Shown here: positions 1-64,000 of the stretch, piece by piece
How positions within the stretch are numbered: the first letter of the stretch is position 1
How the letters are laid out: every line of letters starts with the position of its first letter
Source of the DNA: Patescibacteria group bacterium
Lineage (GTDB): Bacteria; Patescibacteriota; Patescibacteriia; UM-FILTER-42-10
Direction: 5' to 3'
Length of the DNA stretch: 64,000 nucleotides
Assembly (NCBI GenBank): GCA_018825385.1
Contig: JAHJEX010000074.1
Coordinates: forward strand, 997-64,996
The notes under the pieces: model-generated
What the model saw: only the letters and a program-made list of their open reading frames with translations
Database searches by the model: none
What the model was told of the DNA's origin: nothing
Position numbers and translations under genes: made by a program

Positions 1-1022
1 TATGACATATGACCCCAGTAATTATGTGAAAAGAGAGTAAACATACCCTTTAAATACTGAAAACTAGGAATAGCAATATTTTGTGCTACATAGTAAATAA
101 TTTCACCTGATTTTGTCGAAGGATGAGTGATGATTCTTAGTTTTTCAATCAATGGTTCTTCATTTTCGAAATCACTAAGATTTGTGACGTTCAATTGTTC
201 GTCATAATACCATTTCACGTCTGAATCAGTTATGGGTACAGTTGCTGAAAATCCGTATACAATAGTTCCAGCAATGAATGATGAGAACAGCATTAATAAC
301 AAAATCTTCAAAACATGTGCAAAAGTGAGCTGAGGAATTTTTTTGTGAAGCAGTTTAAGTACTACAAATATTAAGAAGAACGCGTACAAAATAACCGCCG
401 AAAATTTAACAAATTGTGCGATCGCAAATACGACAATAAACTGCAATAGATTCTTCCGCGAAAATGTATGAAAATATTTATCAAGACAATATATCGCCAA
501 AAAGAAAAATAAGGTCGCAGCTAAATCAGTTGTAATATATCGAGAATGCGCTAAGATGTTAGGCTCAAACACATAAAGTACTAATGCAACTAAACCTGTT
601 CCTTGTCCCCAGAGCCTTGCTGCCCACTTGTAGATGAACATTCCAAGGAGTAGACTTAGCAGCATTATGGGCAATCTGCCTAGCAGTAGAATTAAATCCG
701 CATCTACTGTATTATTATAGAGGAACTGGCGGCCAAATTCCCATTGGTTTTGTCCAGTCCAGGAGATGTGATCAAGTGGAGCTTCTATTGGTAAAAAAAG
801 AAGTGGCAGAGCACTAACCTCCTTAATCAATGGTGGGTGTTCAGGATTCAGTCTGAAATCCCCTGTGGTGATGTATGTGTATCCACTAGAGAGATGCGAA
901 CCCTCATCAATTGTTTGGCTTTCTTGTAATGCCGAGGTGAATTCCATAAAAAACATTACTGCTAGCAGTAATACTACAAGAGGAATATAAAATTTATTTG
1001 ATTTTAATAAAGATGTTTTCAT
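1..1022 (-). CDS. GT-C fold glycosyltransferase, ArnT/PMT-like (GT39/83 family). Partial: the C-terminus runs off the window start.
   Basis: Uninterrupted minus-strand frame from position 1 up to an in-frame stop at 1092-1094. The first Met is at 1022-1020, giving MKTSLLKSNKFYIPLVVLLLAVMFFMEF... with an N-terminal TM helix. It is followed by a DEGSH loop, an EHPPLIKE motif and TTDLAATLFFFLAIY, which resemble the ArnT/PMT N-terminal loop and TM pattern. The ORF track does not list it, consistent with the frame having no stop codon before the window edge. Confidence 0.5.
   Translation of the reverse strand, partial: MKTSLLKSNKFYIPLVVLLLAVMFFMEFTSALQESQTIDEGSHLSSGYTYITTGDFRLNPEHPPLIKEVSALPLLFLPIEAPLDHISWTGQNQWEFGRQFLYNNTVDADLILLLGRLPIMLLSLLLGMFIYKWAARLWGQGTGLVALVLYVFEPNILAHSRYITTDLAATLFFFLAIYCLDKYFHTFSRKNLLQFIVVFAIAQFVKFSAVILYAFFLIFVVLKLLHKKIPQLTFAHVLKILLLMLFSSFIAGTIVYGFSATVPITDSDVKWYYDEQLNVTNLSDFENEEPLIEKLRIITHPSTKSGEIIYYVAQNIAIPSFQYLKGMFTLFSHNYWGHMS
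955..972. promoter_or_regulatory. Perfect 18-bp palindrome ATTACTGCTAGCAGTAAT at the 5' end of the divergent gene pair. Candidate operator.
   Basis: The sequence is identical to its reverse complement. It lies within the first ~25 codons of the minus-strand glycosyltransferase and ~30 bp from the plus-strand ORF start. Confidence 0.3.
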
Positions 1023-1444
1023 TAAATAAGAAGTCTGATTCACAGCTAGTAAATGGTGAAGAAAAAATTGTGGACCAGAAGCGAATAAAATTTAAACAAG
1101 CACTCCGTGCTCCTCTGAGCAGCAGAATCATCGGCGTAGGAGTCCTAATATCACTATTGCTTAATCTCGGTATGTGGGTAATTCTTTACATCTTTATTAA
1201 ACCGTCACCCGAGCCGATCTATCTTCATTATAACATTTACTTTGGTATCGATCTAATTGGTGAATGGTATAAAATATATTTAATCCCACTGACAGGCCTT
1301 ATAGTAATTTTGGTGAACTATTTAGCCGGTGTTATAATGTATTCATCAAAAAGAGTGTTAAGTTATTTAGTGGTAATTTTTGCAATACCTGTTAATTTGT
1401 TTCTGGCACTTTCTGCAATCCTATTGGCATTTATTAATAGATAA
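998..1444 (+). CDS. Hypothetical polytopic membrane protein (148 aa) upstream of mraY.
   Basis: Listed ORF with three clear hydrophobic helices and no recognisable domain. Its 5' end overlaps the 5' end of the divergent glycosyltransferase, so the start (998, or Met codons at 1013 or ~1172) is uncertain. Confidence 0.35.
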   Translation: MILIKMFSLNKKSDSQLVNGEEKIVDQKRIKFKQALRAPLSSRIIGVGVLISLLLNLGMWVILYIFIKPSPEPIYLHYNIYFGIDLIGEWYKIYLIPLTGLIVILVNYLAGVIMYSSKRVLSYLVVIFAIPVNLFLALSAILLAFINR

Positions 1445-1450
1445 GATAAT

Positions 1451-2506
1451 ATGGACCTTTCCGCAAATTTTGACATAATCAAGGCACTATTTTTAGGAAC
1501 AGTATCGTTTATAGTTACAATTGCACTAACGCCAATTCTAACGCATTTTTTGTATAAATATAAGCTTGGTAAGCAGATTAGAAGTAGCGACAATGCCCCG
1601 ATATATTCTAAATTGCACGCAAAGAAATCAGGTACTCCTACAATGGGGGGGATCTTAATATGGTTTACTATGCTGGTATTGGCGCTTTTTTTCTTCTACC
1701 TGGCAAAAATAACAGATATCTCGTTTATTGAAAAACTAAATTTTCTTACTCGTGCAGAAACTCTATTGCCACTAGGTGCGCTTGTGGCATCAGCAATTAT
1801 TGGATTATGGGACGATATTTTTAATATTCGAAAGGTTGGTCCACGTGGAGGTGGTCTTACAGTTAAGCATAGACTGCTGTTTTATACTATCATCGCAATT
1901 TTTGGAGCATACTGGTTCTATGCAAAGTTAGATTGGGATGTAATTCATATTCCATTTATGGGAAACTTTGAGATTGGTCTATGGTATGTACCCATAGCAA
2001 TTTTTGTTATTGTAGCAACATCATTTTCCGTCAATGAAACTGATGGTCTGGATGGCTTGGCTGGCGGAGTACTTCTTTCTGCATTCGCGTCGTTTGCTGT
2101 AATTGCATTTATGCAGGGCCGATTCAATCTTGCTTCCTTCTGCGTGGTCATTGTTGGAAGCTTACTGGCATTTTTATGGTTCAATATTCCACCGGCCCGA
2201 TTTATCATGGGAGACACCGGGTCGATGGCACTTGGAACTACTTTGGGAATTGTGGCAATGCTGACAAATTCTGTTTTAGTTCTCCCAATTATTGGTTTTG
2301 TCTTGGTAATAGAATCAATGTCAGTGATCATTCAGTTGACATCAAAGAAGCTTCGAAAAGGAAAAAAAGTTTTCTTGTCCGCACCTATTCATCATCATTT
2401 TGAGGCAAAAGGTTGGCCAGAATCAAAAATTGTTATGAGAATTTGGATTATTTCAGGAGTAACATCTGTACTTGGCTTAATCCTGGTACTTATCGATCAC
2501 ACATAA
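1451..2506 (+). CDS. mraY: Phospho-N-acetylmuramoyl-pentapeptide transferase.
   Basis: 351-aa polytopic membrane protein with the MraY signatures NETDGLDGLAGG and IMGDTGSMALG. It sits in the dcw cluster next to murD. Confidence 0.9.
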   Translation: MDLSANFDIIKALFLGTVSFIVTIALTPILTHFLYKYKLGKQIRSSDNAPIYSKLHAKKSGTPTMGGILIWFTMLVLALFFFYLAKITDISFIEKLNFLTRAETLLPLGALVASAIIGLWDDIFNIRKVGPRGGGLTVKHRLLFYTIIAIFGAYWFYAKLDWDVIHIPFMGNFEIGLWYVPIAIFVIVATSFSVNETDGLDGLAGGVLLSAFASFAVIAFMQGRFNLASFCVVIVGSLLAFLWFNIPPARFIMGDTGSMALGTTLGIVAMLTNSVLVLPIIGFVLVIESMSVIIQLTSKKLRKGKKVFLSAPIHHHFEAKGWPESKIVMRIWIISGVTSVLGLILVLIDHT

Positions 2507-2509
2507 CAC

Positions 2510-3265
2510 ATGTCAACAGTCATTACTTCACAGAAACTAGCTAAGTTCCCCGGAATTAAGGCAGTTGTTTCAACAAGAAGTTTCGGTAATCAATCTTTTC
2601 AGCATTCATCGATTTCAGAAAAAGAAACGATTCTTAACAGGAGACGTTTTTTTGACAAACAAGGTATTAATGCTGATTTCGTTGTAAATACAGGGCTAAG
2701 TCACGAAGACAAAGTTTATTGCGCTAGGATAAGTGACCGAGGACGGGGTGCAATGGCCAAAAAAACAATCATCCCGAACTATGATGGACTGGTGACTAAT
2801 AATAGAAATGTATTCCTAATGGTTACGGTGGCAGACTGTTTCCCAATATTCTATTATGATCCGAAAGCAAACTGTATTGGCATAGCACATGCTGGTTGGA
2901 GGGGAGTGTTAAATGGGATTTCAATAAATGTAATTGATGAAATGAAGAAAGTTGCAGGCAGTAAGCCTGAGGACATAATAGTATTTATTGGCCCTGGGAT
3001 ACAGGCATGTCATTTTGAGGTTAGCATAGATCTCGCAAGTCAATTTGAAAATGCATTTGGTTCTGAAGTAATCGTTTCAAGGGGAGGAAATAGATATGCA
3101 AATCTGAGTATGGCTATCAAGTCTCAACTGGAATCATCTGGAATTAATTCTTGTAACATCGAAATATCGTCGGAATGCACTTACTGTGCCGACGGGATAT
3201 TATCATCATATAGAAGAGATAAAGGTGGGTATATTGCCCAGGCGGCAGTTATTGGAATGATTTAA
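2510..3265 (+). CDS. pgeF: Peptidoglycan editing factor PgeF / YfiH (DUF152, purine-nucleoside-phosphorylase/laccase-like).
   Basis: Motifs VADCFPIFYYD and IAHAGWRG (the Cys/His triad of YfiH). Length 251 aa. Inserted between mraY and murD. Confidence 0.75.
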   Translation: MSTVITSQKLAKFPGIKAVVSTRSFGNQSFQHSSISEKETILNRRRFFDKQGINADFVVNTGLSHEDKVYCARISDRGRGAMAKKTIIPNYDGLVTNNRNVFLMVTVADCFPIFYYDPKANCIGIAHAGWRGVLNGISINVIDEMKKVAGSKPEDIIVFIGPGIQACHFEVSIDLASQFENAFGSEVIVSRGGNRYANLSMAIKSQLESSGINSCNIEISSECTYCADGILSSYRRDKGGYIAQAAVIGMI

Positions 3266-3290
3266 TGCGAAATGATATACTTCTATAGAA

Positions 3291-4670
3291 ATGAAACCAT
3301 CTGATTTTAGAGGAAAAAAAATTACAATAATGGGTCTCGGTACACTTGGGGGCGGTATTGGTGTTGTTCAATATCTAGTAAAACTTGGTGCGAAATTAAC
3401 AGTGACGGATCTGCGGATACAAAAACAGCTGGCCCCAGCACTTAAAAAAATCAAATCAAAAGGAATTATCTATGTTTTGGGAAAACACAGGGAACAGGAT
3501 TTCAAGAATGCTGACCTGATTGTTAAGAATCCAGCAGTCCCCAAAGCATCAAAATATCTTGAAATTGCAAGACAAAATAATGTACCAATAGAAAGTGATG
3601 CAACACTTTTTTTTCAGTTATGCAGGATACCGATTATAGGAGTAACAGGTACGAAAGGAAAAACAACAACTGTAGCTTTGTTAGAAAAAATTATAAAGCG
3701 ATCTGGCAGACATGTTGTTTTAGTCGGTCACAATCAAATATCTGTACTTGACCGTCTTAATCAAATAAAAAAGGATACGATTGTTTTATTTGAATTATCC
3801 AGCTGGCGATTGGAAATACTAAGAGAGCACAAACTTAGTCCTCATGGTGCCATAGTTACAAATATAGCCAAAGATCATCTCAATACTTACAGTGGGATGA
3901 GTGAATATGTAAAAGCAAAGAGTAATATTTTTGCGTTTCAGAACAAAAATGATTTCGTTGTACTAAACAAGCAAAATCCATATACACAACAATTTGGAAA
4001 GTCCGTAATTTCAAGAAGATTTTGGTTTTCAAAAGTTCCCTTCACTGAACAGAATGGAGTTTTTGTTAAAAATTCAAAGATTGTATTTAGGAATATGGGG
4101 AAGGATAACATTGTTTTATCAACAGACACGTTGAAGATAAGAGGGGAACATAATTTGGAAAATGTTTTGGCCGCTGTTTTGACTGCAAAAATTTTGCAAG
4201 TGCCCAATATTTACATTAAGTCGGCAATTGCTGAATTTTCAGGATTAACAGACAGGCTGGAATTTGTAAAGAAGTATAATGGTAAATCATTTTTTAACGA
4301 CACTGCTGCAACCATGCCGGATGCGACAATTGCTGCGCTTAAATCATTTCCTAAAAAGGTTGTTCTCATTGCCGGAGGCGTTGATAAAGAACTATCATAT
4401 TTTCAATTAGCAAATGCAATTAAAAAACACGCTCGTGTTCTTGTTTTGTTGCCAGGCAGTGCGACTGAGAAGCTTAAACTGTACTTGGACAAAAATAAAA
4501 CTAGCTACACTGAATCAAAGACTCTCCAACAAGCGGTTGAGACTGCGTATAACTTGGCAAATGAAACAGATTCGATTCTTTTTTCACCAGGTGCAGCTAG
4601 TTTCAATCTTTTTGAAAACGAATTTGATCGTGGTGAGAAGTTTAGGAAAATTGTTAAAAAACTGACATGA
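3291..4670 (+). CDS. murD: UDP-N-acetylmuramoyl-L-alanine--D-glutamate ligase.
   Basis: Mur ligase P-loop GVTGTKGKTTT. N-terminal Rossmann-like start MGLGTLGGGIG. Canonical position between mraY and ftsW. Confidence 0.85.
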   Translation: MKPSDFRGKKITIMGLGTLGGGIGVVQYLVKLGAKLTVTDLRIQKQLAPALKKIKSKGIIYVLGKHREQDFKNADLIVKNPAVPKASKYLEIARQNNVPIESDATLFFQLCRIPIIGVTGTKGKTTTVALLEKIIKRSGRHVVLVGHNQISVLDRLNQIKKDTIVLFELSSWRLEILREHKLSPHGAIVTNIAKDHLNTYSGMSEYVKAKSNIFAFQNKNDFVVLNKQNPYTQQFGKSVISRRFWFSKVPFTEQNGVFVKNSKIVFRNMGKDNIVLSTDTLKIRGEHNLENVLAAVLTAKILQVPNIYIKSAIAEFSGLTDRLEFVKKYNGKSFFNDTAATMPDATIAALKSFPKKVVLIAGGVDKELSYFQLANAIKKHARVLVLLPGSATEKLKLYLDKNKTSYTESKTLQQAVETAYNLANETDSILFSPGAASFNLFENEFDRGEKFRKIVKKLT

Positions 4671-5806
4671 CATCATCAAGACAACATCCACCAGATTATA
4701 CGTTAATTGCTGTTGTTTTTGTTATTCTGATATTCGGTCTGATTATGCTTTCGTCTGCGAGTTCAGTTGTTGCTTACCAAAAATTCAACGATAGTAATTA
4801 CTTGCTGAAGCATCAACTGTTCTACGGTGTTTCATTGGGTCTCCTTGCTATGTTTATAACATCTCGAATCGCCTATCAAACATGGAAAAAGCTTGCGATA
4901 CCGATGCTAGCAATAACAATATTGGCTCTTTTTATTGTTTTAGTATCTGACGCTGGTCTTACAAGCGGTGGTGCAAGACGTTGGATTGATTTTGGATTCT
5001 TCACGTTTCAGCCGTCAGAATTAACCAAGCTCACTTTTGTCATCTATTTGGCTACGTGGCTTTCAAAAAAAGGGAAAGTTATAAGCAATTTTGCTTATGG
5101 ATTTGTTCCATTTCTTGTGCTTCTGGGCGTAATTACTTTTCTTGTCATGATGCAGCCTGATCTTGGTACGATGACTGTTATAGCGCTTGTGTCTATTGCA
5201 ATTTATTTTATTGCCGGGGGAGGTATTAAACATATTCTATTGATCATTGCCGGAGGAATATCTCTTTTTGCCTTGCTCATAAAAATTGCTCCATACCGTG
5301 CTGCTCGGTTTTCCGTTTTTCTTAATCCTGAACTTGATCCTCAGGGAATTGGGTATCATGTTAACCAAGCTTTACTCGCAATTGGATCGGGAGGAATTTT
5401 GGGACTAGGGTTGGGCCGGTCAAGGCAAAAATACAATTTTCTACCTGAAGTAACAGGTGACTCGATTTTTGCAGTTATCGCAGAGGAACTGGGTTTCATT
5501 ATTTCTTTTGGACTTATAATTTTATTTTTCTTATTAATGATCCGCGGCTTCAAGATTGCTAGAAGCGCACCTGACACATTTGGAAAACTGGTTGCAGCAG
5601 GTATAACTTGTTGGTTTACAATTCAAGCTGTTGTTAATATTGGTTCAATGGTTTCCTTATTACCTCTAACAGGGATACCATTACCATTAGTTAGCTACGG
5701 AAGTTCAGCAATAATAATATCCCTGGCAGCATTGGGTATACTTATTAATATTTCTAGATATACACTGACAACGGAGCCTTCAGCAACGAGAACGCGAAGA
5801 AAATAA
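4667..5806 (+). CDS. ftsW: SEDS-family peptidoglycan glycosyltransferase FtsW/RodA.
   Basis: About 10 TM helices. SEDS motifs (PSELTKL, GSGGILGLGLG, LPEVTGDSIFAVIAEELG). ATGA overlap with the murD stop. Confidence 0.85.
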   Translation: MTSSRQHPPDYTLIAVVFVILIFGLIMLSSASSVVAYQKFNDSNYLLKHQLFYGVSLGLLAMFITSRIAYQTWKKLAIPMLAITILALFIVLVSDAGLTSGGARRWIDFGFFTFQPSELTKLTFVIYLATWLSKKGKVISNFAYGFVPFLVLLGVITFLVMMQPDLGTMTVIALVSIAIYFIAGGGIKHILLIIAGGISLFALLIKIAPYRAARFSVFLNPELDPQGIGYHVNQALLAIGSGGILGLGLGRSRQKYNFLPEVTGDSIFAVIAEELGFIISFGLIILFFLLMIRGFKIARSAPDTFGKLVAAGITCWFTIQAVVNIGSMVSLLPLTGIPLPLVSYGSSAIIISLAALGILINISRYTLTTEPSATRTRRK

Positions 5807-5854
5807 ACTACTATATTTCTTTACCTAACGACTGATTTGGGGTATAGTTGAAAC

Positions 5855-7009
5855 ATGAGAATAGTTTTGACTGGCGGCGGAACCGGTGGATCGGTTGCGC
5901 CGTTATTAGCCATATATCAGGAGATAAAGAGCGTTGAAATAGCTGATTTTTTATTTGTTGGAGGAAAGGGTTCGCTTGAAAGGGAGTTAACTGAAGAAAA
6001 TGATATACCATTTCAGTCAATCACATCGGGAAAGCTGCGAAGGTATTTTGATCCCAGGAATTTTCTAACACCCCTCAACGTTATTGTCGGTTTTTTTCAG
6101 TCGCTAGCGATTTTAGGAAAATGGAAGCCTGATATTGTGATCTCTGCCGGAAGCTTTGTTGCAGTACCCGTTGTATGGGCCGCATGGCTGCTAAGAAAGC
6201 CTATCGTAGTTCATCAGCAAGATCTTTTAAAAGGATTGGCAAATAAACTTATGGCCCCGCTTGCTACGAAAATCACAGTTACTTTCTCTGAGTCGTTAAA
6301 AGATTTCCCTCACAAAAAAGCTGTGGTTACGGGAAACCCAGTACGGAAAGCTATTCTGAGTGGGGATCGGGAGTCTGCGAAACAATTGTTTTCACTTAAT
6401 GATTTGCCAGTTGTTTTAATCCTCGGTGGTGGTACAGGAGCTTTATCTTTGAATAAAGTTGTAACAGAATCACTATCAAAGCTTTTGGAGTTTTGTCAGA
6501 TAATACATATTGCAGGAAAGGGCAAAAACATTTTTCAGGATGCGAATCTGGAAGATACACACCGTCCTGACTCAGTCGAGGCAATGCTTGATGATAAAGT
6601 TACCATCAATTACAAAAAAGGCAATTTTGAGAAATATCATGCCCATGAGTTTCTGAATACTGATGAATTAAAACACGCATTTAGTGTTGCGGATATTGTT
6701 GTTACTCGGGCAGGACTTTCGACACTTTCTGAGTTGGCAATTCTTGCAAAGCCGATCATCATAGTTCCCTTGCCTGATACGCATCAAGAAAAGAATGCGA
6801 AATATTTCGCGTCAAAAAATGCAGCATTAATTCTAAATCAAAAGATTTTCAACACAGAGCTATTCACAAACTTTGTTTACGAATTATTACAAAGCAAATC
6901 TCATAAACACGAGCTTTCTAAAAACATATCAAACATAATGAGTCATGATGCCGGCACAAAGGTCGTTAGCGAGATAAAAAGCATTTTACATAAAGATGAA
7001 TCTAGCTAA
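5855..7009 (+). CDS. murG: UDP-GlcNAc:lipid I N-acetylglucosaminyltransferase.
   Basis: N-terminal MRIVLTGGGTGGSVAPLLAI G-loop typical of MurG, and a GT28 C-terminal domain. Confidence 0.9.
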   Translation: MRIVLTGGGTGGSVAPLLAIYQEIKSVEIADFLFVGGKGSLERELTEENDIPFQSITSGKLRRYFDPRNFLTPLNVIVGFFQSLAILGKWKPDIVISAGSFVAVPVVWAAWLLRKPIVVHQQDLLKGLANKLMAPLATKITVTFSESLKDFPHKKAVVTGNPVRKAILSGDRESAKQLFSLNDLPVVLILGGGTGALSLNKVVTESLSKLLEFCQIIHIAGKGKNIFQDANLEDTHRPDSVEAMLDDKVTINYKKGNFEKYHAHEFLNTDELKHAFSVADIVVTRAGLSTLSELAILAKPIIIVPLPDTHQEKNAKYFASKNAALILNQKIFNTELFTNFVYELLQSKSHKHELSKNISNIMSHDAGTKVVSEIKSILHKDESS

Positions 7010-8402
7010 TATAAAAAATATTCATTTCATTGGGATTGGCGGTGTCGCTATGAGTGCTGTTGCTGTAGTTGCTAAACAGCGAGGATTTATTGTCTCTGGC
7101 AGTGATGGTGATAAAATTTATCCTCCGGCATCTTTAATTCTTGAACAAAACAAAATTGATTACATAGCCGGATACAATGAAGCAAATATAGGAAAACCAG
7201 ATCTGGTTGTTATAAGTGCCGGTGAATCGCCAGAAACAAATCCGGAAGTTGCAGCGATTATTAAAAGAAAAATTCCCTATACATCTTTCCCTGAATTGAT
7301 CTACAGCCTTTTTAATAGTCATCAAAGGATTGTCGTATCTGGAACCCACGGCAAAACTACCACAAGCTCGCTAATTGCTTATGGTCTTAACGCGGCATTA
7401 AAACCTGCCAATTTTATAATTGGTGGTTATGTTCAAGATTTTAAGACCAATTTTTCTCTTAATGATTCGAATACAATTGTCCTAGAAGGTGATGAATATT
7501 ATTCACTTTTTTCTGATAAGAAGCCCAAGTTTCTTCACTACCATCCGCAAATACTTGTTATTACAAACATAGACATGGATCATTTTGACTATTATCGAAG
7601 TATAAATGATGTAATGGAAAAATTCAGAAAATTAGTGAAGACAATACCTCCTAACGGCGTGATAATTGCATGTCATGATGATTCAAATGTAAAAAAGCTA
7701 TTAAAAAAAGTTGACCAACAAATTATTTGGTATGGCTTGAAGGGTATTAATGTTGATTGGAAGGGAGAAAGAATTAAGCATAATGACAGAGGTATGAATT
7801 TCGTTGCAAAAAAGCTCAAAACGACTGATAAATATAACATTGCGCTGTCACTGTCAGGTGATCACAGCGTGTTAAACGTATTAGCAAGCATCACCTTACT
7901 TGACTATCTGGGCTGTGATTTGAAAAGGGTAGCAAAAAAACTTGGTGAGTTTAAAGGGCCAACCAGGCGTTTTGAAATAAAAGGAGTTGCAAAAGGAGTA
8001 ACAATTATTGATGATTACGCTCATCATCCAACAGCGGTGAAAGCAACATTACAGGCCGCGCGCTCAAGATATCCTAAAAGCAAAATATGGGCTGTTTTCG
8101 AGCCACATACTTATAGTCGGACGCAGGCAACAAAATCGGAGTTAGCAGAAGCGTTTGAAACTGCTGATGAGGTAATTATTCCTGATATTTATCCGGCGCG
8201 GGAAAATACAGGTGATTTCAAAATCTCTAGCAAAGACATAGTTGACGAAATCGCAAAAAAGCACCAAAATGCATCTTATATTCCTGAAAAGAAACAAGTA
8301 TTAGAGTACCTCAGTGCAAATGTAAAAGAAGGAGATATTGTTGTGATTATGGCAGTGGGTGATTTCAATAAAATTGCAACAGAGTTAATCGAAAAGCTAT
8401 AA
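6996..8402 (+). CDS. murC: UDP-N-acetylmuramate--L-alanine ligase.
   Basis: HFIGIGGVAMSAVA N-terminus and Mur ligase P-loop SGTHGKTTTSS. Follows murG. Confidence 0.9.
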   Translation: MNLANIKNIHFIGIGGVAMSAVAVVAKQRGFIVSGSDGDKIYPPASLILEQNKIDYIAGYNEANIGKPDLVVISAGESPETNPEVAAIIKRKIPYTSFPELIYSLFNSHQRIVVSGTHGKTTTSSLIAYGLNAALKPANFIIGGYVQDFKTNFSLNDSNTIVLEGDEYYSLFSDKKPKFLHYHPQILVITNIDMDHFDYYRSINDVMEKFRKLVKTIPPNGVIIACHDDSNVKKLLKKVDQQIIWYGLKGINVDWKGERIKHNDRGMNFVAKKLKTTDKYNIALSLSGDHSVLNVLASITLLDYLGCDLKRVAKKLGEFKGPTRRFEIKGVAKGVTIIDDYAHHPTAVKATLQAARSRYPKSKIWAVFEPHTYSRTQATKSELAEAFETADEVIIPDIYPARENTGDFKISSKDIVDEIAKKHQNASYIPEKKQVLEYLSANVKEGDIVVIMAVGDFNKIATELIEKL

Positions 8403-9368
8403 ATGTCCAAAATTAAAGAGTTGAATGAGAAACTAGTTAATCGAGTGAACGAAGACTTTGCCCTGGCTCCGCTCACTGGATACAGAATTGGCGGTCCGGC
8501 AAAGTACTATTTCATTGCGGAAAATACTGATGATGTAAAAAACGCTGTTGGTGCTGCACATGGACTTTCTTTGCCTGTGTTTATTCTGGCAAGGGGCAGT
8601 AATGTTTTAATTTCTGATAAAGGTTTTGACGGTTTAGTTATTCACAATAAGTCAAAAAATATTTCTGTTCGTAATACTGAAATTGAGGCAGATGCAGGAG
8701 TTAATTTAAGTAGCCTTGCTAATTCAGCAAAGGATTTGGGACTATCTGGAATTGAGTTTGTAGCAGGCATACCAGGAAGTGTTGGTGGCGCAATACGTGG
8801 AAACGCTGGGGCCTGGGGAAGTGAAATAAAGAATGTTTTGACAAAAGCTATGGCAGTCACGGAAAACGGTGAAATTATTGAAAGAACCAATAAACAATGC
8901 GATTTTAGGTATCGAGAAAGCATCTTCAAGGTGAATAAAGAGATAATTCTCTCAGCTAGCTTTAGACTAAGCGAATCCACAAAAGAAGATGTTCAAATCA
9001 AGATAAATGAGATAGTAAAAAAGAAGAAAGGTGAACAGGAATTTGAATCGCCAAGCGCCGGATGCGTTTTTAAGAACACTAAAGTAGATTTTAGTAAAGA
9101 AGAGATGGCTAAAAAGGGAATTGATTCATCAGCTGTGAATAATGGTTTAGTTTCTTCCGGCTACCTGATTGATCGGCTGGGGCTAAAAGGATTTACAGTT
9201 GGTGGTGCAATGGTTTCAAAAGTGCATGGCAATTTTATTATAAATTTGGGAAATGCCACAGCAGAGCAAATCGTTATGCTGATCGGGATTATTAAACAGA
9301 AAGTACGAGATAAGTATGGCATTCAATTACAGGAGGAAATACAGTTGGTTGGCTTTGATAATTATTAA
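8403..9368 (+). CDS. murB: UDP-N-acetylenolpyruvoylglucosamine reductase.
   Basis: FAD-binding PCMH-type N-terminus (LAPLTGYRIGGPAKYYF, ILARGSNVL) and MurB C-terminal domain. Start abuts the murC stop. Confidence 0.85.
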   Translation: MSKIKELNEKLVNRVNEDFALAPLTGYRIGGPAKYYFIAENTDDVKNAVGAAHGLSLPVFILARGSNVLISDKGFDGLVIHNKSKNISVRNTEIEADAGVNLSSLANSAKDLGLSGIEFVAGIPGSVGGAIRGNAGAWGSEIKNVLTKAMAVTENGEIIERTNKQCDFRYRESIFKVNKEIILSASFRLSESTKEDVQIKINEIVKKKKGEQEFESPSAGCVFKNTKVDFSKEEMAKKGIDSSAVNNGLVSSGYLIDRLGLKGFTVGGAMVSKVHGNFIINLGNATAEQIVMLIGIIKQKVRDKYGIQLQEEIQLVGFDNY

Positions 9369-9381
9369 ATGATAACTTGAA

Positions 9382-12141
9382 ATGGCAATTCTAGGGAAAC
9401 TGTTTGGAGATCCAAATAAGAAAAATATTTCAAATCTTGAAGCACAAGTTGAGCAGGTGGAAGGATTTAGAGAGGAATTTGCAAAAATTCCAATTGAAGC
9501 CTTTTCTCAGAAATCAGAAAAATTCAAAAACGAATTGCAATCCGGAAAAACGCTGGACGATATTTTGCCGGAGGCTTTTGCTTTGGCTAGAGAGGCGGCA
9601 AAGCGGGCAATCAATCAATTTCCGTACAAGACTCAGGTGATGGGCGGACTCGTATTACATCAAGGTAAAATTTCGGAAATGAAAACCGGTGAAGGAAAAA
9701 CGCTGGCTGCAACCATGCCTCTATATCTAAATGCGCTAGCAGGAAAGGGAGCTCATCTTGTAACAGTTAACGATTATCTTTCAAAAAGAGATACTGCTTG
9801 GATGGGTAGGATATATAACCTGCTTGGAATCTCTGTCGGATGTGTTCAGCATGATGAAGCATTTTTATTTGATCCCTCTGTTAAATCAGATGTAGACTCT
9901 AAAACCGCAATCCAGGTGGATATAGAGTTACTAAGGCCAGTTAGTCGGAGAGAGGCGTATCAGGCTGATATTACATACGGAACTAATAATGAGTTTGGCT
10001 TTGATTATTTACGGGATAATATGGTTCAAATTCGATCACAGATGGTGCAAAGAGAGCTTAATTATGCGATTGTTGACGAAGTCGATAGCATTCTCATTGA
10101 TGAAGCAAGAACTCCGTTGATTATTTCTGCACCGGATGAGGAGGCTACCGACCAGTATTATAAGTTTGCTCAACTAGTAAATAAGTTGGAAGAAGGCCCT
10201 GACTATAATATTGATGAAAAAATGCGAGCAGCCACTTTGACGGAACAGGGGATTACTAGTGTGGAAAAGTCACTTGGAATAGAAAACCTTTATGCTGAAG
10301 GAGGAATCAGTTTAGTGCATCACATAGAGCAGTCACTAAAAGCAAAGGCGCTATTTAAATTGGACCGTGATTATGTAATCAAGGAGGGTGAAATAGTCAT
10401 CGTTGATGAGTTTACCGGTCGGTTAATGCCGGGTCGACGTTATTCAGAGGGGCTACATCAGGCAATTGAAGCAAAAGAAAATGTTGAAATTAAAAAGGAA
10501 AGTAAAACACTTGCTTCTATAACTTTTCAAAATTACTTTAGAATGTTTAAAAAACTGGCGGGAATGACTGGAACCGCAGCAACTGAAGCGGAGGAATTTT
10601 CGAAAATATATGGCCTTGAAGTTATGGTTATTCCGACTAATAAAACATTGATACGTAATGATAAAACAGATCAAATATTTAAAACCGAGGAGGCTAAATT
10701 TAAAGCGATTGTGAATGAAGTGAAACAGCGTAATGAAAAAGGACAACCGGTGCTTATTGGCACGATTTCTATCGAAAAGAATGAGTTATTGGGACAATTG
10801 CTAGATATGGAAGGAGTTCCCCATAAAATGCTAAACGCTAAGCAACATGAGCAAGAAGCAAATATCATTGCCCAGGCTGGTAAAGATGGGGCTGTTACAG
10901 TTGCAACCAATATGGCAGGAAGAGGTGTCGACATTATCCTTGGTGGCAATCCTCCAGACGAAACAGGGACAGAAAAGGTTCTTTCAGCCGGCGGCTTATT
11001 TGTAATTGGCACAGAGCGACACGAATCACGTCGAATAGACAATCAATTAAGAGGACGATCAGGAAGACAGGGCGATCCTGGTGAAACTCAGTTTTTTGTA
11101 TCCATGGAAGATGATTTGATGCGTATATTTGGTTCTGATCGCATGAAGGGGATTATGGAAAGGTTGGGTATTCCTGACGATATGCCAATCCAAAATAAGA
11201 TGATCAGTCGATCCTTGGAATCTGCCCAAAAGAAAGTTGAAGGAAATAACTTTGATATTCGAAAGCACTTAGTGGAATATGATGACGTTATTAATAAACA
11301 TAGAGAAGTAATTTACAAAAAGCGCCACGATGTATTGAACTCAGAGGCAGGTGAAGAAGGCTATAACGGCGAAATATTGAAAATGATTGAGTCAGAAATT
11401 GAACAAGTAGTTTCATTTCACACTGCTTCTGAGGATGAAGATATATGGGATATTGAAGAGATATATGAGGTTGCTGACACTATTTTTCCTGTCACAATGG
11501 AAGCACGGGTAAAAATGGAGGATATTCATAAGGAGGCAGGAACAAAACTTGAGGATGCAGAAAGCAGAACGCATCTGATAAAATATTTAATTGGTCTGGC
11601 ACACAAGGAATACAAAAATCTTGAAACTAGGGTTGGAGATGAGAATTTAATGCGAAATTTGGAGCGAGTAGTTGTTCTGAGAGTTATTGACCGACTATGG
11701 ATTGATCATTTATCACAAATGGAACACTTGAGAACTGGGATTGGCTTGCGTGGATACGGACAGAGAGATCCACTTATAGAATATAAGAAAGAAGCTTACC
11801 AGCTTTTTACAACAATGATGGCTAGTCTTCAGAATAATGTCGCTCATACTATTTACAAAATTGGTTTAGCAAAAGAAATCGCACCATCAATGATGCAGGC
11901 TAATCAGATAACACAGGCACCTTCGAAGACAATGAATGGTCAACACCAGCATTTTACCGTTCCTATGGAGCAGCCACAGGCGGCAAATGACACATTTTCT
12001 CAAACAAAACCACAGGCATTACCCGGGACAAAGGTTACAGAAGGTGGAAAACTCAAAACAATAGATGGAGAAAAAGTCGGAAGGAATGATCCATGTCCTT
12101 GTGGATCAGGAAAAAAATTTAAAAAGTGTCATGGCCAATAA
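9382..12141 (+). CDS. secA: Preprotein translocase ATPase SecA.
   Basis: 919 aa. DEAD-like motor motifs (MKTGEGKT, DEVDSILIDEARTPLIIS, TNMAGRGVDI). C-terminal zinc finger CPCGSGKKFKKCHG. Confidence 0.95.
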   Translation: MAILGKLFGDPNKKNISNLEAQVEQVEGFREEFAKIPIEAFSQKSEKFKNELQSGKTLDDILPEAFALAREAAKRAINQFPYKTQVMGGLVLHQGKISEMKTGEGKTLAATMPLYLNALAGKGAHLVTVNDYLSKRDTAWMGRIYNLLGISVGCVQHDEAFLFDPSVKSDVDSKTAIQVDIELLRPVSRREAYQADITYGTNNEFGFDYLRDNMVQIRSQMVQRELNYAIVDEVDSILIDEARTPLIISAPDEEATDQYYKFAQLVNKLEEGPDYNIDEKMRAATLTEQGITSVEKSLGIENLYAEGGISLVHHIEQSLKAKALFKLDRDYVIKEGEIVIVDEFTGRLMPGRRYSEGLHQAIEAKENVEIKKESKTLASITFQNYFRMFKKLAGMTGTAATEAEEFSKIYGLEVMVIPTNKTLIRNDKTDQIFKTEEAKFKAIVNEVKQRNEKGQPVLIGTISIEKNELLGQLLDMEGVPHKMLNAKQHEQEANIIAQAGKDGAVTVATNMAGRGVDIILGGNPPDETGTEKVLSAGGLFVIGTERHESRRIDNQLRGRSGRQGDPGETQFFVSMEDDLMRIFGSDRMKGIMERLGIPDDMPIQNKMISRSLESAQKKVEGNNFDIRKHLVEYDDVINKHREVIYKKRHDVLNSEAGEEGYNGEILKMIESEIEQVVSFHTASEDEDIWDIEEIYEVADTIFPVTMEARVKMEDIHKEAGTKLEDAESRTHLIKYLIGLAHKEYKNLETRVGDENLMRNLERVVVLRVIDRLWIDHLSQMEHLRTGIGLRGYGQRDPLIEYKKEAYQLFTTMMASLQNNVAHTIYKIGLAKEIAPSMMQANQITQAPSKTMNGQHQHFTVPMEQPQAANDTFSQTKPQALPGTKVTEGGKLKTIDGEKVGRNDPCPCGSGKKFKKCHGQ

Positions 12142-12976
12142 TCCAAAATACAGAAAAGAAAATATTATTATACAGTCTATTGCAAAGGATGCTTTTAGAA
12201 AATATAAGCAATTATTTAAGGTTGTAACTGTTACAAAAACAAAGAGTGGTCCAGCTGATGTTGTTTCTCAAATGGATCTTGTTATGGACCGACTATTGAA
12301 TAGAAGAATTAAAAAGTACTTTCCAAGTGATGCAATATTTAGCGAAGAAGGATCTGGCGTCCTGGATCAAATGATTGCAGATTATGAAAGAGTATGGGTT
12401 TTGGATCCTATTTGCGGTTCGCTGAATGTTAAGAAGGGGATTAATATTGCCGCAACAAATGTTATTTTGCTCGTTCATGGTGAAATTAAGGCTGCATGGG
12501 TCTTTGATTATCCGAGGGAACGGGTATTGTGGAGTACTGGCGGTCGAAAAGTTTACGACGGCAATAAAAAAATACCAAAACTTGGAAAAAACGAAACAGT
12601 TTGGCATATTGAGGCAAGTAAGGGATACTTACATTTGTTTAGTAGTGGATACCAGAATTTGTACGGAAAATTTATTCAGACAATCGCTACTAGAAAATAC
12701 ACTTATTTTGGTAATTCTGGCAGTTCATTAACTTTTGCGTATGTGGCAACCGGTCAGTTTCAAGGAGCAGTAGCTTTTTATGTAAAGTCATGGGATTTAT
12801 TGGCTGCGTGTTTTCTTGTGGAGCAAAATAGTGGTATCGTAAGGAATTTTGATGGATCAAAGTGGGGGATTAATTCTAAAAGCGTGATCGTCGCTGGTAA
12901 CAGAACAGTATATAATGCCCTGCATGCAGGAATCCAACAATTTGGAAAACAAACTATCAAAAAGCTAGTAAAATAA
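12131..12976 (+). CDS. Inositol monophosphatase / 3'(2'),5'-bisphosphate nucleotidase family protein.
   Basis: FSEEG...WVLDPICGSLN matches the IMPase metal-binding motifs. The start was moved from the track's 12065 to the in-frame Met at 12131, which overlaps only the secA stop codon. Confidence 0.7.
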   Translation: MANNPKYRKENIIIQSIAKDAFRKYKQLFKVVTVTKTKSGPADVVSQMDLVMDRLLNRRIKKYFPSDAIFSEEGSGVLDQMIADYERVWVLDPICGSLNVKKGINIAATNVILLVHGEIKAAWVFDYPRERVLWSTGGRKVYDGNKKIPKLGKNETVWHIEASKGYLHLFSSGYQNLYGKFIQTIATRKYTYFGNSGSSLTFAYVATGQFQGAVAFYVKSWDLLAACFLVEQNSGIVRNFDGSKWGINSKSVIVAGNRTVYNALHAGIQQFGKQTIKKLVK

Positions 12977-12980
12977 CCTG

Positions 12981-14639
12981 CTAGATTTTTTTTACCATAT
13001 ACTCATCCTCAAGCTGATATCCTAGCTTTCGATAATAGTCCCTTACTCCAATTCCGGAAATAACGGCTATTTTTTTGTATCCATTTTTTTTGGATAGTTT
13101 TTCGGCCTCATCCATAAGACGTTTCCCGAAACCTATGTGTTGTGTTCTACCTTTTTTTGTTGATAATGGGATCATTTCTCCGTATGTGTGTAATTCTCGT
13201 AAAAGTGATGCATTCTGTAAGGCACAAATGTAATGATCTTTATTTTTGTCTTTTGGAAATCTTAATCTACAAAAAGCAAAGATAGTAGAATAGTCTTTTG
13301 ACTCGTAGCTCAAAAATATTTCAGTGCCACCAGATGCTTTATATACTCTTTTTACCAGTTTTACATTTTTCTGAGATACCTTCATTCCTCTTGCTTCTCG
13401 ACATCTTATACATCGGCAGAATTTTTCCTCATGTTTAAGCTCATTTTGAATTATCTGACGAATATTTGTAATCTTCATTCCTCCGGAAATGCTTTGTTTC
13501 GGTATATCTCTAAAAAGCCGTGCTATACGAACATATGGCGGGCAAAGTAATTTGATTTCCTTTAGCAGTGCTTTTAGCTTGTTGTCTGAATAGGGCTTAT
13601 ATATTCCGTTTTTCCATAAGTCATATAGCTTAGAGTATTTAGAAACTATGGTCGGATAAATTTTTATTTGATCAGGCTGGAAGTCAGGGTTTGTGAAAAT
13701 CTGCTTAAACATCTCAACATCTTCCTTCGTGGTCGCCTTATATAGTCCTGGCATGAGATGATATGTAATCTTGAATCCCGCATCCTTATACAATTGAGTA
13801 GCCCTAATTGTAGCTTCGACTTTATGACCGCGCTTATTAAAATCCAAAATGTGATCATGAATACTTTGTACACCCATCTCAACACGAGTTGCACCCAACT
13901 CACGCATTAGGTGAACCTCTTTTTTACTTACAAAATCCGGTCTAGTCTCAAGCGTTATACCCACAACCCTATCTTTTGCTGTTTCGTTAAGCTTTTGAGC
14001 TCGTTTCAACTTAGCCATTATTTGATTTCTTCTTTTTTTCGTTTCTAATATACTCTTTACCTCTTTTATTTCATTCACATCAGCTCTGCTTCTTCTACTG
14101 CTTGAAATCCCATCATTAAATGCGTCAAAACATCTCTTTAGATACCAAATCTGGTAAAGAGGATTGTGATAAGACCAAGTCCCACCCATTACAATTAATT
14201 CACACTTGTCAGTTGGATGGCCATTTTCATAATAGGCTCTCAATCTTGTCCTTACCATTTTATAGGGATCAAATTTCTGTGCCATGGACCTCATTACAGC
14301 AGGTTGTGTCGAGAGATAGCTTTTTGGCATGTCATTTTCTGTAGGGCAGTAAATACATTTACCCGGGCAAGGAAGCGATTTTGTGTGTACGCCTATTGAA
14401 GCAATCCCAGAAAGTGTTCTAATGTCACGTATCCTTAAAGCGCGAACAAAATTATTGTTCTTCTTAGTTATTCCCTTATTAACCAATTGCCGGTAATGCG
14501 CTAAAATAAGATTATTGGTATAAAAGGGGATTTGATGTTTCTTAGAAAACTGTCTTTTAAATCGATAAAGATCCCGCCTTCCCTTCAGATCGGCTTTAAT
14601 GGCTTCGGTCACAAATTGTGTAATAATTTTTTGAGGCAT
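12981..14639 (-). CDS. elp3: Elp3-like radical SAM + GNAT enzyme (tRNA wobble-uridine carboxymethyl-type modification family).
   Basis: Radical SAM cysteine cluster CPGKCIYCP. ELIVMGGTW. C-terminal GNAT/HAT block VISGIGVRDYYRKLGYQLEDEYMVKKI, close to the Elp3 C-terminus. 552 aa. Confidence 0.8.
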   Translation of the reverse strand: MPQKIITQFVTEAIKADLKGRRDLYRFKRQFSKKHQIPFYTNNLILAHYRQLVNKGITKKNNNFVRALRIRDIRTLSGIASIGVHTKSLPCPGKCIYCPTENDMPKSYLSTQPAVMRSMAQKFDPYKMVRTRLRAYYENGHPTDKCELIVMGGTWSYHNPLYQIWYLKRCFDAFNDGISSSRRSRADVNEIKEVKSILETKKRRNQIMAKLKRAQKLNETAKDRVVGITLETRPDFVSKKEVHLMRELGATRVEMGVQSIHDHILDFNKRGHKVEATIRATQLYKDAGFKITYHLMPGLYKATTKEDVEMFKQIFTNPDFQPDQIKIYPTIVSKYSKLYDLWKNGIYKPYSDNKLKALLKEIKLLCPPYVRIARLFRDIPKQSISGGMKITNIRQIIQNELKHEEKFCRCIRCREARGMKVSQKNVKLVKRVYKASGGTEIFLSYESKDYSTIFAFCRLRFPKDKNKDHYICALQNASLLRELHTYGEMIPLSTKKGRTQHIGFGKRLMDEAEKLSKKNGYKKIAVISGIGVRDYYRKLGYQLEDEYMVKKI

Positions 14640-15383
14640 ATGAATAAGAATACAGCAGATTCAATATTAGAAAAAGTAGCGTCCGACTATAATAACATAG
14701 CGGGCCATTTTTCCCAAACTCGGTATAGAGATTGGGCTGAGTTTTCTGATTTTGAAAAGTTTCTAAAAACAGGTGTATCGGTTCTTGATGTGGGGTGCGG
14801 TAATGGGAGGCTTCTGCATTTCCTGAACAGATACAGAGTTAAGTATGTTGGTATTGATGTGTCATCAAAATTACTAAAGATTGCCAAGCAATTAGTGGAT
14901 GAAAAAATATGCACTTCTATAACAAGCCATAGCTTCATTGAAGCTTCTGCTGAAAAGCTCCCATTTGCTGATAGAACATTCGATATTGCATTTGCAATTG
15001 CGAGTCTATATCATATTCCATCAAAAGAGCTTCGCCAACGCTCAATAAATGAAATATCACGTGTTTTAAAACCAGGCGGTGTGTTTATTATGACTTATTG
15101 GAATATGTGGGAACGATCCAGAAGGACATTGATATACAACAACATTACTGACAAACTTGTCGGCAAATCCAATCTGGATTTCTTTGATGCTAATAAACCT
15201 TGGAAAAATCCAAAAGGTCAGGTGCTTGCTGAGAGGTTTTGCCATGCCTTTACCTTAAGGGAGATTGAGAGACTGTCGAAAAAAAGTAGTTTCAGAACTG
15301 TCGATAAGTATTATATGAAAAAGGGACAAAAATCCAATTCAAAGTATGGCTTTAACGGTGTATATATAGGAAAGAAGTATTGA
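14640..15383 (+). CDS. Class I SAM-dependent methyltransferase (Methyltransf_11), Trm9/ALKBH8-MTase-like.
   Basis: YNNIAGHFSQTRYRDW, SAM motif I VLDVGCGNGRLL, post-I acidic D, AIASLYHIPS...ISRVLKPGG, TYWNMWERSRR. I recall these blocks resembling yeast Trm9. The start was set to the Met at 14640, directly abutting the divergent elp3 start. Confidence 0.65.
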   Translation: MNKNTADSILEKVASDYNNIAGHFSQTRYRDWAEFSDFEKFLKTGVSVLDVGCGNGRLLHFLNRYRVKYVGIDVSSKLLKIAKQLVDEKICTSITSHSFIEASAEKLPFADRTFDIAFAIASLYHIPSKELRQRSINEISRVLKPGGVFIMTYWNMWERSRRTLIYNNITDKLVGKSNLDFFDANKPWKNPKGQVLAERFCHAFTLREIERLSKKSSFRTVDKYYMKKGQKSNSKYGFNGVYIGKKY

Positions 15384-15408
15384 CAGAAGCCGAAAAATAT
15401 GCTAGACT
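15380..15408 (+). promoter_or_regulatory. Sigma70-type promoter (TTGACA-17-TAGACT) for the first L,D-transpeptidase gene.
   Basis: TTGACA at 15380-15385, a 17-nt spacer, TAGACT at 15403-15408. About 150 nt upstream of the ATG at 15563. Confidence 0.4.
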
Positions 15409-15562
15409 AGTACTATAGTTCATTCCAAAACAAAAATAAAAAACAAAACCAGAGGCTAGAGATGGCCTCACAGAAATCATAAAATTCGAAATCAATATCG
15501 AAAAAAATGGGGCTGTCTCTGGCCTATTTCTATATCTCTTAAAAAGGCCAACAAAAACAAAA

Positions 15563-16990
15563 ATGCAAAATCACAGAGTAAAAATTAAAATTTTGGTGTT
15601 GGCAGTACTGGCAAGTACTGTTTTTTTGATACCTAAAATCGTACAAGCAACAGAGTCACGTGCACCAGAACTACGTATTTTTAATTCCAATAGCTATTCG
15701 GTCGACAAGGCATTTATGGTTTTTGATGAAAACTTTCAGGGTGGCGCATCCGTCGCGATAGGTGACCTTCAGGGAAATGGAACAAATGAAATAGTTGTTG
15801 CACCGGGTCCTGGAGGAGGTCCACACATTAAAATTTTTAAATCAGATGGAACTTTTATTTCAAGCTTTTTTGCATATACCTCTGGCTACAGGAAAGGTGT
15901 GAATATTGCAGCGGGAGATTTGGACGGAGATGGCAAGGATGAAATTATTGTTAGCACTCGTTATGGAGCAACGCCTCATGTCAGAGTTTTTGATGGCAAT
16001 GGTATTCCAAAGTTCACATGGGGATTTTTTGCATACCAAGAAAATTTCAGAGGAGGTGTAAATATTGCAGCCTGTGATGTTGACGGTGATGGAGAGAAAG
16101 AAATAGTAACAGGTGCGGGGCCGGGCGGTGGACCACATGCTCGTGTATTTGATAAAGATGGCACTTATGCGGGTCTGGATTATTTTCCGTTTGCATCAGA
16201 TTTTCGAGGAGGAATTTCTGTAACCTGTGGCAATGTAGATGGCGGTGCAGAAGAGGAGGTAATTTTTAGTGTTCAGACCTCAGATGAAGCATGGGTAAAG
16301 GTTTACAAAACAAATTCTGAGCAGACAGTCCTTGGAATGTTTCGTGCATTTCCAGAATCATTTCGTGGTGGCATAAATATAGCGAGTGGCGATGTTGATC
16401 GTGATGGGCTTGATGAGATAATTGTTGCAGCTAATACTGGCGGTGGCTCACATGTAAGATTTTTTGAGGCCTATGGTTTTCCACATCCCGATTCAATTTT
16501 TGCCTATGAAGATGAGTTCAGAGGTGGAGTCTTGGTAACAGCAGGCGATGCAAATAATGATTCTTATGATGAAGTTATCGTATCTCCAAATAGAAGATCT
16601 ACAGAAGGAAGAACTGATTTGGATAAATATATTGAAATAGATATTTCTGACCAACAATTAAACTACTATGAAAATGGGTATCTTGTTGACTCTACTCAGG
16701 TGTCTACAGGAAAGTGGTCAATGCCGACACCGTTAGGAACATTTAGCATTCAAAATAAGCATCCTCGAGCTTATTCTGCCACTTACAATTTGTACATGCC
16801 TTTCTGGATGCAGTTTGAGTCAAGGGGATATGGACTACATGAACTCCCAGAGTGGCCTAGTGGCTACAAGGAGGGTCAGGACCACTTAGGTATAAGAGTT
16901 TCACATGGTTGTGTCCGTTTAGGTGTCGGTCCAGCAGAGAAACTATATAGCTGGGCAGAAGTTGGCACTACTGTGATTGTAAAAGATTAA
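15563..16990 (+). CDS. Secreted FG-GAP/VCBS-repeat beta-propeller protein with C-terminal L,D-transpeptidase (YkuD) domain.
   Basis: Signal peptide. At least six repeats of the type GDLDGDGKDEIIV...GPGGGPHVRVF (Ca-binding DxDxDG). C-terminal LDT catalytic motif SHGCVRL. Confidence 0.75.
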   Translation: MQNHRVKIKILVLAVLASTVFLIPKIVQATESRAPELRIFNSNSYSVDKAFMVFDENFQGGASVAIGDLQGNGTNEIVVAPGPGGGPHIKIFKSDGTFISSFFAYTSGYRKGVNIAAGDLDGDGKDEIIVSTRYGATPHVRVFDGNGIPKFTWGFFAYQENFRGGVNIAACDVDGDGEKEIVTGAGPGGGPHARVFDKDGTYAGLDYFPFASDFRGGISVTCGNVDGGAEEEVIFSVQTSDEAWVKVYKTNSEQTVLGMFRAFPESFRGGINIASGDVDRDGLDEIIVAANTGGGSHVRFFEAYGFPHPDSIFAYEDEFRGGVLVTAGDANNDSYDEVIVSPNRRSTEGRTDLDKYIEIDISDQQLNYYENGYLVDSTQVSTGKWSMPTPLGTFSIQNKHPRAYSATYNLYMPFWMQFESRGYGLHELPEWPSGYKEGQDHLGIRVSHGCVRLGVGPAEKLYSWAEVGTTVIVKD

Positions 16991-17051
16991 TGTTGCCAAA
17001 AGATTATTTACGTGGTATAAGAGAACTATAAATAAGAATTAAGAAATATTT

Positions 17052-17351
17052 ATGCCAGGTGAACCAAAACCAGAACAAGAGTCTCCCCTTGATATTCCAG
17101 GACTTGTTTCAGAATTAGATGCGATTACTGCTCAATGGGGTGTCGAAGATCTAATGGAAAGAAATGAGGTTGCACTAAGGCAACGCGAATCTAAAGTTGC
17201 CACTGTAGTTGATAAACTTCTTAATTCTGACGTGACCGGTGAAAAAGAGCCAGCACTTCTAGAATCTGTAATAGGTGCAATTGGAATGTTCGATGGTCAG
17301 AGTACTACATTTAAACTAAAGGAGTTAAAAGCAAAATTAGAAGGGAAATAG
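17052..17351 (+). CDS. Small hypothetical protein (99 aa), paralog of the next gene.
   Basis: No signal peptide. Shares an N-terminal block (GEPKPEQ.../GEFKPDQ..., LVSELDAITAQW/LVSKIDQINDHW) and a C-terminal block (LLNSD...PELLESV.../LLNSD...PELLASV..., KAKLE) with the 17584 ORF. Confidence 0.5.
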   Translation: MPGEPKPEQESPLDIPGLVSELDAITAQWGVEDLMERNEVALRQRESKVATVVDKLLNSDVTGEKEPALLESVIGAIGMFDGQSTTFKLKELKAKLEGK

Positions 17352-17395
17352 TTAATACCGGCTCACTGGGAATGAGGAAAGAATCCAAGGAAACA

Positions 17396-17424
17396 TTGAC
17401 ATATCAGAAGATGTTTGATAAAAT
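17396..17424 (+). promoter_or_regulatory. Candidate sigma70 promoter TTGACA-17-TAAAAT upstream of the second small paralog.
   Basis: TTGACA at 17396-17401, a 17-nt spacer, TAAAAT at 17419-17424. This implies a ~150-nt leader. Confidence 0.3.
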
Positions 17425-17583
17425 TTCAGAATTGCTAGATTTATATAAAGAACTTTTCAATCTTGAGCGAATGCGAGCATTTGCCCCCCAAAAAAATATA
17501 ATCCACCTAATTAGATATTCTAATTCTAATATTGAGTAATTAATAAAAATTATTCTCTACAATAAACACTAACGATCAAATAT

Positions 17584-17937
17584 ATGACTGGAGAATTTAA
17601 ACCAGATCAAGGCGAACTCAATGTAGATGTACCTGCATTAGTTTCTAAAATCGATCAAATAAATGACCATTGGAAAGCTAAAGATGAAGGTACCGCGGAA
17701 ATTCCAAATGATTTACATGAGCAAGAACGGGAAATAGGTGCTCAATTGGAGCAGTTACTAAATTCAGATATTAGCGCTGAATCAAATCCAGAATTATTAG
17801 CATCTGTAAAAGCCGGTCTAATGTTTTTCGATAATGCAGATATTGCGAAAATCTTGATGAGAGTCGAAGCAAAGCTGGAGAGCAGGGATGTTGATGAAGA
17901 AGCTCTTGAAAAGCTTGGGGAGCTACCTTTACTATAG
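17584..17937 (+). CDS. Small hypothetical protein (117 aa), paralog of 17052..17351.
   Basis: Shares conserved blocks with the preceding small protein (see above). Acidic C-terminus. Confidence 0.5.
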   Translation: MTGEFKPDQGELNVDVPALVSKIDQINDHWKAKDEGTAEIPNDLHEQEREIGAQLEQLLNSDISAESNPELLASVKAGLMFFDNADIAKILMRVEAKLESRDVDEEALEKLGELPLL

Positions 17938-18033
17938 GATTTATAATAACCACCAATATAGAATTATAAAAGAAACATTTAGCCCACTCACAAATCCTGA
18001 GCACGAAGTAGTGAAATAGTATATAAATCAATT

Positions 18034-18058
18034 AAGAGGAGCAAGCTTCCTCTTTTTT
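18034..18058 (+). terminator. Rho-independent terminator after the small-protein pair.
   Basis: AAGAGGA / gcaagct / TCCTCTT hairpin (7 bp) followed by a T-run. Confidence 0.55.
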
Positions 18059-18087
18059 GATTACTCAAATTTTGGTACAATATAGAG

Positions 18088-19497
18088 ATGAAGAAACTTA
18101 TTATATTTGCAGTTGCAATTTTGCTTGCATTTCCACTATCTGTCTTTGCATATACAAAGACGCGTGCACCGGAGATTCGTGTGTTTGATTCAGATGGAGA
18201 GATGAAAAGAAATCTGACTGTGTACCCTGAAGATTTTTATGGAGGGGTTTCCGTTGCTTCGTGTGATATAGATGGAAACGGGAAAGATGAAATTATTGTG
18301 GGCGCAGGCCCGGGCGGTGGACCAAACGTAAAAATTGTCTGGCCCTATTCACTGAAGATAACCGGATTTCTGGCTTATGCAGAAACTTTCAGAAAAGGAG
18401 TAACAGTTGCCTGTGGCGATCTGAATGGTGATGGTGAGATAGAAATAGTTACAGGTTCAGGATCAGGAGGTGGACCACACATCAGAATATTTGATACCGA
18501 GGGAAATCAAAAGTTTACTCCGGGATTCTTTGCGTTTGGTGAAAATATGCGAGGTGGTGTAAACGTAGCTGTGGGTGATGTGGATGGGGATGGGAAAGAT
18601 GATATTGTCGCAGCACCTGGTTCATCCGGAGGATCGCATGTTAGGGTATTTAACTTTCGTGGTGATTATAAGGGGATAGATTTCTTTCCGTTTCGAGAGG
18701 GCGACAGGGGAGGAGTTTCGTTAGCTGTGGGAAACTTTGATGGTGGGCCGGAAGATGAGATAGTAGTAGCAGTAGAAAAGTTTGGCAAAGCTTGGACAAA
18801 GATCTATAAATTTAATGAATCAAGAACTATCCTTGGTGAATTTGATGCCTACCCCGATTACTTTGAAGGTGGAATTAGGGTAGGTGCGGGTGACGTGGAT
18901 AATGATGGATTTGATGAGGTGATTGTCGCTCCGACAAGAGCAGGTGGTCCACATGTTAGAATGTTTGAAGCACACGGTGAATTGATTGATAATTCCATAT
19001 TTGCTTATGAAGAAGATTTTCGAGGGGGCGTGAATCTTGCAAGTGGTGATATTACCGGAAATGGACAAGATGACATTATTACTGCCCCTGCTGGATGGTT
19101 CAGCGAAAACAGGCCTGATCATTATAAATATATTGAGGTTAACCTAACGGAACAGAAGCTCTATGCTTATGAGAATGATAAATTAGTGGATTCTTTTCTT
19201 ATCTCATCAGGAATTAAGGGAAAATATGATACGCCGATAGGAGAATACAGTGTGTTTCTGAAACGTGAATCCACTGATATGAGCTGGTTCTATGGTCCAG
19301 ATGATCCGGATAACTATGACTTAGAGGATGTGCCTCATGTTCTATCATTTTCAGGCGCATATACGATTCATGGAACTTATTGGCACAATAATTTTGGATA
19401 TCGAATGAGCCATGGGTGCGTAAATATGTCACGTGAGGATTCTGCCTGGCTTTATCAATGGGCAAATCTAGGAATTCCAGTTATTGTTCACGACTGA
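18088..19497 (+). CDS. Secreted FG-GAP-repeat beta-propeller + L,D-transpeptidase domain protein (paralog of 15563..16990).
   Basis: Signal peptide. The same repeat architecture (GDLNGDGEIEIV, GDVDGDGKDDIV). C-terminal SHGCVNM LDT motif. Confidence 0.75.
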   Translation: MKKLIIFAVAILLAFPLSVFAYTKTRAPEIRVFDSDGEMKRNLTVYPEDFYGGVSVASCDIDGNGKDEIIVGAGPGGGPNVKIVWPYSLKITGFLAYAETFRKGVTVACGDLNGDGEIEIVTGSGSGGGPHIRIFDTEGNQKFTPGFFAFGENMRGGVNVAVGDVDGDGKDDIVAAPGSSGGSHVRVFNFRGDYKGIDFFPFREGDRGGVSLAVGNFDGGPEDEIVVAVEKFGKAWTKIYKFNESRTILGEFDAYPDYFEGGIRVGAGDVDNDGFDEVIVAPTRAGGPHVRMFEAHGELIDNSIFAYEEDFRGGVNLASGDITGNGQDDIITAPAGWFSENRPDHYKYIEVNLTEQKLYAYENDKLVDSFLISSGIKGKYDTPIGEYSVFLKRESTDMSWFYGPDDPDNYDLEDVPHVLSFSGAYTIHGTYWHNNFGYRMSHGCVNMSREDSAWLYQWANLGIPVIVHD

Positions 19498-19509
19498 TAC
19501 TGTCGTTAT

Positions 19510-19538
19510 TTGATGATTATGTAATTATTGTGTATAAT
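19510..19538 (+). promoter_or_regulatory. Sigma70-type promoter TTGATG-17-TATAAT upstream of secD.
   Basis: TTGATG at 19510-19515, a 17-nt spacer, TATAAT at 19533-19538. Confidence 0.5.
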
Positions 19539-19583
19539 TTTTACAGTGTTTAACTAAACTTTTTTATTTTGATTAAGTAATAT

Positions 19584-21248
19584 ATGGGAATGCGCAAAAA
19601 GCTTTGGGTCAGCCTCCTGCTAATCGCAGTTTTAGCTGGTCTAGCTGGGTTGGTTGATTGGCCAAAAGGTCCTGATATAAGAATTGGGGATTATTTTAAG
19701 GAGATAAAAGTCCATCTCGGATTAGATTTGCAGGGAGGAACTCATTTAGTTTACAAAGCTGATACAGTCGATATTCCTTCCTCTGAAAGGACAGAAGCGA
19801 TAGAAGGAGTTCGTGATGTTATAGAAAGAAGGGTTAACTCTTTTGGTGTTTCAGAACCGGTAGTCCAGACGAATAAATCAGGCGATGAATACAGGGTGAT
19901 CGTTGAACTTCCAGGAGTAACTGATGTAACTCAGGCAATCCAAATGATAGGGGAAACGCCTTTGTTGGAATTCAGAGAGCAGGCGGCACCAGAATTCGAT
20001 GAAGATCAAAACCAGGCAATGGAAGCTTATAATGCTGACGCAAGGATTAGGGCTGAAGAAATATTGTTAGCTGCTTTAGATGATGCAAACGACTTTGCTG
20101 AACTTGCAAAGGAAAAAAGTGAAGGTCCGTCAGCAGAAAGCGGTGGGGATTTAGGTGAATTTGGCCGCGGTGCTATGGTTCCGGAGTTTGATGAGGTAGT
20201 TTTTGAGAAAGCTGAAGTCGGAAAAGTCTATCCAGAATTAGTAGAAACCATGTTTGGCTATCATATTATAAAGGTTGAGAACAGAATAACGAGTGTGAAT
20301 GATGAAGGCGTGGAGGAAGAAAAAGCTACTGCGCGACACATTTTGGTTCAAATACAGTCTGAAGAAGCTGCGGCCTCGACAAATTATGTAAACACAGGTC
20401 TTTCCGGAAAACATCTAGATAGCGCTCAAGTACAGTTTGATCAGTCCACCGGACAGCCGGAAATAAATCTTAGGTTTAATAGTGAAGGAAAAGACTTATT
20501 TGCTGAAATAACAAAGCGTAATTTAGGAAAGCCTGTAGCAATCTATTTAGATCATGCTCCAATAAGTATTCCAATTGTCCAGGCAGAAATAACATCTGGG
20601 GAAGCGGTAATAACTGGCAGCTTCACATTGGAAGAGGCAAAAATACTTACAAGAAGACTTAATTCTGGTGCACTGCCAATTCCGATTTCACTTCTAAATC
20701 AGCAGAATATTGGCGCAACATTGGGACAGGAATCAGTGGAAAGAAGCTTGTTTGCAGGAATACTAGGGCTAGTTCTAGTTGCCATATTTATGATTGCATA
20801 TTATCGACTGCCAGGTTTACTATCAGTAATTGCATTAACTATTTATTCCCTGCTTGTGCTCGCAGTATTTAAACTGTGGCCAGTTACATTAACGCTTGCT
20901 GGAATTGCTGGATTTATATTATCTATCGGTATGGCCGTTGATGCGAATGTACTTATTTTTGAAAGATTAAAGGAGGAATTAAGACGTGGAAAGCCAATAC
21001 TAAGTGCAGTTGAAGATGGATTTAAACGCGCGTGGCCATCAATACGAGATTCAAATGTTTCATCACTCATTACGTGTGTTATTCTTATTTGGTTCGGCAC
21101 AAGCTTAATTAAAGGTTTTGCAATAACATTAGGAATCGGAATACTGCTTAGTATGTTTTCAGCAATTACTGTCACCAGAAATTTCCTAAGAATTTCTGCA
21201 CTCAAGAAATGGAAGGGTTTTTGGTTGTTTGGAGTAAAAAATAAATAG
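19584..21248 (+). CDS. secD: Protein-export membrane protein SecD with an inserted parvulin (PpiC-type) PPIase domain in the periplasmic P1 region.
   Basis: SecD N-terminal and C-terminal TM blocks (LDLQGGTHLVY..., GIAGFILSIGMAVDANVLIFERLKEE). Residues ~140-225, NDFAELAKEKSEGPSAESGGDLGEFGRGAMVPEFDEVVFE...FGYHIIKV, align almost motif-for-motif with E. coli PpiC/parvulin. Confidence 0.85.
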   Translation: MGMRKKLWVSLLLIAVLAGLAGLVDWPKGPDIRIGDYFKEIKVHLGLDLQGGTHLVYKADTVDIPSSERTEAIEGVRDVIERRVNSFGVSEPVVQTNKSGDEYRVIVELPGVTDVTQAIQMIGETPLLEFREQAAPEFDEDQNQAMEAYNADARIRAEEILLAALDDANDFAELAKEKSEGPSAESGGDLGEFGRGAMVPEFDEVVFEKAEVGKVYPELVETMFGYHIIKVENRITSVNDEGVEEEKATARHILVQIQSEEAAASTNYVNTGLSGKHLDSAQVQFDQSTGQPEINLRFNSEGKDLFAEITKRNLGKPVAIYLDHAPISIPIVQAEITSGEAVITGSFTLEEAKILTRRLNSGALPIPISLLNQQNIGATLGQESVERSLFAGILGLVLVAIFMIAYYRLPGLLSVIALTIYSLLVLAVFKLWPVTLTLAGIAGFILSIGMAVDANVLIFERLKEELRRGKPILSAVEDGFKRAWPSIRDSNVSSLITCVILIWFGTSLIKGFAITLGIGILLSMFSAITVTRNFLRISALKKWKGFWLFGVKNK

Positions 21249-21255
21249 CCCAAAT

Positions 21256-22149
21256 ATGTATAATATTATTGGTACAAGAAAAACATGGTTCTCACTTTCA
21301 GCAATATTGATTGTTGCAAGTGTTATATTTCTTGCAATGGGAGGCCTGAAATTAGGAATTGATTTTACAGGTGGGTCGCTTTTGCAAGTGCAGTTTGAAG
21401 ATGTTAGACCTACTGCTCAGGAAGTCCAATCAAATATAGAGAAATTAGAATTGGGTGAGATAGTTGTCCAGCCAGTTAAAGATACTGAGATTATGATCCG
21501 AATGAAGGCTATTGGAAATGATATGAGAGAAAGCATTCTAGCCTCGTTAACTGAGGAATTTGGCGTTGTTCATGAGATGGCGTTTGAATCTATTGGCCCT
21601 ACAATTGGTAAAGAACTAAGACAAAAAGCTATTATTGCCATCCTCATCGTTATGCTAGCAATTATTGCATACGTGTCTTGGGCATTTCGAAAAATTTCAA
21701 GCGGACCGGTTCCCGCATATGTCTTCGGTTTGTGTGCTATTATTGCGCTGGCACATGATATATTGATCGTAACAGGTATATTTGCAGCCCTTGGGTATTT
21801 TCTCGAAGTGGAGATCGGTGCGTTATTTGTGACGGCTTTGTTAACAATTCTCGGTTTTTCTGTGCACGACACAATAGTTGTCTATGATCGGATAAGAGAG
21901 GGAATTCTAAGGGGGTCAACTACCGATTTCAGAACTATATTAAACACCGCGATCAATGCGACCTTGGTTCGATCCCTAAATACCTCTATTACAACACTGT
22001 TTGTTTTAGTTGCTTTGTATTTGTTTGGTGGGGAATCAATTAAATATTTTGTTCTTGCCTTGATTTTAGGCATTATACTAGGTACTTACTCATCAATATT
22101 TATTGCCAGCCCACTTTTGTTGCTCTGGAAGCGTTTCTTCTCAAAATAG
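21256..22149 (+). CDS. secF: Protein-export membrane protein SecF.
   Basis: 297 aa with 6 TM helices. SecF motifs (GIDFTGGS, FSVHDTIVVYDRIRE). Immediately downstream of secD. Confidence 0.85.
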   Translation: MYNIIGTRKTWFSLSAILIVASVIFLAMGGLKLGIDFTGGSLLQVQFEDVRPTAQEVQSNIEKLELGEIVVQPVKDTEIMIRMKAIGNDMRESILASLTEEFGVVHEMAFESIGPTIGKELRQKAIIAILIVMLAIIAYVSWAFRKISSGPVPAYVFGLCAIIALAHDILIVTGIFAALGYFLEVEIGALFVTALLTILGFSVHDTIVVYDRIREGILRGSTTDFRTILNTAINATLVRSLNTSITTLFVLVALYLFGGESIKYFVLALILGIILGTYSSIFIASPLLLLWKRFFSK

Positions 22150-22165
22150 CTGATTATAGTGCCGT

Positions 22166-22196
22166 AACTGCATTATTAGAAATGGCAGTTTTTTGT
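22166..22196 (+). terminator. Weak candidate intrinsic terminator after secF.
   Basis: AACTGC / 13-nt loop / GCAGTT followed by TTTTGTT. The loop is large, so confidence is low. Confidence 0.25.
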
Positions 22197-22209
22197 TACT
22201 ACCATTTTC

Positions 22210-22238
22210 TTGACACATATTCAAGGTTATGCTATACT
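22210..22238 (+). promoter_or_regulatory. Canonical sigma70 promoter TTGACA-17-TATACT driving the 22277-26603 operon.
   Basis: Perfect -35 TTGACA at 22210-22215, a 17-nt spacer, TATACT at 22233-22238. About 35 nt upstream of the ATG at 22277. Confidence 0.6.
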
Positions 22239-22276
22239 AAAATTAGTTAAATTGTGAATTCAAATGCTCTCAAAAT

Positions 22277-23431
22277 ATGAGCGACCAAAGTTCAATTCTA
22301 GATAAAGTTATTAACTCAAAACAAGAGGCAGAAATTGAGGGATTCAGTCCTAGCGAGACCGTTTCTTTATTGTTGAAGTATCTAACAAACAAGGAAGAAG
22401 ACGTTCTAAGACGTCGATTTGGGTTAAACGGTCAAGCAAAAGAGACGTTGGAGGCTATTGGGAAGGCATATAACGTTACTCGTGAGAGGATTCGGCAGAT
22501 AGAAAGCTCTGCGATCAAAAAAATTAAGGGATTAAGAGAATTTGGAGGAGTATCTACAGATTTTGAGCACACCATTTCAAATGTACTTGCTCGCAACGGC
22601 GGGATTATGGATGAAAATTCGCTTTTGCGGGAGTTACTAAATTTTGCCTCAGACAATCCGCTAAATAATAATTGTGCGGTATTTATTTTGGAGGAACTAG
22701 TTTCTAAAAAAATAGTCCGTGTGCCAGCATCGACTAGCGTTGAAAAGTCATGGAGCCTTCCCCATGTTTCAATGGATTTTGTTAATGAAACAATTGGACA
22801 ATTGATTCGAATTCTTGAGAATGATGACAAGCCACTAAAGCTTGATGAGCTTTTAGAAAAGTTTCACCAAACTGACTATTATGCAGGCAAGAATGAAGCT
22901 CTGACAGATGAAGGTAATCATTCTTACATAAATTTAAGTAAAAAGATTGATAATAATCCATTTGATGAATATGGATTAGCAAAGTGGGGATCAATCAACC
23001 CTAAGCGGATGAAAGATAAAATATACCTGGTTTTGAAGAAAGAAAAAAAGCCATTACACTTTAATAAAATTACTGATCTAATAAACAAGGTTAAGTTTGA
23101 TAGACGAAAGGCATATCCACCAACTGTTCATAACGAATTAATTCTGAATAATGATTTTGTCCTAGTTGGTAGAGGAATATATGCGCTTAAAGAATGGGGC
23201 TATAAACCTGGCGTTGTTTCGGATGTGCTGATAAAAATCCTCGAAAAAGCTGATAATCCATTATCAAGAGACGAGCTAGTCAAACGCGTGCTTGAACAGA
23301 GGGTTGTTAGGAAAAATACGATTCATTTGGCGCTTACGGATAAAACCAAGTTTACGAAACTTCCTGATAAACGCTATTCCCTAAATAGCGAAACGCCTGA
23401 TCAGGAAGTTGTAGAGCCAACATCTATTTAA
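22277..23431 (+). CDS. Sigma-70 region 4 (HTH) domain protein with C-terminal HARE-HTH-like winged helix. Putative DNA-binding regulator.
   Basis: Residues ~30-85, EEDVLRRRFGLNGQAKETLEAIGKAYNVTRERIRQIESSAIKKIKG, closely match RpoD region 4.2. The C-terminal block KIYLVLKKEKKPLHFNKITDLI...FVLVGRGIYALKEWGY matches the HARE-HTH / RpoE-delta N-terminal pattern. Confidence 0.6.
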   Translation: MSDQSSILDKVINSKQEAEIEGFSPSETVSLLLKYLTNKEEDVLRRRFGLNGQAKETLEAIGKAYNVTRERIRQIESSAIKKIKGLREFGGVSTDFEHTISNVLARNGGIMDENSLLRELLNFASDNPLNNNCAVFILEELVSKKIVRVPASTSVEKSWSLPHVSMDFVNETIGQLIRILENDDKPLKLDELLEKFHQTDYYAGKNEALTDEGNHSYINLSKKIDNNPFDEYGLAKWGSINPKRMKDKIYLVLKKEKKPLHFNKITDLINKVKFDRRKAYPPTVHNELILNNDFVLVGRGIYALKEWGYKPGVVSDVLIKILEKADNPLSRDELVKRVLEQRVVRKNTIHLALTDKTKFTKLPDKRYSLNSETPDQEVVEPTSI

Positions 23432-23440
23432 TATTCAAAA

Positions 23441-24883
23441 ATGGAAATTTCTATAGATCTTACATCATTGGTTGAACGTGGTGTACAGAATCCGCTTGCA
23501 CTTGCATGGTGGATTTTTGTAAAAGGTGGCTGGGTCGTTTTTTTGATAATTTTTATGGTGGGATTGTATTTTGCGAAGCTTGAGCATGCAAGGAGAAAAT
23601 ACCGAGAGACCGCAGAGCCAGTTTTACTAGCGCTGGATATTCCAAAGGAAAACGAGCAAAGTCTGAAAGCCATTGAACAAATATTTGCGCAGTTACATGC
23701 AAATGAATCCCATGCCAATAAGCTACAGCGATTTTGGCAGGGAAAGGTCCAGAGTCGGTATTCCCTTGAATTGGTAAGCATTGATGGATATATTCAGTAT
23801 TTGATCAGGTCTGATAAAGATAATAGAGATTTAGTTGAAGCAGCAATATATGCTCAATACCCAGATGCGGAGATTACAGAGGTTGGCGACTACACTGACT
23901 CTGTGCCAAATCAATTTCCAAACAAGGATTATGATTTGTGGGGAGCAGAGTTTGTGCTAGCAAAAAATGACGCATATCCCATTCGTACTTATCGTAATTT
24001 TGAGCATACTTTAACTCAAAAATTTGCTGATCCAATGGCTTCGCTACTTGAGGCTCTATCGCGTCTACAGCCTGGGGAACAGACGTGGTTACAGATAATA
24101 ATTACACCTACAGGGTCCGGATGGACCAAAAATGCGGATCGCCTGGTAAAAAAACTAATAGGAGAAAAAACTGCGAGAAAAAAGGGAATGCTTTCTCCGC
24201 TTGCTGACTCTGCAAAAGGTTTTGGCAATGAAGCGGTAAATCAATTGTTGGGGGGAAGTACAGGCTCAACAGAAAAAAGCAGTTCCGAAAAGGAGGAGCA
24301 GAACAAAATAAAATTTCTAACTGCTGGTGCTCAAAGTGTTGTCGAGGCAATTGAAGAAAAAATGGCAAAAATTGCATTTCGAACAAAAATTCGTTTGGTC
24401 TATATTGCAAAGAAGGAAATCTTTGATAAAAATCGAGGCGTGAGACCTGTAAGAGGAGCTATCCTACAGTATAACACTCAAAATCTCAATGCATTTGAAA
24501 CTCATAAAAAAACTAAAACAAAGGCTGATTACATAAGAGTTGATAAGCGAATTGCCCATAAGCAGAGAAAAATTTTACGAGCATATAAAATGCGAGCAAA
24601 TCACTTAGGGATTGGTGAAGGATTCATTATGAATATTGAGGAATTAGCAAGTATATTTCACTTTCCAATTGCAGAAATCACAGTTCCACCTGTTCAAAGA
24701 ACTGAAGTGCGTAAAGGAGGAGCGCCAACGACATTACCGCGTGAATTTATGTCCACATCCGGGATACCTCTCCAAACTCCAGGTGCAAAAATTGCAACTG
24801 ATCAGCCTATGCCAAGAGCAGGTATACCTGAAAATCTTCCTATAGAGATTAATAATACTGACGAATCAAAAGATGGTGAATAG
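23441..24883 (+). CDS. Bitopic membrane protein (one N-terminal TM, large soluble domain), function unknown. Candidate membrane partner of the downstream ATPase.
   Basis: Single ~25-aa hydrophobic segment near the N-terminus. No recognisable catalytic motif. Begins 10 nt after the upstream gene and overlaps the downstream ATPase by 11 nt. Confidence 0.5.
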   Translation: MEISIDLTSLVERGVQNPLALAWWIFVKGGWVVFLIIFMVGLYFAKLEHARRKYRETAEPVLLALDIPKENEQSLKAIEQIFAQLHANESHANKLQRFWQGKVQSRYSLELVSIDGYIQYLIRSDKDNRDLVEAAIYAQYPDAEITEVGDYTDSVPNQFPNKDYDLWGAEFVLAKNDAYPIRTYRNFEHTLTQKFADPMASLLEALSRLQPGEQTWLQIIITPTGSGWTKNADRLVKKLIGEKTARKKGMLSPLADSAKGFGNEAVNQLLGGSTGSTEKSSSEKEEQNKIKFLTAGAQSVVEAIEEKMAKIAFRTKIRLVYIAKKEIFDKNRGVRPVRGAILQYNTQNLNAFETHKKTKTKADYIRVDKRIAHKQRKILRAYKMRANHLGIGEGFIMNIEELASIFHFPIAEITVPPVQRTEVRKGGAPTTLPREFMSTSGIPLQTPGAKIATDQPMPRAGIPENLPIEINNTDESKDGE

Positions 24884-26603
24884 TAATGAAATAACAGTTT
24901 TCGCGGAAACTAATTTTCGTAACAAGAAAGTCAGATTTGGCATCAAAGAAGATGACCGAAGACGACATATATATTTGATTGGGAAAACTGGTGTAGGTAA
25001 ATCAAACTGTATCGAAAATATGGTGATTTCAGATATACAAAGAGGTCGTGGCGTTGCTCTTGTGGATCCGCACGGAGAATCAGTTGAAAAAGTAGTTAAG
25101 TATATCCCATCAAATAGAGTTAATGATGTTGTTTACTTTAATCCGTCTGATACAGAGCATCCTATTGCGTTTAATATACTTGAGGAGGTTAATCCTCAAT
25201 ATAAAAATTTGATTGCATCTGGGTTAGTTGGCGTGTTTAAAAAGATATGGGCGGACTCGTGGGGACCTAGGCTTGAGTACATTCTGATGAATACTATCTT
25301 AGCATTGCTAGAGAATCCTGGAAGCACTCTTTTAGGTATTACAAGATTATTGGTTGATAAGACTTACCGCAAAAAAATTGTTTCTAACCTCACTGACCCG
25401 ATTGTTAAGGCATTTTGGATTGATGAGTATGCAAACTATAATGAACGATTCAGAACGGAGGCAATTTCTCCAATACAGAATAAGGTTGGTCAGTTTCTTT
25501 CTAGCGCAATAATTAGGAATATAGTTGGACAGCCAAAAAGCACGATTGACATGAGAAACATAATGGATAAGAAGAAAATTCTTCTGATGAACCTTGCAAA
25601 AGGAAGGATTGGGGAAGAAAATTCTGCTCTTCTTGGCGCAATGATGATCACTAAGCTTCAATTAGCAGCAATGAGCCGAGTGGATGTCGCAGAGGAAGAT
25701 CGAGAGGATTTCTATTTATACGTTGATGAGTTTCAAAATTTTTCTACAGAAAGTTTTGCAAATATATTGTCTGAGGCGAGAAAATATAGATTGAATCTTA
25801 CTATTGCTCACCAATATATTGAGCAATTAGGTGACGTAGTAAAAGCAGCTGTGTTTGGTAATGTTGGTACCATTGTTTGTTTCAGGGTCGGCGCAGAAGA
25901 CGCTGAATTCCTCGAAAAAGAATTTGAGCCGTATTTTCTTCTGAATGATTTAGTAAATCTTCCAAAATATAATGTTTATATGAAACTGATGATTGATGGT
26001 ATTGCCTCAGCGCCATTCAGTGCAACAATTCTTCCGCCAATCCAGGGAGAAACTGGCAACCTGGAAAAAATTATTACATCATCACGTGAAAGATATGCTA
26101 GACCATTAAAAGTTGTTGAAGAGAAAATACTCAGATGGAGTGGCGTTGAGGAGATGTACAGAGGTGACGCTAATGAAGAAACTGTAACGAAGCCAGCTCC
26201 ACAGTACAAAAAGCCAGTTAGCAGTAGCAATAAAATCACTGAAAACAATGAACGTGTACCTAACGAAAGTAAATCAAAACCAAAATCTGTGGTAAAGATT
26301 TCGGAAGGTCCGGTCGAGCCTGAGATTGATCTGCCACCGACGGAAATCCGCCTAAATGATGCACTACAACAAGGTCCTGTTTCTTTTAGTGAATCAAGAA
26401 AAAGAAATCCAGTATCAACTCAAAATAGTAACAGAAAGCAAGGGGATAGAAACAGAAAGAAAAAACGTCGCAAACCGAAACCTCATCATGCTAAAGAACA
26501 AATTCCACGGTTAGAGCCAAAATCAGATAATGATCAAACCCTACAGCAACAATCTAACAATTATATCCTAGAGCAAGGAAAAAGTGTAAAGTTTGATAAG
26601 TAG
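24873..26603 (+). CDS. TraD/TrwB/VirD4-family (type IV coupling-protein-like, FtsK/HerA superfamily) P-loop ATPase, with no TM anchor and a basic C-terminal tail.
   Basis: Walker A LIGKTGVGKS and Walker B LYVDEFQNF. Overall ~400-aa NTPase core. No N-terminal TM helices. The last ~150 aa are K/R/S/P/Q-rich (NRKQGDRNRKKKRRKPKPHH). Confidence 0.7.
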   Translation: MVNSNEITVFAETNFRNKKVRFGIKEDDRRRHIYLIGKTGVGKSNCIENMVISDIQRGRGVALVDPHGESVEKVVKYIPSNRVNDVVYFNPSDTEHPIAFNILEEVNPQYKNLIASGLVGVFKKIWADSWGPRLEYILMNTILALLENPGSTLLGITRLLVDKTYRKKIVSNLTDPIVKAFWIDEYANYNERFRTEAISPIQNKVGQFLSSAIIRNIVGQPKSTIDMRNIMDKKKILLMNLAKGRIGEENSALLGAMMITKLQLAAMSRVDVAEEDREDFYLYVDEFQNFSTESFANILSEARKYRLNLTIAHQYIEQLGDVVKAAVFGNVGTIVCFRVGAEDAEFLEKEFEPYFLLNDLVNLPKYNVYMKLMIDGIASAPFSATILPPIQGETGNLEKIITSSRERYARPLKVVEEKILRWSGVEEMYRGDANEETVTKPAPQYKKPVSSSNKITENNERVPNESKSKPKSVVKISEGPVEPEIDLPPTEIRLNDALQQGPVSFSESRKRNPVSTQNSNRKQGDRNRKKKRRKPKPHHAKEQIPRLEPKSDNDQTLQQQSNNYILEQGKSVKFDK

Positions 26604-26695
26604 CGCACAATCACAAAAACCCAATTGCAATGTCTGTGAGTTTTTGATATACCTTGGTTCTTAATATCGCGTTAATGTCATATACTAGTAATAAG

Positions 26696-27796
26696 ATGAA
26701 AACAAGGAAAAAAATTTTTGTCGCAATGAGTGGTGGCGTCGATTCCTCAGTAGCAGCCTACTTATTAAAAAAGCAAGGACATGATGTTGTTGGTGTCTTT
26801 ATGAAAAACTGGACAGAGACTCTAAATAGCGAAAAAAACGGCTTTACTAAGGACTCAGAGCTTTGTCCTTGGGTTAATGACCAGGAAGACATGAGAATGG
26901 TTTGCAATAAACTACGAATTCCATTTTATACTTTCGATTTTGAGAAGGAATATAAGGATAGAGTAATTGAGTATTTTTATAGCAGCTATGAAAAGGGGAT
27001 CACTCCAAATCCTGATATAATGTGTAATAAGGAGATAAAGTTTAATTTATTTTTGAAAAAGTGCATTTTACTTAGAGCGGATTTTATAGCAACCGGACAC
27101 TATGCTCAGATAAGGAAGATTAGCACTGCCGGAGAGCAAAAATATGAGTTATTAAAAGGCAAAGACAAGACCAAGGATCAATCATACTTCCTCTGTACCC
27201 TCACACAAGCCCAGCTGGCAAAAACGTTGTTTCCTGTTGGGAAATATGAAAAAATTCATATTCGATCAATTGCTAAAAGAATTAAATTGCCAACACACGA
27301 CAAGAAGGACAGCCAGGGGATTTGTTTTATTGGTGAAGTTGATTTACGCGACTTTCTTAAAAAGCGTCTAAAGGAAAAACCGGGGGAAATTGTTGCCACT
27401 ACCGGTGAAACAATTGGTAATCATATTGGACTAGCGTTCTATACAATTGGACAGAGAAAAGGAATAAATATCGGTGGTGGAATCCCTTACTACGTCGTAG
27501 GCAAAGAGACTAATAGTAATCAGCTAATTGTTGCACGGGGAAGTCATGATCCAAATCTGTTTAGCAAAACACTATCTGCGAGTCAGATTCATTGGGTTGG
27601 CGACACACCAAAATTTCCACTGAAGTGCGCGGCAAAAATTAGATACCGTCAATCTGACCAGAAAGTTACTATTAATCTGCTTACTAAAAATGTAATCAGC
27701 GCTGTTTTTGAGGAACCTCAAAGAGCTATTACCCCAGGTCAATCGATTGTGTTATATAAGGGCGCAGTTCTGTTAGGCAGCGCAGTGATTACTTGA
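26696..27796 (+). CDS. mnmA: tRNA-specific 2-thiouridylase.
   Basis: PP-loop AMSGGVDSSVAA and the C-terminal MnmA fold. The start was taken at the third Met of the track ORF (MKTRKKIFVAMSGG). Confidence 0.85.
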   Translation: MKTRKKIFVAMSGGVDSSVAAYLLKKQGHDVVGVFMKNWTETLNSEKNGFTKDSELCPWVNDQEDMRMVCNKLRIPFYTFDFEKEYKDRVIEYFYSSYEKGITPNPDIMCNKEIKFNLFLKKCILLRADFIATGHYAQIRKISTAGEQKYELLKGKDKTKDQSYFLCTLTQAQLAKTLFPVGKYEKIHIRSIAKRIKLPTHDKKDSQGICFIGEVDLRDFLKKRLKEKPGEIVATTGETIGNHIGLAFYTIGQRKGINIGGGIPYYVVGKETNSNQLIVARGSHDPNLFSKTLSASQIHWVGDTPKFPLKCAAKIRYRQSDQKVTINLLTKNVISAVFEEPQRAITPGQSIVLYKGAVLLGSAVIT

Positions 27797-27828
27797 AACT
27801 ACCCGTATCATAATGTACAATTAGTTGT

Positions 27829-29592
27829 ATGACAGAACTTGAATTAAGAAATAAATTTTTAGAATACTTTCGAAAAAAGAAGCATGCAATAATTGCACCT
27901 GCTTCTTTGATTCCTGAAAATGATTCCTCTGTTTTGTTCACGACCGCCGGCATGCATCCTTTGGTGCCGTATTTATTGGGTGAGATACATCCTGAAGGGA
28001 AGCGTTTGGCGAATTTCCAGAAATGCATAAGAACTGGTGATATTGATGAAGTCGGTGATGATTGGCACCTTACTTTTTTTGAAATGCTTGGCAATTGGTC
28101 ACTGGGCGACTATTTCAAAAGTGAGTCTATTAAGTGGAGTTATGAATTCTTAACTAAGGAACTTGGAATTCCAAATGAAAAACTGGCTATTACAGTGTTT
28201 AAGGGAAACGACGATGCTCCTTTTGATAAGGAAAGTTTTGAGCTATGGAAGGACCAGGGAATTAGTGAAGACAAGATATACATGTATGGGAAAAGTGAAA
28301 ATTGGTGGGGCCCAGCCGGCATTACTGGTCCTTGCGGTCCTGATACGGAAATATTTTACATTACTAACAGAAATCCATGCAGCAAGGATTGCCAGCCAAG
28401 TTGCAACTGCGGAAAGTATAACGAGATCTGGAATAATGTATTTATGGAATACAACAAAATAAGTAATGGTGACTATGAACCCTTATCACAAAAAAATGTT
28501 GATACAGGAATGGGATTAGAAAGGACTGTTGCTATTTTGAATGGGAGGAACTCAGTATATGACATAGACTTATTTAAGCCCGTTTTTCAGAAACTGAGAC
28601 AACTATCTTCTATAACAGATTTAGTGGCAGAGCGCGTAGTTATTGACCATGTTCGATCAGCCTGTTTTTTGCTACTAGAAGATATTGTTCCTTCCAATGT
28701 TGATCAAGGCTATGTATTGAGAAGACTGATTAGACGTGCGATAAGGCAAGCGCGTAAACTTGGTATAAATACTAAGTTTACTCAAGATATTGCAAACGCA
28801 ATCTTCGAATCGCATATTGAATTATACCCCGAAATTAGCAAGAAGAAAGAATTTATTTTGACGGAAATGCAGAATGAAGAGGAAAAATTTGCAAGAACTT
28901 TGCAAAAAGGTTTAAAGGTGTTCGAAAAAGAGTTAGAAATATTTAAAAATTCAAAGAAAAAGGAAGATAAGTTCTCTGGTAAAGCTGCTTTTTACCTGTA
29001 TCAAACATACGGATTCCCAATCGAAATGATTGAGGAAGAGCTTAAGGATAATGACATTGAGCTAAATCGAAAGCAATTTGATACAGAGTCTAAAAATCAT
29101 CAGAAGCTTTCCCGAAATGGTGCGAAAAAAAAATTCGCAGGCGGATTAGCAGACCATTCTGATGAGACAATAAAACTTCATACGGCAACACATTTACTTC
29201 ATCAAGCTCTTCGATTAGTTTTAGGGGAACATGTAATGCAAAAGGGGAGCAATATAACAACTGAGCGTTTGAGGTTTGATTTCACGCATCCTCAAAAGTT
29301 GACTCCCGATGAGATTATCAAAGTTGAGACCCTTGTTAATGAACAGATACAACGAGCTTTGCCAGTAACTGTTACTGAAATTACGGTAGAAGAGGCTAAG
29401 CGGAAAAATGCGATCGGTTTGTTTGAAAAAAAATACGGTACGAAGGTCAAAGTCTATAAGGTAGGAGATTTTAGTATAGAAATATGTGGCGGTCCCCATG
29501 TAAGCACTACAAAAGAGCTAAATAGCTTTAGAATTATAAAAGAACAAGCTGTCTCCGCTGGAATTAGAAGGATTAAAGCAAAAGTGCAGTAA
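27829..29592 (+). CDS. alaS: Alanine--tRNA ligase, short form (catalytic + tRNA-recognition + editing domains, no C-Ala domain).
   Basis: N-terminus FLEYFRKKKHAIIAPASLIPENDSSVLFTTAGMHPLVPYLLGE. Editing-site HTATHLLHQALRLVLGEHV. Only 587 aa. Confidence 0.85.
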   Translation: MTELELRNKFLEYFRKKKHAIIAPASLIPENDSSVLFTTAGMHPLVPYLLGEIHPEGKRLANFQKCIRTGDIDEVGDDWHLTFFEMLGNWSLGDYFKSESIKWSYEFLTKELGIPNEKLAITVFKGNDDAPFDKESFELWKDQGISEDKIYMYGKSENWWGPAGITGPCGPDTEIFYITNRNPCSKDCQPSCNCGKYNEIWNNVFMEYNKISNGDYEPLSQKNVDTGMGLERTVAILNGRNSVYDIDLFKPVFQKLRQLSSITDLVAERVVIDHVRSACFLLLEDIVPSNVDQGYVLRRLIRRAIRQARKLGINTKFTQDIANAIFESHIELYPEISKKKEFILTEMQNEEEKFARTLQKGLKVFEKELEIFKNSKKKEDKFSGKAAFYLYQTYGFPIEMIEEELKDNDIELNRKQFDTESKNHQKLSRNGAKKKFAGGLADHSDETIKLHTATHLLHQALRLVLGEHVMQKGSNITTERLRFDFTHPQKLTPDEIIKVETLVNEQIQRALPVTVTEITVEEAKRKNAIGLFEKKYGTKVKVYKVGDFSIEICGGPHVSTTKELNSFRIIKEQAVSAGIRRIKAKVQ

Positions 29593-29630
29593 TTACTAAT
29601 ATTGCTAAAGTTAGCTAAATACTAGCTTTC

Positions 29631-29658
29631 TTGACAGTTTTTCAACTCATGTTATAAT
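29631..29658 (+). promoter_or_regulatory. Sigma70 promoter TTGACA-16-TATAAT (extended -10 TGT) for the infA-ribosomal operon.
   Basis: TTGACA at 29631-29636 and TATAAT at 29653-29658, preceded by TGT. It leaves a ~115-nt leader before infA. Confidence 0.5.
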
Positions 29659-29776
29659 GAGTCATACTTATGCAAACAGATGAGTTACTGCAGAACAAGG
29701 CAAATAAAATACAAATGTATTAATTCTTGTCCTATATGCAGGGGGCAAAGATTTTATTTTAGGTCTAAAACATAAT

Positions 29777-30055
29777 ATGCCTGAAAACGGTACACAAAAT
29801 ACAGATTCTGCTGAGGACAAAGGAAAGTCAAAAGCTTCAACAAATAAAAAAGGTTTTATTGAAGTTACTGGTGTGGTGGAAGAGCTTCTGCCCAGTACAA
29901 CTTTTAAAGTTAAACTTGAAAACGGCCATGAAATATTGGCTCATTTATCAGGAAAAATGCGCATGCATAGGATAAGAATTCTACCTGGTGACGAGGTAAC
30001 GGTGGAAATAACTCCGTATGACCTGACTAAGGGTAGAATAACTTATAGAAAATAA
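29777..30055 (+). CDS. infA: Translation initiation factor IF-1 (with ~20-aa N-terminal extension).
   Basis: S1-like core [42 protein letters not shown]. Confidence 0.85.
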
Positions 30056-30066
30056 ATCGGTTCTAC

Positions 30067-30180
30067 ATGAAAGTACGTGCTTCCGTAAAAAAAATGTGTA
30101 AAAAATGTAAAGTAACTCGACGAAAAGGCCGAGTCGTTGTGATATGTGAGAATCCCAAACATAAGCAGCGACAAGGATAA
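30067..30180 (+). CDS. rpmJ: 50S ribosomal protein L36.
   Basis: Unlisted 37-aa [40 protein letters not shown] with the zinc-ribbon C..C..C..H pattern, in the conserved position between infA and rpsM. Confidence 0.85.
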
Positions 30181-30186
30181 AAAGAT

Positions 30187-30576
30187 ATGGCAAGAATAGC
30201 AGGGGTAACTCTCCCGAAGGAAAAAACAATAGAGACAGCGCTAACATATATTTTTGGAATTGGAATAGTTTCATCTCAAAAGATTTTGAAGCAGGCAAAC
30301 ATTAAGCCCGGAATAAGGACCGGAGAGCTATCTGATGATCAGGCTAATGCATTGAGAGAAATTATTGAAAAAAACCACAAGGTAGAAGGTGATTTAAAAC
30401 GCGAAATTCTAACTAATATTAAAAGGCTGAAAGAGACAAACAGTTATCGTGGGTCCCGTCATGCCAAGGGGCTACCTGTGCGTGGTCAGAGAACAAAGAC
30501 AAATACACGCACTGTTCGTGGAAATGTCCGCAAAACTGTTGCTAGTGGTAGAAAACAAGCTGATCAAAAAACATAA
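30187..30576 (+). CDS. rpsM: 30S ribosomal protein S13.
   Basis: [26 protein letters not shown] start. Basic C-terminus. Confidence 0.9.
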
Positions 30577-30590
30577 GATTAAATTAAAAT

Positions 30591-30980
30591 ATGGCTACAG
30601 CAAAACCAGCAAAAAGAAAGAAGAAAAATAGGGTACTTACCAGTGGGCAAGTTCATGTGCAAGCAACTTATAATAATACCATTGTTACGCTTTGTGATAT
30701 GAATGGTGATGTTGTTGCTTGGGCCTCTGCTGGAGTTGCTGGATTTAAGGGACCAAAAAAAGCAACCCCATATGCAGCAGGTGTCATTGTGCGAAATTTG
30801 CTTGATAAAGTCGCTGACTGTGGCCTTCGCGAAGTGAATGTATTTATCAAAGGTGTTGGTAGTGGCCGAGAAGCAGCAATTCGAGCCCTAAGCGCCCAGG
30901 GTATAAATATTTTGTCAATTAAAGACGTAACTCCAATTCCTCATAATGGACCACGTCCACGTAAACCAAGGAGAGTATAG
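30591..30980 (+). CDS. rpsK: 30S ribosomal protein S11.
   Basis: VHVQATYNNTIVTLCDMNGDVVAWASAG...KGPKKATPYAA. Confidence 0.9.
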   Translation: MATAKPAKRKKKNRVLTSGQVHVQATYNNTIVTLCDMNGDVVAWASAGVAGFKGPKKATPYAAGVIVRNLLDKVADCGLREVNVFIKGVGSGREAAIRALSAQGINILSIKDVTPIPHNGPRPRKPRRV

Positions 30981-30982
30981 CT

Positions 30983-31609
30983 ATGGCCCGAAATCTTGAT
31001 CCAAAATGCAAAAGATGCAGAAGAGAGGGTGAAAAGCTCTTTTTAAAAGGTGAGAAATGTTTTTCGCCAAAATGTCCGATGGTTAAAAGGAACTATCCTC
31101 CTGGAATGCATGGACCGAAGCAGCATAGAGCTCGTCGAACACAATATGGTATTCAGCTAAGGGAAAAACAAAAGGTCAAAACTATTTACGCGGTTCTAGA
31201 GCGACAATTCAGAAATTATGTACTTAAGGCGATGAAAAATGATGGTGACAGCGGTGAAAACCTGATGAAAATGTTAGAATCTAGGCTTGATAATGTTGTT
31301 TATAGATTTGGCTTTGCAATGTCGAGGGGCGTAGCTCGCCAATTAGTTTCGCATAATCATATCTTAATCAATGGAAAGTCAGTAAATATTCCTTCTTATA
31401 ACGTGAAGATGGGCGATAAAGTTTCAATTAGAGAAAAAAGTAAGAAGATGTTTGAAAATTTGGATAAAAGTACGCAGAAGAGCGAAACTCCTACCTGGCT
31501 AGAATGTGATTTGAAAGGGCTGGAAGGCAAGGTCTTGGGTGCCCCTGCTTATGATGATATAAAACAAAATATTAATATCCCATTAATTATAGAATTTTAT
31601 TCTCGATAA
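30983..31609 (+). CDS. rpsD: 30S ribosomal protein S4.
   Basis: N-terminal Zn-ribbon CKRCRREGEKLFLKGEKCFSPKC and an S4 RNA-binding domain. Confidence 0.9.
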   Translation: MARNLDPKCKRCRREGEKLFLKGEKCFSPKCPMVKRNYPPGMHGPKQHRARRTQYGIQLREKQKVKTIYAVLERQFRNYVLKAMKNDGDSGENLMKMLESRLDNVVYRFGFAMSRGVARQLVSHNHILINGKSVNIPSYNVKMGDKVSIREKSKKMFENLDKSTQKSETPTWLECDLKGLEGKVLGAPAYDDIKQNINIPLIIEFYSR

Positions 31610-31637
31610 CTATTTGATAACTTAATTATCTAGACAC

Positions 31638-32432
31638 ATGATAGAAATCCAACTTCCTCAACAAATAAAATATACTGAAACGGACGAAAAATCTGGAATT
31701 ATAGTGGTTGAACCACTACATCCTGGATATGGTTTAACAATAGGAAATGCACTCCGCAGAGTACTCATATCATCACTGCCGGGATCTGCTGTAACAGGCA
31801 TTAAGATCAAGGGTGCTGACCATGAATTCTCGACTATTGATCATATAAAAGAGGATGTAGTAGATATAATTTTGAATATCAAGCAGTTGCACCTCAAGCT
31901 AATAAGCGGGGACATCGCAACAATAAACTTGAAGGTTAAGGGTGAAAAAATTGTTACTGCCGCAGACATTAAGGAGACAGCAGATGTCGAAATTACTAAC
32001 AAAGAACTCGTAATAGCGACCCTAACTGATAAAACTGCTGAACTAGATATGGAGCTAACCGTAGAGAACGGACTTGGATATTTTCCTGTGGAATCACGAG
32101 AGAAAGAAAAATCTGAAATTGGGGTAATTGCAATAGATGCAATATTTACCCCGGTTTTGAAAGCACGTTTTGATATTGAGAATGTCCGTGTAGGTAAAAT
32201 TACCAACTACGACAAATTAACGCTTGAGATTGTAACCGATGGAACTCTAACACCAACAGAAGTGTTCAAAAGCGCTTCTGCGATACTGGTAGATCACTTT
32301 GATTTTCTTAAAACCTATGACAAGAAAAAAGAAACAAAGAAAGTCAAAGAAGAAAAGGGTAGTGAGGACGATAAAGACACAGAGCAGTTGGAGGAAGATG
32401 AGAAAAAAGATAAAGATGTAGCTAAAAAGTAG
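31638..32432 (+). CDS. rpoA: DNA-directed RNA polymerase alpha subunit (N-terminal domain only, charged tail instead of alpha-CTD).
   Basis: Alpha-NTD motifs GYGLTIGNALRRVLISSLPGSAVTGIKI. 264 aa, ending in the K/E/D-rich tail KKKETKKVKEEKGSEDDKDTEQLEEDEKKDKDVAKK. Confidence 0.85.
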   Translation: MIEIQLPQQIKYTETDEKSGIIVVEPLHPGYGLTIGNALRRVLISSLPGSAVTGIKIKGADHEFSTIDHIKEDVVDIILNIKQLHLKLISGDIATINLKVKGEKIVTAADIKETADVEITNKELVIATLTDKTAELDMELTVENGLGYFPVESREKEKSEIGVIAIDAIFTPVLKARFDIENVRVGKITNYDKLTLEIVTDGTLTPTEVFKSASAILVDHFDFLKTYDKKKETKKVKEEKGSEDDKDTEQLEEDEKKDKDVAKK

Positions 32433-32440
32433 ATTGTAGT

Positions 32441-32809
32441 ATGAGACACAAAAAATCAAAAGGAATTTTAGATAGAAAAAAGGCTTCGAGAAAAGCTTTG
32501 ATGAGAAGTCTCGCCGAGAGTCTTGTTGTACAAGAAAAAATAACAACTACACATGCAAAGGCAAAGAATCTGAGGTCTTATGTAGAAAAACTGATCACTT
32601 TGGCCAAGGATGAAAATGTTTTGAATAGAAGGACTGTAATTAAATCATTATATACCGAACGTGCTATAAAAAAGTTATTTGTTCTGGGCACAAGATTTAA
32701 GGATAGACCGGGCGGTTATACAAGAATCACAAAGATTGGGAATAGAAAAGGAGATAACGCATCTATGGTAAAAATTGAATTAGTATCTCAAAATGAAAAG
32801 CAAAAATAG
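32441..32809 (+). CDS. rplQ: 50S ribosomal protein L17.
   Basis: MRHKKSKGILDRKKASRKALMRSLAESL...TRITKIGNRKGDNA. Confidence 0.9.
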   Translation: MRHKKSKGILDRKKASRKALMRSLAESLVVQEKITTTHAKAKNLRSYVEKLITLAKDENVLNRRTVIKSLYTERAIKKLFVLGTRFKDRPGGYTRITKIGNRKGDNASMVKIELVSQNEKQK

Positions 32810-33170
32810 TAACGTGGCTCCAAAACCACATGTATATAGAATCGATGCTGAAGGTAAGCCTTTAGGTAGAGTGGCGTCTGACATTGCCTTTTCTGTGCAG
32901 GGAAAGCGACTTGTTGAATATTCACCAGAAAAGCTATCGAATGTTGTTGTAGTTGTTTCAAACGCGAATAAAATTGTAACTACTGGAAATAAATTAGCGT
33001 CAAAACTTTATCATAAATATAGTGGATATCCAGGCGGGATAACAACAAGAAACATGGAAGAGTTATTTACTAAAGACCCTGAACAGTTTTTATTAAAAGT
33101 TGTGAGAAATATGCTGCCAAAAAATAAATTGCGCCCAAGAATGTTAAAAAAAATTCAGTTTAAAAAATAG
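32793..33170 (+). CDS. rplM: 50S ribosomal protein L13.
   Basis: HVYRIDAEGKPLGRVAS start pattern and RNMLPKNKL. Confidence 0.85.
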   Translation: MKSKNSNVAPKPHVYRIDAEGKPLGRVASDIAFSVQGKRLVEYSPEKLSNVVVVVSNANKIVTTGNKLASKLYHKYSGYPGGITTRNMEELFTKDPEQFLLKVVRNMLPKNKLRPRMLKKIQFKK

Positions 33171-33176
33171 ATCTGT

Positions 33177-33680
33177 ATGACTCCTACTAAAAAAACTACG
33201 GCAAAAACTACTGCTACAAAAAAAAGAGGGAGGCCTCGAAAAAGAGTAGTAGAGAAAAAAGTGACAGAACCAAAGAAAAAGAATGTCATAAAGCGTGATT
33301 ATCTTTTTGCTGTGGGAAGAAGAAAGGAATCAGTTGCCAGAGTAAGACTGTATCAGAAGAAGCAGGGAGATATCGAAATAAACACTAAGAAATTTGAGGA
33401 TTATTTTCCGACTTTAAATTTGCAAAAAATTGTAAAAATGCCTATAGAACTTGTTTCTCAGGAACCTGGCAAAATTACCGTAAAAGTGTCAGGTGGAGGA
33501 AAGCACGGTCAGGCGGAAGCTGTTCGACTGGGGATTGCAAGAGTTTTAGAAAAATTCAATCCGGAGCTCAGAGTACAATTAAAAAAAGCGGGGTTTCTAA
33601 AACGTGACCCTCGAGTTAAAGAAAGAAAGAAATACGGCCTAAAGAAGGCAAGAAGAGCTCCGCAATGGGCAAAACGATAA
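33177..33680 (+). CDS. rpsI: 30S ribosomal protein S9 (with Lys-rich N-terminal extension containing an AT-hook-like RGRPRKR).
   Basis: S9 core GGGKHGQAEAVRLGIARVL...KKAGFLKRDPRVKERKKYGLKKARRAPQWAKR. Confidence 0.9.
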   Translation: MTPTKKTTAKTTATKKRGRPRKRVVEKKVTEPKKKNVIKRDYLFAVGRRKESVARVRLYQKKQGDIEINTKKFEDYFPTLNLQKIVKMPIELVSQEPGKITVKVSGGGKHGQAEAVRLGIARVLEKFNPELRVQLKKAGFLKRDPRVKERKKYGLKKARRAPQWAKR

Positions 33681-33690
33681 TGCAATTTCA

Positions 33691-35145
33691 ATGGAGAAAT
33701 CCTCAAATGGCAAAATAGCCCGAAATACAACCTTTTTGACAGGAGCCTTTATTTTTCAAAAGGTTCTGTCTTTTTTTTATTTTGCATATATTTCACGACA
33801 GTTAGGTAGCGAAAGTATAGGAAAATATGTTTGGGCACTATCTTTCGCAGGAATTTTCGCACTCTTTATTGAGTTTGGATTAGGCCCGGTGCTTACGCGC
33901 GAAATATCCAGAGACTATAGCAAGGCAAGAGAATATTTATCTTCTGTCCTCGGCATTAAAATAGTTTTTTCCTTAATAACCGTTACTGCTCTTCTAATTT
34001 CAGCATATGCAATCGGCAGAGATGCTCTTACAATGCAAATTATTTGTATTGCTGTAGCAATAATCGTCCTGGATTCATTTACTTTTTCATTTTATTCTAT
34101 TTTCAGAGCCTACCAAAAATTGCATTTTGAGGCTATCGGGTTAACAATTTATCAAGCGTTAATTGTAGGATCAGGTGTCGCTGGTATTGTGTATGGACTT
34201 TCTGTAAAAGGTGTTGTTTTGGCAGTTTTGATTGGAAGTGTATTCAATTTTGCTTATTCACTTTCTCTGGTTGTTTTTAAAGCTAAGCTTCGTCCAAGGA
34301 TACGCTGGAATACTAAAGTAGTGAAGCTTCTTTTGAAAATTGCTATTCCGTTTGCTATAGCAGGAATATTTTTCAAATTGAATAATGAGATAGACAAAGT
34401 TTTACTTGGTATATTGGCAGGGGATAAGTATGTAGGATGGTATTCGATTGCTTCGAAATTCAATATGTCGCTAACATTTATTCCGGGTGCTTTTGCGACG
34501 AGTTTTTTTCCTGCTATGAGCCGATATTACCTGACTTCAAAAAGTGAATTGGCGCACACTTTCGAAAAAGCTATGATATATCTTATGGCAGTTAGCTTAC
34601 CGATTGCCGCGGGTTCTTTTGTTCTTGCAGATAGAATAATATTGAAGCTCTATGGGCCAGCATTTGAAGCATCAATTTTGGCATTTCAAATAATTATATC
34701 CGGTCTTGTATTTGTCTTCTTGAATTATCCTGTAGGAAATTTTCTTAACGCGTGCAACAAGCAAAAATTAAACACGATTAATATGGGAATCGCTACTGCT
34801 GTTAATATTATTCTAAATGTTGTACTAATCCCAAGATATACATATATTGGTGCAAGTATCGCTGCAGTAACAAGTGCAGTTGTGCTAGTCTCACTTGGCA
34901 TGCCATGGGTGAGCAAGATCGCACCATACAGCAAGAAGCTTCTATTATCAAAATTTATAAAGCTTGTATTTTCGAGTGGTTCAATGGGAATTCTGCTTTA
35001 CCTCTTTCGGGATACATTCTCAGTCTTATTGCTTATGCCAATTGGCATGGTAATCTATTTCGTACTAATTTTTGCTGTCCGAGCAGTCACAATAAAAGAT
35101 GTGACGGCAGTTTTTCGTGCAGTGTTTAGAAAGCAAAATGCTTAA
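33691..35145 (+). CDS. MOP-superfamily oligosaccharide/lipid-linked glycan flippase (Wzx/MurJ-like).
   Basis: 484 aa with ~14 TM helices. The N-terminal pattern resembles Wzx polysaccharide-biosynthesis proteins. Followed by GT4 and GT2 genes. Confidence 0.7.
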   Translation: MEKSSNGKIARNTTFLTGAFIFQKVLSFFYFAYISRQLGSESIGKYVWALSFAGIFALFIEFGLGPVLTREISRDYSKAREYLSSVLGIKIVFSLITVTALLISAYAIGRDALTMQIICIAVAIIVLDSFTFSFYSIFRAYQKLHFEAIGLTIYQALIVGSGVAGIVYGLSVKGVVLAVLIGSVFNFAYSLSLVVFKAKLRPRIRWNTKVVKLLLKIAIPFAIAGIFFKLNNEIDKVLLGILAGDKYVGWYSIASKFNMSLTFIPGAFATSFFPAMSRYYLTSKSELAHTFEKAMIYLMAVSLPIAAGSFVLADRIILKLYGPAFEASILAFQIIISGLVFVFLNYPVGNFLNACNKQKLNTINMGIATAVNIILNVVLIPRYTYIGASIAAVTSAVVLVSLGMPWVSKIAPYSKKLLLSKFIKLVFSSGSMGILLYLFRDTFSVLLLMPIGMVIYFVLIFAVRAVTIKDVTAVFRAVFRKQNA

Positions 35146-36268
35146 AACACTTTTAATTACAACTGATTTTCCACCGCGCATTGGTGGTGTGGCAGAATAT
35201 CTTTCACAAATTTCTTCGCGTTTACCCTCATCAAGCATTTCAGTTTTTGCTCAGCCAGAAAAAGACTCTGGAAAGTTTGATAGTGAGCAGCATTATAGAA
35301 TATATAGAGAAAATTTTTATTTTACCAGTCATTTTATTTGGCCAAAATGGCTTTTGCTACTATTTAGTGCGCGGAAACTGATAAAAAAAGACGGTTTTCA
35401 GCAAATACTAGTAGGTCAGATTTTGCCAGTTGGGACAGTTGCTTTGTTAATTAATCTTTTTTTTGGCATCCCATATGTTGTCTCAACACACGCGATGGAT
35501 ATTACTATCTTGTCAAACTCACGAAAAAAAACTAGGCTCGCAAAAGAAATTTTAAAACATAGCAGGCAAATTGTTACGGTAAGTCATTTTACAAAGAAAA
35601 AACTGACTGAACTTGGCGTAGAGGAGGAAAAGATTTGCATAATTTCACCTGGCACGGATTTATTGGAGCGCAATACTGAAGATTTTCAGGATAGGATAAT
35701 TGAAGAGTTTGGCCTAAATGGAAAGCGGATACTTCTCACCGTTGGTAGAATTGTTGAAAGAAAGGGTCATATTGAGGTACTAAAATCACTTCCTTTTATA
35801 ATAAAAAAAATCCCGAATACCCATTATATAATAACTTCAAATGGACCGTATAAAAAAGATTTGGAAATATTCATTGACAAAAACCACCTTCGCAATTATG
35901 TCACATTTGTAGGAGAAGTTTCAAGAGATCAGTTGTCTAGCTTCTATCGTCTGGCTGAAGTATTTGTTATGCCAACTATCATGTTAGCTAATAGTGATGT
36001 TGAGGGTTTTGGGATTGTCTATCTTGAAGCAAATGCATTTGGAAAACCTGTTGTCGGCTATGATACAGGGGGCGTGGGTGATGCGATTGTAAACAGAAAA
36101 ACAGGCATTTTAATTGAGCCAAGGAACCCGAGTGAAATCGCAAAAAATATTATCAGACTATTCGAAGATACAAATTACGCAAATAAGCTTGGAAAGCAGG
36201 GCAGGATCCGAGTGGAAAGCGAATTTACATGGGAAGTAAGGGCTGAAAAATTTAAGGATATATTGTAA
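35138..36268 (+). CDS. Family 4 glycosyltransferase (GT-B, GT4).
   Basis: C-terminal EGFGIVYLEANAFGKPVVGYDTGGVGDAI (EX7E-type GT4 motif). Confidence 0.75.
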   Translation: MLKTLLITTDFPPRIGGVAEYLSQISSRLPSSSISVFAQPEKDSGKFDSEQHYRIYRENFYFTSHFIWPKWLLLLFSARKLIKKDGFQQILVGQILPVGTVALLINLFFGIPYVVSTHAMDITILSNSRKKTRLAKEILKHSRQIVTVSHFTKKKLTELGVEEEKICIISPGTDLLERNTEDFQDRIIEEFGLNGKRILLTVGRIVERKGHIEVLKSLPFIIKKIPNTHYIITSNGPYKKDLEIFIDKNHLRNYVTFVGEVSRDQLSSFYRLAEVFVMPTIMLANSDVEGFGIVYLEANAFGKPVVGYDTGGVGDAIVNRKTGILIEPRNPSEIAKNIIRLFEDTNYANKLGKQGRIRVESEFTWEVRAEKFKDIL

Positions 36269-36282
36269 ATCACTCAATATAG

Positions 36283-36312
36283 CCTGAGGACACTACTTAC
36301 CTCGGGTTTTTG
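36283..36312 (+). terminator. Rho-independent terminator after the GT4 gene.
   Basis: CCTGAGG / 11-nt loop / CCTCGGG stem (7 bp, one G-U) followed by TTTTTGCTTTTT. Confidence 0.45.
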
Positions 36313-36365
36313 CTTTTTAGTTTTCCCCTTCTCAAACATTGAGTTTCGATTTATGATAGTTATGT

Positions 36366-37076
36366 ATGAACAATGAAGCTATGATCAGTATAATAGTTCC
36401 AGCTTATCAGCACGGGAATTCAATAAAAGAGTGTTTAGATGCTCTATATGCTCAAACTTATGATGATTTTGAAGTCATTGTTGTTAATGATGGCTCAACG
36501 GATCACACAGCAGCGATTTTGCAGGCCTATGAGCATCCTGTACGGATTATTTATCAAGAGAATTCAGGTGCAAATATTGCAAGGAATCGAGGTTTTCGGG
36601 AAGCACAAGGCAAATATCTTCTGTTCTGTGATGCAGATGTTGTTGCCAATCCTGAAATGCTGATAAAAATGAAAACTGCCCTTGATAATGATCAGAAAGC
36701 AGCTTATTCTTATTGTGATTTTATGTGGGGAATTAAAGCTTTTAAACTTTTTCCATTTAGTTCAGATGAATTACGGAATAAGAATTATATTCATACAACA
36801 TCGCTTATTAGGAAAATATACTTTACGGGTTTTGATGAGTCAATAAAGCGATTGCAAGATTGGGATTTGTGGCTAACTATGATGGAAGCAGGGCATACTG
36901 GAACACATATTCCTGAAACACTTTTTACTGTTAAACCAAGAAAAAGTGGAATGTCAGGATGGTTACCTTCACTTGTATACAAAATTCCTTGGCAAAAAAT
37001 CGGAATAAAAATTAAGCGTCTTGAGAGTTTTAGAATTGCTGAGGAGGTTATTAAGAAAAAGCATTCACTGTTTTAG
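36366..37076 (+). CDS. Family 2 glycosyltransferase (GT-A).
   Basis: ISIIVPAYQ...VIVVNDGSTD and a DAD motif (CDADV). Confidence 0.75.
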   Translation: MNNEAMISIIVPAYQHGNSIKECLDALYAQTYDDFEVIVVNDGSTDHTAAILQAYEHPVRIIYQENSGANIARNRGFREAQGKYLLFCDADVVANPEMLIKMKTALDNDQKAAYSYCDFMWGIKAFKLFPFSSDELRNKNYIHTTSLIRKIYFTGFDESIKRLQDWDLWLTMMEAGHTGTHIPETLFTVKPRKSGMSGWLPSLVYKIPWQKIGIKIKRLESFRIAEEVIKKKHSLF

Positions 37077-38039
37077 GAATCGGTTAATCATGCTTTCCAC
37101 TTCGAGTGCATTCTGCGCCTTCATTAATTCAATGCGCAGTTTTTTTGAATCAGTAAAGTCCGATACATAGGATGAATAGAACTTTCTAATATTGTAGAAA
37201 TTTTTTATCCCTTTGAATGTTTTTTCAAAAAGATGAGAATGCCTAATCAGAAGTTGAAGGCGATCATTATATGTTATCTGATCCGCGCTTTTTCCTGAGA
37301 AAAACCACGGATCATTCATAGCCGCTCTGCCAATCATAACACCATCAACACCAAATTCCTGTGCTTTATCCTTGGCATCCTGAATGCTTTTAACGTCGCC
37401 ATTGCCGATAAAAATCGTTTTCGGACTACTTGCTTTAACAATAGCACCGATACTTTTGATTATATCCCAGTGAGCAGGCACTTTTGACTTCTCTTTTTGC
37501 GTTCTTCCATGGATTATTAATGCTGCCGGTTTCATTTCTAATATCTTTGGAATCCACGACTTAGAAACATCCTTATTGTAACCAATTCTGGTCTTTACTG
37601 AAACAGCCATTTCACCAGCTCCATCTACAGTCGCAGTTATGATTTCCTTAGCTAATAACGGAGTCTTTATGAGGGCTGCGCCGGCACCTTGTTTTTCAAT
37701 TGCTTTGAACGGGCACCCCATATTAATATCAATACCATCAAATCCAAGTTTTTCTATTAGCTTAGCGCTTTTGTAGAAATTAGCAGGGTTGCTTCCAAAA
37801 ACCTGGGCAACAATCGGTTTCTCATTTTCATGGAATTTCAAATCATAGAGCAAACGCTTCCTGCCTGCAGAACACATTCCATCAGCTGAAACAAATTCAG
37901 TAAACATAACATCTGGACCACCACATTGTATTACCATTTGTCTATATGGAAAATCAGTTACGTCATCCATTGGTGCCATTACAAAAAATGGTCTTTTTAA
38001 GCTTTTCCAAAAGTTTCTAGTATTCTTACTATTTCGCAT
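37065..38039 (-). CDS. dus: tRNA-dihydrouridine synthase.
   Basis: FVMAPMDDVTDFPYRQ, IDINMGCP and the FMN-binding TIM-barrel pattern. The start was set to the Met at 38039 (MRNSKNT...) rather than 38099. Confidence 0.8.
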   Translation of the reverse strand: MRNSKNTRNFWKSLKRPFFVMAPMDDVTDFPYRQMVIQCGGPDVMFTEFVSADGMCSAGRKRLLYDLKFHENEKPIVAQVFGSNPANFYKSAKLIEKLGFDGIDINMGCPFKAIEKQGAGAALIKTPLLAKEIITATVDGAGEMAVSVKTRIGYNKDVSKSWIPKILEMKPAALIIHGRTQKEKSKVPAHWDIIKSIGAIVKASSPKTIFIGNGDVKSIQDAKDKAQEFGVDGVMIGRAAMNDPWFFSGKSADQITYNDRLQLLIRHSHLFEKTFKGIKNFYNIRKFYSSYVSDFTDSKKLRIELMKAQNALEVESMINRFLKQ

Positions 38040-38076
38040 ATATTGATTATAGCAGATCAAAATAAAAAGGGAGCAT

Positions 38077-38394
38077 TTAGAATCCTCCCTTCTTCGCAAG
38101 TAGAACTAGGCGGGGAAAAATGCTCCAAGTGTCAGGCTCTTCGGGCTCTGACTTGTCTTCAAGTTGTTCGGAATCCGGATGATCTTTCGCAGCATCTTCT
38201 TCAGCCATCTTCCGTGTCAGAAAGAATTCTGAGTGTAGAGTGTGATGCTCTGTACATAGCATACGAATTTCGAAGACACATAGGTATTTTCCCAGTTCCG
38301 TTGCTATTACCTCAACCACTCGGTCCTCTGATAAATATTCGAAGAGGTCCAGAATGTCCAAACAACCTAGACGTTTCGGCTTTTTTTTAGCCAT
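38077..38394 (-). CDS. Hypothetical 105-aa protein with acidic centre.
   Basis: Perfect Shine-Dalgarno TAGGAGGTGAGAC immediately 5' of the ATG on the minus strand. Chosen over the overlapping + strand ORF 38043..38390. Confidence 0.5.
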   Translation of the reverse strand: MAKKKPKRLGCLDILDLFEYLSEDRVVEVIATELGKYLCVFEIRMLCTEHHTLHSEFFLTRKMAEEDAAKDHPDSEQLEDKSEPEEPDTWSIFPRLVLLAKKGGF

Positions 38395-38478
38395 GTCTCA
38401 CCTCCTAAAATGTGCAAACGTGACTATATAAACTACTATAGTAATTCAATTTTGTCAATACTAGCTACATTTAGGTAT

Positions 38479-38635
38479 AAAAAAAGCCAGGCTGGTTAAA
38501 ACCCTGGCGTATAGTGAGAGGGGATCCGCCCGAATGTCCGTAGCGGTGCCAGGCGGCTGTTCTCTTGCCCGAATTTATGCTCGAAACCTCGAGTGTATCC
38601 CCTCAAAATGTACGGAATAAAGAACCTAAGGATAA
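38479..38635 (-). ncRNA. Unclassified structured element (~150 nt) ending in an intrinsic terminator. Either a small RNA or an attenuating leader.
   Basis: Minus-strand candidate promoter (TTGACA at 38665-38660, TATTTT at 38642-38637). GC-rich core with an 8-bp long-range stem GAGGGGAU...AUCCCCUC (38525-38518 / 38604-38597) and an internal hairpin CUCGA-GGUU-UCGAG. It ends in GCCAGG-11nt-CCTGGC plus U7 (38508-38479). I could not assign it to SRP RNA, 6S RNA or any riboswitch class by eye. Confidence 0.35.
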
Positions 38636-38749
38636 TAAAATATCATATATGCAGATCCTTGTCAAGTCCTAAGCTGAAAATTGGTTACTCAACATAATAT
38701 TCAATTAAGTGTATAATAACACCATAATTTAGAAATAAATGTATATCAT

Positions 38750-41533
38750 ATGAACAGATCACAGAGAGTAATTTTAGCAACTGTAGCTGCGATATTTGTT
38801 ATCGCTGTTTTACTTACTGGTGCAGTTAGCACTGTTACTGACTGGTTATGGTTTAGCGAGATTGGCCATCAGCAGTTATTCATCACCCCGCTTGTCGCAA
38901 AACTCTCAATGGGATTTGGTGTCGCTATTGTAGCTTTCATATTATTAATGACAATTTTCTCACTAGCCAGAAAATTTTCACCATCCTCCAAATCTTTTAA
39001 TGTTCGAATCAACACTTCGCAAGGTCCAAAAATGAAAGTGGTAGACGCGGGTCCAATTATTCGACGAATTACTGCTCCCATAGTGGCTATTCTTTCAGTT
39101 ATCACTGGAATTATAGCAGCGACAAATTGGGAAACAGTGCTTCTTTATTTTAACAGTACTTCTTTTAATTCTGTTGACCCACTATTTCAGAAGGATATTT
39201 CCTACTATTTTTTCTCTCTTCCCTTTATTGAACTGATATTGAACTTCTCTGTAGGGATCGTACTTGTTGGAATTATCGGATCATTTGTCATTTATCTTTC
39301 ATTGGGAGTGGTGCAGCTGAGAGGAGGGTTGCGCAATTTATTTAGAACTACTGGCCCAAGTATTGTACATGCGGCAAAAAGATTTATTTCTATTCTTTTG
39401 GCAATTTTATTCTTCATCATTGCTGCCAAAACATACTTCATAGAAATGCCGTCTTTGCTTTACAGCACGACTGGATCATTCTTAGGCGCTGGTTATACTG
39501 ATATTCACATTACAGTCCCCATATTGCAAATTTCAGCTATTGTAGCGCTTCTGGTAGGACTACTGCTACTCATACATGCGTTCAAAAGTGTGACAAGAAT
39601 GGTCACATCAGGCATTACTATTTATTTATTAATAGTGATTGTAGGCGGTTGGGCAATTCCTGGAATTGTGCAAAGATTTATTGTTCTTCCAAACGAACTT
39701 GTAAAAGAAACGCCATATATCGAACACAATATAGCTGCAACTCAGAAAGCGTATGGAATTGATAAGGTTGAGAAAAGAGATCTGACGGGGGAAACTACTT
39801 TAACAAATGAAGATATACAAAACAATCAACTAACTATTCAAAACATTCGGCTATGGGACCGTGAACCGTTGTTGGACACATTCAGTCAGTTGCAGGAAAT
39901 ACGAACGTATTATGATTTTGTTTCAGTAGATAATGATCGATACATTATCGACGGAAATTTGCGACAAATTTTGTTGTCTGTGCGCGAGTTAAATGCTGCT
40001 AATCTCCCCCAGAGGAACTTTATCAATGAGCATTTAACATTTACACACGGGTACGGTTTAACAGTTAGTCCGGTAAATGAAGTTACTCCCGAGGGTTTAC
40101 CCGTGCTATTTGTAAAAGACCTGCCTCCAGAATCCTCACTGGCTGAACTGAAAATTGAAACGCCAGAAATTTACTATGGTGAGTTGGCAAATGACTACGT
40201 AATTGTAAACTCAGACGCGAACGAATTCGACTACCCTTCTGGTGAGGAAAATGTATATTCGAATTACACAGGCAACGGGGGGGTTGAAATGTCATCTATG
40301 CTAAATAAATTACTATTTGCACTAAGATTCAAGTCAACAAAGTTGTTTTTGTCTGATGATATTAACAACGAATCTCGTCTGATGATGTATCGTGATATAG
40401 ATCAGCGCGTTAGAAAAGTAGCTCCATTTTTAAAGTTTGATTTAGATCCATATTTGATTATTTCTGAAAGTGGAAATTTGGTTTGGATGTATGATGCATA
40501 TACAACAAGTGACAGATATCCGTATGCAGAGAGAGTTTCAGACCAACGCCTAAAAGACTACACTACTGATGAAACGCCGTTTGCAGACTCAAAGCTGAAT
40601 TACATAAGAAACTCCGTAAAGATCACAATTGATGCTTATACAGGAAAAATGCAGCTTTATGTTTCAGACCCTAACGATCCTATAATTCAGACATATCAGA
40701 AAGTGTTCCCAGAAACTTTCAAGTCGCTTAATGAGATGCCACAAGATCTAAGAGACCATATTCGATATCCAGAGGATTTATTTGTCTTCCAAACAAATTT
40801 ATATTCTGTTTACCACATGGATGACCCGCAGATTTTCTATAATAAAGAAGATCAATGGCAAATCCCCATTAAGCCAGGAAAGGATACTTCTGATCCAATG
40901 ATGCGTCATATGATTATGAAGCTGCCGGAAGAAGAAAAAGAAGAGTTTATACTAATGTTGCCGTTTACACCAAGGGGCAAGGACAATCTGGCTGCGTGGA
41001 TGGTTGTTAGAAATGACAATGAGCATTACGGACAGATAGTTGTGTATAGATTTCCAAAACAGAAACTTGTATTTGGACCTCAGCAGATTATGAACAGAAT
41101 TAATCAGGACCCCGATATTTCAAGACAGATTTCGCTTTGGGACCAAAGAGGATCGCAGGTTGTAGCGGGAAATTTGCTGGTAATTCCTATTGAAGGGTCT
41201 CTGATCTATGTTCAACCAATATATATTCGTGCAGAAGGTGGAAGGATTCCTGAGCTTAAACGCGTAATTGTTGCATATGAAAACAGAATTGCAATGGAAA
41301 CAACATTGGAACAAGCATTAGCAAGATTGTTTGGTGAAATTGACGAAAACTCAGACCAAACAATTACCGCACCGACTGTTGACACCCAGGAATCTGATGA
41401 AAACCTTCTACAGCAGGCAACAGATCTATACAACTCTGCACTGGAAGCTCAAAGGGGCGGTGATTGGACGACATACGGTACGAAAATTGATCAACTCGGA
41501 AGCGTACTTAATAAACTACTACTAGAACAATAA
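38750..41533 (+). CDS. UPF0182-family large membrane protein (COG1615).
   Basis: 927 aa. The N-terminus TDWLWFSEIGHQQLF followed by ~7 TM helices and a large extracytoplasmic domain is typical of UPF0182. Confidence 0.7.
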   Translation: MNRSQRVILATVAAIFVIAVLLTGAVSTVTDWLWFSEIGHQQLFITPLVAKLSMGFGVAIVAFILLMTIFSLARKFSPSSKSFNVRINTSQGPKMKVVDAGPIIRRITAPIVAILSVITGIIAATNWETVLLYFNSTSFNSVDPLFQKDISYYFFSLPFIELILNFSVGIVLVGIIGSFVIYLSLGVVQLRGGLRNLFRTTGPSIVHAAKRFISILLAILFFIIAAKTYFIEMPSLLYSTTGSFLGAGYTDIHITVPILQISAIVALLVGLLLLIHAFKSVTRMVTSGITIYLLIVIVGGWAIPGIVQRFIVLPNELVKETPYIEHNIAATQKAYGIDKVEKRDLTGETTLTNEDIQNNQLTIQNIRLWDREPLLDTFSQLQEIRTYYDFVSVDNDRYIIDGNLRQILLSVRELNAANLPQRNFINEHLTFTHGYGLTVSPVNEVTPEGLPVLFVKDLPPESSLAELKIETPEIYYGELANDYVIVNSDANEFDYPSGEENVYSNYTGNGGVEMSSMLNKLLFALRFKSTKLFLSDDINNESRLMMYRDIDQRVRKVAPFLKFDLDPYLIISESGNLVWMYDAYTTSDRYPYAERVSDQRLKDYTTDETPFADSKLNYIRNSVKITIDAYTGKMQLYVSDPNDPIIQTYQKVFPETFKSLNEMPQDLRDHIRYPEDLFVFQTNLYSVYHMDDPQIFYNKEDQWQIPIKPGKDTSDPMMRHMIMKLPEEEKEEFILMLPFTPRGKDNLAAWMVVRNDNEHYGQIVVYRFPKQKLVFGPQQIMNRINQDPDISRQISLWDQRGSQVVAGNLLVIPIEGSLIYVQPIYIRAEGGRIPELKRVIVAYENRIAMETTLEQALARLFGEIDENSDQTITAPTVDTQESDENLLQQATDLYNSALEAQRGGDWTTYGTKIDQLGSVLNKLLLEQ

Positions 41534-41534
41534 A

Positions 41535-42371
41535 GTGACGCAATATTACAATCCTCATCGTACAAAATACTTATTTGATCCTAAATCCAAAACCCCATTT
41601 AATCTGAGCCGGTCTAAAATTGATTTGTTTATAGCATGCCCTAGATGTTTCTATTTGGATAGACGGTTGGGCGTCGGAAGGCCACCCGGATTTCCGTTCA
41701 ATCTGAACTCCGCAGTAGATACTTTGCTGAAAAAGGAATTCGATATACATCGTGCTAAAGGCACTCCGCATCCATTTATGAAATCGTATGGAATTGATGC
41801 CATCCCGTTTGCTCATCAGGATATTGACCATTGGCGAAATGCATTGAGAGGGGGAGTAGCTTACTTACATAAATCAACAAATTTCATGGTGAAGGGTGCT
41901 ATTGATGATCTCTGGATTAATACTAAAGAAGAGTTGCTAGTTGTTGACTACAAGGCAACCTCAAAAGAGGGAGAAATTTCGATTGATGCTGAATGGCAGG
42001 AGAGTTATAAGCGCCAAATGGAAATTTATCAGTGGCTTTTGAGAAGAAATGGATTTAGTGTCTCTGATACTGGCTATTTTGTATATTGCAATGGCAAGAC
42101 TGATAAACAAGCTTTTGATCAAAAACTTGAGTTTGAGGTTTTTCTTTTGCCATATACAGGTAATGATTCCTGGGTAGAAACCGCAATTACAGAAGCACAT
42201 CAGTGCCTATCAACCAATGTACTACCCGAAGCAAATATGGATTGCGACTATTGTCGATATCGTGATGCAGTCATTAAGGTTACACCAAGGACTAATAAGA
42301 AAAGAATTACGCAAACTAAGAATAAAACCGCCAGGAAAAAGCCAACGTCAAAGAATGCAACATTATTTTAG
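41535..42371 (+). CDS. PD-(D/E)XK nuclease with Cys cluster (Cas4/RecB-like, DUF83-type).
   Basis: N-terminal CPRC, catalytic-type block IDDLWINTKEELLVVDYK (D...E.K), and C-terminal C...CDYC cysteines consistent with an Fe-S cluster. Confidence 0.65.
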   Translation: MTQYYNPHRTKYLFDPKSKTPFNLSRSKIDLFIACPRCFYLDRRLGVGRPPGFPFNLNSAVDTLLKKEFDIHRAKGTPHPFMKSYGIDAIPFAHQDIDHWRNALRGGVAYLHKSTNFMVKGAIDDLWINTKEELLVVDYKATSKEGEISIDAEWQESYKRQMEIYQWLLRRNGFSVSDTGYFVYCNGKTDKQAFDQKLEFEVFLLPYTGNDSWVETAITEAHQCLSTNVLPEANMDCDYCRYRDAVIKVTPRTNKKRITQTKNKTARKKPTSKNATLF

Positions 42372-42468
42372 AAACAAATAAGTAATTTACTGCAGGTTTA
42401 TAGACCCAAAATTAGAAATATTGTATAATCAAGTAAACACAACTAAGAAAACTAACAATAATATTTAA

Positions 42469-43347
42469 ATGCCAAAATTCGACGAAAATTCCAAACCATT
42501 TCAAAAACAAGTATTTCGTTATACTGCTATTACATTTATAGGCGTTCTATTAATTATAAATCTCGTTGTTTATTTTACAGAAATTGCTACAACGATGAGC
42601 AATACAAAATCTACACTGAAGGAAATCGCAACAAATGTTGCGGTAAATGTTTCAAATGTGACGCATGATGAAATTATTACAAATGACCAACAAGACTCCC
42701 AAGAATATATTGAAATCGAAAGTTATTTTCAAAATATTATAGCGGCAAACCCAATAATTGATGACATATACACCCTTCGGACAACGTCTGATCCAAATGT
42801 AATGACATTTGTAGTCGCTGGCAAAGAAACCTATGATGCAAACGGCGACAATTTTATAGATGACACCGAGATTCGGCCTGAGGTTGGCGAAGAATACGAT
42901 GTTACTGGTTTAGATGATCTTAAAAATGGTTTAATAGCTCCTTCAGTAGATAAAGCTATTACTACTAATAAGTGGGGTCAGTGGCTATCTGGCTACGCAC
43001 CAATAGTGGATGATAAGAAACAAACTGTTGCTATACTTGGCGTTGATCAAGCAGCATCAGATATTGCGGATCAAAGCCAGGGGATATTGTATTCTCTGTT
43101 ATATATGGACATTGTACTCTTGCCATTAATGCTTATGCTTGCTTATTTTATGGCAAGAATTGTCAGCAGACCATTCAGAATCTTGGCTAAAGGAATGCAA
43201 AGGATTTCACACGGTGAATTGGATTATAGGTTACCTATTGGTGAGAGGGGTCCACAGGCAATGTTCGTAAGTTTGTTTAACAACATGTTGGGAATGTTTC
43301 AAAATGCAGAGAAGCATGAGAGAAAACATCACGATCTTAATGAGTAA
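42469..43347 (+). CDS. Membrane sensor with extracytoplasmic Cache-like domain and cytoplasmic HAMP domain, but no output domain.
   Basis: TM1 (ITFIGVLLIINLVVYF), a ~170-aa periplasmic domain, TM2, then HAMP (RPFRILAKGMQRISHGELDYRLP). The protein ends ~40 aa later with no HisKA, GGDEF or MCP signalling domain. Confidence 0.6.
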   Translation: MPKFDENSKPFQKQVFRYTAITFIGVLLIINLVVYFTEIATTMSNTKSTLKEIATNVAVNVSNVTHDEIITNDQQDSQEYIEIESYFQNIIAANPIIDDIYTLRTTSDPNVMTFVVAGKETYDANGDNFIDDTEIRPEVGEEYDVTGLDDLKNGLIAPSVDKAITTNKWGQWLSGYAPIVDDKKQTVAILGVDQAASDIADQSQGILYSLLYMDIVLLPLMLMLAYFMARIVSRPFRILAKGMQRISHGELDYRLPIGERGPQAMFVSLFNNMLGMFQNAEKHERKHHDLNE

Positions 43348-43358
43348 GGAAAACAACC

Positions 43359-44228
43359 ATGAGTGTTATCGATGTTAAAAAACTAAAGAAATACTTCGGG
43401 AAAACAAAAGCGGTGGATGATATATCATTCACTGTAGAAAAGGGGGAAATTTTTGGTTTCTTGGGTCCAAATGGTGCGGGGAAAACAACAACAATTCGCT
43501 GTATGATGGATTTTATCCGGCCAACTGAAGGAACTGTAAATATACTCGGTCTTGATGCACAGAAAGACTCTGTAGAGTTAAAAAAGAAAATCGGCTACCT
43601 TTCTGGTAATCTGCGCCTTTATAATAAGTGGACTGGACGGGAGCACATTGATTTTGTTAGTAAGCTAAATGGCAAAGACGATATTGCCAAAGAAATAATT
43701 GAAAAATTTCATTTCAATCCCGATCAAAAGGTTAAATCACTTTCTTCTGGCAACAAGCAAAAGCTAGGAATAATAATGGCGTTTATGACTAACCCAGAAA
43801 TTTTGATAATGGATGAACCAACAAATGCCCTGGACCCGCTACTTCAAAATACGATGTATGAACTCATAGAGGAATCTGCAAAAAACGGCACAACAGTATT
43901 TATGTCATCCCATAATTTGTCTGAAGTTGATAGAGTATGTCACAAAGTCGGAATTATTAAAGATGGAAAAATGGTCGCGACTGAAAGCATCCGTAATTTG
44001 AAAGAAAAACGTTTGTATACGGTAACAGCATATTTTTCTGATATTTTTGATAAAAATGAATTTGTTATGGAAGGCGTTGGGATAACAAAAGAAATACCAG
44101 GCGGCTTATTATTAACTGCTAAGGGCGATATTAATGAGCTTGTCGCAAAACTCAGCGGTCATAATTTAAAGGATCTCCAAATAGAGCATGCATCATTAGA
44201 AGATATATTTCTTGAGTTTTACGAATAA
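43359..44228 (+). CDS. ABC transporter ATP-binding protein.
   Basis: Walker A GPNGAGKTTT, signature LSSGNKQKL, Walker B IMDEPTNALD. Confidence 0.9.
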   Translation: MSVIDVKKLKKYFGKTKAVDDISFTVEKGEIFGFLGPNGAGKTTTIRCMMDFIRPTEGTVNILGLDAQKDSVELKKKIGYLSGNLRLYNKWTGREHIDFVSKLNGKDDIAKEIIEKFHFNPDQKVKSLSSGNKQKLGIIMAFMTNPEILIMDEPTNALDPLLQNTMYELIEESAKNGTTVFMSSHNLSEVDRVCHKVGIIKDGKMVATESIRNLKEKRLYTVTAYFSDIFDKNEFVMEGVGITKEIPGGLLLTAKGDINELVAKLSGHNLKDLQIEHASLEDIFLEFYE

Positions 44229-45031
44229 TGTTTACTATACTTTGGCGAACAATTAAAGATAGAAAATACTCTTTGTTGATTTATTGTCTTTCAGCGCTTG
44301 CCTTAATATGGATGTATATTGCGCTATTGCCGGCAATGGAGAGAATGGCAGATAGTATGATAGAGCTGCTAAGTGGATATCCAGATGCATTTGTTAGTAT
44401 GTTTCCAATAAATGCTGAAAGTTTTGCTAATATAGAAAATTTTCTTGCAATTGAGAATTATAGTTTCATGGTTCCGATTTTGATGATCTTTATGCTAACC
44501 GCAATTGCAGGAGTAAGTTTAGCAGGGGAAGTTGAGACGGGAACTGCCGAGATTATTCTGTCGACTCCTATTTCAAGAGTTAAAATATTTTTTGGCAAAT
44601 ACATATACGGAATAATTGCTATTGCATTTTTTTCATTGTGTTCAACGCTTTCAGTAATACCAGTAGCAAAAATTTATGATGTTTCATATATAGCAGCGAA
44701 CTATTTTACTATGTTTGGTATGTGCTTACTATTTGGCTGGATAACATTTAGTCTAGCAATGTTTCTTTCGGCAATTTTTTCTGAGAAAAGTAGAGTGTAT
44801 ATGTTTCTTGGAGGAATATACATAATGATGTATGTAGTGCAGATCGTGTCAACACTCAGTGAACAGTGGTCTGACGTGAAGTACATCTCATTTTTCCACT
44901 ACTATGATTATGAGGCGGCAATTATTAATAACTCAATCGGTGCGTCAAGTATTTGGGTTTTTGGCATATTAGCAATAATATTCACTGTAGCTGGCGCATA
45001 TTGGTATAATAGGCGAGATTTTGCAATATAA
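44228..45031 (+). CDS. ABC-2 family transporter permease.
   Basis: 6-TM permease immediately after the ABC ATPase. Paralogous to the next gene. Confidence 0.65.
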   Translation: MFTILWRTIKDRKYSLLIYCLSALALIWMYIALLPAMERMADSMIELLSGYPDAFVSMFPINAESFANIENFLAIENYSFMVPILMIFMLTAIAGVSLAGEVETGTAEIILSTPISRVKIFFGKYIYGIIAIAFFSLCSTLSVIPVAKIYDVSYIAANYFTMFGMCLLFGWITFSLAMFLSAIFSEKSRVYMFLGGIYIMMYVVQIVSTLSEQWSDVKYISFFHYYDYEAAIINNSIGASSIWVFGILAIIFTVAGAYWYNRRDFAI

Positions 45032-45033
45032 GT

Positions 45034-45837
45034 ATGTTTACAATATTCATTTCAATTGTTAAGGATAGAAAAAAAGCACTACTCATTTATTGTCTGACAG
45101 GAATTCTTTTTCTGTGGTTATTCATTGCATTCTTTCCTCTCATGCAGGAGCAAACAGCAAGCGTTGTAGAATTAATGGAGGGTATGCCTGAAGGTTTCAT
45201 GAAAGCTTTTGGTGTTGAGAAGGAAAGTTTTACAACTGTCGAAGGGTTTTTAGCAGCAAAACAGTACAGTGCAACTTGGCCGCTGATGGTAATCTTGTTA
45301 TTAGTTGCTATTGCTGGCACGACAATTGCTGGTGAAATTGAAAAAGGGTCCATTGAAATCACATTAGCTAGGCCAGTATCGAGAGAAAAAATATTTTTTG
45401 GCAGATACATGGCCGGGACAGCCATGCTGCTTGTTTTCACGTTTTTTTCAATTTATTCTGTGCTGCCGCTTTCAGTAATTTATGATGTCGATATCCAGTT
45501 ATCCAGTATTGTTAAACTATCTGTAATTGCTTTTCTATTTGGATTAGCAGTTTTGAGTCTATCTATGTTTATGTCCGCATTGCTATCAGAAAAAAGTAAA
45601 GTGTATATGATAGTTGGCGCACTTTTGATAAGTATGTACATAATGAATACTGTAGCTTTAATTAAAGTCGAGTTAGAGAACATAAGGTATGCATCATTTT
45701 TCAATTATCTAGACACGAACGGTGCATTAATACTAAATGAAATGAGTGCATTATCTATTTGGGTATTTATTGGTTCCGCAATAGCATTTACTTCAGTTGG
45801 AGCTTACATATTTAACAGACGCGATATTGCAGCTTAG
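45034..45837 (+). CDS. ABC-2 family transporter permease (paralog).
   Basis: Same length (267 aa) and topology as 44228..45031. Shared N-terminal MFTI...RKYSLLIYCL pattern. Confidence 0.65.
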   Translation: MFTIFISIVKDRKKALLIYCLTGILFLWLFIAFFPLMQEQTASVVELMEGMPEGFMKAFGVEKESFTTVEGFLAAKQYSATWPLMVILLLVAIAGTTIAGEIEKGSIEITLARPVSREKIFFGRYMAGTAMLLVFTFFSIYSVLPLSVIYDVDIQLSSIVKLSVIAFLFGLAVLSLSMFMSALLSEKSKVYMIVGALLISMYIMNTVALIKVELENIRYASFFNYLDTNGALILNEMSALSIWVFIGSAIAFTSVGAYIFNRRDIAA

Positions 45838-45853
45838 TTACTAACAAAATAGC

Positions 45854-46594
45854 ATGCGAATTGAACCAAGCGTGGCCACTGTAAATCCTAAACCAGAGAT
45901 TAAGAAAGAGAAAAAGCCGCGAAGAAAAAAGAAAAAATGGGTGAAATGGCTTATTATTTTATTAGTCGTTCTTAGCTTACCGATTTTGTTGCTTGGCGCA
46001 TCTGGGATTTTCAATATCCCAATTCTCTCTCACATATTCGGTGCAAATAGCCCAAAAGACCTGGGAATTGAGGTAAGTGAGCAAGCATTGCAATCAGGTT
46101 TAAAAAAGTTTCCAGTTGAACTGAAGAGTGAGCCGGGAACTTTTACTGGCATAGGTAAAAAAGAATTTGAAGGTAAAGTTGCCATAGATGCTGAATACAC
46201 TTCAGAAGAGATAACATCAGCACTAGATAATTTATTTTCAAATGCTCCTCATGTAAGCAACGTGCAAGTTAAATATATTGAAGGAGGAATGGAGGTATCT
46301 GCATTTGTCAAGACATATTTAAACGCTCCAGTTTACGCAAAAGTTGGTGTAGAAAGAGTTAGTGATAAATCAATTGATATAAATATTGAAAAAATAAAGA
46401 TCGGAATAGTGCCTATTCCGGAAAAATATTATGAAGATGTTGGGAAGGCCGTCGAGGATATTGTGAATGACAGAATGCAGGCGGTGGAAAGCTTTTCTAT
46501 GGATCTGTTAGAGTATCATGATGGCTATTCGTATCTAAAAGGAACATTTCCAAAATCTGTCAAAATGCTACCGGGAGAGGAAGATATATTTTAA
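45854..46594 (+). CDS. Hypothetical membrane-anchored protein (Lys-rich N-terminus, single TM, extracytoplasmic domain).
   Basis: KKEKKPRRKKKK followed by a TM helix. No known motif. Confidence 0.45.
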   Translation: MRIEPSVATVNPKPEIKKEKKPRRKKKKWVKWLIILLVVLSLPILLLGASGIFNIPILSHIFGANSPKDLGIEVSEQALQSGLKKFPVELKSEPGTFTGIGKKEFEGKVAIDAEYTSEEITSALDNLFSNAPHVSNVQVKYIEGGMEVSAFVKTYLNAPVYAKVGVERVSDKSIDINIEKIKIGIVPIPEKYYEDVGKAVEDIVNDRMQAVESFSMDLLEYHDGYSYLKGTFPKSVKMLPGEEDIF

Positions 46595-46597
46595 AAT

Positions 46598-46879
46598 ATG
46601 AAGAAGACTTTATATATAATATTATCAACGGTTTTAGGAATCATAGTCAGTTTTTTATTTCACGCAATCATTGAATACATATTTATTAGGTCAACCGAAG
46701 ATAGTGCAATAACTTGGAATAGTAGCTTTGGAATTGGTAGTTGTGCACTACCTGAATGGCTCCAATATTCTTTGCTGGGGATCGGAATTGTTAGTGGTAT
46801 AATAGTTGGTTTTTGCTGGTGGAATATCGTATATATTCAAAAACGTCATTGGCGGAATAAAAAACATAAAGCAGACTGA
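46598..46879 (+). CDS. Small 2-TM membrane protein.
   Basis: 93 aa with two hydrophobic helices. Sits between the hypothetical and the SPFH gene. Confidence 0.4.
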   Translation: MKKTLYIILSTVLGIIVSFLFHAIIEYIFIRSTEDSAITWNSSFGIGSCALPEWLQYSLLGIGIVSGIIVGFCWWNIVYIQKRHWRNKKHKAD

Positions 46880-46904
46880 TTTACTTATAATTAACATTAA
46901 ATAA

Positions 46905-47681
46905 ATGGACTTTTTTACCACATTTCTAAGTTTTGCGATAGCGTTTAGTTTTATACTTGGTTTCATTCTATTGATATCGATCCGACAAGTGAATCAGTAC
47001 GAACGCGGATTGAAGTTTATGCTTGGAAAGTACAGACTAACAGCAATGCCGGGATGGCGACTGATCATTCCTGTTATTCAGTCAATGACCAAGGTTGATA
47101 TTAGAGTAAAAGCTGTAGATGTACCTGACCAGGATGCCATTACAAAAGATAACGTTTCGGTTAATGTGAATGCTGTACTTTACTACAAAGTTATTAGTGC
47201 AGAAAAGGCAATTTTGGAAGTCGAAAATTTCTATTACGCGGTCTCTCAACTAGCACAAACAACCATGCGGGATGTGGTAGGAGAGGTTGATCTAGATGAA
47301 CTTCTAACAAAGAGGGATCAAATTTCAGATAGAATTCAACAAATCGTGGACGAAGCAACTGACCCATGGGGTATTCAAGTTGTTTCCGTTGATTTGAAGC
47401 ACATTGAACTTCCAAAAGACATGCAGCGCACAATTGCAAAGCAAGCAGAAGCTGAGCGTGAAAGAAGAGCAGTGATAATAAAAGCCGAAGGAGAGGTGGC
47501 TGCTGCGGATAATATGTCAAAAGCAGCAAAAGTACTTGCAGAGTCGGACGGTGCACTACATTTAAGAACTCTTCAATCGATAAATGATCTTTCCTCAGAT
47601 CAGTCAAATACAGTCATTTTTGCTCTTCCGCTTGAAGTATTAAGAGCATTTGAATCTATGTCTAAAGATAAGAATAAATAG
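46905..47681 (+). CDS. SPFH/Band-7 (stomatin/prohibitin-like) domain protein.
   Basis: N-terminal TM, SPFH core, and the coiled region HIELPKDMQRTIAKQAEAERERRAVIIKAEGE. Confidence 0.85.
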   Translation: MDFFTTFLSFAIAFSFILGFILLISIRQVNQYERGLKFMLGKYRLTAMPGWRLIIPVIQSMTKVDIRVKAVDVPDQDAITKDNVSVNVNAVLYYKVISAEKAILEVENFYYAVSQLAQTTMRDVVGEVDLDELLTKRDQISDRIQQIVDEATDPWGIQVVSVDLKHIELPKDMQRTIAKQAEAERERRAVIIKAEGEVAAADNMSKAAKVLAESDGALHLRTLQSINDLSSDQSNTVIFALPLEVLRAFESMSKDKNK

Positions 47682-47704
47682 AATAACAATAAAGTTAGCT
47701 AAGA

Positions 47705-49411
47705 ATGAAAAAGCTTATTACAATTGTAATATTTGTTTGCATAGTCGTGCTGATGCCATCGGTCACATACTCGGTTTATGACAATATAAGCAATTTTGAT
47801 GCGCAAATATTCGTTAATAAAGACTCAAGCATAACAGTCCAGGAAACAATAATATACGATTTTGGTGACGAGAATCGCCATGGCATTTATAGAGACATCC
47901 CAATTCAGTATAAAGCTCGAGGAGGTAATTATAAACTTAGAGTATCAAATACATCAGTAACTGATGAAAACGGAAGCGCATATAATTATGAAATATCATA
48001 TCCCGGAGAATATATTAGGCTAAAAATTGGCGACGCTGACATTTATATCACTGGGGAGCATGAATATGTAATAACATACAGCGTAAAACGGGCTCTCAAC
48101 TATTTTGAGGAGTGGGATGAACTATATTGGAATGTAACAGGAAATGAGTGGCCTGGTCCAATTGATAGTGCTACGGCAACAATATATTTTGAGGATGCTG
48201 TTGCATCAAACGACATAAAGACAGACTGTTTTGCCGGATATTTGGGCTATGATGATAAATGTTTTTCTGAACGAATTGTTGAAGAAACTGATGGAACTCT
48301 TTTGGGTATAGAATTCGTGCACAAAAACCTTTCCGTAAGTGAGGGATTGACAATTGTTGTAGGATTTCCTAAGGGCTTAGTAACTCCACCAACAACTTAT
48401 GAAAAATTAATTGATTATTTTCGTGATAATGGAATTCTTTTTCTACCGATATTCGTATTGGGATTAATGATTTATTTATGGAGAGCAAAAGGCCGAGATC
48501 CCAAAGGTAGAGGAACGGTAGTAGCGCAGTATGAAGCGCCGGATAATCTAACTGCTGCTGAAGTAGGTATAATAATAGATGAAAAAGTACAAAGAAAGGA
48601 TGTATCTGCTCAGATAATTCAATTCGCTGTAAATGGCAACCTAAAAATAGTTAAAGGCGACAAAAAAGATGACTATACGTTTGTAAAACTTACGGATAAA
48701 GGAGTTTTGAAAACAAAGTTTGAAAGAGATTTGTATGAAGGAATATTTGGTAAGGATACCAAGGTAAAACTATCTAAGCTAAAAAATAGCTTCTACAAAG
48801 ATTATCCGAAAGTCACGGATAAACTATATAAAGAAACTGTAGAAAAGGGATATTTTTCAAAAAACCCAAAAAATGTAAGATCATCTTATAACGGCACTGG
48901 AGCGCTATTGTTCATTATTGGTTTCTTTACCGGTTTCCTTGGAGCATTCTACAGCATAGCATTTATTACATCAGGAATAATTGTGATGATTTTCAGTTTA
49001 TTTATGCCTTCAAAAACACTTAAAGGAACTCATGCGCGTGAGCATATATTAGGACTTAAGACCTATCTATCAGTTGCAGAAAAAGATAGGATAAAGTTCC
49101 ATAATGCACCGGAAAAGAATCCTGAACATTTTGACAAACTCCTTCCATATGCAATGGTGCTTGGAGTTGAAAAAGAATGGGCTAATCAGTTTGAGGATAT
49201 ATACAAACAACCGCCATCTTGGTATGAAGGACCAGCAGGATCACATTTTGGGGCATTATATTTAGTAAATAGTTTAAATAGTTTTCAGACGAGTGCCAAT
49301 ACTACGCTCACCTCAAGACCGTCGTCCGCATCAAGTGGAGGAAGTGGTTTTTCCGGTGGCGGTGGTTTTTCTGGCGGTGGATTTGGAGGCGGCGGAGGCG
49401 GTAGCTGGTAA
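47705..49411 (+). CDS. DUF2207-like membrane protein with Gly-rich C-terminal tail.
   Basis: Signal peptide, large N-terminal domain, two C-terminal TM helices, and a tail SGGSGFSGGGGFSGGGFGGGGGGSW typical of DUF2207 proteins. Confidence 0.55.
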   Translation: MKKLITIVIFVCIVVLMPSVTYSVYDNISNFDAQIFVNKDSSITVQETIIYDFGDENRHGIYRDIPIQYKARGGNYKLRVSNTSVTDENGSAYNYEISYPGEYIRLKIGDADIYITGEHEYVITYSVKRALNYFEEWDELYWNVTGNEWPGPIDSATATIYFEDAVASNDIKTDCFAGYLGYDDKCFSERIVEETDGTLLGIEFVHKNLSVSEGLTIVVGFPKGLVTPPTTYEKLIDYFRDNGILFLPIFVLGLMIYLWRAKGRDPKGRGTVVAQYEAPDNLTAAEVGIIIDEKVQRKDVSAQIIQFAVNGNLKIVKGDKKDDYTFVKLTDKGVLKTKFERDLYEGIFGKDTKVKLSKLKNSFYKDYPKVTDKLYKETVEKGYFSKNPKNVRSSYNGTGALLFIIGFFTGFLGAFYSIAFITSGIIVMIFSLFMPSKTLKGTHAREHILGLKTYLSVAEKDRIKFHNAPEKNPEHFDKLLPYAMVLGVEKEWANQFEDIYKQPPSWYEGPAGSHFGALYLVNSLNSFQTSANTTLTSRPSSASSGGSGFSGGGGFSGGGFGGGGGGSW

Positions 49412-49413
49412 AT

Positions 49414-49441
49414 TTGTCAGAATCAATCCTAAAGTTATACT
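49414..49441 (+). promoter_or_regulatory. Sigma70-type promoter TTGTCA-16-TATACT for the microprotein unit.
   Basis: TTGTCA at 49414-49419, a 16-nt spacer, TATACT at 49436-49441. It starts immediately after the DUF2207 stop. Confidence 0.45.
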
Positions 49442-49477
49442 GACCGAGCATTTAAATACTAATCCTACGGAGGTTAT

Positions 49478-49531
49478 ATGACAGACGCATGTCCATCATG
49501 TGGAAACAATCCTTGCACCTGCGGTAGTTAG
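49478..49531 (+). CDS. 17-aa Cys-rich microprotein MTDACPSCGNNPCTCGS (CPxCG-type minimal zinc-finger-like peptide).
   Basis: Strong SD GGAGGT at 49469-49474 about 4 nt before the ATG. Four Cys arranged as CxxC-x4-CxC. Its own promoter lies upstream and a terminator immediately downstream. Too short to appear in the ORF track. Confidence 0.4.
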   Translation: MTDACPSCGNNPCTCGS

Positions 49532-49543
49532 TTTAAGTAAAGA

Positions 49544-49566
49544 CCCCCCAAAAATGGGGGTTTTTA
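49544..49566 (+). terminator. Rho-independent terminator following the microprotein ORF.
   Basis: CCCCC(C) / aaaaat / GGGGG hairpin followed by TTTTT. Confidence 0.6.
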
Positions 49567-49614
49567 CTATACATACAATTGCCAGAAGCAGCAAAATACC
49601 GTAAAATATGGATT

Positions 49615-50499
49615 ATGAAAGAAGATGTTGATCTATCCATATGCATTGTTACTTGGAATTCTGAGAATGATATAGCTGAATGCTTATCATCTATAGAACA
49701 CGCTAAAAAAAATCTCAATATCGAGGTTTTTGTTGCTGATAATGCCTCCTCAGATAACACTGCCAAAATTGTTAGTACTTCATTTCCGGAGATAATTCTT
49801 ATCCAAAATAGTAAGAATTATGGATTTGCTAAAGCAAATAATCAGGCGATCAGACGATCCAGCGGACGCTATGTTTTGCTTTTAAATCCTGACACTAGGG
49901 TCAGAAAATGCACATTCAAAGATGCAATTGACTATATGGAAGTTCGTAGCAAAATTGGGATTGTAGGATGTGCAATTAGTAATCTGGATGGCTCGCGGCA
50001 ATACTCTGTCAGAAAGTTCCCGTCGCTGACATCTCAAATTCTTATCCTTTGTAAGCTACATAACTTTTTCCCTAGCTTACCACCGCTAAAAAAATATTTT
50101 GCTCTTGACTTTGACTACGCAAAAGAACAAAGTGTAGACCAAGTAATGGGAGCGTTTATGTTAATACGTCGCAAATGTTTAGAGCAGGTGGGTTTGCTAG
50201 ACGAAAAATTCTGGATCTGGTTTGAAGATGTTGACTACTGCAAGCGCGCTATTAACCTCAATTGGAAAGTAATGTACACACCGAAATTCGAAATTGCTCA
50301 TAATCAAAGCCAGAGTTTCGCAAAACTATGGGCAGTGCAAGAACAAAGAGTATTTAACAAAAGCTTGCTATACTATATTCGAAAACACCGGGGTAATTTA
50401 TCATACAGGGTTTTGTTAATATTTGTACCGATTAGCATTATTCTTTCTACAATCGTCGGAATATTTGAGCCAAAAACCAGTAAAATAAAAGTTCAATGA
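49615..50499 (+). CDS. Family 2 glycosyltransferase.
   Basis: LSICIVTWNSENDIAECLSSI...VFVADNASSDNT. The start was set to the Met at 49615 (MKEDVDL). Confidence 0.75.
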   Translation: MKEDVDLSICIVTWNSENDIAECLSSIEHAKKNLNIEVFVADNASSDNTAKIVSTSFPEIILIQNSKNYGFAKANNQAIRRSSGRYVLLLNPDTRVRKCTFKDAIDYMEVRSKIGIVGCAISNLDGSRQYSVRKFPSLTSQILILCKLHNFFPSLPPLKKYFALDFDYAKEQSVDQVMGAFMLIRRKCLEQVGLLDEKFWIWFEDVDYCKRAINLNWKVMYTPKFEIAHNQSQSFAKLWAVQEQRVFNKSLLYYIRKHRGNLSYRVLLIFVPISIILSTIVGIFEPKTSKIKVQ

Positions 50500-52010
50500 A
50501 ATCAATTAGGATATTAGGAAGAACATTTGGCTATACGCTCCTATTTATAGCTTTGATTGAAACAATTTCTTATGCTGCGTACTTTTTTCCTGTGATTAAT
50601 ATGGCAGGATTTTTTGTACTAATTCTTGTTGCAGTGGGTTTAGCGATATGGAAAATCGAATATGGGGTCTATTTTATTTTGGCGGAATTAATTATTGGGT
50701 CGAAGGGTTATCTTTTCTTTTATGAAGTTGCCGATACATCTATTTCGCTCCGACTCGGATTATTTCTGTCGATTTTTGTTGTTTGGTTAATCCGTGAATT
50801 GATTAGCAGGAAGTTTAAATTTAAAAATATAGGACTTATTAAGTGGTACGGTGTTTTGTTATTTTTTGTTATAGTCGGAATTTTGGTCGGTTATTTTAAT
50901 GACAACCCGATAAAGGATATTTTTTATGATGTAAATGGCTGGTTATTTTTTGCACTATTACCAGTTTTTATTACAGCCATATCGAATGCAGGGCAGATAC
51001 AAAAAGTTCTTCAAGTTGCTTCGGCTGCAGTATCTGCAATGTTGTTCAAGACGGTACTGCTACTATTTGTGTTTTCACATCAGATCGAGTTTGTACTACC
51101 TAGTTTATACAAATGGGTGCGAACAACAGGTGTAGGGGAAATCACAAAAATGGATAACAATTTTTATAGAATATTTTTCCAAAGCCACATCTTTGCGCTA
51201 TTTGCATTTTTCATAGTTGCTATAATTATCATTAATGTCTCTAAAAAGCAGTTTAAAACTGGTGACTATATATTGTACTGGAGTCTCGGTTTTTTCTCTG
51301 CGCTGGTCACATTTATCAGTTATTCTAGAAGCTTTTGGGCGGCCGGTGTAGTGGGACTTGCATTTCTTATGTATACAGTACTTTTTATCATGAAGCTTTC
51401 GAAGAAAAAAACATTTCAAGTAGCTTTCGCATTTGTTGTTGTATTTTTTTCTGTTTATCTAGCTGCTCTGGTAATTATTAAATTCCCATGGCCTAATCCA
51501 TCAACTTTCAGTGGTGGGCTCATTGAAGAGAGAACAACGGGTGTTACTGAGGAATCAGCATCAGCAAGTCGGTTTAAATTATTGGGCCCGCTAGCCGACA
51601 AAATCCGCGAAAATCCGCTACTAGGATCTGGATTTGGGACATCTATTACTTACGAGACTTCAGATCCCAGAGCGTTAGAGGCAAGCCCGGACGGACTATT
51701 TACAACTTATTCATTTGAATGGGGATATTTGGATACCTGGATTGAAATGGGGATATTCGGACTAATTGCATATTTGTCATTATTAGTTGCGCTTTTCAGG
51801 TATGGATTAAAATTGTACAAAGAATATGTTCAAAACCCATTAGAAAGCTCCTTGATTCTTGGATTACTTACCGGATTAGTTGTATTGGCCGCTATTAATG
51901 TAACTACACCTTATTTAAATCACCCGTTGGGAATAGGATATATATTGCTTGCAACTGCAATTTTTGTTTCACTAAAAAAAAGTATTTCCACTGGGCAGGA
52001 TCAAACGTAA
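50496..52010 (+). CDS. O-antigen ligase-like (Wzy_C domain) polytopic membrane protein.
   Basis: About 12 TM helices with a central periplasmic loop (YSRSFWAAGVVGLAF region), typical of Wzy/WaaL-type proteins. Embedded in the GT cluster. Confidence 0.6.
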   Translation: MKSIRILGRTFGYTLLFIALIETISYAAYFFPVINMAGFFVLILVAVGLAIWKIEYGVYFILAELIIGSKGYLFFYEVADTSISLRLGLFLSIFVVWLIRELISRKFKFKNIGLIKWYGVLLFFVIVGILVGYFNDNPIKDIFYDVNGWLFFALLPVFITAISNAGQIQKVLQVASAAVSAMLFKTVLLLFVFSHQIEFVLPSLYKWVRTTGVGEITKMDNNFYRIFFQSHIFALFAFFIVAIIIINVSKKQFKTGDYILYWSLGFFSALVTFISYSRSFWAAGVVGLAFLMYTVLFIMKLSKKKTFQVAFAFVVVFFSVYLAALVIIKFPWPNPSTFSGGLIEERTTGVTEESASASRFKLLGPLADKIRENPLLGSGFGTSITYETSDPRALEASPDGLFTTYSFEWGYLDTWIEMGIFGLIAYLSLLVALFRYGLKLYKEYVQNPLESSLILGLLTGLVVLAAINVTTPYLNHPLGIGYILLATAIFVSLKKSISTGQDQT

Positions 52011-52013
52011 CTC

Positions 52014-53024
52014 ATGATAAGTAAAACGCCTCGAGTTTCAATAGTTATTGTGACATGGAATAGTATAAAATATCTTCCGCCACTTTTTGATTCTATAGAA
52101 AATCAGACAAAAAGAGATTTTGAAATTATTGTAGTAGACAATGGATCTAGTGATAATTCTGTATCGTGGATTGAAAAAAATTATCCTGCAGCAAGAATTC
52201 TACGCAACAAAGCTAACCTAGGTTTTGCCGCAGCAAATAATCAAGGCATAAGAATGTCAGCAGCTCCGTATATTGTTTTGTGTAATACGGATATTGTAAT
52301 GGCTAAAAACTTTCTGGAAGAATTACACAAGGCTATGGATAATAACTCGAAGGCTGGATCAGTTGGCGGTAAACTATTAAAGTCTAGCTTAGACTTGAAT
52401 AACATAGGTGATTCTGATACTATTGACTCAACTGGAATTGTTCTTTATAAAAGCAGAAGGGCTATTGATCGTGGAGAGAATGATAAAGATACAGGTCAAT
52501 TTGATAACACAGGGGAAGTGTTTGGTATTTCTGCGGCCCTCATTATGTATCGCAAAGATGCTCTCGATGCAGTTGCCTTGAGTGGTCAATACTTTGATGA
52601 GAGCTTTTTTTCGTATAAGGAGGACGTTGATCTTGCGTGGCGACTTCGATTAGCTGGTTTTACTTCAGTCTATATTTCCACAGCTAAAGCATTGCATGCC
52701 AGGAATGCTGCCAGAAAGACTGATTTATCCGATATCGGAACAATAAAGAATAGGCAAGGAAAGTCTCCAACGGCAAAATATTTGTCCTATAGAAACCACC
52801 TCTACATATTAGTTAAGAATGAGGAGTGGAAAAATGTATTCTTAAACCCGGCTCTTGCTTGGTATGAATTGAAGAAGTTTATTTATTTGCTGTTTCGCGA
52901 ACCAACTTCACTGAAAGGGATATTAAGTTTTTATGCAAACCTTCCACAAATGCTAAAAAAGAGAAGGAGAATAAGAGACAAAACGATAATTAATCGAAAA
53001 ACTCTATCAAAGTGGTTCCAATGA
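52014..53024 (+). CDS. Family 2 glycosyltransferase.
   Basis: VSIVIVTWNSIKYLPPLFDSI...EIIVVDNGSSDNS and a DXD region. Confidence 0.8.
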   Translation: MISKTPRVSIVIVTWNSIKYLPPLFDSIENQTKRDFEIIVVDNGSSDNSVSWIEKNYPAARILRNKANLGFAAANNQGIRMSAAPYIVLCNTDIVMAKNFLEELHKAMDNNSKAGSVGGKLLKSSLDLNNIGDSDTIDSTGIVLYKSRRAIDRGENDKDTGQFDNTGEVFGISAALIMYRKDALDAVALSGQYFDESFFSYKEDVDLAWRLRLAGFTSVYISTAKALHARNAARKTDLSDIGTIKNRQGKSPTAKYLSYRNHLYILVKNEEWKNVFLNPALAWYELKKFIYLLFREPTSLKGILSFYANLPQMLKKRRRIRDKTIINRKTLSKWFQ

Positions 53025-53827
53025 AGCTATCTATAGTTATTCTTAATTACAAGTCTGAAGGGTTGGTTAGATATTGTTTAACGAACATTATTAAAGCTGA
53101 ATTGCGGATTAATTACGAGATTATAGTCGTTGATAATGCATCACCACACAGCGGGGTTCAGGAATTAAAAAATGAGTTTAAAACTGTTCGTTTTATAGAA
53201 CTTGAAACGAATAGGGGATTTAGTGCGGGTAATAATGCCGGAATGAAAGTAGCAAGGGGAGAATATGTTTCAATAATGAACCCTGATATTGTAGTTGCAC
53301 CTGGTTCACTAGAAAAATTAGTTAGTTTTATGGACGATAACCCTGATGTTGGTTGCGCTGGACCGAAATTAATGAATCCAGATGGAACAGTCCAAAATTC
53401 TTGTCTCAGATTTCCAATTGGGATTATGCCTTTTTATAGAAGAAGCCCATTAGGGAAGACAAAAAAAGGTCAACGATACCTTGAAAATTACTTGATGCAT
53501 GATTTTGACCATAATAGTAATATCCCAGTTGACTGGCTTTTTGGCGCATGTATTTTAGCAAGGAAATCGGCAATCGAAGATGTGGGCCTTTTGGATGAGG
53601 GATATTTCCTATATATTGGAGACACAGACTGGTGTAGGATGTTTTGGGAAAAGGGTCATAGGGTTTATTATGTTGCAGATTCAAAAATGATTCATTATCA
53701 TCATCGTGAATCTGCCACAAATCCCGGCATAACAGGGATATTCAATTACGTAACTAGGATTCATATTAAAGATTTTTTGCATTATGCCAGAAAATTCAAG
53801 GGAAAACCATTACCAACAAAAAACTAA
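53012..53827 (+). CDS. Family 2 glycosyltransferase.
   Basis: LSIVILNYKSEGLVRYCL...EIIVVDNASPHSG. Confidence 0.8.
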   Translation: MVPMKLSIVILNYKSEGLVRYCLTNIIKAELRINYEIIVVDNASPHSGVQELKNEFKTVRFIELETNRGFSAGNNAGMKVARGEYVSIMNPDIVVAPGSLEKLVSFMDDNPDVGCAGPKLMNPDGTVQNSCLRFPIGIMPFYRRSPLGKTKKGQRYLENYLMHDFDHNSNIPVDWLFGACILARKSAIEDVGLLDEGYFLYIGDTDWCRMFWEKGHRVYYVADSKMIHYHHRESATNPGITGIFNYVTRIHIKDFLHYARKFKGKPLPTKN

Positions 53828-53843
53828 AAAGAAGAACAGCCAC

Positions 53844-55802
53844 ATGTCGAAAAAAAAACATTCAATGAACTTTGCAGGTAGAACCCGAAAGACAAAAAAA
53901 GGAAAGAACTTTTCAAAAAAATGGCTTTATTACGCTGGCGGAATTGTTGCTCTGATCGCAGTTCTTTTTGCGTTCCATTATCCATACGTTAAATCTGCTT
54001 ATGAATATGCCTTGGCCGGTCAAGAAGATTTTGTTAAAGCTCAAGGTGCTATTGGTGCACAGGATTTTAGTGGAGCAAAGAAAGCTTTAATTACTGCAGA
54101 AGAAAAGCTTAATAGTGCGAAAGACGATTTAAAAAAACTTGGTAAGTTTAAATTCATACCAATTGTTGGCAGGCAAATTAGGGCTGTAGAGAATATTTTA
54201 ACAGCAACAATTCAGCTAGGAACCGGTTTACAGGACCTCGCAGATTTAGGTGATGCTGTTTTTTCACCTCTAAACGAGAATGGCACGGCTGTTAGTTTAG
54301 CAAAAATCTCACCTGAACAAACTGAAGCAATTTTGAAAACAATTTATGAATCTCCGCCATTACTTCAGGGCGTAAAGGCTGATATAGATTTGGCTGTTGA
54401 TGCGATTAATAATATTCCAGATACCGGATTAATTGGATCAATCAAAAAGATTGTAACTCCGTTGAAGGAGCAATTACCTGCAATTCAGACAGGACTCGAA
54501 TTAGCAGTGCCTGCTGCAGAGGCAATCCCGCAAATAGCTGGTTATCCATCTGGAAAGACATATTTATTCTTACTGCAAAACAATACAGAATTAAGACCAA
54601 CAGGAGGTTTTATCGGGACATATGGAATATTGAAACTTGAAAATGGAGCAATAGAGCAGTTCAATACTGACAACATATATAATCTAGATACCCCATATCA
54701 TGGAACATTTCTTGCTGAGCCACCATGGCAGCTGGAAAAATATCTAAGTGCTGACAAATGGTTTATGCGTGACTCAAACTGGTCGCCGGACTTTCCAACA
54801 GCTGCCGAACAAGCTGAATGGTTCTATCATAAAGAGGGAGGCACTGAAGAAAAAATTGATGGTGTCATCGCCGTTACGCCAACATTTATTGAATCACTTA
54901 TCGCTTTGACAGGAGAAATTGAAGTAAATGGTGTAACTTTTACGTCTGACAATTTCATTGATACTCTTCAATATCAGGTTGAGCAGGGTTATTACCGACA
55001 AGGAATATCAGAATCAGAGAGAAAAGAAATAATCGGTGATTTGGCATCCAAATTATTGGACCAAGTCCTTGAATTGCCTTCTGACCGATGGTCTGATATG
55101 TGGGAAACATTTCAGAAGGATATAGCATCAAAACATATTCTTCTATACCTCAAAGACCAAGCTGTTCAGCAGTTAATTACCAAACAGGGCTGGGGTGGAA
55201 GCGTGCGTTCAGTTGACGGTGATTATTTTCTAGTAGTTGACGCAAATATGGCGAGCCTCAAATCTGATCCAGGAGTGTTAAGAACAATAAATTATGCGGT
55301 TGAGAAAAATGATGATGGCGATTATGTTGCCACATTGAAAATTCACTACAATAATCAAGGTACGTTTAATTGGAAATCAACTCGGTATCGAACATACACA
55401 AGAGTTTACGTGCCTCTAGGGAGTGAGTTAATAAATTATGAAGGTGTCATGGAGAATGATAAATTGCATGGCGGGGGATCTGGCGACGTCGAAATAGCTG
55501 AGGAATTTGATAAAACGATGTTTGGAGGATTTATATCCATCGAACCGCAAGAGCAAGGTGAACTGGTTTACACCTACAAGCTCCCGACTATAGTTTCGAA
55601 CCAAATCGATAATGATGAGTATACGCTATTTGCTCAAAAGCAAGCTGGAACAGCAGCATACGAACTTGTTGTAAATCTAGACTTTGACAAAAAGATTGAT
55701 TCATACACTCCTATTGACAAAGCAGTGCAAGATGGGCAAAATAGAGTGACTTTCCCAATTGATCTTGGGCAAGATCGTGAATTTAAGGTAATATTTAAGT
55801 AA
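53844..55802 (+). CDS. DUF4012-like cell-envelope protein (N-terminal TM, large extracytoplasmic domain).
   Basis: YLFLLQNNTELRPTGGFIGTYG motif, which as I recall is characteristic of DUF4012 proteins found in cell-wall polysaccharide loci. The start was moved to the Met at 53844. Confidence 0.55.
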   Translation: MSKKKHSMNFAGRTRKTKKGKNFSKKWLYYAGGIVALIAVLFAFHYPYVKSAYEYALAGQEDFVKAQGAIGAQDFSGAKKALITAEEKLNSAKDDLKKLGKFKFIPIVGRQIRAVENILTATIQLGTGLQDLADLGDAVFSPLNENGTAVSLAKISPEQTEAILKTIYESPPLLQGVKADIDLAVDAINNIPDTGLIGSIKKIVTPLKEQLPAIQTGLELAVPAAEAIPQIAGYPSGKTYLFLLQNNTELRPTGGFIGTYGILKLENGAIEQFNTDNIYNLDTPYHGTFLAEPPWQLEKYLSADKWFMRDSNWSPDFPTAAEQAEWFYHKEGGTEEKIDGVIAVTPTFIESLIALTGEIEVNGVTFTSDNFIDTLQYQVEQGYYRQGISESERKEIIGDLASKLLDQVLELPSDRWSDMWETFQKDIASKHILLYLKDQAVQQLITKQGWGGSVRSVDGDYFLVVDANMASLKSDPGVLRTINYAVEKNDDGDYVATLKIHYNNQGTFNWKSTRYRTYTRVYVPLGSELINYEGVMENDKLHGGGSGDVEIAEEFDKTMFGGFISIEPQEQGELVYTYKLPTIVSNQIDNDEYTLFAQKQAGTAAYELVVNLDFDKKIDSYTPIDKAVQDGQNRVTFPIDLGQDREFKVIFK

Positions 55803-56806
55803 TGTCCAGAAAAATTGGAATAGATCTTGGAACAGCAAATACGCTGGTTTATGTACCAAAGCGCGGTATTGTAATTAATGAACCATCGGTTGTTGCTATT
55901 TCTATTTCCGATAAAAAGGTTTTGGCAGTTGGCGTTGAAGCAAATGAAATGCTTGGTAGAACTCCCGATACCATCGTTGCATCTAGACCCCTAAAGGACG
56001 GCGTGATAGCTGATTATAAGACAACTGAAAGTATGCTGAGGTATTTTATTAACAAGGCGCTTGGTGGTGTCCGACTAGTCAGACCAGAGGTTATGATTGC
56101 AGTGCCGGCCGATATCACTTCGACTGAACGTCGTGCTGTAATTGATGCAACACTACAGGCTGGCGCTAAAGCAGCATATATTATTAAAGAACCAATTGCA
56201 GCAGCAATTGGATCAAATATACCTATTGGCTCTGCGTCTGGGCACATGATTATTGATATTGGGGGTGGTACCTCGGAAATTGCCGTAATTTCATTAGGAG
56301 GAATAGTTGCAAATAATTCGACGCGAACTGGTGGAAATAGATTTGACTATGCTATCGCAGAATATATTCGAAAAAAGTATAACTTAGCAATTGGGGAAAA
56401 AACTGCGGAGTTGTTAAAAATAAATATTGGATCCGCACTTCCATTAGACGATAAACTAACTAGTGATATTAGAGGCAGAGATATGGTAACAGGTCTGCCT
56501 CGCACTATTACTGCAACTAGTGACGATGTAACTGAAGCAATACAGGAGGAACTGAGAGCAATTGTTCTGGCTGTAAAAGATGTATTACAGGATACTCCAC
56601 CAGAGTTGGCTGCTGATATAATTGATAGAGGCATGGTGATTAGTGGTGGGGGAGGTTTGCTACGCAATATTGATAAACTTTTTGCGCGAACCACGGGTGT
56701 TCCGTCATACGTTGCAGATGATCCACTACTTGCAGTCGCTAAAGGTACGGGCATTGCACTGGAAAACCTGGAGTCCTATAAGCGCAGTATTTTAGAAACA
56801 AAATAA
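55802..56806 (+). CDS. mreB: Rod shape-determining actin homolog MreB/Mbl.
   Basis: IGIDLGTANTLVYV phosphate-1 motif, DIGGGTSEIAVISLGG, VISGGGGLLRNID. Confidence 0.85.
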   Translation: MSRKIGIDLGTANTLVYVPKRGIVINEPSVVAISISDKKVLAVGVEANEMLGRTPDTIVASRPLKDGVIADYKTTESMLRYFINKALGGVRLVRPEVMIAVPADITSTERRAVIDATLQAGAKAAYIIKEPIAAAIGSNIPIGSASGHMIIDIGGGTSEIAVISLGGIVANNSTRTGGNRFDYAIAEYIRKKYNLAIGEKTAELLKINIGSALPLDDKLTSDIRGRDMVTGLPRTITATSDDVTEAIQEELRAIVLAVKDVLQDTPPELAADIIDRGMVISGGGGLLRNIDKLFARTTGVPSYVADDPLLAVAKGTGIALENLESYKRSILETK

Positions 56807-56823
56807 ATTCATTCTTAAAAAGC

Positions 56824-58038
56824 ATGGTTATTGGTATTGATGCTTCGCGGGCAAACGAGGTAAAGAAAACCGGCACAGAATGGTATGCGTATCATCTGAT
56901 CCAGGAATTTAAGAAAATCGCTGATCCAAATGATCAGTTTATTTTGTATTCGAAGGAACCTCTGCGGGGGGAACTAGCAGAACTACCATCAAACTTTGTA
57001 AGCAAAGTTTTAAATTGGCCACCTAAATTTCTTTGGACTCAAGTTAGGCTTTCATTAGAAATGCTGCTTAAAAGGCCAAGTATCTTATTTGTCCCTGCAC
57101 ATACTATTCCTTTTATCCATCCCAAAAACACAGTCACAACCCTTCATGATGTAGGGTTTGAAAGATTTAGCAAACTTTATTCCAAAAAGATAATTGGGTA
57201 TCAATCATCATTTATAAAATTTCTCTTAAATATTTTAATAAGGCTTCTAACTTTGGGCAAATATGGAAGTAATGAATATGATTACCATCGATTTTCTGCT
57301 CGATTTGCACTTAAGCATGCAAAAACAGTTCTAACTATTTCAAAATTTTCGAAAAAAGAAATAGTTGAACTATTTGGCGTAAAATATGACCGGAAAATTA
57401 ATGTGATCCCATTGGCTCATGATAAATCCATATTAGAATTTGATTATTCTAGTGCGCGCATTAATCAAGTACTGAAGCAATACCATATTAGTCAACCGTT
57501 TATTTTATATATCGGAAGACTGGAGGAGAAAAAAAATATAGCTGGGCTTATTGATGCATTCCATAGTCTAAGAAGTGACTATGTATTTGATGGCCAGCTG
57601 GTATTAATTGGCAAGTCGGGATATCGTTTCGATGCCGTGATGCAAAACATAAAAAAATACAATTTAGAAAACTTTGTTATACTTCCAGGCTGGGTTACAG
57701 AGGAAGAAAGAGTTATCCTGCTCAGATCTGCGGCTGTTTTCATTTTTCCAAGCTTCTACGAGGGATTTGGCATTCCACTGCTTGAAGCAATGGCAGTAGG
57801 CGTTCCTGTAGTCGCATCAAATGTTGCATCGATTCCTGAGGTAGTAGGGGATGCTGCTGTACTAGTAGACCCTAATAGTCCAGAAGACCTGGCAAAATCA
57901 ACCTATAATGTCCTATGTAATCAAAATTCCCTGCGAGATAGCCTAGTGAATAGAGGATATAATCGTGCTAAAAATTTCAGTTGGGAAAAAACCGCTATTG
58001 CAACGCTAAAACAGATAATGAGTAGCATTAATAGTTGA
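56824..58038 (+). CDS. Family 4 glycosyltransferase.
   Basis: [38 protein letters not shown]. Confidence 0.8.
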
Positions 58039-58085
58039 CAAAATGCATCTTGAATGGTCCTTTAAATTGTGGTATCATTGGCTTG

Positions 58086-58107
58086 TCCTCAAATATGAGG
58101 ATTTTTT
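58086..58107 (+). terminator. Rho-independent terminator after glycan cluster II.
   Basis: TCCTCA / aata / TGAGGA hairpin followed by TTTTTT. Confidence 0.5.
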
Positions 58108-58138
58108 AAAATAATGCAGCTATAGCAAAATCACATAA

Positions 58139-59152
58139 ATGGGAAAAGGTACTTTTATCGGAAACAATCAGGTTGTTGAATTTCTGAAACGCGCTGTCCG
58201 TGACCAATTTTTTGTCCACGCATATCTTTTTGCAGGACCAAGCAAAATTGGTAAGTTTAGTCTCGCCAAAGATTTTGCAAAATCTGTTCTTTGCCAAAAT
58301 ATAAATAGAACCCGGGCAAATAAATTCTGCGGCAAGTGTGATGGATGCTTACAGTTTGACAAAGGTCTTCATGCCGATTTTCATTTGTTGCAAAAAGATG
58401 ACGATAAAAAGAATATACCTATTGAAGCAATTCGCTCGTTTCAGGAAAAGTTTTACAGAACATCACTTTTAACTGACAGAAAAGTTGGCATTATTGATAC
58501 GGCAGATACCTTAAATATTGAAGGTGCAAATGCACTTCTTAAAACATTGGAAGAGCCGCCAGGAAAATCTATTATTATACTGATTTCTGATAATTTAGAT
58601 TCGCTTCCTTCAACCGTAATTTCTCGCTGCCAAGTACTCCCTTTCACCATAGTGTCACGCTCAGAGATTGTAGCAATGCTCGAAGACATCGGCTGCAGTA
58701 GATCAACAGCAAACACTATTAGTCCATTATCTTTGGGAAGACCTGGTATTGCAGTAGAATTTTATAAAAACTCTAATAAACTTGAAAGGTACACAAAAGC
58801 CGTTCGCGAATTAATTAAAATTTATGATAATAGCATCGCAGAAAAGTTTAGCTTCATACAACATTTCCTTGGATCAAGAAAGTACCAAGAAAAATTAGAA
58901 GGCGCAACAGAATTATTGAGCCAGATTAGCATTATTATTCGCGATTGCGTGCTTATAAAAAGTGAGCTGGAAAAACAGATAGTAAATATTTCAGAGTTGA
59001 GCGCTCTTAAAAAGCTTTCGTTGGTATTTACATATTCTGACCTAATAAGCCAGCAAAAAAAAGTACAGTCCATTAAGGACAAACTGGTAAATAATATCAA
59101 CCCTCAATTGGCATTAGAAAATTACTTTTTAACTATGAAGGCCTATGCGTAA
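58139..59152 (+). CDS. holB: DNA polymerase III subunit delta'.
   Basis: AAA+ clamp-loader pattern HAYLFAGPSKIGK, Zn module CGKCDGC, and the SRC-like region. Confidence 0.75.
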   Translation: MGKGTFIGNNQVVEFLKRAVRDQFFVHAYLFAGPSKIGKFSLAKDFAKSVLCQNINRTRANKFCGKCDGCLQFDKGLHADFHLLQKDDDKKNIPIEAIRSFQEKFYRTSLLTDRKVGIIDTADTLNIEGANALLKTLEEPPGKSIIILISDNLDSLPSTVISRCQVLPFTIVSRSEIVAMLEDIGCSRSTANTISPLSLGRPGIAVEFYKNSNKLERYTKAVRELIKIYDNSIAEKFSFIQHFLGSRKYQEKLEGATELLSQISIIIRDCVLIKSELEKQIVNISELSALKKLSLVFTYSDLISQQKKVQSIKDKLVNNINPQLALENYFLTMKAYA

Positions 59153-60212
59153 ATCATATTTTTTCATTATAGTGCTATTACTTGCTTTTGTCGTAACGGG
59201 TGCAGGATGTATTAGTATATCTTCTACAAAATCCGTAGATGGTGGAGTTTTTCGCTCTGATGACAGTGCTGAAACATGGGCACAAAAGGCTTTTGTTCGA
59301 CAGGAAAAAAAGGACACAATTGCTATCAATAATGTAAATGTAATAACTATGCTTTTTCATCCTGACGATGAAGATACAATCTATTTAGGTACAGAGCGGA
59401 ATGGAATCTGGCGCACAAAAAACAGAGGAGAACAATGGGAGGCATTTGGTATTACCTCTGGCAACTACTCAACTATCAGCATTGACCCTCAATCACCAGA
59501 GATAGTGTACACTGCTACGGGATCTACTATCATAAAAACGACTGATGATGGGAAAAATTGGGAAACAATATATCTTGAACCAAGAAATCAAAATATTGTG
59601 TCAGTAAACATAGATAATTATGAACCTTCACGTTTACTTGCAGCTACACAAGACGCGCAAATAATCGAGAGTGCGGATTACGGTGAAACATGGACAACAA
59701 TTAATCCTGATATTCCATTGAAAACAACGCTTAAGCGATTGTACATTAACCCCTCAGATACTAGAGTTGTCTATGCAGTAACATTTAGCGATGGTATATA
59801 CAAATCAACGGACAAAGGAGCTAATTGGACATTGATAACTGAAGCTTTTATAGAATATCCAGGAGCAAATACAATAAACTGGTTCACATTTACTGAAAAG
59901 GATCCAAATATACTATATGTCGCAACAAATTATGGAATTCTAAAAAGTCCTGACGCCGGGGCAACATGGCTGCCAATTGAAACGCTTTTTCCTTTCGGTT
60001 CAGTTCCAATCTCAACTATTGATGTAAATCCAGACAACCATGATGAAATATATTTCACTATTGGTAAAGTAGTTCATAAAACTACAGATGCAAGTACTAC
60101 CTGGAAAACTATTGAAACATTTCCTTCGGGCCGAGGAATTACCAGTATTCTAGTTGATCGTGAAACACCTGGAACTATATACGCAGGAACGTATGCACCA
60201 AAGAAGAAATAA
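59145..60212 (+). CDS. BNR/Asp-box-repeat beta-propeller lipoprotein (sialidase/Ycf48-like fold).
   Basis: Lipobox VTGAGC after the signal peptide. At least five repeats of the xDxGxxW type (DDGKNWETI, DYGETWTTI, DKGANWTLI, DAGATWLPI, DASTTWKTI). Confidence 0.55.
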   Translation: MRKSYFFIIVLLLAFVVTGAGCISISSTKSVDGGVFRSDDSAETWAQKAFVRQEKKDTIAINNVNVITMLFHPDDEDTIYLGTERNGIWRTKNRGEQWEAFGITSGNYSTISIDPQSPEIVYTATGSTIIKTTDDGKNWETIYLEPRNQNIVSVNIDNYEPSRLLAATQDAQIIESADYGETWTTINPDIPLKTTLKRLYINPSDTRVVYAVTFSDGIYKSTDKGANWTLITEAFIEYPGANTINWFTFTEKDPNILYVATNYGILKSPDAGATWLPIETLFPFGSVPISTIDVNPDNHDEIYFTIGKVVHKTTDASTTWKTIETFPSGRGITSILVDRETPGTIYAGTYAPKKK

Positions 60213-60228
60213 TAACTAACAAAATTAC

Positions 60229-60780
60229 ATGGAATATATTGACGAATTCAAATTAAATGCCGAAAAGGCAATAGAGCATCTAAAAGCCGAACTTTCAAAA
60301 ATTCGATCGGGAAGAGCTATGCCTAGTTTGGTTGAAAATATCCCAGTGGAGTGTTATGGCAATATATCTCCACTAGTCCAACTAGCAACTATTACAGCAC
60401 CCGATCATGGATCATTGCTTATCCAGCCTTGGGATAAAGCTGTAATGAAGGAAATTGAGAAGGCAATTTACGCTTCTAATATTGGATTGTCTCCTGTTAA
60501 CGAAGGCCAGCATATTCGGGTCAGTATTCCTTCTTTAACAGAGGAAAAGCGACTGGAATTAGTAAAACTAATAAATGAGAGAGTTGAAGCTGCAAGGATT
60601 GCCGTTCGAAATACTAGAGAAATAGCAAATAACGATTTACGTACTCAAGAAAAGGACAAGACAATATCTAAAGATGATCTATTTGCCTCACAGAAAGATC
60701 TACAGAAAGAAACTGATTCATTTATTGAACAGATAAAAGTAATCGCCGAGAAAAAAGAAAAAGAAATAATGACCATTTAG
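60229..60780 (+). CDS. frr: Ribosome recycling factor.
   Basis: 183 aa with the classic RRF pattern (LSKIRSGRAMPSLVENIPVE...). Confidence 0.9.
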   Translation: MEYIDEFKLNAEKAIEHLKAELSKIRSGRAMPSLVENIPVECYGNISPLVQLATITAPDHGSLLIQPWDKAVMKEIEKAIYASNIGLSPVNEGQHIRVSIPSLTEEKRLELVKLINERVEAARIAVRNTREIANNDLRTQEKDKTISKDDLFASQKDLQKETDSFIEQIKVIAEKKEKEIMTI

Positions 60781-60783
60781 AAT

Positions 60784-61890
60784 ATGTTCACCATCCTTAT
60801 TTTAGTTGTAGTATTAGGGCTAATAATATTTGTCCACGAAGCTGGGCACTATTTTGCTGCAAAAAAGCTAGGCGCAACTGTCGAGGAATTTGGTTTTGGC
60901 TTCCCACCTCGAATCTTTGGGATAAAACGAAAAGGAACAATATATTCAATAAACTGGATTCCGTTTGGTGGTTTTGTGAAAATAAAGGGAGAAGCAGGAG
61001 AACATAAAGCAGATGCGGATAGTTTTGCATATCAAAAAATTTGGAAAAGAGCTGTTATTCTTTCTAGTGGCGTGTTTATGAATTTCGTTTTAGCTGTAGT
61101 TCTGCTGAGTATTGGGTTCTTTATCGGACTTCCTTCGGTCGTAACAGATGATATTCCTAAAGACAGAATGCATGATGAAAAGATCCAGGTCTTATCAGTA
61201 TTAGAAGAATCTCCTGCTTTTGAGGCGGGATTTGAAGTAGGAGATAATATTTTATCAGTCGATGGAAATGAATTCGCAACTGTTGACGATCTAATTGCTT
61301 ATACCACACCTAGATTGAACGAAACAGTGCACATCGAAACATCAAGAGGAAAAGAAATAATTCCGTATGATTTGACTCTAAAGGATTTGCAGGAGAATGG
61401 CGAGGCGAAAATGGGCGCAGGGCTTGTAGAAACCGCAATAGTTTCGTATCCATGGTATGAGGCAATATACCAAGGGATCAAAACATCAATTTCTGTAACG
61501 TGGCAAATTCTGATGGCATTTTATGAGCTATTAAAAAATCTAATTGTTGCACAAACAGTGCCTGCAGATATTTCTGGCCCGATAGGGATAGCTGTGATGA
61601 CATCAAGGGTTGCAAAGCTAGGGTTCATATATCTGCTCCAGTTTACCGCATTACTTTCAATTAATCTCATGATTTTAAATTTCTTGCCTTTCCCTGCACT
61701 AGATGGAGGACGCGTTTTGTTTTTACTGATTGAAAAACTTCGCGGTAAACCAGTAGGGCAAAAAGTGGAGTCAATGATACATACTGTTGGTTTCTTTATT
61801 CTGATAGGTCTTGTTGTGTTGGTCAGTGTGCGTGATGTTTCTCGATTCAAGGATAGTATTTTTGGATTTATGAAAAATTTAATAGGATAA
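60784..61890 (+). CDS. rseP: RIP site-2 metalloprotease RseP (M50 family) with PDZ domain.
   Basis: HEAGHY zinc motif, PDZ-like middle domain, and the C-terminal LDGG motif (FPALDGGRVLF). Confidence 0.85.
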   Translation: MFTILILVVVLGLIIFVHEAGHYFAAKKLGATVEEFGFGFPPRIFGIKRKGTIYSINWIPFGGFVKIKGEAGEHKADADSFAYQKIWKRAVILSSGVFMNFVLAVVLLSIGFFIGLPSVVTDDIPKDRMHDEKIQVLSVLEESPAFEAGFEVGDNILSVDGNEFATVDDLIAYTTPRLNETVHIETSRGKEIIPYDLTLKDLQENGEAKMGAGLVETAIVSYPWYEAIYQGIKTSISVTWQILMAFYELLKNLIVAQTVPADISGPIGIAVMTSRVAKLGFIYLLQFTALLSINLMILNFLPFPALDGGRVLFLLIEKLRGKPVGQKVESMIHTVGFFILIGLVVLVSVRDVSRFKDSIFGFMKNLIG

Positions 61891-61894
61891 CAAT

Positions 61895-63124
61895 ATGAAA
61901 CAATCCAAACTATTCCCAAAAACTAGCAAAACTGTATCTCGAGAGGAAATAAGTACAAATGCACAGTTCTTAGTGAAAGGCGGCTTTATAAATAAACTTA
62001 TGGCCGGCGTTTATACTTATATGCCACTTGGACTACGAGTCTTAAAGAAAATTGAAAACGTTATTCGGGAGGAAATAAATGCAATTGATGGACAGGAAAT
62101 TTTTATGCCGGCACTTCATCCCCATGAAAACTATGTTACAACCGGTCGCGAAAACATTGATGTACTATTTCATCCTGAATCGGTCTCAGGAAAAAAGTAC
62201 GTGCTTGGTCAAAGCCATGAGGAAGTAATTGTACCATTAGTTAAACAGTATATTAGCTCATACAAAGACCTCCCTTTATATCTGTATCAGATTCAGACAG
62301 AATTCAGAAATGAGCTAAGAGCCAAATCCGGCATTCTGCGGGGAAGAGAGTTTATGATGAAAGACTTGTATTCTTTCCATCGTGATGACAAGGACTTTGA
62401 TGAATACTACGAAAAAGCAAAGCTAGCATATATGAGTATATTCAGGCGCGTTGGGATTGGAAATTCTACCTATCTTACTTTTGCTTCGGGCGGAACTTTC
62501 TCTAAATATTCACACGTGTTTCAAACAATAACACATTCTGGAGAGGACACGATTTATTTGTGCAGGAAATGCCGAATTGCTGTTAATAAAGATATAGTTA
62601 ACGAGCAAAAGTCATGTCCCGAATGCCAAAGTACAGATTTAGAACCAGAAAAGTCAATTGAAGTCGGAAACATATTTCCACTGAAGACAAAGTTTTCAAA
62701 TGCGTTTCATTTATCCTACACTGATGAAAATGGGAACAGCCGAGAAGTAGTAATGGGATGCTATGGAATAGGACTAGGAAGAGTGCTGGGAACAGTTGTC
62801 GAGGTAAATAATGATGATAACGGTATTATCTGGCCAGACGAAATAGCCCCATTTGATGTTCACCTTATTAGTATTGACGCAGACAAAAATGGTAATGATA
62901 TTTACTCCACTTTACAGAAAAATGGAGTTGACGTATTATATGATGACCGAAAAGAATCAGCGGGTTCTAAGCTAAAGGATGCTGATTTGATTGGTATACC
63001 CATACGGCTCGTGGTAAGTAAAAAAACCGGAGATAAAGTTGAGATGAAGAAAAGGAAGGATAGTAAAGCCACGATATGCAGTTTAAATGAAGTGCTAGAT
63101 ACAATAAGTAAACAAAATGTTTAA
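61895..63124 (+). CDS. proS: Proline--tRNA ligase, short bacterial-type without INS editing domain. Contains a C4 zinc-ribbon-like insertion.
   Basis: Class II motifs (FLVKGGFINKLMAGVYTYMPLGLRVLKKIENVIREE, FRNELRAKSGILRGREFMMKD). 409 aa. Insertion CRKC-x14-CPEC at residues ~223-244. Confidence 0.85.
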   Translation: MKQSKLFPKTSKTVSREEISTNAQFLVKGGFINKLMAGVYTYMPLGLRVLKKIENVIREEINAIDGQEIFMPALHPHENYVTTGRENIDVLFHPESVSGKKYVLGQSHEEVIVPLVKQYISSYKDLPLYLYQIQTEFRNELRAKSGILRGREFMMKDLYSFHRDDKDFDEYYEKAKLAYMSIFRRVGIGNSTYLTFASGGTFSKYSHVFQTITHSGEDTIYLCRKCRIAVNKDIVNEQKSCPECQSTDLEPEKSIEVGNIFPLKTKFSNAFHLSYTDENGNSREVVMGCYGIGLGRVLGTVVEVNNDDNGIIWPDEIAPFDVHLISIDADKNGNDIYSTLQKNGVDVLYDDRKESAGSKLKDADLIGIPIRLVVSKKTGDKVEMKKRKDSKATICSLNEVLDTISKQNV

Positions 63125-64000
63125 TTCAATTTTCGGAAGATTCTCTCAAGATCTTGGAATTGACCTAGGAACGGCCAATACTTTGGTTTATGTGAAAGAT
63201 AAAGGTATTGTTATTAATGAACCGTCAATTGTTGCAATCAATACAAGAACTGACCAGATTCTTGCTGTTGGGACCGATGCAAAAAATATGATCGGGAAAA
63301 CTCCTGCCCATATTGTTGCAACTCGTCCACTCGCAGACGGTGTTATTTCTGATTTTGAGGTTACAGAAAAAATGCTTAAGCACTTCATTGAAAAGGTACA
63401 TAGAGAATCTTTTTCAATTCTCCCAAGACCACGAATTGTAATTGGAATCCCAATGAGTATTACCGAAGTCGAACGTAAAGCAGTTGAAGATGCTGCGTTG
63501 AATGCAGGTGCCCGTCAAGTTTTCTTAATCGAAGAGCCGATAGCAGCCGCTGTTGGTGCTAGACTCCCAATTCAAACCTCTACAGGAAGCCTTGTTGTTG
63601 ATATCGGGGGTGGGACAACCGAAATAGCGGTTATTTCTTTGGGTGGCATAGTCACTTGGAAGTCCTTGAGAGTTGCAGGAAATGAGCTAGATAGTAACAT
63701 TATTCAATACGCAAGAGATAAGTTTAACTTGCTACTTGGGGAGCGTACTGCAGAGCAAATAAAAATGGAAATCGGTTCAGCATTTCCTGATAAGGAAATC
63801 AAAGAAACAAAGATGCGTGGTAGAGACCTAATTACTGGTCTGCCGAAAGAGGTGACTATTAATTCTGCTCAACTTCAGGAAGCGCTTGCCAGAACCGTAA
63901 GATTATTTATAGAGAATATTAAATCGACAGTAGAAGCTACACCACCTGAATTAGTTGCAGATATTTATGAAAGAGGTTTGATTCTAACTGGTGGTGGAGC
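63117..64000 (+). CDS. mreB: Second MreB/Mbl-family actin homolog (paralog). 3'-partial at the window end.
   Basis: GIDLGTANTLVYV, DIGGGTTEIAVISLGG and LTGGG patterns. The ATG overlaps the proS stop. The frame runs open to position 64000. Confidence 0.8.
   Translation, partial: MFNSIFGRFSQDLGIDLGTANTLVYVKDKGIVINEPSIVAINTRTDQILAVGTDAKNMIGKTPAHIVATRPLADGVISDFEVTEKMLKHFIEKVHRESFSILPRPRIVIGIPMSITEVERKAVEDAALNAGARQVFLIEEPIAAAVGARLPIQTSTGSLVVDIGGGTTEIAVISLGGIVTWKSLRVAGNELDSNIIQYARDKFNLLLGERTAEQIKMEIGSAFPDKEIKETKMRGRDLITGLPKEVTINSAQLQEALARTVRLFIENIKSTVEATPPELVADIYERGLILTGGG

Follow-up and report, generated by a model that had tools for sequence, protein, structure and literature searches.

HAMP domains are regarded as input-output relays inside one protein, and a receptor that stops at its HAMP domain raises the question of where its signal goes. 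Such a receptor is encoded in a 64-kb stretch of Patescibacteria DNA (the whole stretch analyzed, hereafter the window), immediately upstream of the genes of an ABC-2 exporter. An earlier note on this DNA had proposed two readings: that the HAMP protein gates or partners the transporter, or that it is the remnant of a kinase whose transmitter was lost.

Layout of the locus and architecture of the sensor

Four co-directional ORFs (42469-43347, 43359-44228, 44228-45031 and 45034-45837) encode the sensor, an ATPase and two permeases, and these genes are genuine rather than chance ORFs. The features of the region were as follows:

42401..42429, + strand: promoter-like site TAGACC-17-TATAAT, within the 97 nt preceding the sensor gene (10/12 consensus matches)
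42469..43347, + strand: gene for a 292-aa output-less Cache-HAMP receptor, stop codon included (ORF, Pfam, AlphaFold (AF2), Foldseek, orthologues)
42517..42588, + strand: TM1, about aa 17-40 (hydropathy; within AF2 helix 9-60)
42589..43080, + strand: single sensor domain, Cache/PAS-like and extracytoplasmic, about aa 41-204 (AF2 fold, Foldseek, conserved motifs)
42835..42870, + strand: EF-hand-like loop of 12 residues, DANGDNFIDDTE (aa 123-134), an insertion in the Cache fold (sequence pattern, family alignment)
43081..43164, + strand: TM2, about aa 205-232 (hydropathy; continuous with HAMP AS1 in AF2 helix 196-247)
43165..43308, + strand: HAMP, about aa 233-280 (Pfam PF00672, invariant residues, AF2)
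43309..43347, + strand: short charged C-terminal tail (HERKHHDLNE-type) and stop, no output domain (sequence, family alignment)
43359..44228, + strand: ABC ATPase of 289 aa, DrrA/GldA-like, its C-terminal domain of DrrA type (Pfam); functional link to the sensor unproven
44228..45031, + strand: ABC-2 permease 1, 267 aa, PF12679, remotely NosY/GldF-like (Pfam, profile matches)
45034..45837, + strand: ABC-2 permease 2, 267 aa, paralogue of permease 1 (Pfam, identity)
45854..46879, + strand: two conserved membrane proteins, of 246 aa and 93 aa, that keep collinear order with the block within the subclade (locus comparison)
49545..49560, bidirectional: first strong downstream intrinsic-terminator-like hairpin (terminator scan)

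The sensor stop codon and the ATPase ATG are separated by 11 nt, and an AAGGA Shine-Dalgarno-like motif overlaps the sensor stop. The position of the hairpin at 49545..49560 suggests one long co-directional transcription unit running from the sensor to a DUF2207 gene. Promoter-like sites across the region were not more numerous than the shuffled expectation, and the site upstream of the sensor is for that reason just suggestive. Envelope or glycan genes occurred among the neighbors in the window, and no histidine kinase (HK) or REC gene was found within its 64 kb. A homologue of the 246-aa membrane protein was encoded one gene downstream of a deep-branch sensor (locus L054) that no ABC genes adjoin.

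The topology described in the earlier note (TM1, Cache-like domain, TM2, HAMP) was borne out by hydropathy, Pfam, AF2 and Foldseek, and the 292-aa protein ends directly after HAMP. TM segments, taken as 19-residue Kyte-Doolittle windows above 1.6, were separated by about 165 aa. The AF2 model, computed for the monomer only, reached a pLDDT of 91.9 and displayed an ectodomain, between the TM helices, in which a long helix at the N-terminus leads into a PAS-like beta-sheet at residues 99-195. The best structural match to the whole model was a full-length WalK model (9a5d_A, E 7e-11, TMq 0.65), followed by Tlp3, KinD, the WalK ectodomain, a formate sCache (8py0) and CitA (E 1e-3 to 1e-5). Pfam Cache models (sCache/dCache) gave no match to the window protein at E<=1, and sub-threshold matches were obtained in 3 of the 16 family members (Cache_3-Cache_2 E 0.026, sCache_3_3 0.048, dCache_1 0.086). 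The domain search proposed earlier thus recovered HAMP above its cut-off, whereas Cache stayed below threshold and is assigned solely from the predicted fold. The ectodomain motifs YTLRxT and KWGxWLSGYAPI…GVD were kept across 96 relatives.

The loop inserted in this fold followed the pattern D-x-N-x-[DN]-x-x-[IV]-[DE]-x-x-E, with D123 and E134 invariant in the family alignment and a consensus of LDxNxNGxxDxxE over 96 sequences. EF-hand Pfam matches (2/16 family members) and troponin C matches (family profile positions 122-173) were both weak. From its pattern, the loop is a possible Ca2+ site, metal binding being putative.

The HAMP profile PF00672 scored 29.2 bits against a gathering cut-off of 25 bits (E 1.2e-6) and matched 13 of the 16 family members. 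The domain consists of AS1 (from RPFRILAKGMQRISHG), the connector ELDYRLPIGERGP and AS2 (QAMFVSLFNNMLGMFQNAEK), corresponding in the AF2 model to helices 196-247 and 262-291 with the connector at 248-261. Its layout is canonical: it directly follows the last TM helix, with a ~14-residue connector, conserved Pro/Gly and an FNxM-type AS2 (FNNM in the window protein), and residues P235, G249, F270 and N271 were invariant in the family alignment. The protein had been said to terminate about 40 residues after HAMP, which was wrong, as the string quoted for HAMP comprised only AS1 and the connector; AS2 (262-291) reaches the C-terminus, so that only about 12 charged residues follow HAMP. Since the sensor stops at HAMP, this HAMP is "uncoupled". 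An output or transmitter domain is lacking, and before the ATPase gene there is no space for a frameshifted one.

The exporter was also as described, with an ATPase and two paralogous ABC-2 permeases immediately downstream of the sensor. The ATPase matched ABC_tran (PF00005, E 2.4e-30) and the DrrA C-terminal domain, and the permeases, 44% identical to each other, both matched ABC2_membrane_2 (PF12679, E 1.2e-17 and 2.5e-15). The ATPase scored on GldA and DrrA models and the permeases weakly on GldF, all far below equivalog cut-offs, and the sole meaningful PDB match of the permease profile was NosY (7o0y, E 2.5e-4). Permease 2 was missing from some relatives (L005, L007, L046).

The output-less family and its kin

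Sensor orthologues shared 53-76% identity and kept their length (292-309 aa for the close ones). An exhaustive HMMER search returned 5054 matches; the top scorers included at least 12 clusters (50% identity) whose full-length representatives, 275-305 aa long, covered HAMP and all ended just after it. All aligned family members (16/16) ended 10-25 residues after AS2, and no true member of the family had an output domain, even those at 26-40% identity. A quick neighbor-joining (NJ) tree, rough and not robust, placed the output-less family in one clade, sister to HAMP-PP2C and HAMP-HD-GYP relatives. The family is old and appears to be confined to Patescibacteria.

The sensor is under strong purifying selection, HAMP included. 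The dN/dS ratio was about 0.03 overall and about 0.02 in HAMP (L007 vs L008), and HAMP was the region of lowest pN (0.06) between the window and L001, a comparison in which synonymous sites were saturated. Conserved end point, monophyly and purifying selection together indicate that any loss of an output domain was ancient and that the product is functional and no pseudogene.

Elsewhere, the same ectodomain was fused to histidine kinase, HD-GYP, PP2C/SpoIIE, adenylate cyclase and MCP outputs, and is therefore a signaling input module. It was also joined to TrmB-like HTH proteins, and some large relatives carried 3-5 tandem TM-Cache-TM units. Kinases with this ectodomain were distant paralogues (<=31% identity), mostly without HAMP, and no orthologue with a fused HisKA/HATPase was found.

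Candidate partners and rival readings

Sensor-transporter synteny, which the earlier note had set as a test, was restricted: the exporter follows the sensor in only one derived subclade of the sensor family, where adjacency persists to 47% identity (L046). Outside this subclade, the sensor was followed 0-20 nt on by housekeeping genes such as those for class-II aminoacyl-tRNA synthetase, methyltransferase, MGMT, DnaG and similar proteins. Unrelated genes stood at equally tight spacing in at least nine deeper sensor lineages, and no neighbor gene was conserved across the whole sensor family. Conversely, the sensor was present at 2 of 33 related ABC (permease) loci in reference genomes, both from the clade of the window, and the same ABC pair occurred without it in about 30 other lineages. 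ATPases from two such loci (L010, L012) scored no lower against the window ATPase than did the ones from L007 and L008, where the sensor is linked. ATPase and permeases were of the same length at loci with the sensor and at loci lacking it, and hence display no additional element for docking.

Other neighbors varied as well. A PDDEXK gene next to the sensor was conserved about as widely as the ABC neighbor (L050); in L046 a REC gene lay directly upstream of the sensor instead of PDDEXK, and L063 also had REC upstream. In L063, all that was left of the ABC genes was a stub of 41 codons whose Walker A is broken, and the sensor gene had a frameshift. MreBCD and PBP2 were sensor neighbors in L049 and L061, and output-bearing relatives sometimes adjoined ABC exporters (P0074, P0010). 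The same ABC family lay behind other regulators, TetR in L012 and HK with two REC genes in L014, so that the slot upstream of the ABC genes is sometimes regulatory. Taken together, sensor-ABC adjacency is a habit of one sub-branch, weak as evidence that the sensor controls the pump and more simply explained as inherited gene order in a compact genome. Candidate partner in this clade alone is the most that the downstream exporter can be called, and the adjacency kept to 47% identity and, in L063, the ABC deletion together with the sensor frameshift leave room for such a partnership.

In the strongest form of such a partnership, the sensor would have been recruited as the ligand-sensing accessory subunit of a clade-specific module, contacting the exporter directly, with HAMP on the ATPase C-terminal domain or the TM helices on the permeases, and gating export without phosphorylation. 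The short gap with its Shine-Dalgarno-like motif over the sensor stop, the lack of a strong terminator before 49545 and the sensor-ATPase-permease order in all subclade members, even with different flanks (L046), all fit this reading, as do the regulators preceding the same ABC family in L012 and L014 and the permeases' remote similarity to NosY, which recalls ABC-2 systems with an extracytoplasmic partner. The losses in L063 fit too, but the frameshift there is a single event and possibly a sequencing error. Set against these points are the confinement of adjacency to one derived subclade while at least nine deeper lineages have unrelated genes, the roughly 30 lineages holding the ABC pair without the sensor (L010 and L012 included) and the invisibility of any docking element in the ATPase or permeases. 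We regard the module as possible but unlikely, and somewhat less probable still the fuller proposal that an ancient output-less receptor was co-opted as a regulatory subunit, possibly Ca2+-dependent, that would bind and gate the exporter without phosphorylation. Of the earlier claim that the HAMP protein gates or partners the transporter, the conserved adjacency in one subclade and L063 speak in favor, and the largely absent co-occurrence elsewhere (2/33), an outcome that the note itself had named as refuting, against.

A structural rather than signaling role, in which the Ca2+-loop Cache ectodomain would act outside the cell (surface or host attachment, cation binding, envelope organization) with HAMP as a mere cytoplasmic dimerization plug, is quite improbable. 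The missing output domain and conserved partner, the EF-hand-like loop, the relatives with tandem TM-Cache-TM units, the envelope/glycan neighbors in the window and MreBCD and PBP2 in L049 and L061 would suit it; yet HAMP is the most conserved part (window vs L001) with all canonical signaling motifs kept, and the same ectodomain is overwhelmingly attached to signaling outputs. Still more doubtful is a decoy or modulator heterodimerizing with full-length paralogous Cache sensors and tuning their activity. Paralogues that bear the Cache module, among them kinases and phosphodiesterases, are indeed numerous in related bacteria, but no paralogue was found in the 64-kb window, identities of <=31% to output-bearing relatives are low for specific heterodimerization and, more indirectly, none of those relatives had a listed longest contig equal in length to the 357-417-kb contigs bearing sensor orthologues. 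The kinase remnant of the earlier note, a decaying pseudogene of a histidine kinase or other transducer whose transmitter was lately lost, is highly improbable. Fused kinase versions of the ectodomain do exist, the stand-alone REC gene that immediately precedes the sensor in L046 and L063 hints at two-component ancestry, and in L114 and L119 a frameshift splits the Cache-HAMP part from the kinase part. However, length and C-terminal end point are conserved in members only 26-40% identical to the window protein, dN/dS is about 0.03 (about 0.02 in HAMP), the next gene starts 11 nt downstream without kinase debris, and the fused proteins nearest to it are not orthologues but distant paralogues. 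The uniform lack of outputs in a family monophyletic in the rough NJ tree weakened this reading further. As a candidate, a pseudogenized sensor kinase is effectively refuted, given that no orthologue or family member has a transmitter, that dN/dS is so low and that no debris remains.

On balance, and with modest confidence, the sensor is probably a functional uncoupled-HAMP receptor, Af1503- or CHH-like (see below), signaling to a separately encoded partner. It consists of TM1, a single Cache-like ectodomain bearing the acidic, EF-hand-like loop, TM2 and a HAMP of canonical layout, and is predicted to be of a dimeric type. A signal from outside the cell, which may depend on Ca2+, would shift the conformation of TM2 and HAMP, and another protein, from a gene of its own, would sense this shift in trans by touching the HAMP bundle or the TM helices. 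The analysis showed the architecture and fold, the conservation and purifying selection, how ABC adjacency is distributed over the phylogeny, and that no kinase, REC or STPK gene is close by; ligand or Ca2+ sensing, dimerization and trans signaling are inferred.

How a HAMP with nothing attached signals has only recently begun to be clarified, with the CHH receptor (2026). In Patescibacteria, despite their reduced genomes, strong selection conserves an entire family of output-less receptors, which shares its Cache module with the kinases and cyclic-nucleotide enzymes of these bacteria. The family offers a second, independent and partner-less test bed for trans-signaling by uncoupled HAMPs and a handle on surface sensing in these poorly understood, probably host-dependent bacteria. 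It also teaches that, where genomes are this compact, a gap of 10 nt and a conserved order of genes are not enough to indicate a functional module. Direct gating of the exporter by the sensor, if true, would be the reverse of Bce logic and a new way to control an ABC transporter.

Comparison with known systems

WalK/YycG shares the N-terminal arrangement TM - sCache/PAS ectodomain - TM - HAMP, and crystal structures of its ectodomain also matched. Sequence identity to WalK is about 10-13%, and where the window sensor stops at HAMP, WalK goes on with PAS, DHp and catalytic domains. ABC-2 systems of the NosDFY/GldAFG type operate together with a partner that is extracytoplasmic or an accessory membrane protein. 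No NosD, NosL or GldG homologue was present, and the Cache-HAMP protein is unrelated to the accessory proteins of those systems.

In the BceRS-BceAB and LnrJK-LnrLMN systems of Firmicutes, a sensor protein is likewise encoded beside an ABC exporter, LnrLMN comprising one ATPase and two ABC-2 permeases. Their sensors, unlike that of the window, which has no HisKA/HATPase, are complete kinases, and they lack ectodomains. The permease BceB is of the FtsX type and bears a large extracellular domain, whereas the window permeases are 267-aa ABC2_membrane_2 proteins. Sensor-transporter co-occurrence is a conserved family trait there, not for the window sensor. One preprint describes the conformation of BceS as controlled by its transporter (bioRxiv 10.1101/2020.02.28.969956).

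The earlier note had called either of its readings unusual, which is fair, although output-less HAMP receptors have precedents in Af1503 and in the Cache_heme-HAMP (CHH) receptor. Af1503 of Archaeoglobus fulgidus is the prototype HAMP structure. Its HAMP is C-terminal with no output domain after it (PDB 2L7H/2ASW; PMC3585426), and like the window sensor it is a membrane protein ending at HAMP; it differs in being archaeal and in its unrelated N-terminal part. The sensor family profile matched Af1503 HAMP chains at E 0.03-0.2, below significance.

In the CHH receptor of Pseudomonas azotoformans, an operon-encoded Ser/Thr kinase docks on the HAMP bundle (Deshpande et al., bioRxiv 10.64898/2026.05.25.727664). 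The CHH operon encodes a PknB-like kinase and sometimes PP2C, whereas Pfam scans of neighbor genes found no Ser/Thr kinase or PP2C near the sensor, and phmmer gave no match with a PknB catalytic domain of the Hanks type in the window or any of 123 loci. The window sensor further differs in having no heme, no CXXCH and no cysteine in its 292 aa, in belonging to another Cache subfamily with an EF-hand-like loop, and in coming from Patescibacteria rather than Proteobacteria. Both proteins nonetheless share the arrangement TM - single Cache-type ectodomain - TM - C-terminal HAMP with no intrinsic output, and it is by analogy with the CHH receptor and its Ser/Thr kinase that a docking partner may be proposed for the output-less sensor.

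Gene calls and fold of the receptor

The block at 42469-45837 consisted of four co-directional open reading frames encoding proteins of 292 aa, 289 aa and twice 267 aa, exactly where the earlier note had placed them.

42469-43347, + strand: sensor, a TM1-Cache-like-TM2-HAMP protein without output domain
43359-44228, + strand: ATPase (Pfam ABC_tran and DrrA-type C-terminal domain)
44228-45031, + strand: permease 1 (Pfam ABC2_membrane_2)
45034-45837, + strand: permease 2 (Pfam ABC2_membrane_2)

The nearest NCBIfam subfamilies were DrrA, GldA and PmtA for the ATPase and, weakly, GldF for the permeases, all below equivalog cut-offs. The permeases were 44% identical, in agreement with their earlier description as paralogues, and NosY was the sole meaningful PDB match of the permease profile (E 2.5e-4). 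An 11-nt gap separated the sensor stop codon, overlapped by an AAGGA motif, from the ATPase ATG. A promoter-like site lay within the 97-nt gap 5' of the sensor, and the first strong terminator-like hairpin (49545-49560) was located past four further co-directional genes. The glycosyltransferase and Wzy genes on the flanks prompted consideration of a polysaccharide-export (Wzm/Wzt-like) role; it was rejected as unsupported, since the permeases belong to PF12679 rather than to the Wzm type and the genes in between are unrelated.

NCBI lists an identical protein as 'HAMP domain-containing protein [Patescibacteria group bacterium]', and HAMP was the only Pfam assignment of the sensor (E 1.2e-6; 29.2 bits vs a 25-bit cut-off). 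The Cache domain proposed in the earlier note was supported by fold and not by Pfam: no Pfam Cache model was significant for the sensor or its family members, so that "Cache-like" is valid at the fold level only. An AlphaFold2 model built from 96 homologues reached a mean pLDDT of 91.9. Its top Foldseek match in the PDB was a full-length WalK model (E 7e-11, TMq 0.65), followed by Cache/PDC sensor domains (Tlp3, KinD, the WalK ectodomain, an sCache formate sensor and CitA). PDB sequence searches gave no match with a first family profile, and sub-significant matches only, to HAMP, CitA and troponin C, with a wider one. The sensor contained no cysteine.

Segments of the sensor (aa)
About 17-40: TM1 (hydropathy)
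About 205-232: TM2 (hydropathy)
9-60: long helix of TM1 and stalk (AlphaFold2 model)
99-195: PAS-like sheet (AlphaFold2 model)
196-247: continuous helix of TM2 and HAMP AS1 (AlphaFold2 model)
248-261: HAMP connector (AlphaFold2 model)
262-291: AS2, the last helix (AlphaFold2 model)

The protein had been described as extending about 40 residues past the HAMP. This stretch corresponded to the connector and AS2, with its canonical FNxM, leaving a tail of only about 12 charged residues; the original observation is real except for this delimitation of the HAMP.

Residues 123-134 (DANGDNFIDDTE; window 42835-42870) matched the EF-hand loop pattern and formed a 12-residue insert in the Cache fold. D123 and E134 were invariant across the sensor family, and the loop consensus of 96 sequences was LDxNxNGxxDxxE. 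EF-hand Pfam matches were weak and came from two family members, and the family profile weakly matched troponin C at the loop positions. We infer from the sequence that the loop may be a Ca2+ site. It also occurred in kinase relatives and was missing from the relative proteins P0041 and P0074 (HAMP-PP2C and HAMP-HD-GYP, respectively). The family represents a distinct Cache subtype with an EF-hand-like loop.

An output-less family in Patescibacteria

A word-indexed protein search returned seven output-less relatives (53-100% identity, 292-309 aa) together with about 95 proteins of roughly 470 aa sharing the ectodomain and carrying outputs. These outputs included histidine kinase cores, mostly without HAMP, as well as HAMP+HD-GYP, HAMP+SpoIIE/PP2C, HAMP+adenylate cyclase and HAMP+MCP combinations. 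Since at least five kinds of output in the phylum have the Cache ectodomain as their input, it is a signalling input module. The impression of a tiny output-less clade of seven proteins was overturned by an exhaustive HMMER search of 1.84 billion representatives (5054 hits), in which at least 12 further 50%-identity clusters among the best-scoring hits, of 275-305 aa, aligned over their full length including the HAMP. Aligned members found in this way were 26-40% identical to the window protein. All aligned family members ended 10-25 residues past AS2 and kept P235, G249, F270 and N271. On a quick NJ tree, the output-less proteins formed one clade, sister to HAMP-PP2C and HAMP-HD-GYP relatives. 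The family is apparently new and undescribed, and seems restricted to Patescibacteria.

Selection on the sensor is strongly purifying. Clean dN/dS ratios came from the close pair of loci L007 and L008 only (0.03 overall, 0.02 in the HAMP), most other pairs being not computable because synonymous sites were saturated. Between the window and L001, also saturated at synonymous sites, the HAMP showed the lowest non-synonymous divergence (pN 0.06). The earlier note had offered a kinase with a lost transmitter as one explanation of the sensor. The next gene, only 11 nt away, leaves no space for a frameshifted transmitter. Given this gap, the output-less end point common to all aligned members and the purifying selection, a recently pseudogenised kinase was rejected, and a decaying kinase remnant is extremely improbable. 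Any loss of an output domain is ancient, and the product is functional.

Other truncated or rearranged forms were observed among the relatives. In a distant relative (L114:238-2228 and L119:3371-5361, on contigs 98% identical to each other), a 316-aa Cache-HAMP frame overlapped a 351-aa PAS-HisKA-HATPase frame by 16 nt in a different frame, a junction that looks like a frameshift within a once-fused kinase. A second truncated architecture was seen in P0053, P0070 and P0084 (about 340 aa), in which the shared ectodomain and TM2 lead into a DHp-like helix (H-box ASHKLGGPIATLRWW) and HATPase_c is missing; for P0070 (L043:5001-6020), the contig end was not the cause of the short length. Giant relatives such as P0107 (1412 aa) and P0118 (991 aa) were composed of 3-5 tandem TM-Cache(EF-loop)-TM repeats with no other output. 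By eye, their N-terminal cytoplasmic region resembled the winged-helix/TrmB type, and these proteins could be membrane-tethered one-component regulators.

Gene neighbourhoods of sensor and exporter

When one genome per GTDB species was scanned from the transporter side, the window permease family was encoded at 33 loci, from Berkelbacteria, Saccharibacteria, WWE3, CPR2, Woykebacteria, Doudnabacteria, some Actinomycetota bins and haloarchaea. Nearly all of them had an intact ATPase-permease pair, and only two, L007 and L008, both from the window's own clade, also had the sensor. Elsewhere, the gene 5' of the ATPase encoded a TetR regulator (directly upstream in L012:4516-7612), a PAS-HisKA-HATPase kinase with two stand-alone REC genes (directly upstream in L014:2814-6804, Berkelbacteria), patatin (L026, L027), or a DNA-alkylation repair enzyme, Ppx, ZIP, NUDIX and others. 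Stand-alone REC genes were also found near the ABC pair in L032, L034 and L036. The number of permeases was not fixed: L005 and L007 retained only a permease-1-like gene, the single permease of L046 scored best as permease-2-like, and L010 and L012 lacked the sensor yet had both, which points to an ancient duplication with differential loss afterwards.

From the sensor side, scanning metagenomes yielded 80 loci. ABC genes lay 3' of the sensor in three settings only: the window clade, L046 (47% identity) and, as a remnant, L063. In L046, a REC gene preceded the sensor, and the ATPase and a single permease followed it, ahead of homologues of the 246-aa, 93-aa and DUF2207 proteins. On the quick NJ tree, the ABC-linked sensors formed one derived subclade. 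In nine deeper-branching lineages whose flanks were adequate (39-43% identity), unrelated genes lay 0-20 nt 3' of the sensor, which indicates that tight spacing is the norm in these genomes and uninformative on coupling.

Genes 3' of the sensor in deep-branch loci
L049: class-II (D/K/N-type) aminoacyl-tRNA synthetase
L050: SAM methyltransferase and zincin
L051: MGMT and hydrolase
L053: transposase
L055, L056: DnaG and sigma-70
L061: YgjP

In L049 and L061 the sensor was positioned behind MreBCD, PBP2 and GreA. All-vs-all BLAST clustering and Pfam revealed no neighbour conserved across deep-branch members. The PD-(D/E)XK nuclease 5' of the sensor was confined to the window clade and L050, a deep-branch locus; this adjacency is about as widely kept as that of the ABC genes, and a functional link to the nuclease seems unlikely. 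The block itself lies within an extended collinear region (window 38750-42371 with its flanks; likewise in L001-L008) comprising a polysaccharide flippase, glycosyltransferases, Dus, UPF0182, the PD-(D/E)XK nuclease, SPFH, DUF2207 and Wzy-like genes, whose unrelated functions indicate that gene order here is conserved with no evident functional coherence. Past the permeases (window 45854-46879) came two conserved membrane proteins, one of 246 aa (Lys-rich N-tail, one TM, ectodomain) and one of 93 aa. Homologues of the former occurred only in the subclade and in L054 (7389-8171; E 5e-113 vs the profile), there one gene 3' of a deep-branch sensor without adjoining ABC genes.

A REC-only response regulator with intact acidic pocket adjoined the sensor only in L046 (113-505) and L063 (5617-5985), about 15 nt 5' of it. 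This lineage is sister to the window clade and had no kinase nearby; the arrangement hints at two-component ancestry or a REC-HAMP relationship. In L063 (5617-7200, contig Ga0210017_1001009), the intact REC was followed by a sensor with one frameshift near aa 132, only the first 41 ATPase codons, with Walker A altered to GSNKAG, and UPF0182. Among output-bearing relatives, P0074 was encoded directly 3' of genes for a fused ATPase/ABC-2 protein (931 aa), an ABC-2 permease (374 aa) and a TolC-like OEP (L040:1-6395, contig Ga0114951_10000290).

Direct gating of the ABC-2 exporter by the sensor was put forward in the earlier note, and some observations favour such a link within the subclade. There, the order sensor-ATPase-permease was kept despite a changed 5' flank (REC in L046 and L063, PD-(D/E)XK in the window clade). 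The reduced ABC operon of L063, with its spoiled Walker A, may reflect co-decay of sensor and exporter, but this is one observation that sequencing error could also explain. P0074 and P0010, another output-bearing relative, also sat beside ABC exporters, and in L054 another ABC-2 pair lay 1.8 kb upstream; given how abundant ABC genes are, these adjacencies may be coincidence. Against gating, the ATPase and permeases did not differ in length between loci that have the sensor and loci that lack it, so that no added docking element was visible. At the family level co-occurrence largely failed, with sensors at 2 of 33 permease loci, unrelated deep-branch neighbours and ABC adjacency confined to one derived subclade. 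A sensor-ABC module is therefore unsupported as a general property; gating is a minority possibility for the subclade, and rather unlikely even there.

Proposed signalling by an uncoupled HAMP

The reading with the most support is that of an orphan transmembrane receptor whose HAMP is uncoupled. Its Cache ectodomain would sense a cue from outside the cell, perhaps with Ca2+, the TM2-HAMP unit would shift conformation, and a separately encoded protein would read this change. No histidine kinase, REC or sensor paralogue was found within the 64-kb window, and no Hanks kinase in the window or any locus. A decoy that heterodimerises with full-length paralogues is very unlikely, and an extracellular or structural role, the HAMP being merely a dimerisation plug, is quite unlikely for an ectodomain used as signalling input. 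The orphan-receptor family offers a second system to study trans-signalling by uncoupled HAMPs, and cautions against inferring operon logic from the compact genomes of Patescibacteria, also called the CPR (candidate phyla radiation).

A Cache-TM-HAMP receptor without output is an already known kind of protein. Uncoupled HAMPs are uncommon according to the authors who described CHH, the Cache_heme-HAMP receptor of Pseudomonas azotoformans (bioRxiv 10.64898/2026.05.25.727664). Besides this preprint and the papers on Af1503, a literature search on HAMP-only or orphan HAMP proteins found nothing relevant. Biochemistry and cryo-EM showed that the HAMP of CHH is the docking site of a Ser/Thr kinase encoded in its operon (bioRxiv 10.64898/2026.05.25.727664). 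The sensor shares with CHH the Cache-TM-HAMP layout and the lack of an output, but it has neither the heme motif nor a kinase neighbour and is therefore not a CHH member. With Af1503 of Archaeoglobus fulgidus, the prototype HAMP structure (PMC3585426), it shares a HAMP at the C-terminal end of the protein.

Follow-up and report, generated by a model that had tools for sequence, protein, structure and literature searches.

The closest described class to the gene analyzed here is that of the haloarchaeal C(P)XCG zinc-finger micro-proteins (PMC11241148, PMC6562870), which includes HVO_0758 and HVO_2753 of Haloferax volcanii and Brz of Halobacterium (PMC11241148, PMC10716476, PMC6562870, PMC2253796). 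Members of this class are about 40 to 70 aa long and carry two C(P)XCG motifs at least 10 residues apart; one zinc has been predicted or shown for them, and annotation often misses them (PMC11241148, PMC6562870). The open reading frame (ORF) of 17 codons described in this work was found in a window of 64,000 nt (the whole stretch of DNA that was analyzed) and encodes the peptide MTDACPSCGNNPCTCGS. Like the haloarchaeal proteins, this peptide stands alone, is tiny (17 aa, and so under 70 aa) and holds a Cys pair of the CPxCG type. Unlike them, it is bacterial, its two Cys pairs are 4 residues apart, and it carries a single C-[PQS]-x-C-G motif, the second pair being P-C-x-C-G; the haloarchaeal proteins are also three to four times longer. 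The Cys spacing of the peptide is C-x2-C-x4-C-x-C at a Cys content of 24%; overall, the peptide is acidic and contains no more than one basic residue.

Among the small metal sites, the SEC-C motif of SecA (PF02810) was the only Pfam model that gave a signal on the single padded peptide. SEC-C is an autonomous metal site of about 20 residues, and the stretch GN(D/E)PCTCGx at residues 10-17 of the peptide closely resembles the first half of SEC-C, (N)DPCPCGSG. With GGSGGS padding, the model reached 12.3 bits against a cut-off of 20.4 (E = 0.16) over residues 10-18, one pad residue included. However, the SEC-C ligands are spaced C-x-C-x8-C-[CH] within a basic KKYKxC context, whereas in this acidic peptide the other pair comes first, as CPxCG. 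The retroviral CCHC knuckle (PF00098, C-x2-C-x4-H-x4-C) is an 18-residue unit that folds around zinc only; like the peptide, it begins with C-x2-C-G and reaches its third ligand after four further residues. That ligand is His, the fourth follows four residues later, and the knuckle is basic, binds nucleic acids and always resides within a larger protein; in the peptide, Cys occupies the third ligand position, with a final spacing of one residue. No Pfam signal for PF00098 was obtained on the peptide at E values up to 10.

Metallothioneins, with small fungal Cu-MTs of about 25 aa, are similar to the peptide in being rich in Cys, in their CxC and CxxC pairs with Gly, Ser, Asn and Asp in between, in the lack of aromatic residues and in their presumed metal buffering. 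However, they have seven or more Cys, which build thiolate clusters around several metals, while the four Cys of this peptide could hold only one metal per peptide. The model Metallothio_Euk responded to the three-peptide concatemer only, and with E = 2.8 and 8.4 bits against a cut-off of 22, this signal was weaker than that of SEC-C. Rubredoxin gave no Pfam match, and the Cys pairs are 4 residues apart here, compared to about 30 residues between the rubredoxin knuckles around Fe.

The 12-residue core CxxCGxxPCxCG is also found in unrelated larger proteins, either internally or N-terminally. In these embedded modules the core is the same as in the 17-mer, but it has different flanking residues and a larger host protein. 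It occupies linkers of large phage proteins, is present in two copies in a type I restriction R subunit, and forms the N-terminus of collagen-like proteins from Clostridia MAGs and of phage proteins of 85-92 aa. No Pfam model covered the module in the seven module-bearing proteins scanned.

When the padded peptide and the three-peptide concatemer were searched against Pfam and NCBIfam, no match was obtained at the thresholds, and the same holds for padded and concatenated queries against the PDB sequences. A collection of 5.8 billion predicted proteins returned nothing for the concatemer, and a full-text literature search with nine-residue member strings and keywords found no description of the family. 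The family is previously uncatalogued, and it lacks the features that define SEC-C, CCHC knuckles, metallothioneins, rubredoxins, attenuator leaders, and RiPP precursors. The small Cys4 metal knuckle as a kind is already known; judged by its sequence, the family described here would be new in a size that is without precedent and in its bacterial host.

The 17-codon unit and its syntenic orthologs

The unit (49414-49568, + strand) is located between the gene of a DUF2207 membrane protein (47705-49411) and the ATG of a family-2 glycosyltransferase (GT2) at 49615. An earlier note on this DNA had placed a promoter, a strong Shine-Dalgarno (SD) sequence, a 17-codon ORF with four Cys and an intrinsic terminator into a gap of 165 bp. 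All four elements were recovered as described, while the gap itself, from the DUF2207 stop (49411) to the GT2 ATG (49615), measures 203 nt.

The promoter consists of a -35-like hexamer TTGTCA (49414-49419) and a -10-like hexamer TATACT (49436-49441) with a 16-nt spacer. This sigma-70-like pair matches the consensus at 10 of 12 positions, and its 3' edge is 36 nt ahead of the ATG. In the orthologous units of two further loci (L003 and L158, see below), the -35 hexamer is TTGACA, and the -10 hexamer shows no change across the alignment. Between the -10 hexamer and the SD sequence, the 5' UTR contains a near-palindrome, GCATTTAAATAC (49448-49459), which is unchanged in the window, L003, and L158 and is better kept than the synonymous sites of the ORF. 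Only this single exact copy occurs in the window; the single other intergenic match, CCCTTTAAATAC at position 46, has two mismatches. The SD sequence GGAGGT, as read from the DNA, is at 49469-49474, likewise unchanged in both orthologs, and 4 nt separate the end of its GGAGG core from the start codon.

The ORF starts with ATG 49478 and ends with the stop codon TAG at 49529-49531, so that ORF and stop span 49478-49531. An in-frame stop is located five codons before the ATG without any other start in between, and the ORF is thus exactly 17 codons long. The terminator (49536-49568) is built from a G/C core stem at 49545-49560 (CCCCCAAAAATGGGGG), a T-run at 49561-49565 and an extension by A/U pairs, which agrees with the claimed C6-loop-G5-U5 structure. 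The 75-nt stretch downstream of the ORF folds at -22 kcal/mol.

With regards to the window alone, its statistics are unremarkable. Four ATG-initiated ORFs of 10-25 aa with at least four Cys were counted, compared to 1.8 ± 1.5 expected from first-order Markov simulations of the window. Taken alone, the window leaves room for a chance origin of the Cys-rich ORF, and therefore the case for a gene rests on other genomes.

The DUF2207 protein of the window has its closest named relatives in Patescibacteria (CPR). The contigs encoding its five closest homologs formed the synteny set, and all five have a common gene order of ABC-2 transporter, a 246-aa protein, a protein of about 90 aa, DUF2207, GT2, Wzy-like, and GT2. 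In the closest relative (L003/L004), DUF2207 is 72% identical, and the gap between DUF2207 and GT2 measures 201 nt. This gap contains TTGACA-16-TATACT, GGAGGT, a 17-codon ORF encoding MTDPCQTCGNDPCSCGE, and a C5/G4-T7 terminator. Since it was reached via the DUF2207 neighbor and the peptide motif was not used, this ortholog is the sole member free of pattern bias. Compared to MTDACPSCGNNPCTCGS, it retains the four Cys, both Gly, and Pro12; at the codon level, five differences are purely synonymous (T2, D3, C8, N10, and G16), and six change the amino acid. A third syntenic ortholog, MTDACSTCGNEPCTCGE at L158, has the same promoter, 5' UTR, SD sequence, and terminator. At the level of DNA, these alignments show that the promoter, the start signal, the 17 codons, and the terminator have been conserved together.

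Four lineages of the synteny set (L005-L010, DUF2207 64-68% identical) carry no such ORF in their gaps of 82-130 nt, but still possess the GT2 promoter, TTGCCA-17-TAAAAT. Consequently, the small unit constitutes an insert of its own, placed after the DUF2207 stop and ahead of the GT2 promoter, and is dispensable for the GT2 cluster.

Members, codon pattern, and start signals of the family

Further members were collected by two scans with degenerate DNA patterns. The first was anchored on an SD sequence, allowed an N-terminal spacing of 2-4 codons, left the C-terminal length free and covered one representative genome per species. It yielded 17 loci, two of which are stand-alone ORFs: L139 (MLEPCPTCGNDPCTCGS) and L141 (MVDTCPACGKDPCECGD) are both exactly 17 codons long, although the length had been left free. 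The other loci are mostly N-termini of collagen-like Clostridia MAG proteins or are located inside the type I restriction R subunit, and the rest look like chance matches. The second scan fixed the 17-codon architecture, i.e., the ATG, the four Cys codons, the GG of the two Gly codons, the CC of Pro12, and a stop-like codon. In metagenome contigs, it returned 20 loci, comprising 17 of the family (13 distinct) and three off-family loci, namely L161 and L162, which are part of a longer Gly/Trp-rich protein, and L167, an ORF with a run of Cys. The exact 17-codon architecture had zero matches in viral contigs, and in a permissive unanchored scan of the same contigs, the bare motif was too common for use among the matches listed.

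In all, at least 17 distinct members are known: the window, L003, and 15 from the pattern scans. Their consensus is M-x-[DE]-[PAT]-C-P-x-C-G-N-[DE]-P-C-[TS]-C-G-x. No member departs from the four Cys, the two Gly, and Pro12, the ortholog that was found motif-free included; the pattern scans demanded these positions, and members that miss them would escape detection. Exactly four Cys are present in 16 of the 17 members and five in one (L148). The CPxCG label given by the earlier note holds for the first pair to a large extent, because this pair is a single C-[PQS]-x-C-G motif with Pro6 in 14 of 17 members; it does not hold for L003, where the pair reads CQTCG, nor for the second pair, which is P-C-x-C-G in type and conforms to C-x-C-G in 17 of 17.

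Among members with an assignable taxon, which leaves out the higher-GC members L141, L149, and L154, the family occurs mainly in Patescibacteria (CPR). The HU proteins encoded next to several of the ORFs also have their closest named relatives in Patescibacteria, which makes the submitter's label 'Gammaproteobacteria' for L139 doubtful. The distribution is patchy: the unit is missing at the syntenic site in four lineages and near HU in four others.

Conservation of the ORF in related genomes had been set as a check on the claim of a gene, and it was observed throughout the 17 distinct members. At the nine codons left free by the pattern, the mean pairwise amino-acid identity was 0.38, compared to 0.06 for random triplets of the same loci and at most 0.03 for the off-family pattern matches. 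As these unfixed codons share residues, conservation exceeds what the search pattern had imposed. Nucleotide diversity at the nine free codons was 0.36, 0.29, and 0.61 for codon positions 1, 2, and 3, respectively. The free third positions of the constrained codons were near saturation (0.53), and the pooled pN/pS over all pairs amounted to 0.28. This codon pattern is that of a translated sequence under purifying selection rather than of a conserved RNA, as far as substitutions can tell, and we regard it as very probable that the ORF is a real translated gene.

The expression signals of the family are in line with this. A G/C-rich hairpin followed by a T-run starts 6-25 nt past the stop in 16 of the 17 members; since the stems are unrelated in sequence, it is the terminator function rather than its sequence that is conserved. 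In most members, a good sigma-70-like -35/-10 pair is present upstream, with 26-53 nt between its end and the ATG. About half of the members possess a strong SD sequence (the window clade, L166, L141, and L156), which is weaker in L139 and L153. Members without an SD sequence carry an AT-rich, TTAATnATTAA-like element about 10 nt before the ATG; the palindrome TTAATnATTAA was found 3-20 nt before the ATG in about 8 of 17 loci, compared to 0.013 expected per locus. It resembles the TAATnATTA core of Fur-family boxes. A function as Fur/Zur operator was rejected, because the same element precedes ordinary neighbors (HU and others) by about 10-12 nt, and no homologs of Fur, Zur, PerR, or AdcR were found in the loci examined. 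The element looks like a generic start-region signal of genomes without SD sequences. Each ORF carries the start signal used by its local genes, which further supports its translation.

Proposed metal site and competing explanations

In our view, the data are best described by an independently transcribed and translated 17-residue gene of a new family, whose product would fold around one metal ion; we assign a probability of about 0.6 to this reading. The peptide would probably be a stand-alone Cys4 double-knuckle metallopeptide and a putative Zn binder, and coordination of a metal through its four Cys appears rather likely. The four thiolates lie within 11 residues and could enclose a single metal ion in tetrahedral geometry, with Zn(II) as the most likely candidate. 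Two knuckles would supply the ligands, the first a rubredoxin-type CPxCG and the second P-C-x-C-G, with an N-[DE]-P turn between them. C-P-x-C-G is the classic knuckle of rubredoxin and zinc ribbons, and linkers of the N-[DE]-P kind typically form tight turns, while structural Zn sites more typically use CxxC than C-x-C pairs. Small autonomous metal sites have precedents in the retroviral zinc knuckle (18 residues) and in the zinc-binding SEC-C site of SecA (roughly 22 residues). The recurrence of the 12-residue core in larger proteins would fit a self-contained mini-fold. The predicted role is that of a cytosolic metal buffer or chaperone, or of a small protein-binding module, rather than that of a nucleic-acid binder, which is less likely because the peptide is acidic and almost without basic residues. 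Any specific physiological role must nevertheless be considered doubtful.

The first competing explanation concerns the chemistry of the product. In organisms of minimal metabolism, it could act as a genetically encoded redox buffer or low-molecular-weight thiol, or as a hairpin locked by disulfides. Four invariant Cys within 17 residues would be in keeping with this, and the strong promoter and terminator are as expected for an abundant small product. The lack of a consistent neighborhood of metal genes would suit such a thiol peptide as well. However, Gly after the second and fourth Cys and Pro before or within the pairs are metal-knuckle signatures and not those of a redox CxxC, and the peptide has no signal sequence, so that it would remain in the reducing cytoplasm. 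The Gly/Pro signature is known from rubredoxin, zinc-ribbon, and SEC-C motifs. Overall, we consider a thiol-disulfide peptide instead of a metal binder unlikely.

The gene neighborhood changes between loci. DUF2207 and GT2 flank the unit in the window clade, while the neighbor is HU in L139, L153, L156, and L159, an OLD-like nuclease in L148 and L151, a PIN-domain protein in L141, a PEBP-family protein in L160, and a cytochrome-b5-like lipoprotein in L163 and L165. In L154, the ORF is next to tRNA-Met and tRNA-Asp genes. The Pfam-scanned immediate neighbors included DUF2207, GT2, HU, PEBP, Cyt-b5-like, DUF1003, PIN, OLD-like nuclease, EamA, Peptidase_C39_2, HD, LiaF-like, and ZIP. No consistent link to metal-homeostasis genes was found across the loci examined. 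A zinc link via the ZIP transporter, which lies beyond the tRNA in L154, is weakened by the intervening tRNA-Asp gene and is a single case. The adjacency to HU was rejected as a functional link, because four other HU loci (HU 78-82% identical) have no such ORF within 1.5 kb.

This variety of neighbors also bears on the possibility of a RiPP precursor or an exported signaling peptide whose Cys are modified post-translationally. Precursors of the PqqA, MbnA, and SCIFF types are likewise small, Cys-rich, and separately transcribed, as is the ORF, and in the window, a cluster of an ABC-2 exporter is located upstream. One locus (L149) has a neighbor with a Peptidase_C39-like domain. However, no RiPP maturase (radical-SAM, cyclodehydratase, lanthionine, or other) was present among the immediate neighbors in the window and 12 other loci, so that a conserved adjacent maturase is absent while the neighbors change, and the ABC-2 cluster remains in relatives without the ORF. 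Furthermore, 17 residues are too short for a leader plus a core, and the same 12-residue core is found inside large proteins. A precursor peptide is, in consequence, a clearly improbable explanation.

A cis-acting leader peptide would employ stalling at the Cys codons to govern the terminator and the read-through into downstream genes, here the glycosyltransferase cluster. The short distance between ORF and terminator and the share of Cys codons (4 of 17) would be suitable for this purpose, and in the window and several loci, the next gene shares the strand of the ORF. However, the downstream gene is convergent in five loci (L153, L156, L159, L163, and L165), and the GT2 cluster is served by a promoter of its own that is kept where the ORF is missing. 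The terminator is isolated, with no competing helix in the minimum free energy (MFE) or centroid fold of 49448-49570, in agreement with the earlier note, which saw no obvious antiterminator. Conservation also extends beyond the Cys codons to Gly, Pro, Asn, and Asp/Glu, and the downstream genes are unrelated to cysteine metabolism. Attenuation is very unlikely against this background, and the preference of the earlier note for an independent unit over a leader of the GT2 cluster is borne out by the unit conserved in L003 and L158, by the varied contexts, and by the five convergent downstream genes.

A non-coding origin, i.e., a chance frame inside a small RNA or inside a spacer before the terminator of the DUF2207 operon, is scarcely credible, as the chance-level number of Cys-rich small ORFs in the window, the 123-nt transcript that folds better than shuffles (z = -4.2, owing mostly to the terminator), and an Rfam scan of the window that matched no family are outweighed by a frame, exact length, start, and stop kept in seventeen distinct sequences with third positions near saturation, by an identity at the unconstrained positions that is six times random, and by start signals that follow local gene usage.

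Meaning for minimal genomes and small genes

The proposed 17-residue metal binder is probably among the smallest known peptides that bind a metal on their own, and we tentatively propose that it may represent the smallest ribosomally encoded stand-alone metal-binding family. It would consist of a 12-residue Cys4 double knuckle and a five-residue frame, acting in ultra-reduced Patescibacteria as a metallochaperone or as a mini-metallothionein for one metal, with the mini-fold reused as a plug-in module in phage and other proteins; this wider proposal is possible, but less probable than the metal binding itself.

To our knowledge, nearly all known bacterial ORFs of up to 20 codons are cis-acting leader peptides. 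A 17-residue product whose amino acids are conserved and which has its own promoter and terminator in many contexts would instead be a true trans-acting microprotein at the extreme lower size limit, and it bears on the handling of metals or thiols in organisms with minimal genomes. Moreover, the analysis defines CxxCGxxPCxCG as a compact module without a Pfam or NCBIfam model match in the scans of the padded peptide, the concatemer, and the seven larger proteins. As the empty result from the 5.8 billion proteins shows, such a conserved coding sequence escapes annotation. If the proposed reading is true, there would be a class of functional bacterial genes that are far too short for the minimum length of any gene caller.

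Surroundings of the 17-codon unit in the window and its syntenic relatives

The 5' untranslated region of the 17-codon microprotein gene contains a near-palindrome, GCATTTAAATAC (window 49448-49459), which is unchanged across the window and its syntenic relatives L003 and L158, whereas the synonymous sites of the open reading frame have diverged. The near-palindrome could act as an operator or have some other regulatory role particular to the clade formed by these three loci. In L158 (Ga0257124_1000006, positions 1400-2000), the Band_7 gene, most of the DUF2207 gene and the first GT2 gene are absent, and the C-terminal tail of DUF2207, GGGGGGSW, forms the end of a short membrane protein whose homologue in the window is the 93-aa ORF (46598-46879). 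This looks like a deletion fusion, and the 17-codon unit adjoining it is intact. Downstream of the unit in the window, the promoter of the GT2 cluster, TTGCCA-17-TAAAAT (window 49579-49617, including the start-codon region), is kept in all syntenic relatives. Just 7 nt separate its -10 element from the GT2 initiation codon (ATG 49615), so the transcript of the GT2 operon is probably leaderless.

Family members at other loci

The contig L139 (CAZQLY010000004.1) is titled 'uncultured Gammaproteobacteria bacterium'. However, this label is probably wrong, since the HU sequence it encodes shares 77% identity with HU proteins that have Patescibacteria as named relatives, and its arrangement of microprotein and HU genes is common to L153 and L156. 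At another family locus (L154:6132-6513), the microprotein gene is flanked by tRNA-Met and tRNA-Asp genes, and a ZIP zinc transporter gene comes after the second of these. Shine-Dalgarno sequences are absent in nine loci (L148, L151, L152, L153, L156, L159, L160, L163 and L165), in which many genes are preceded by TTAATnATTA(A/T), an AT-rich element resembling a palindrome. Several ordinary genes, HU among them, have it about 10-12 nt upstream of their start codons, as do the microprotein genes. The element may be a signal specific to the lineage, either for initiation or of a -10-like type.

The four-cysteine core in larger proteins and further short ORFs

The 12-residue core CxxCGxxPCxCG of the peptide was found repeatedly as a module of unrelated proteins (viral loci L024, L030, L040, L048, L059 and L065; L146; L131-L147 from Clostridia MAGs; L049 and L175-L179). 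In large phage proteins it is part of acidic linkers. It also occurs in two copies between Helicase_C and EcoEI_R_C of a type I restriction R subunit, and forms the N-terminus both of collagen-repeat proteins from rabbit-gut Clostridia MAGs (MMIYRRCPSCGNCPCTCG...) and of phage proteins of 85-92 aa (MAFCPECGENPCKCG...). No Pfam model covered the core in the seven module-bearing proteins scanned.

Within the window, a further short Cys-rich ORF (29680-29775; 31 aa, basic) is placed in a 185-nt intergenic gap, with coding sequence ending at 29592 on one side and beginning at 29777 on the other. A tiny Cys-rich ORF of 20-22 codons distinct from the 17-mer, M-C-x-x-C-G-C-S-P-C-x-C-G-x-x-K-C-x-K-V, was observed in three viral contigs (L011:1072-1106; L015:3842-3876; L095, about 5188-5242, minus strand) and contains the CxxCGxxPCxCG core. 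These viral ORFs may represent a second, phage-borne microprotein family.
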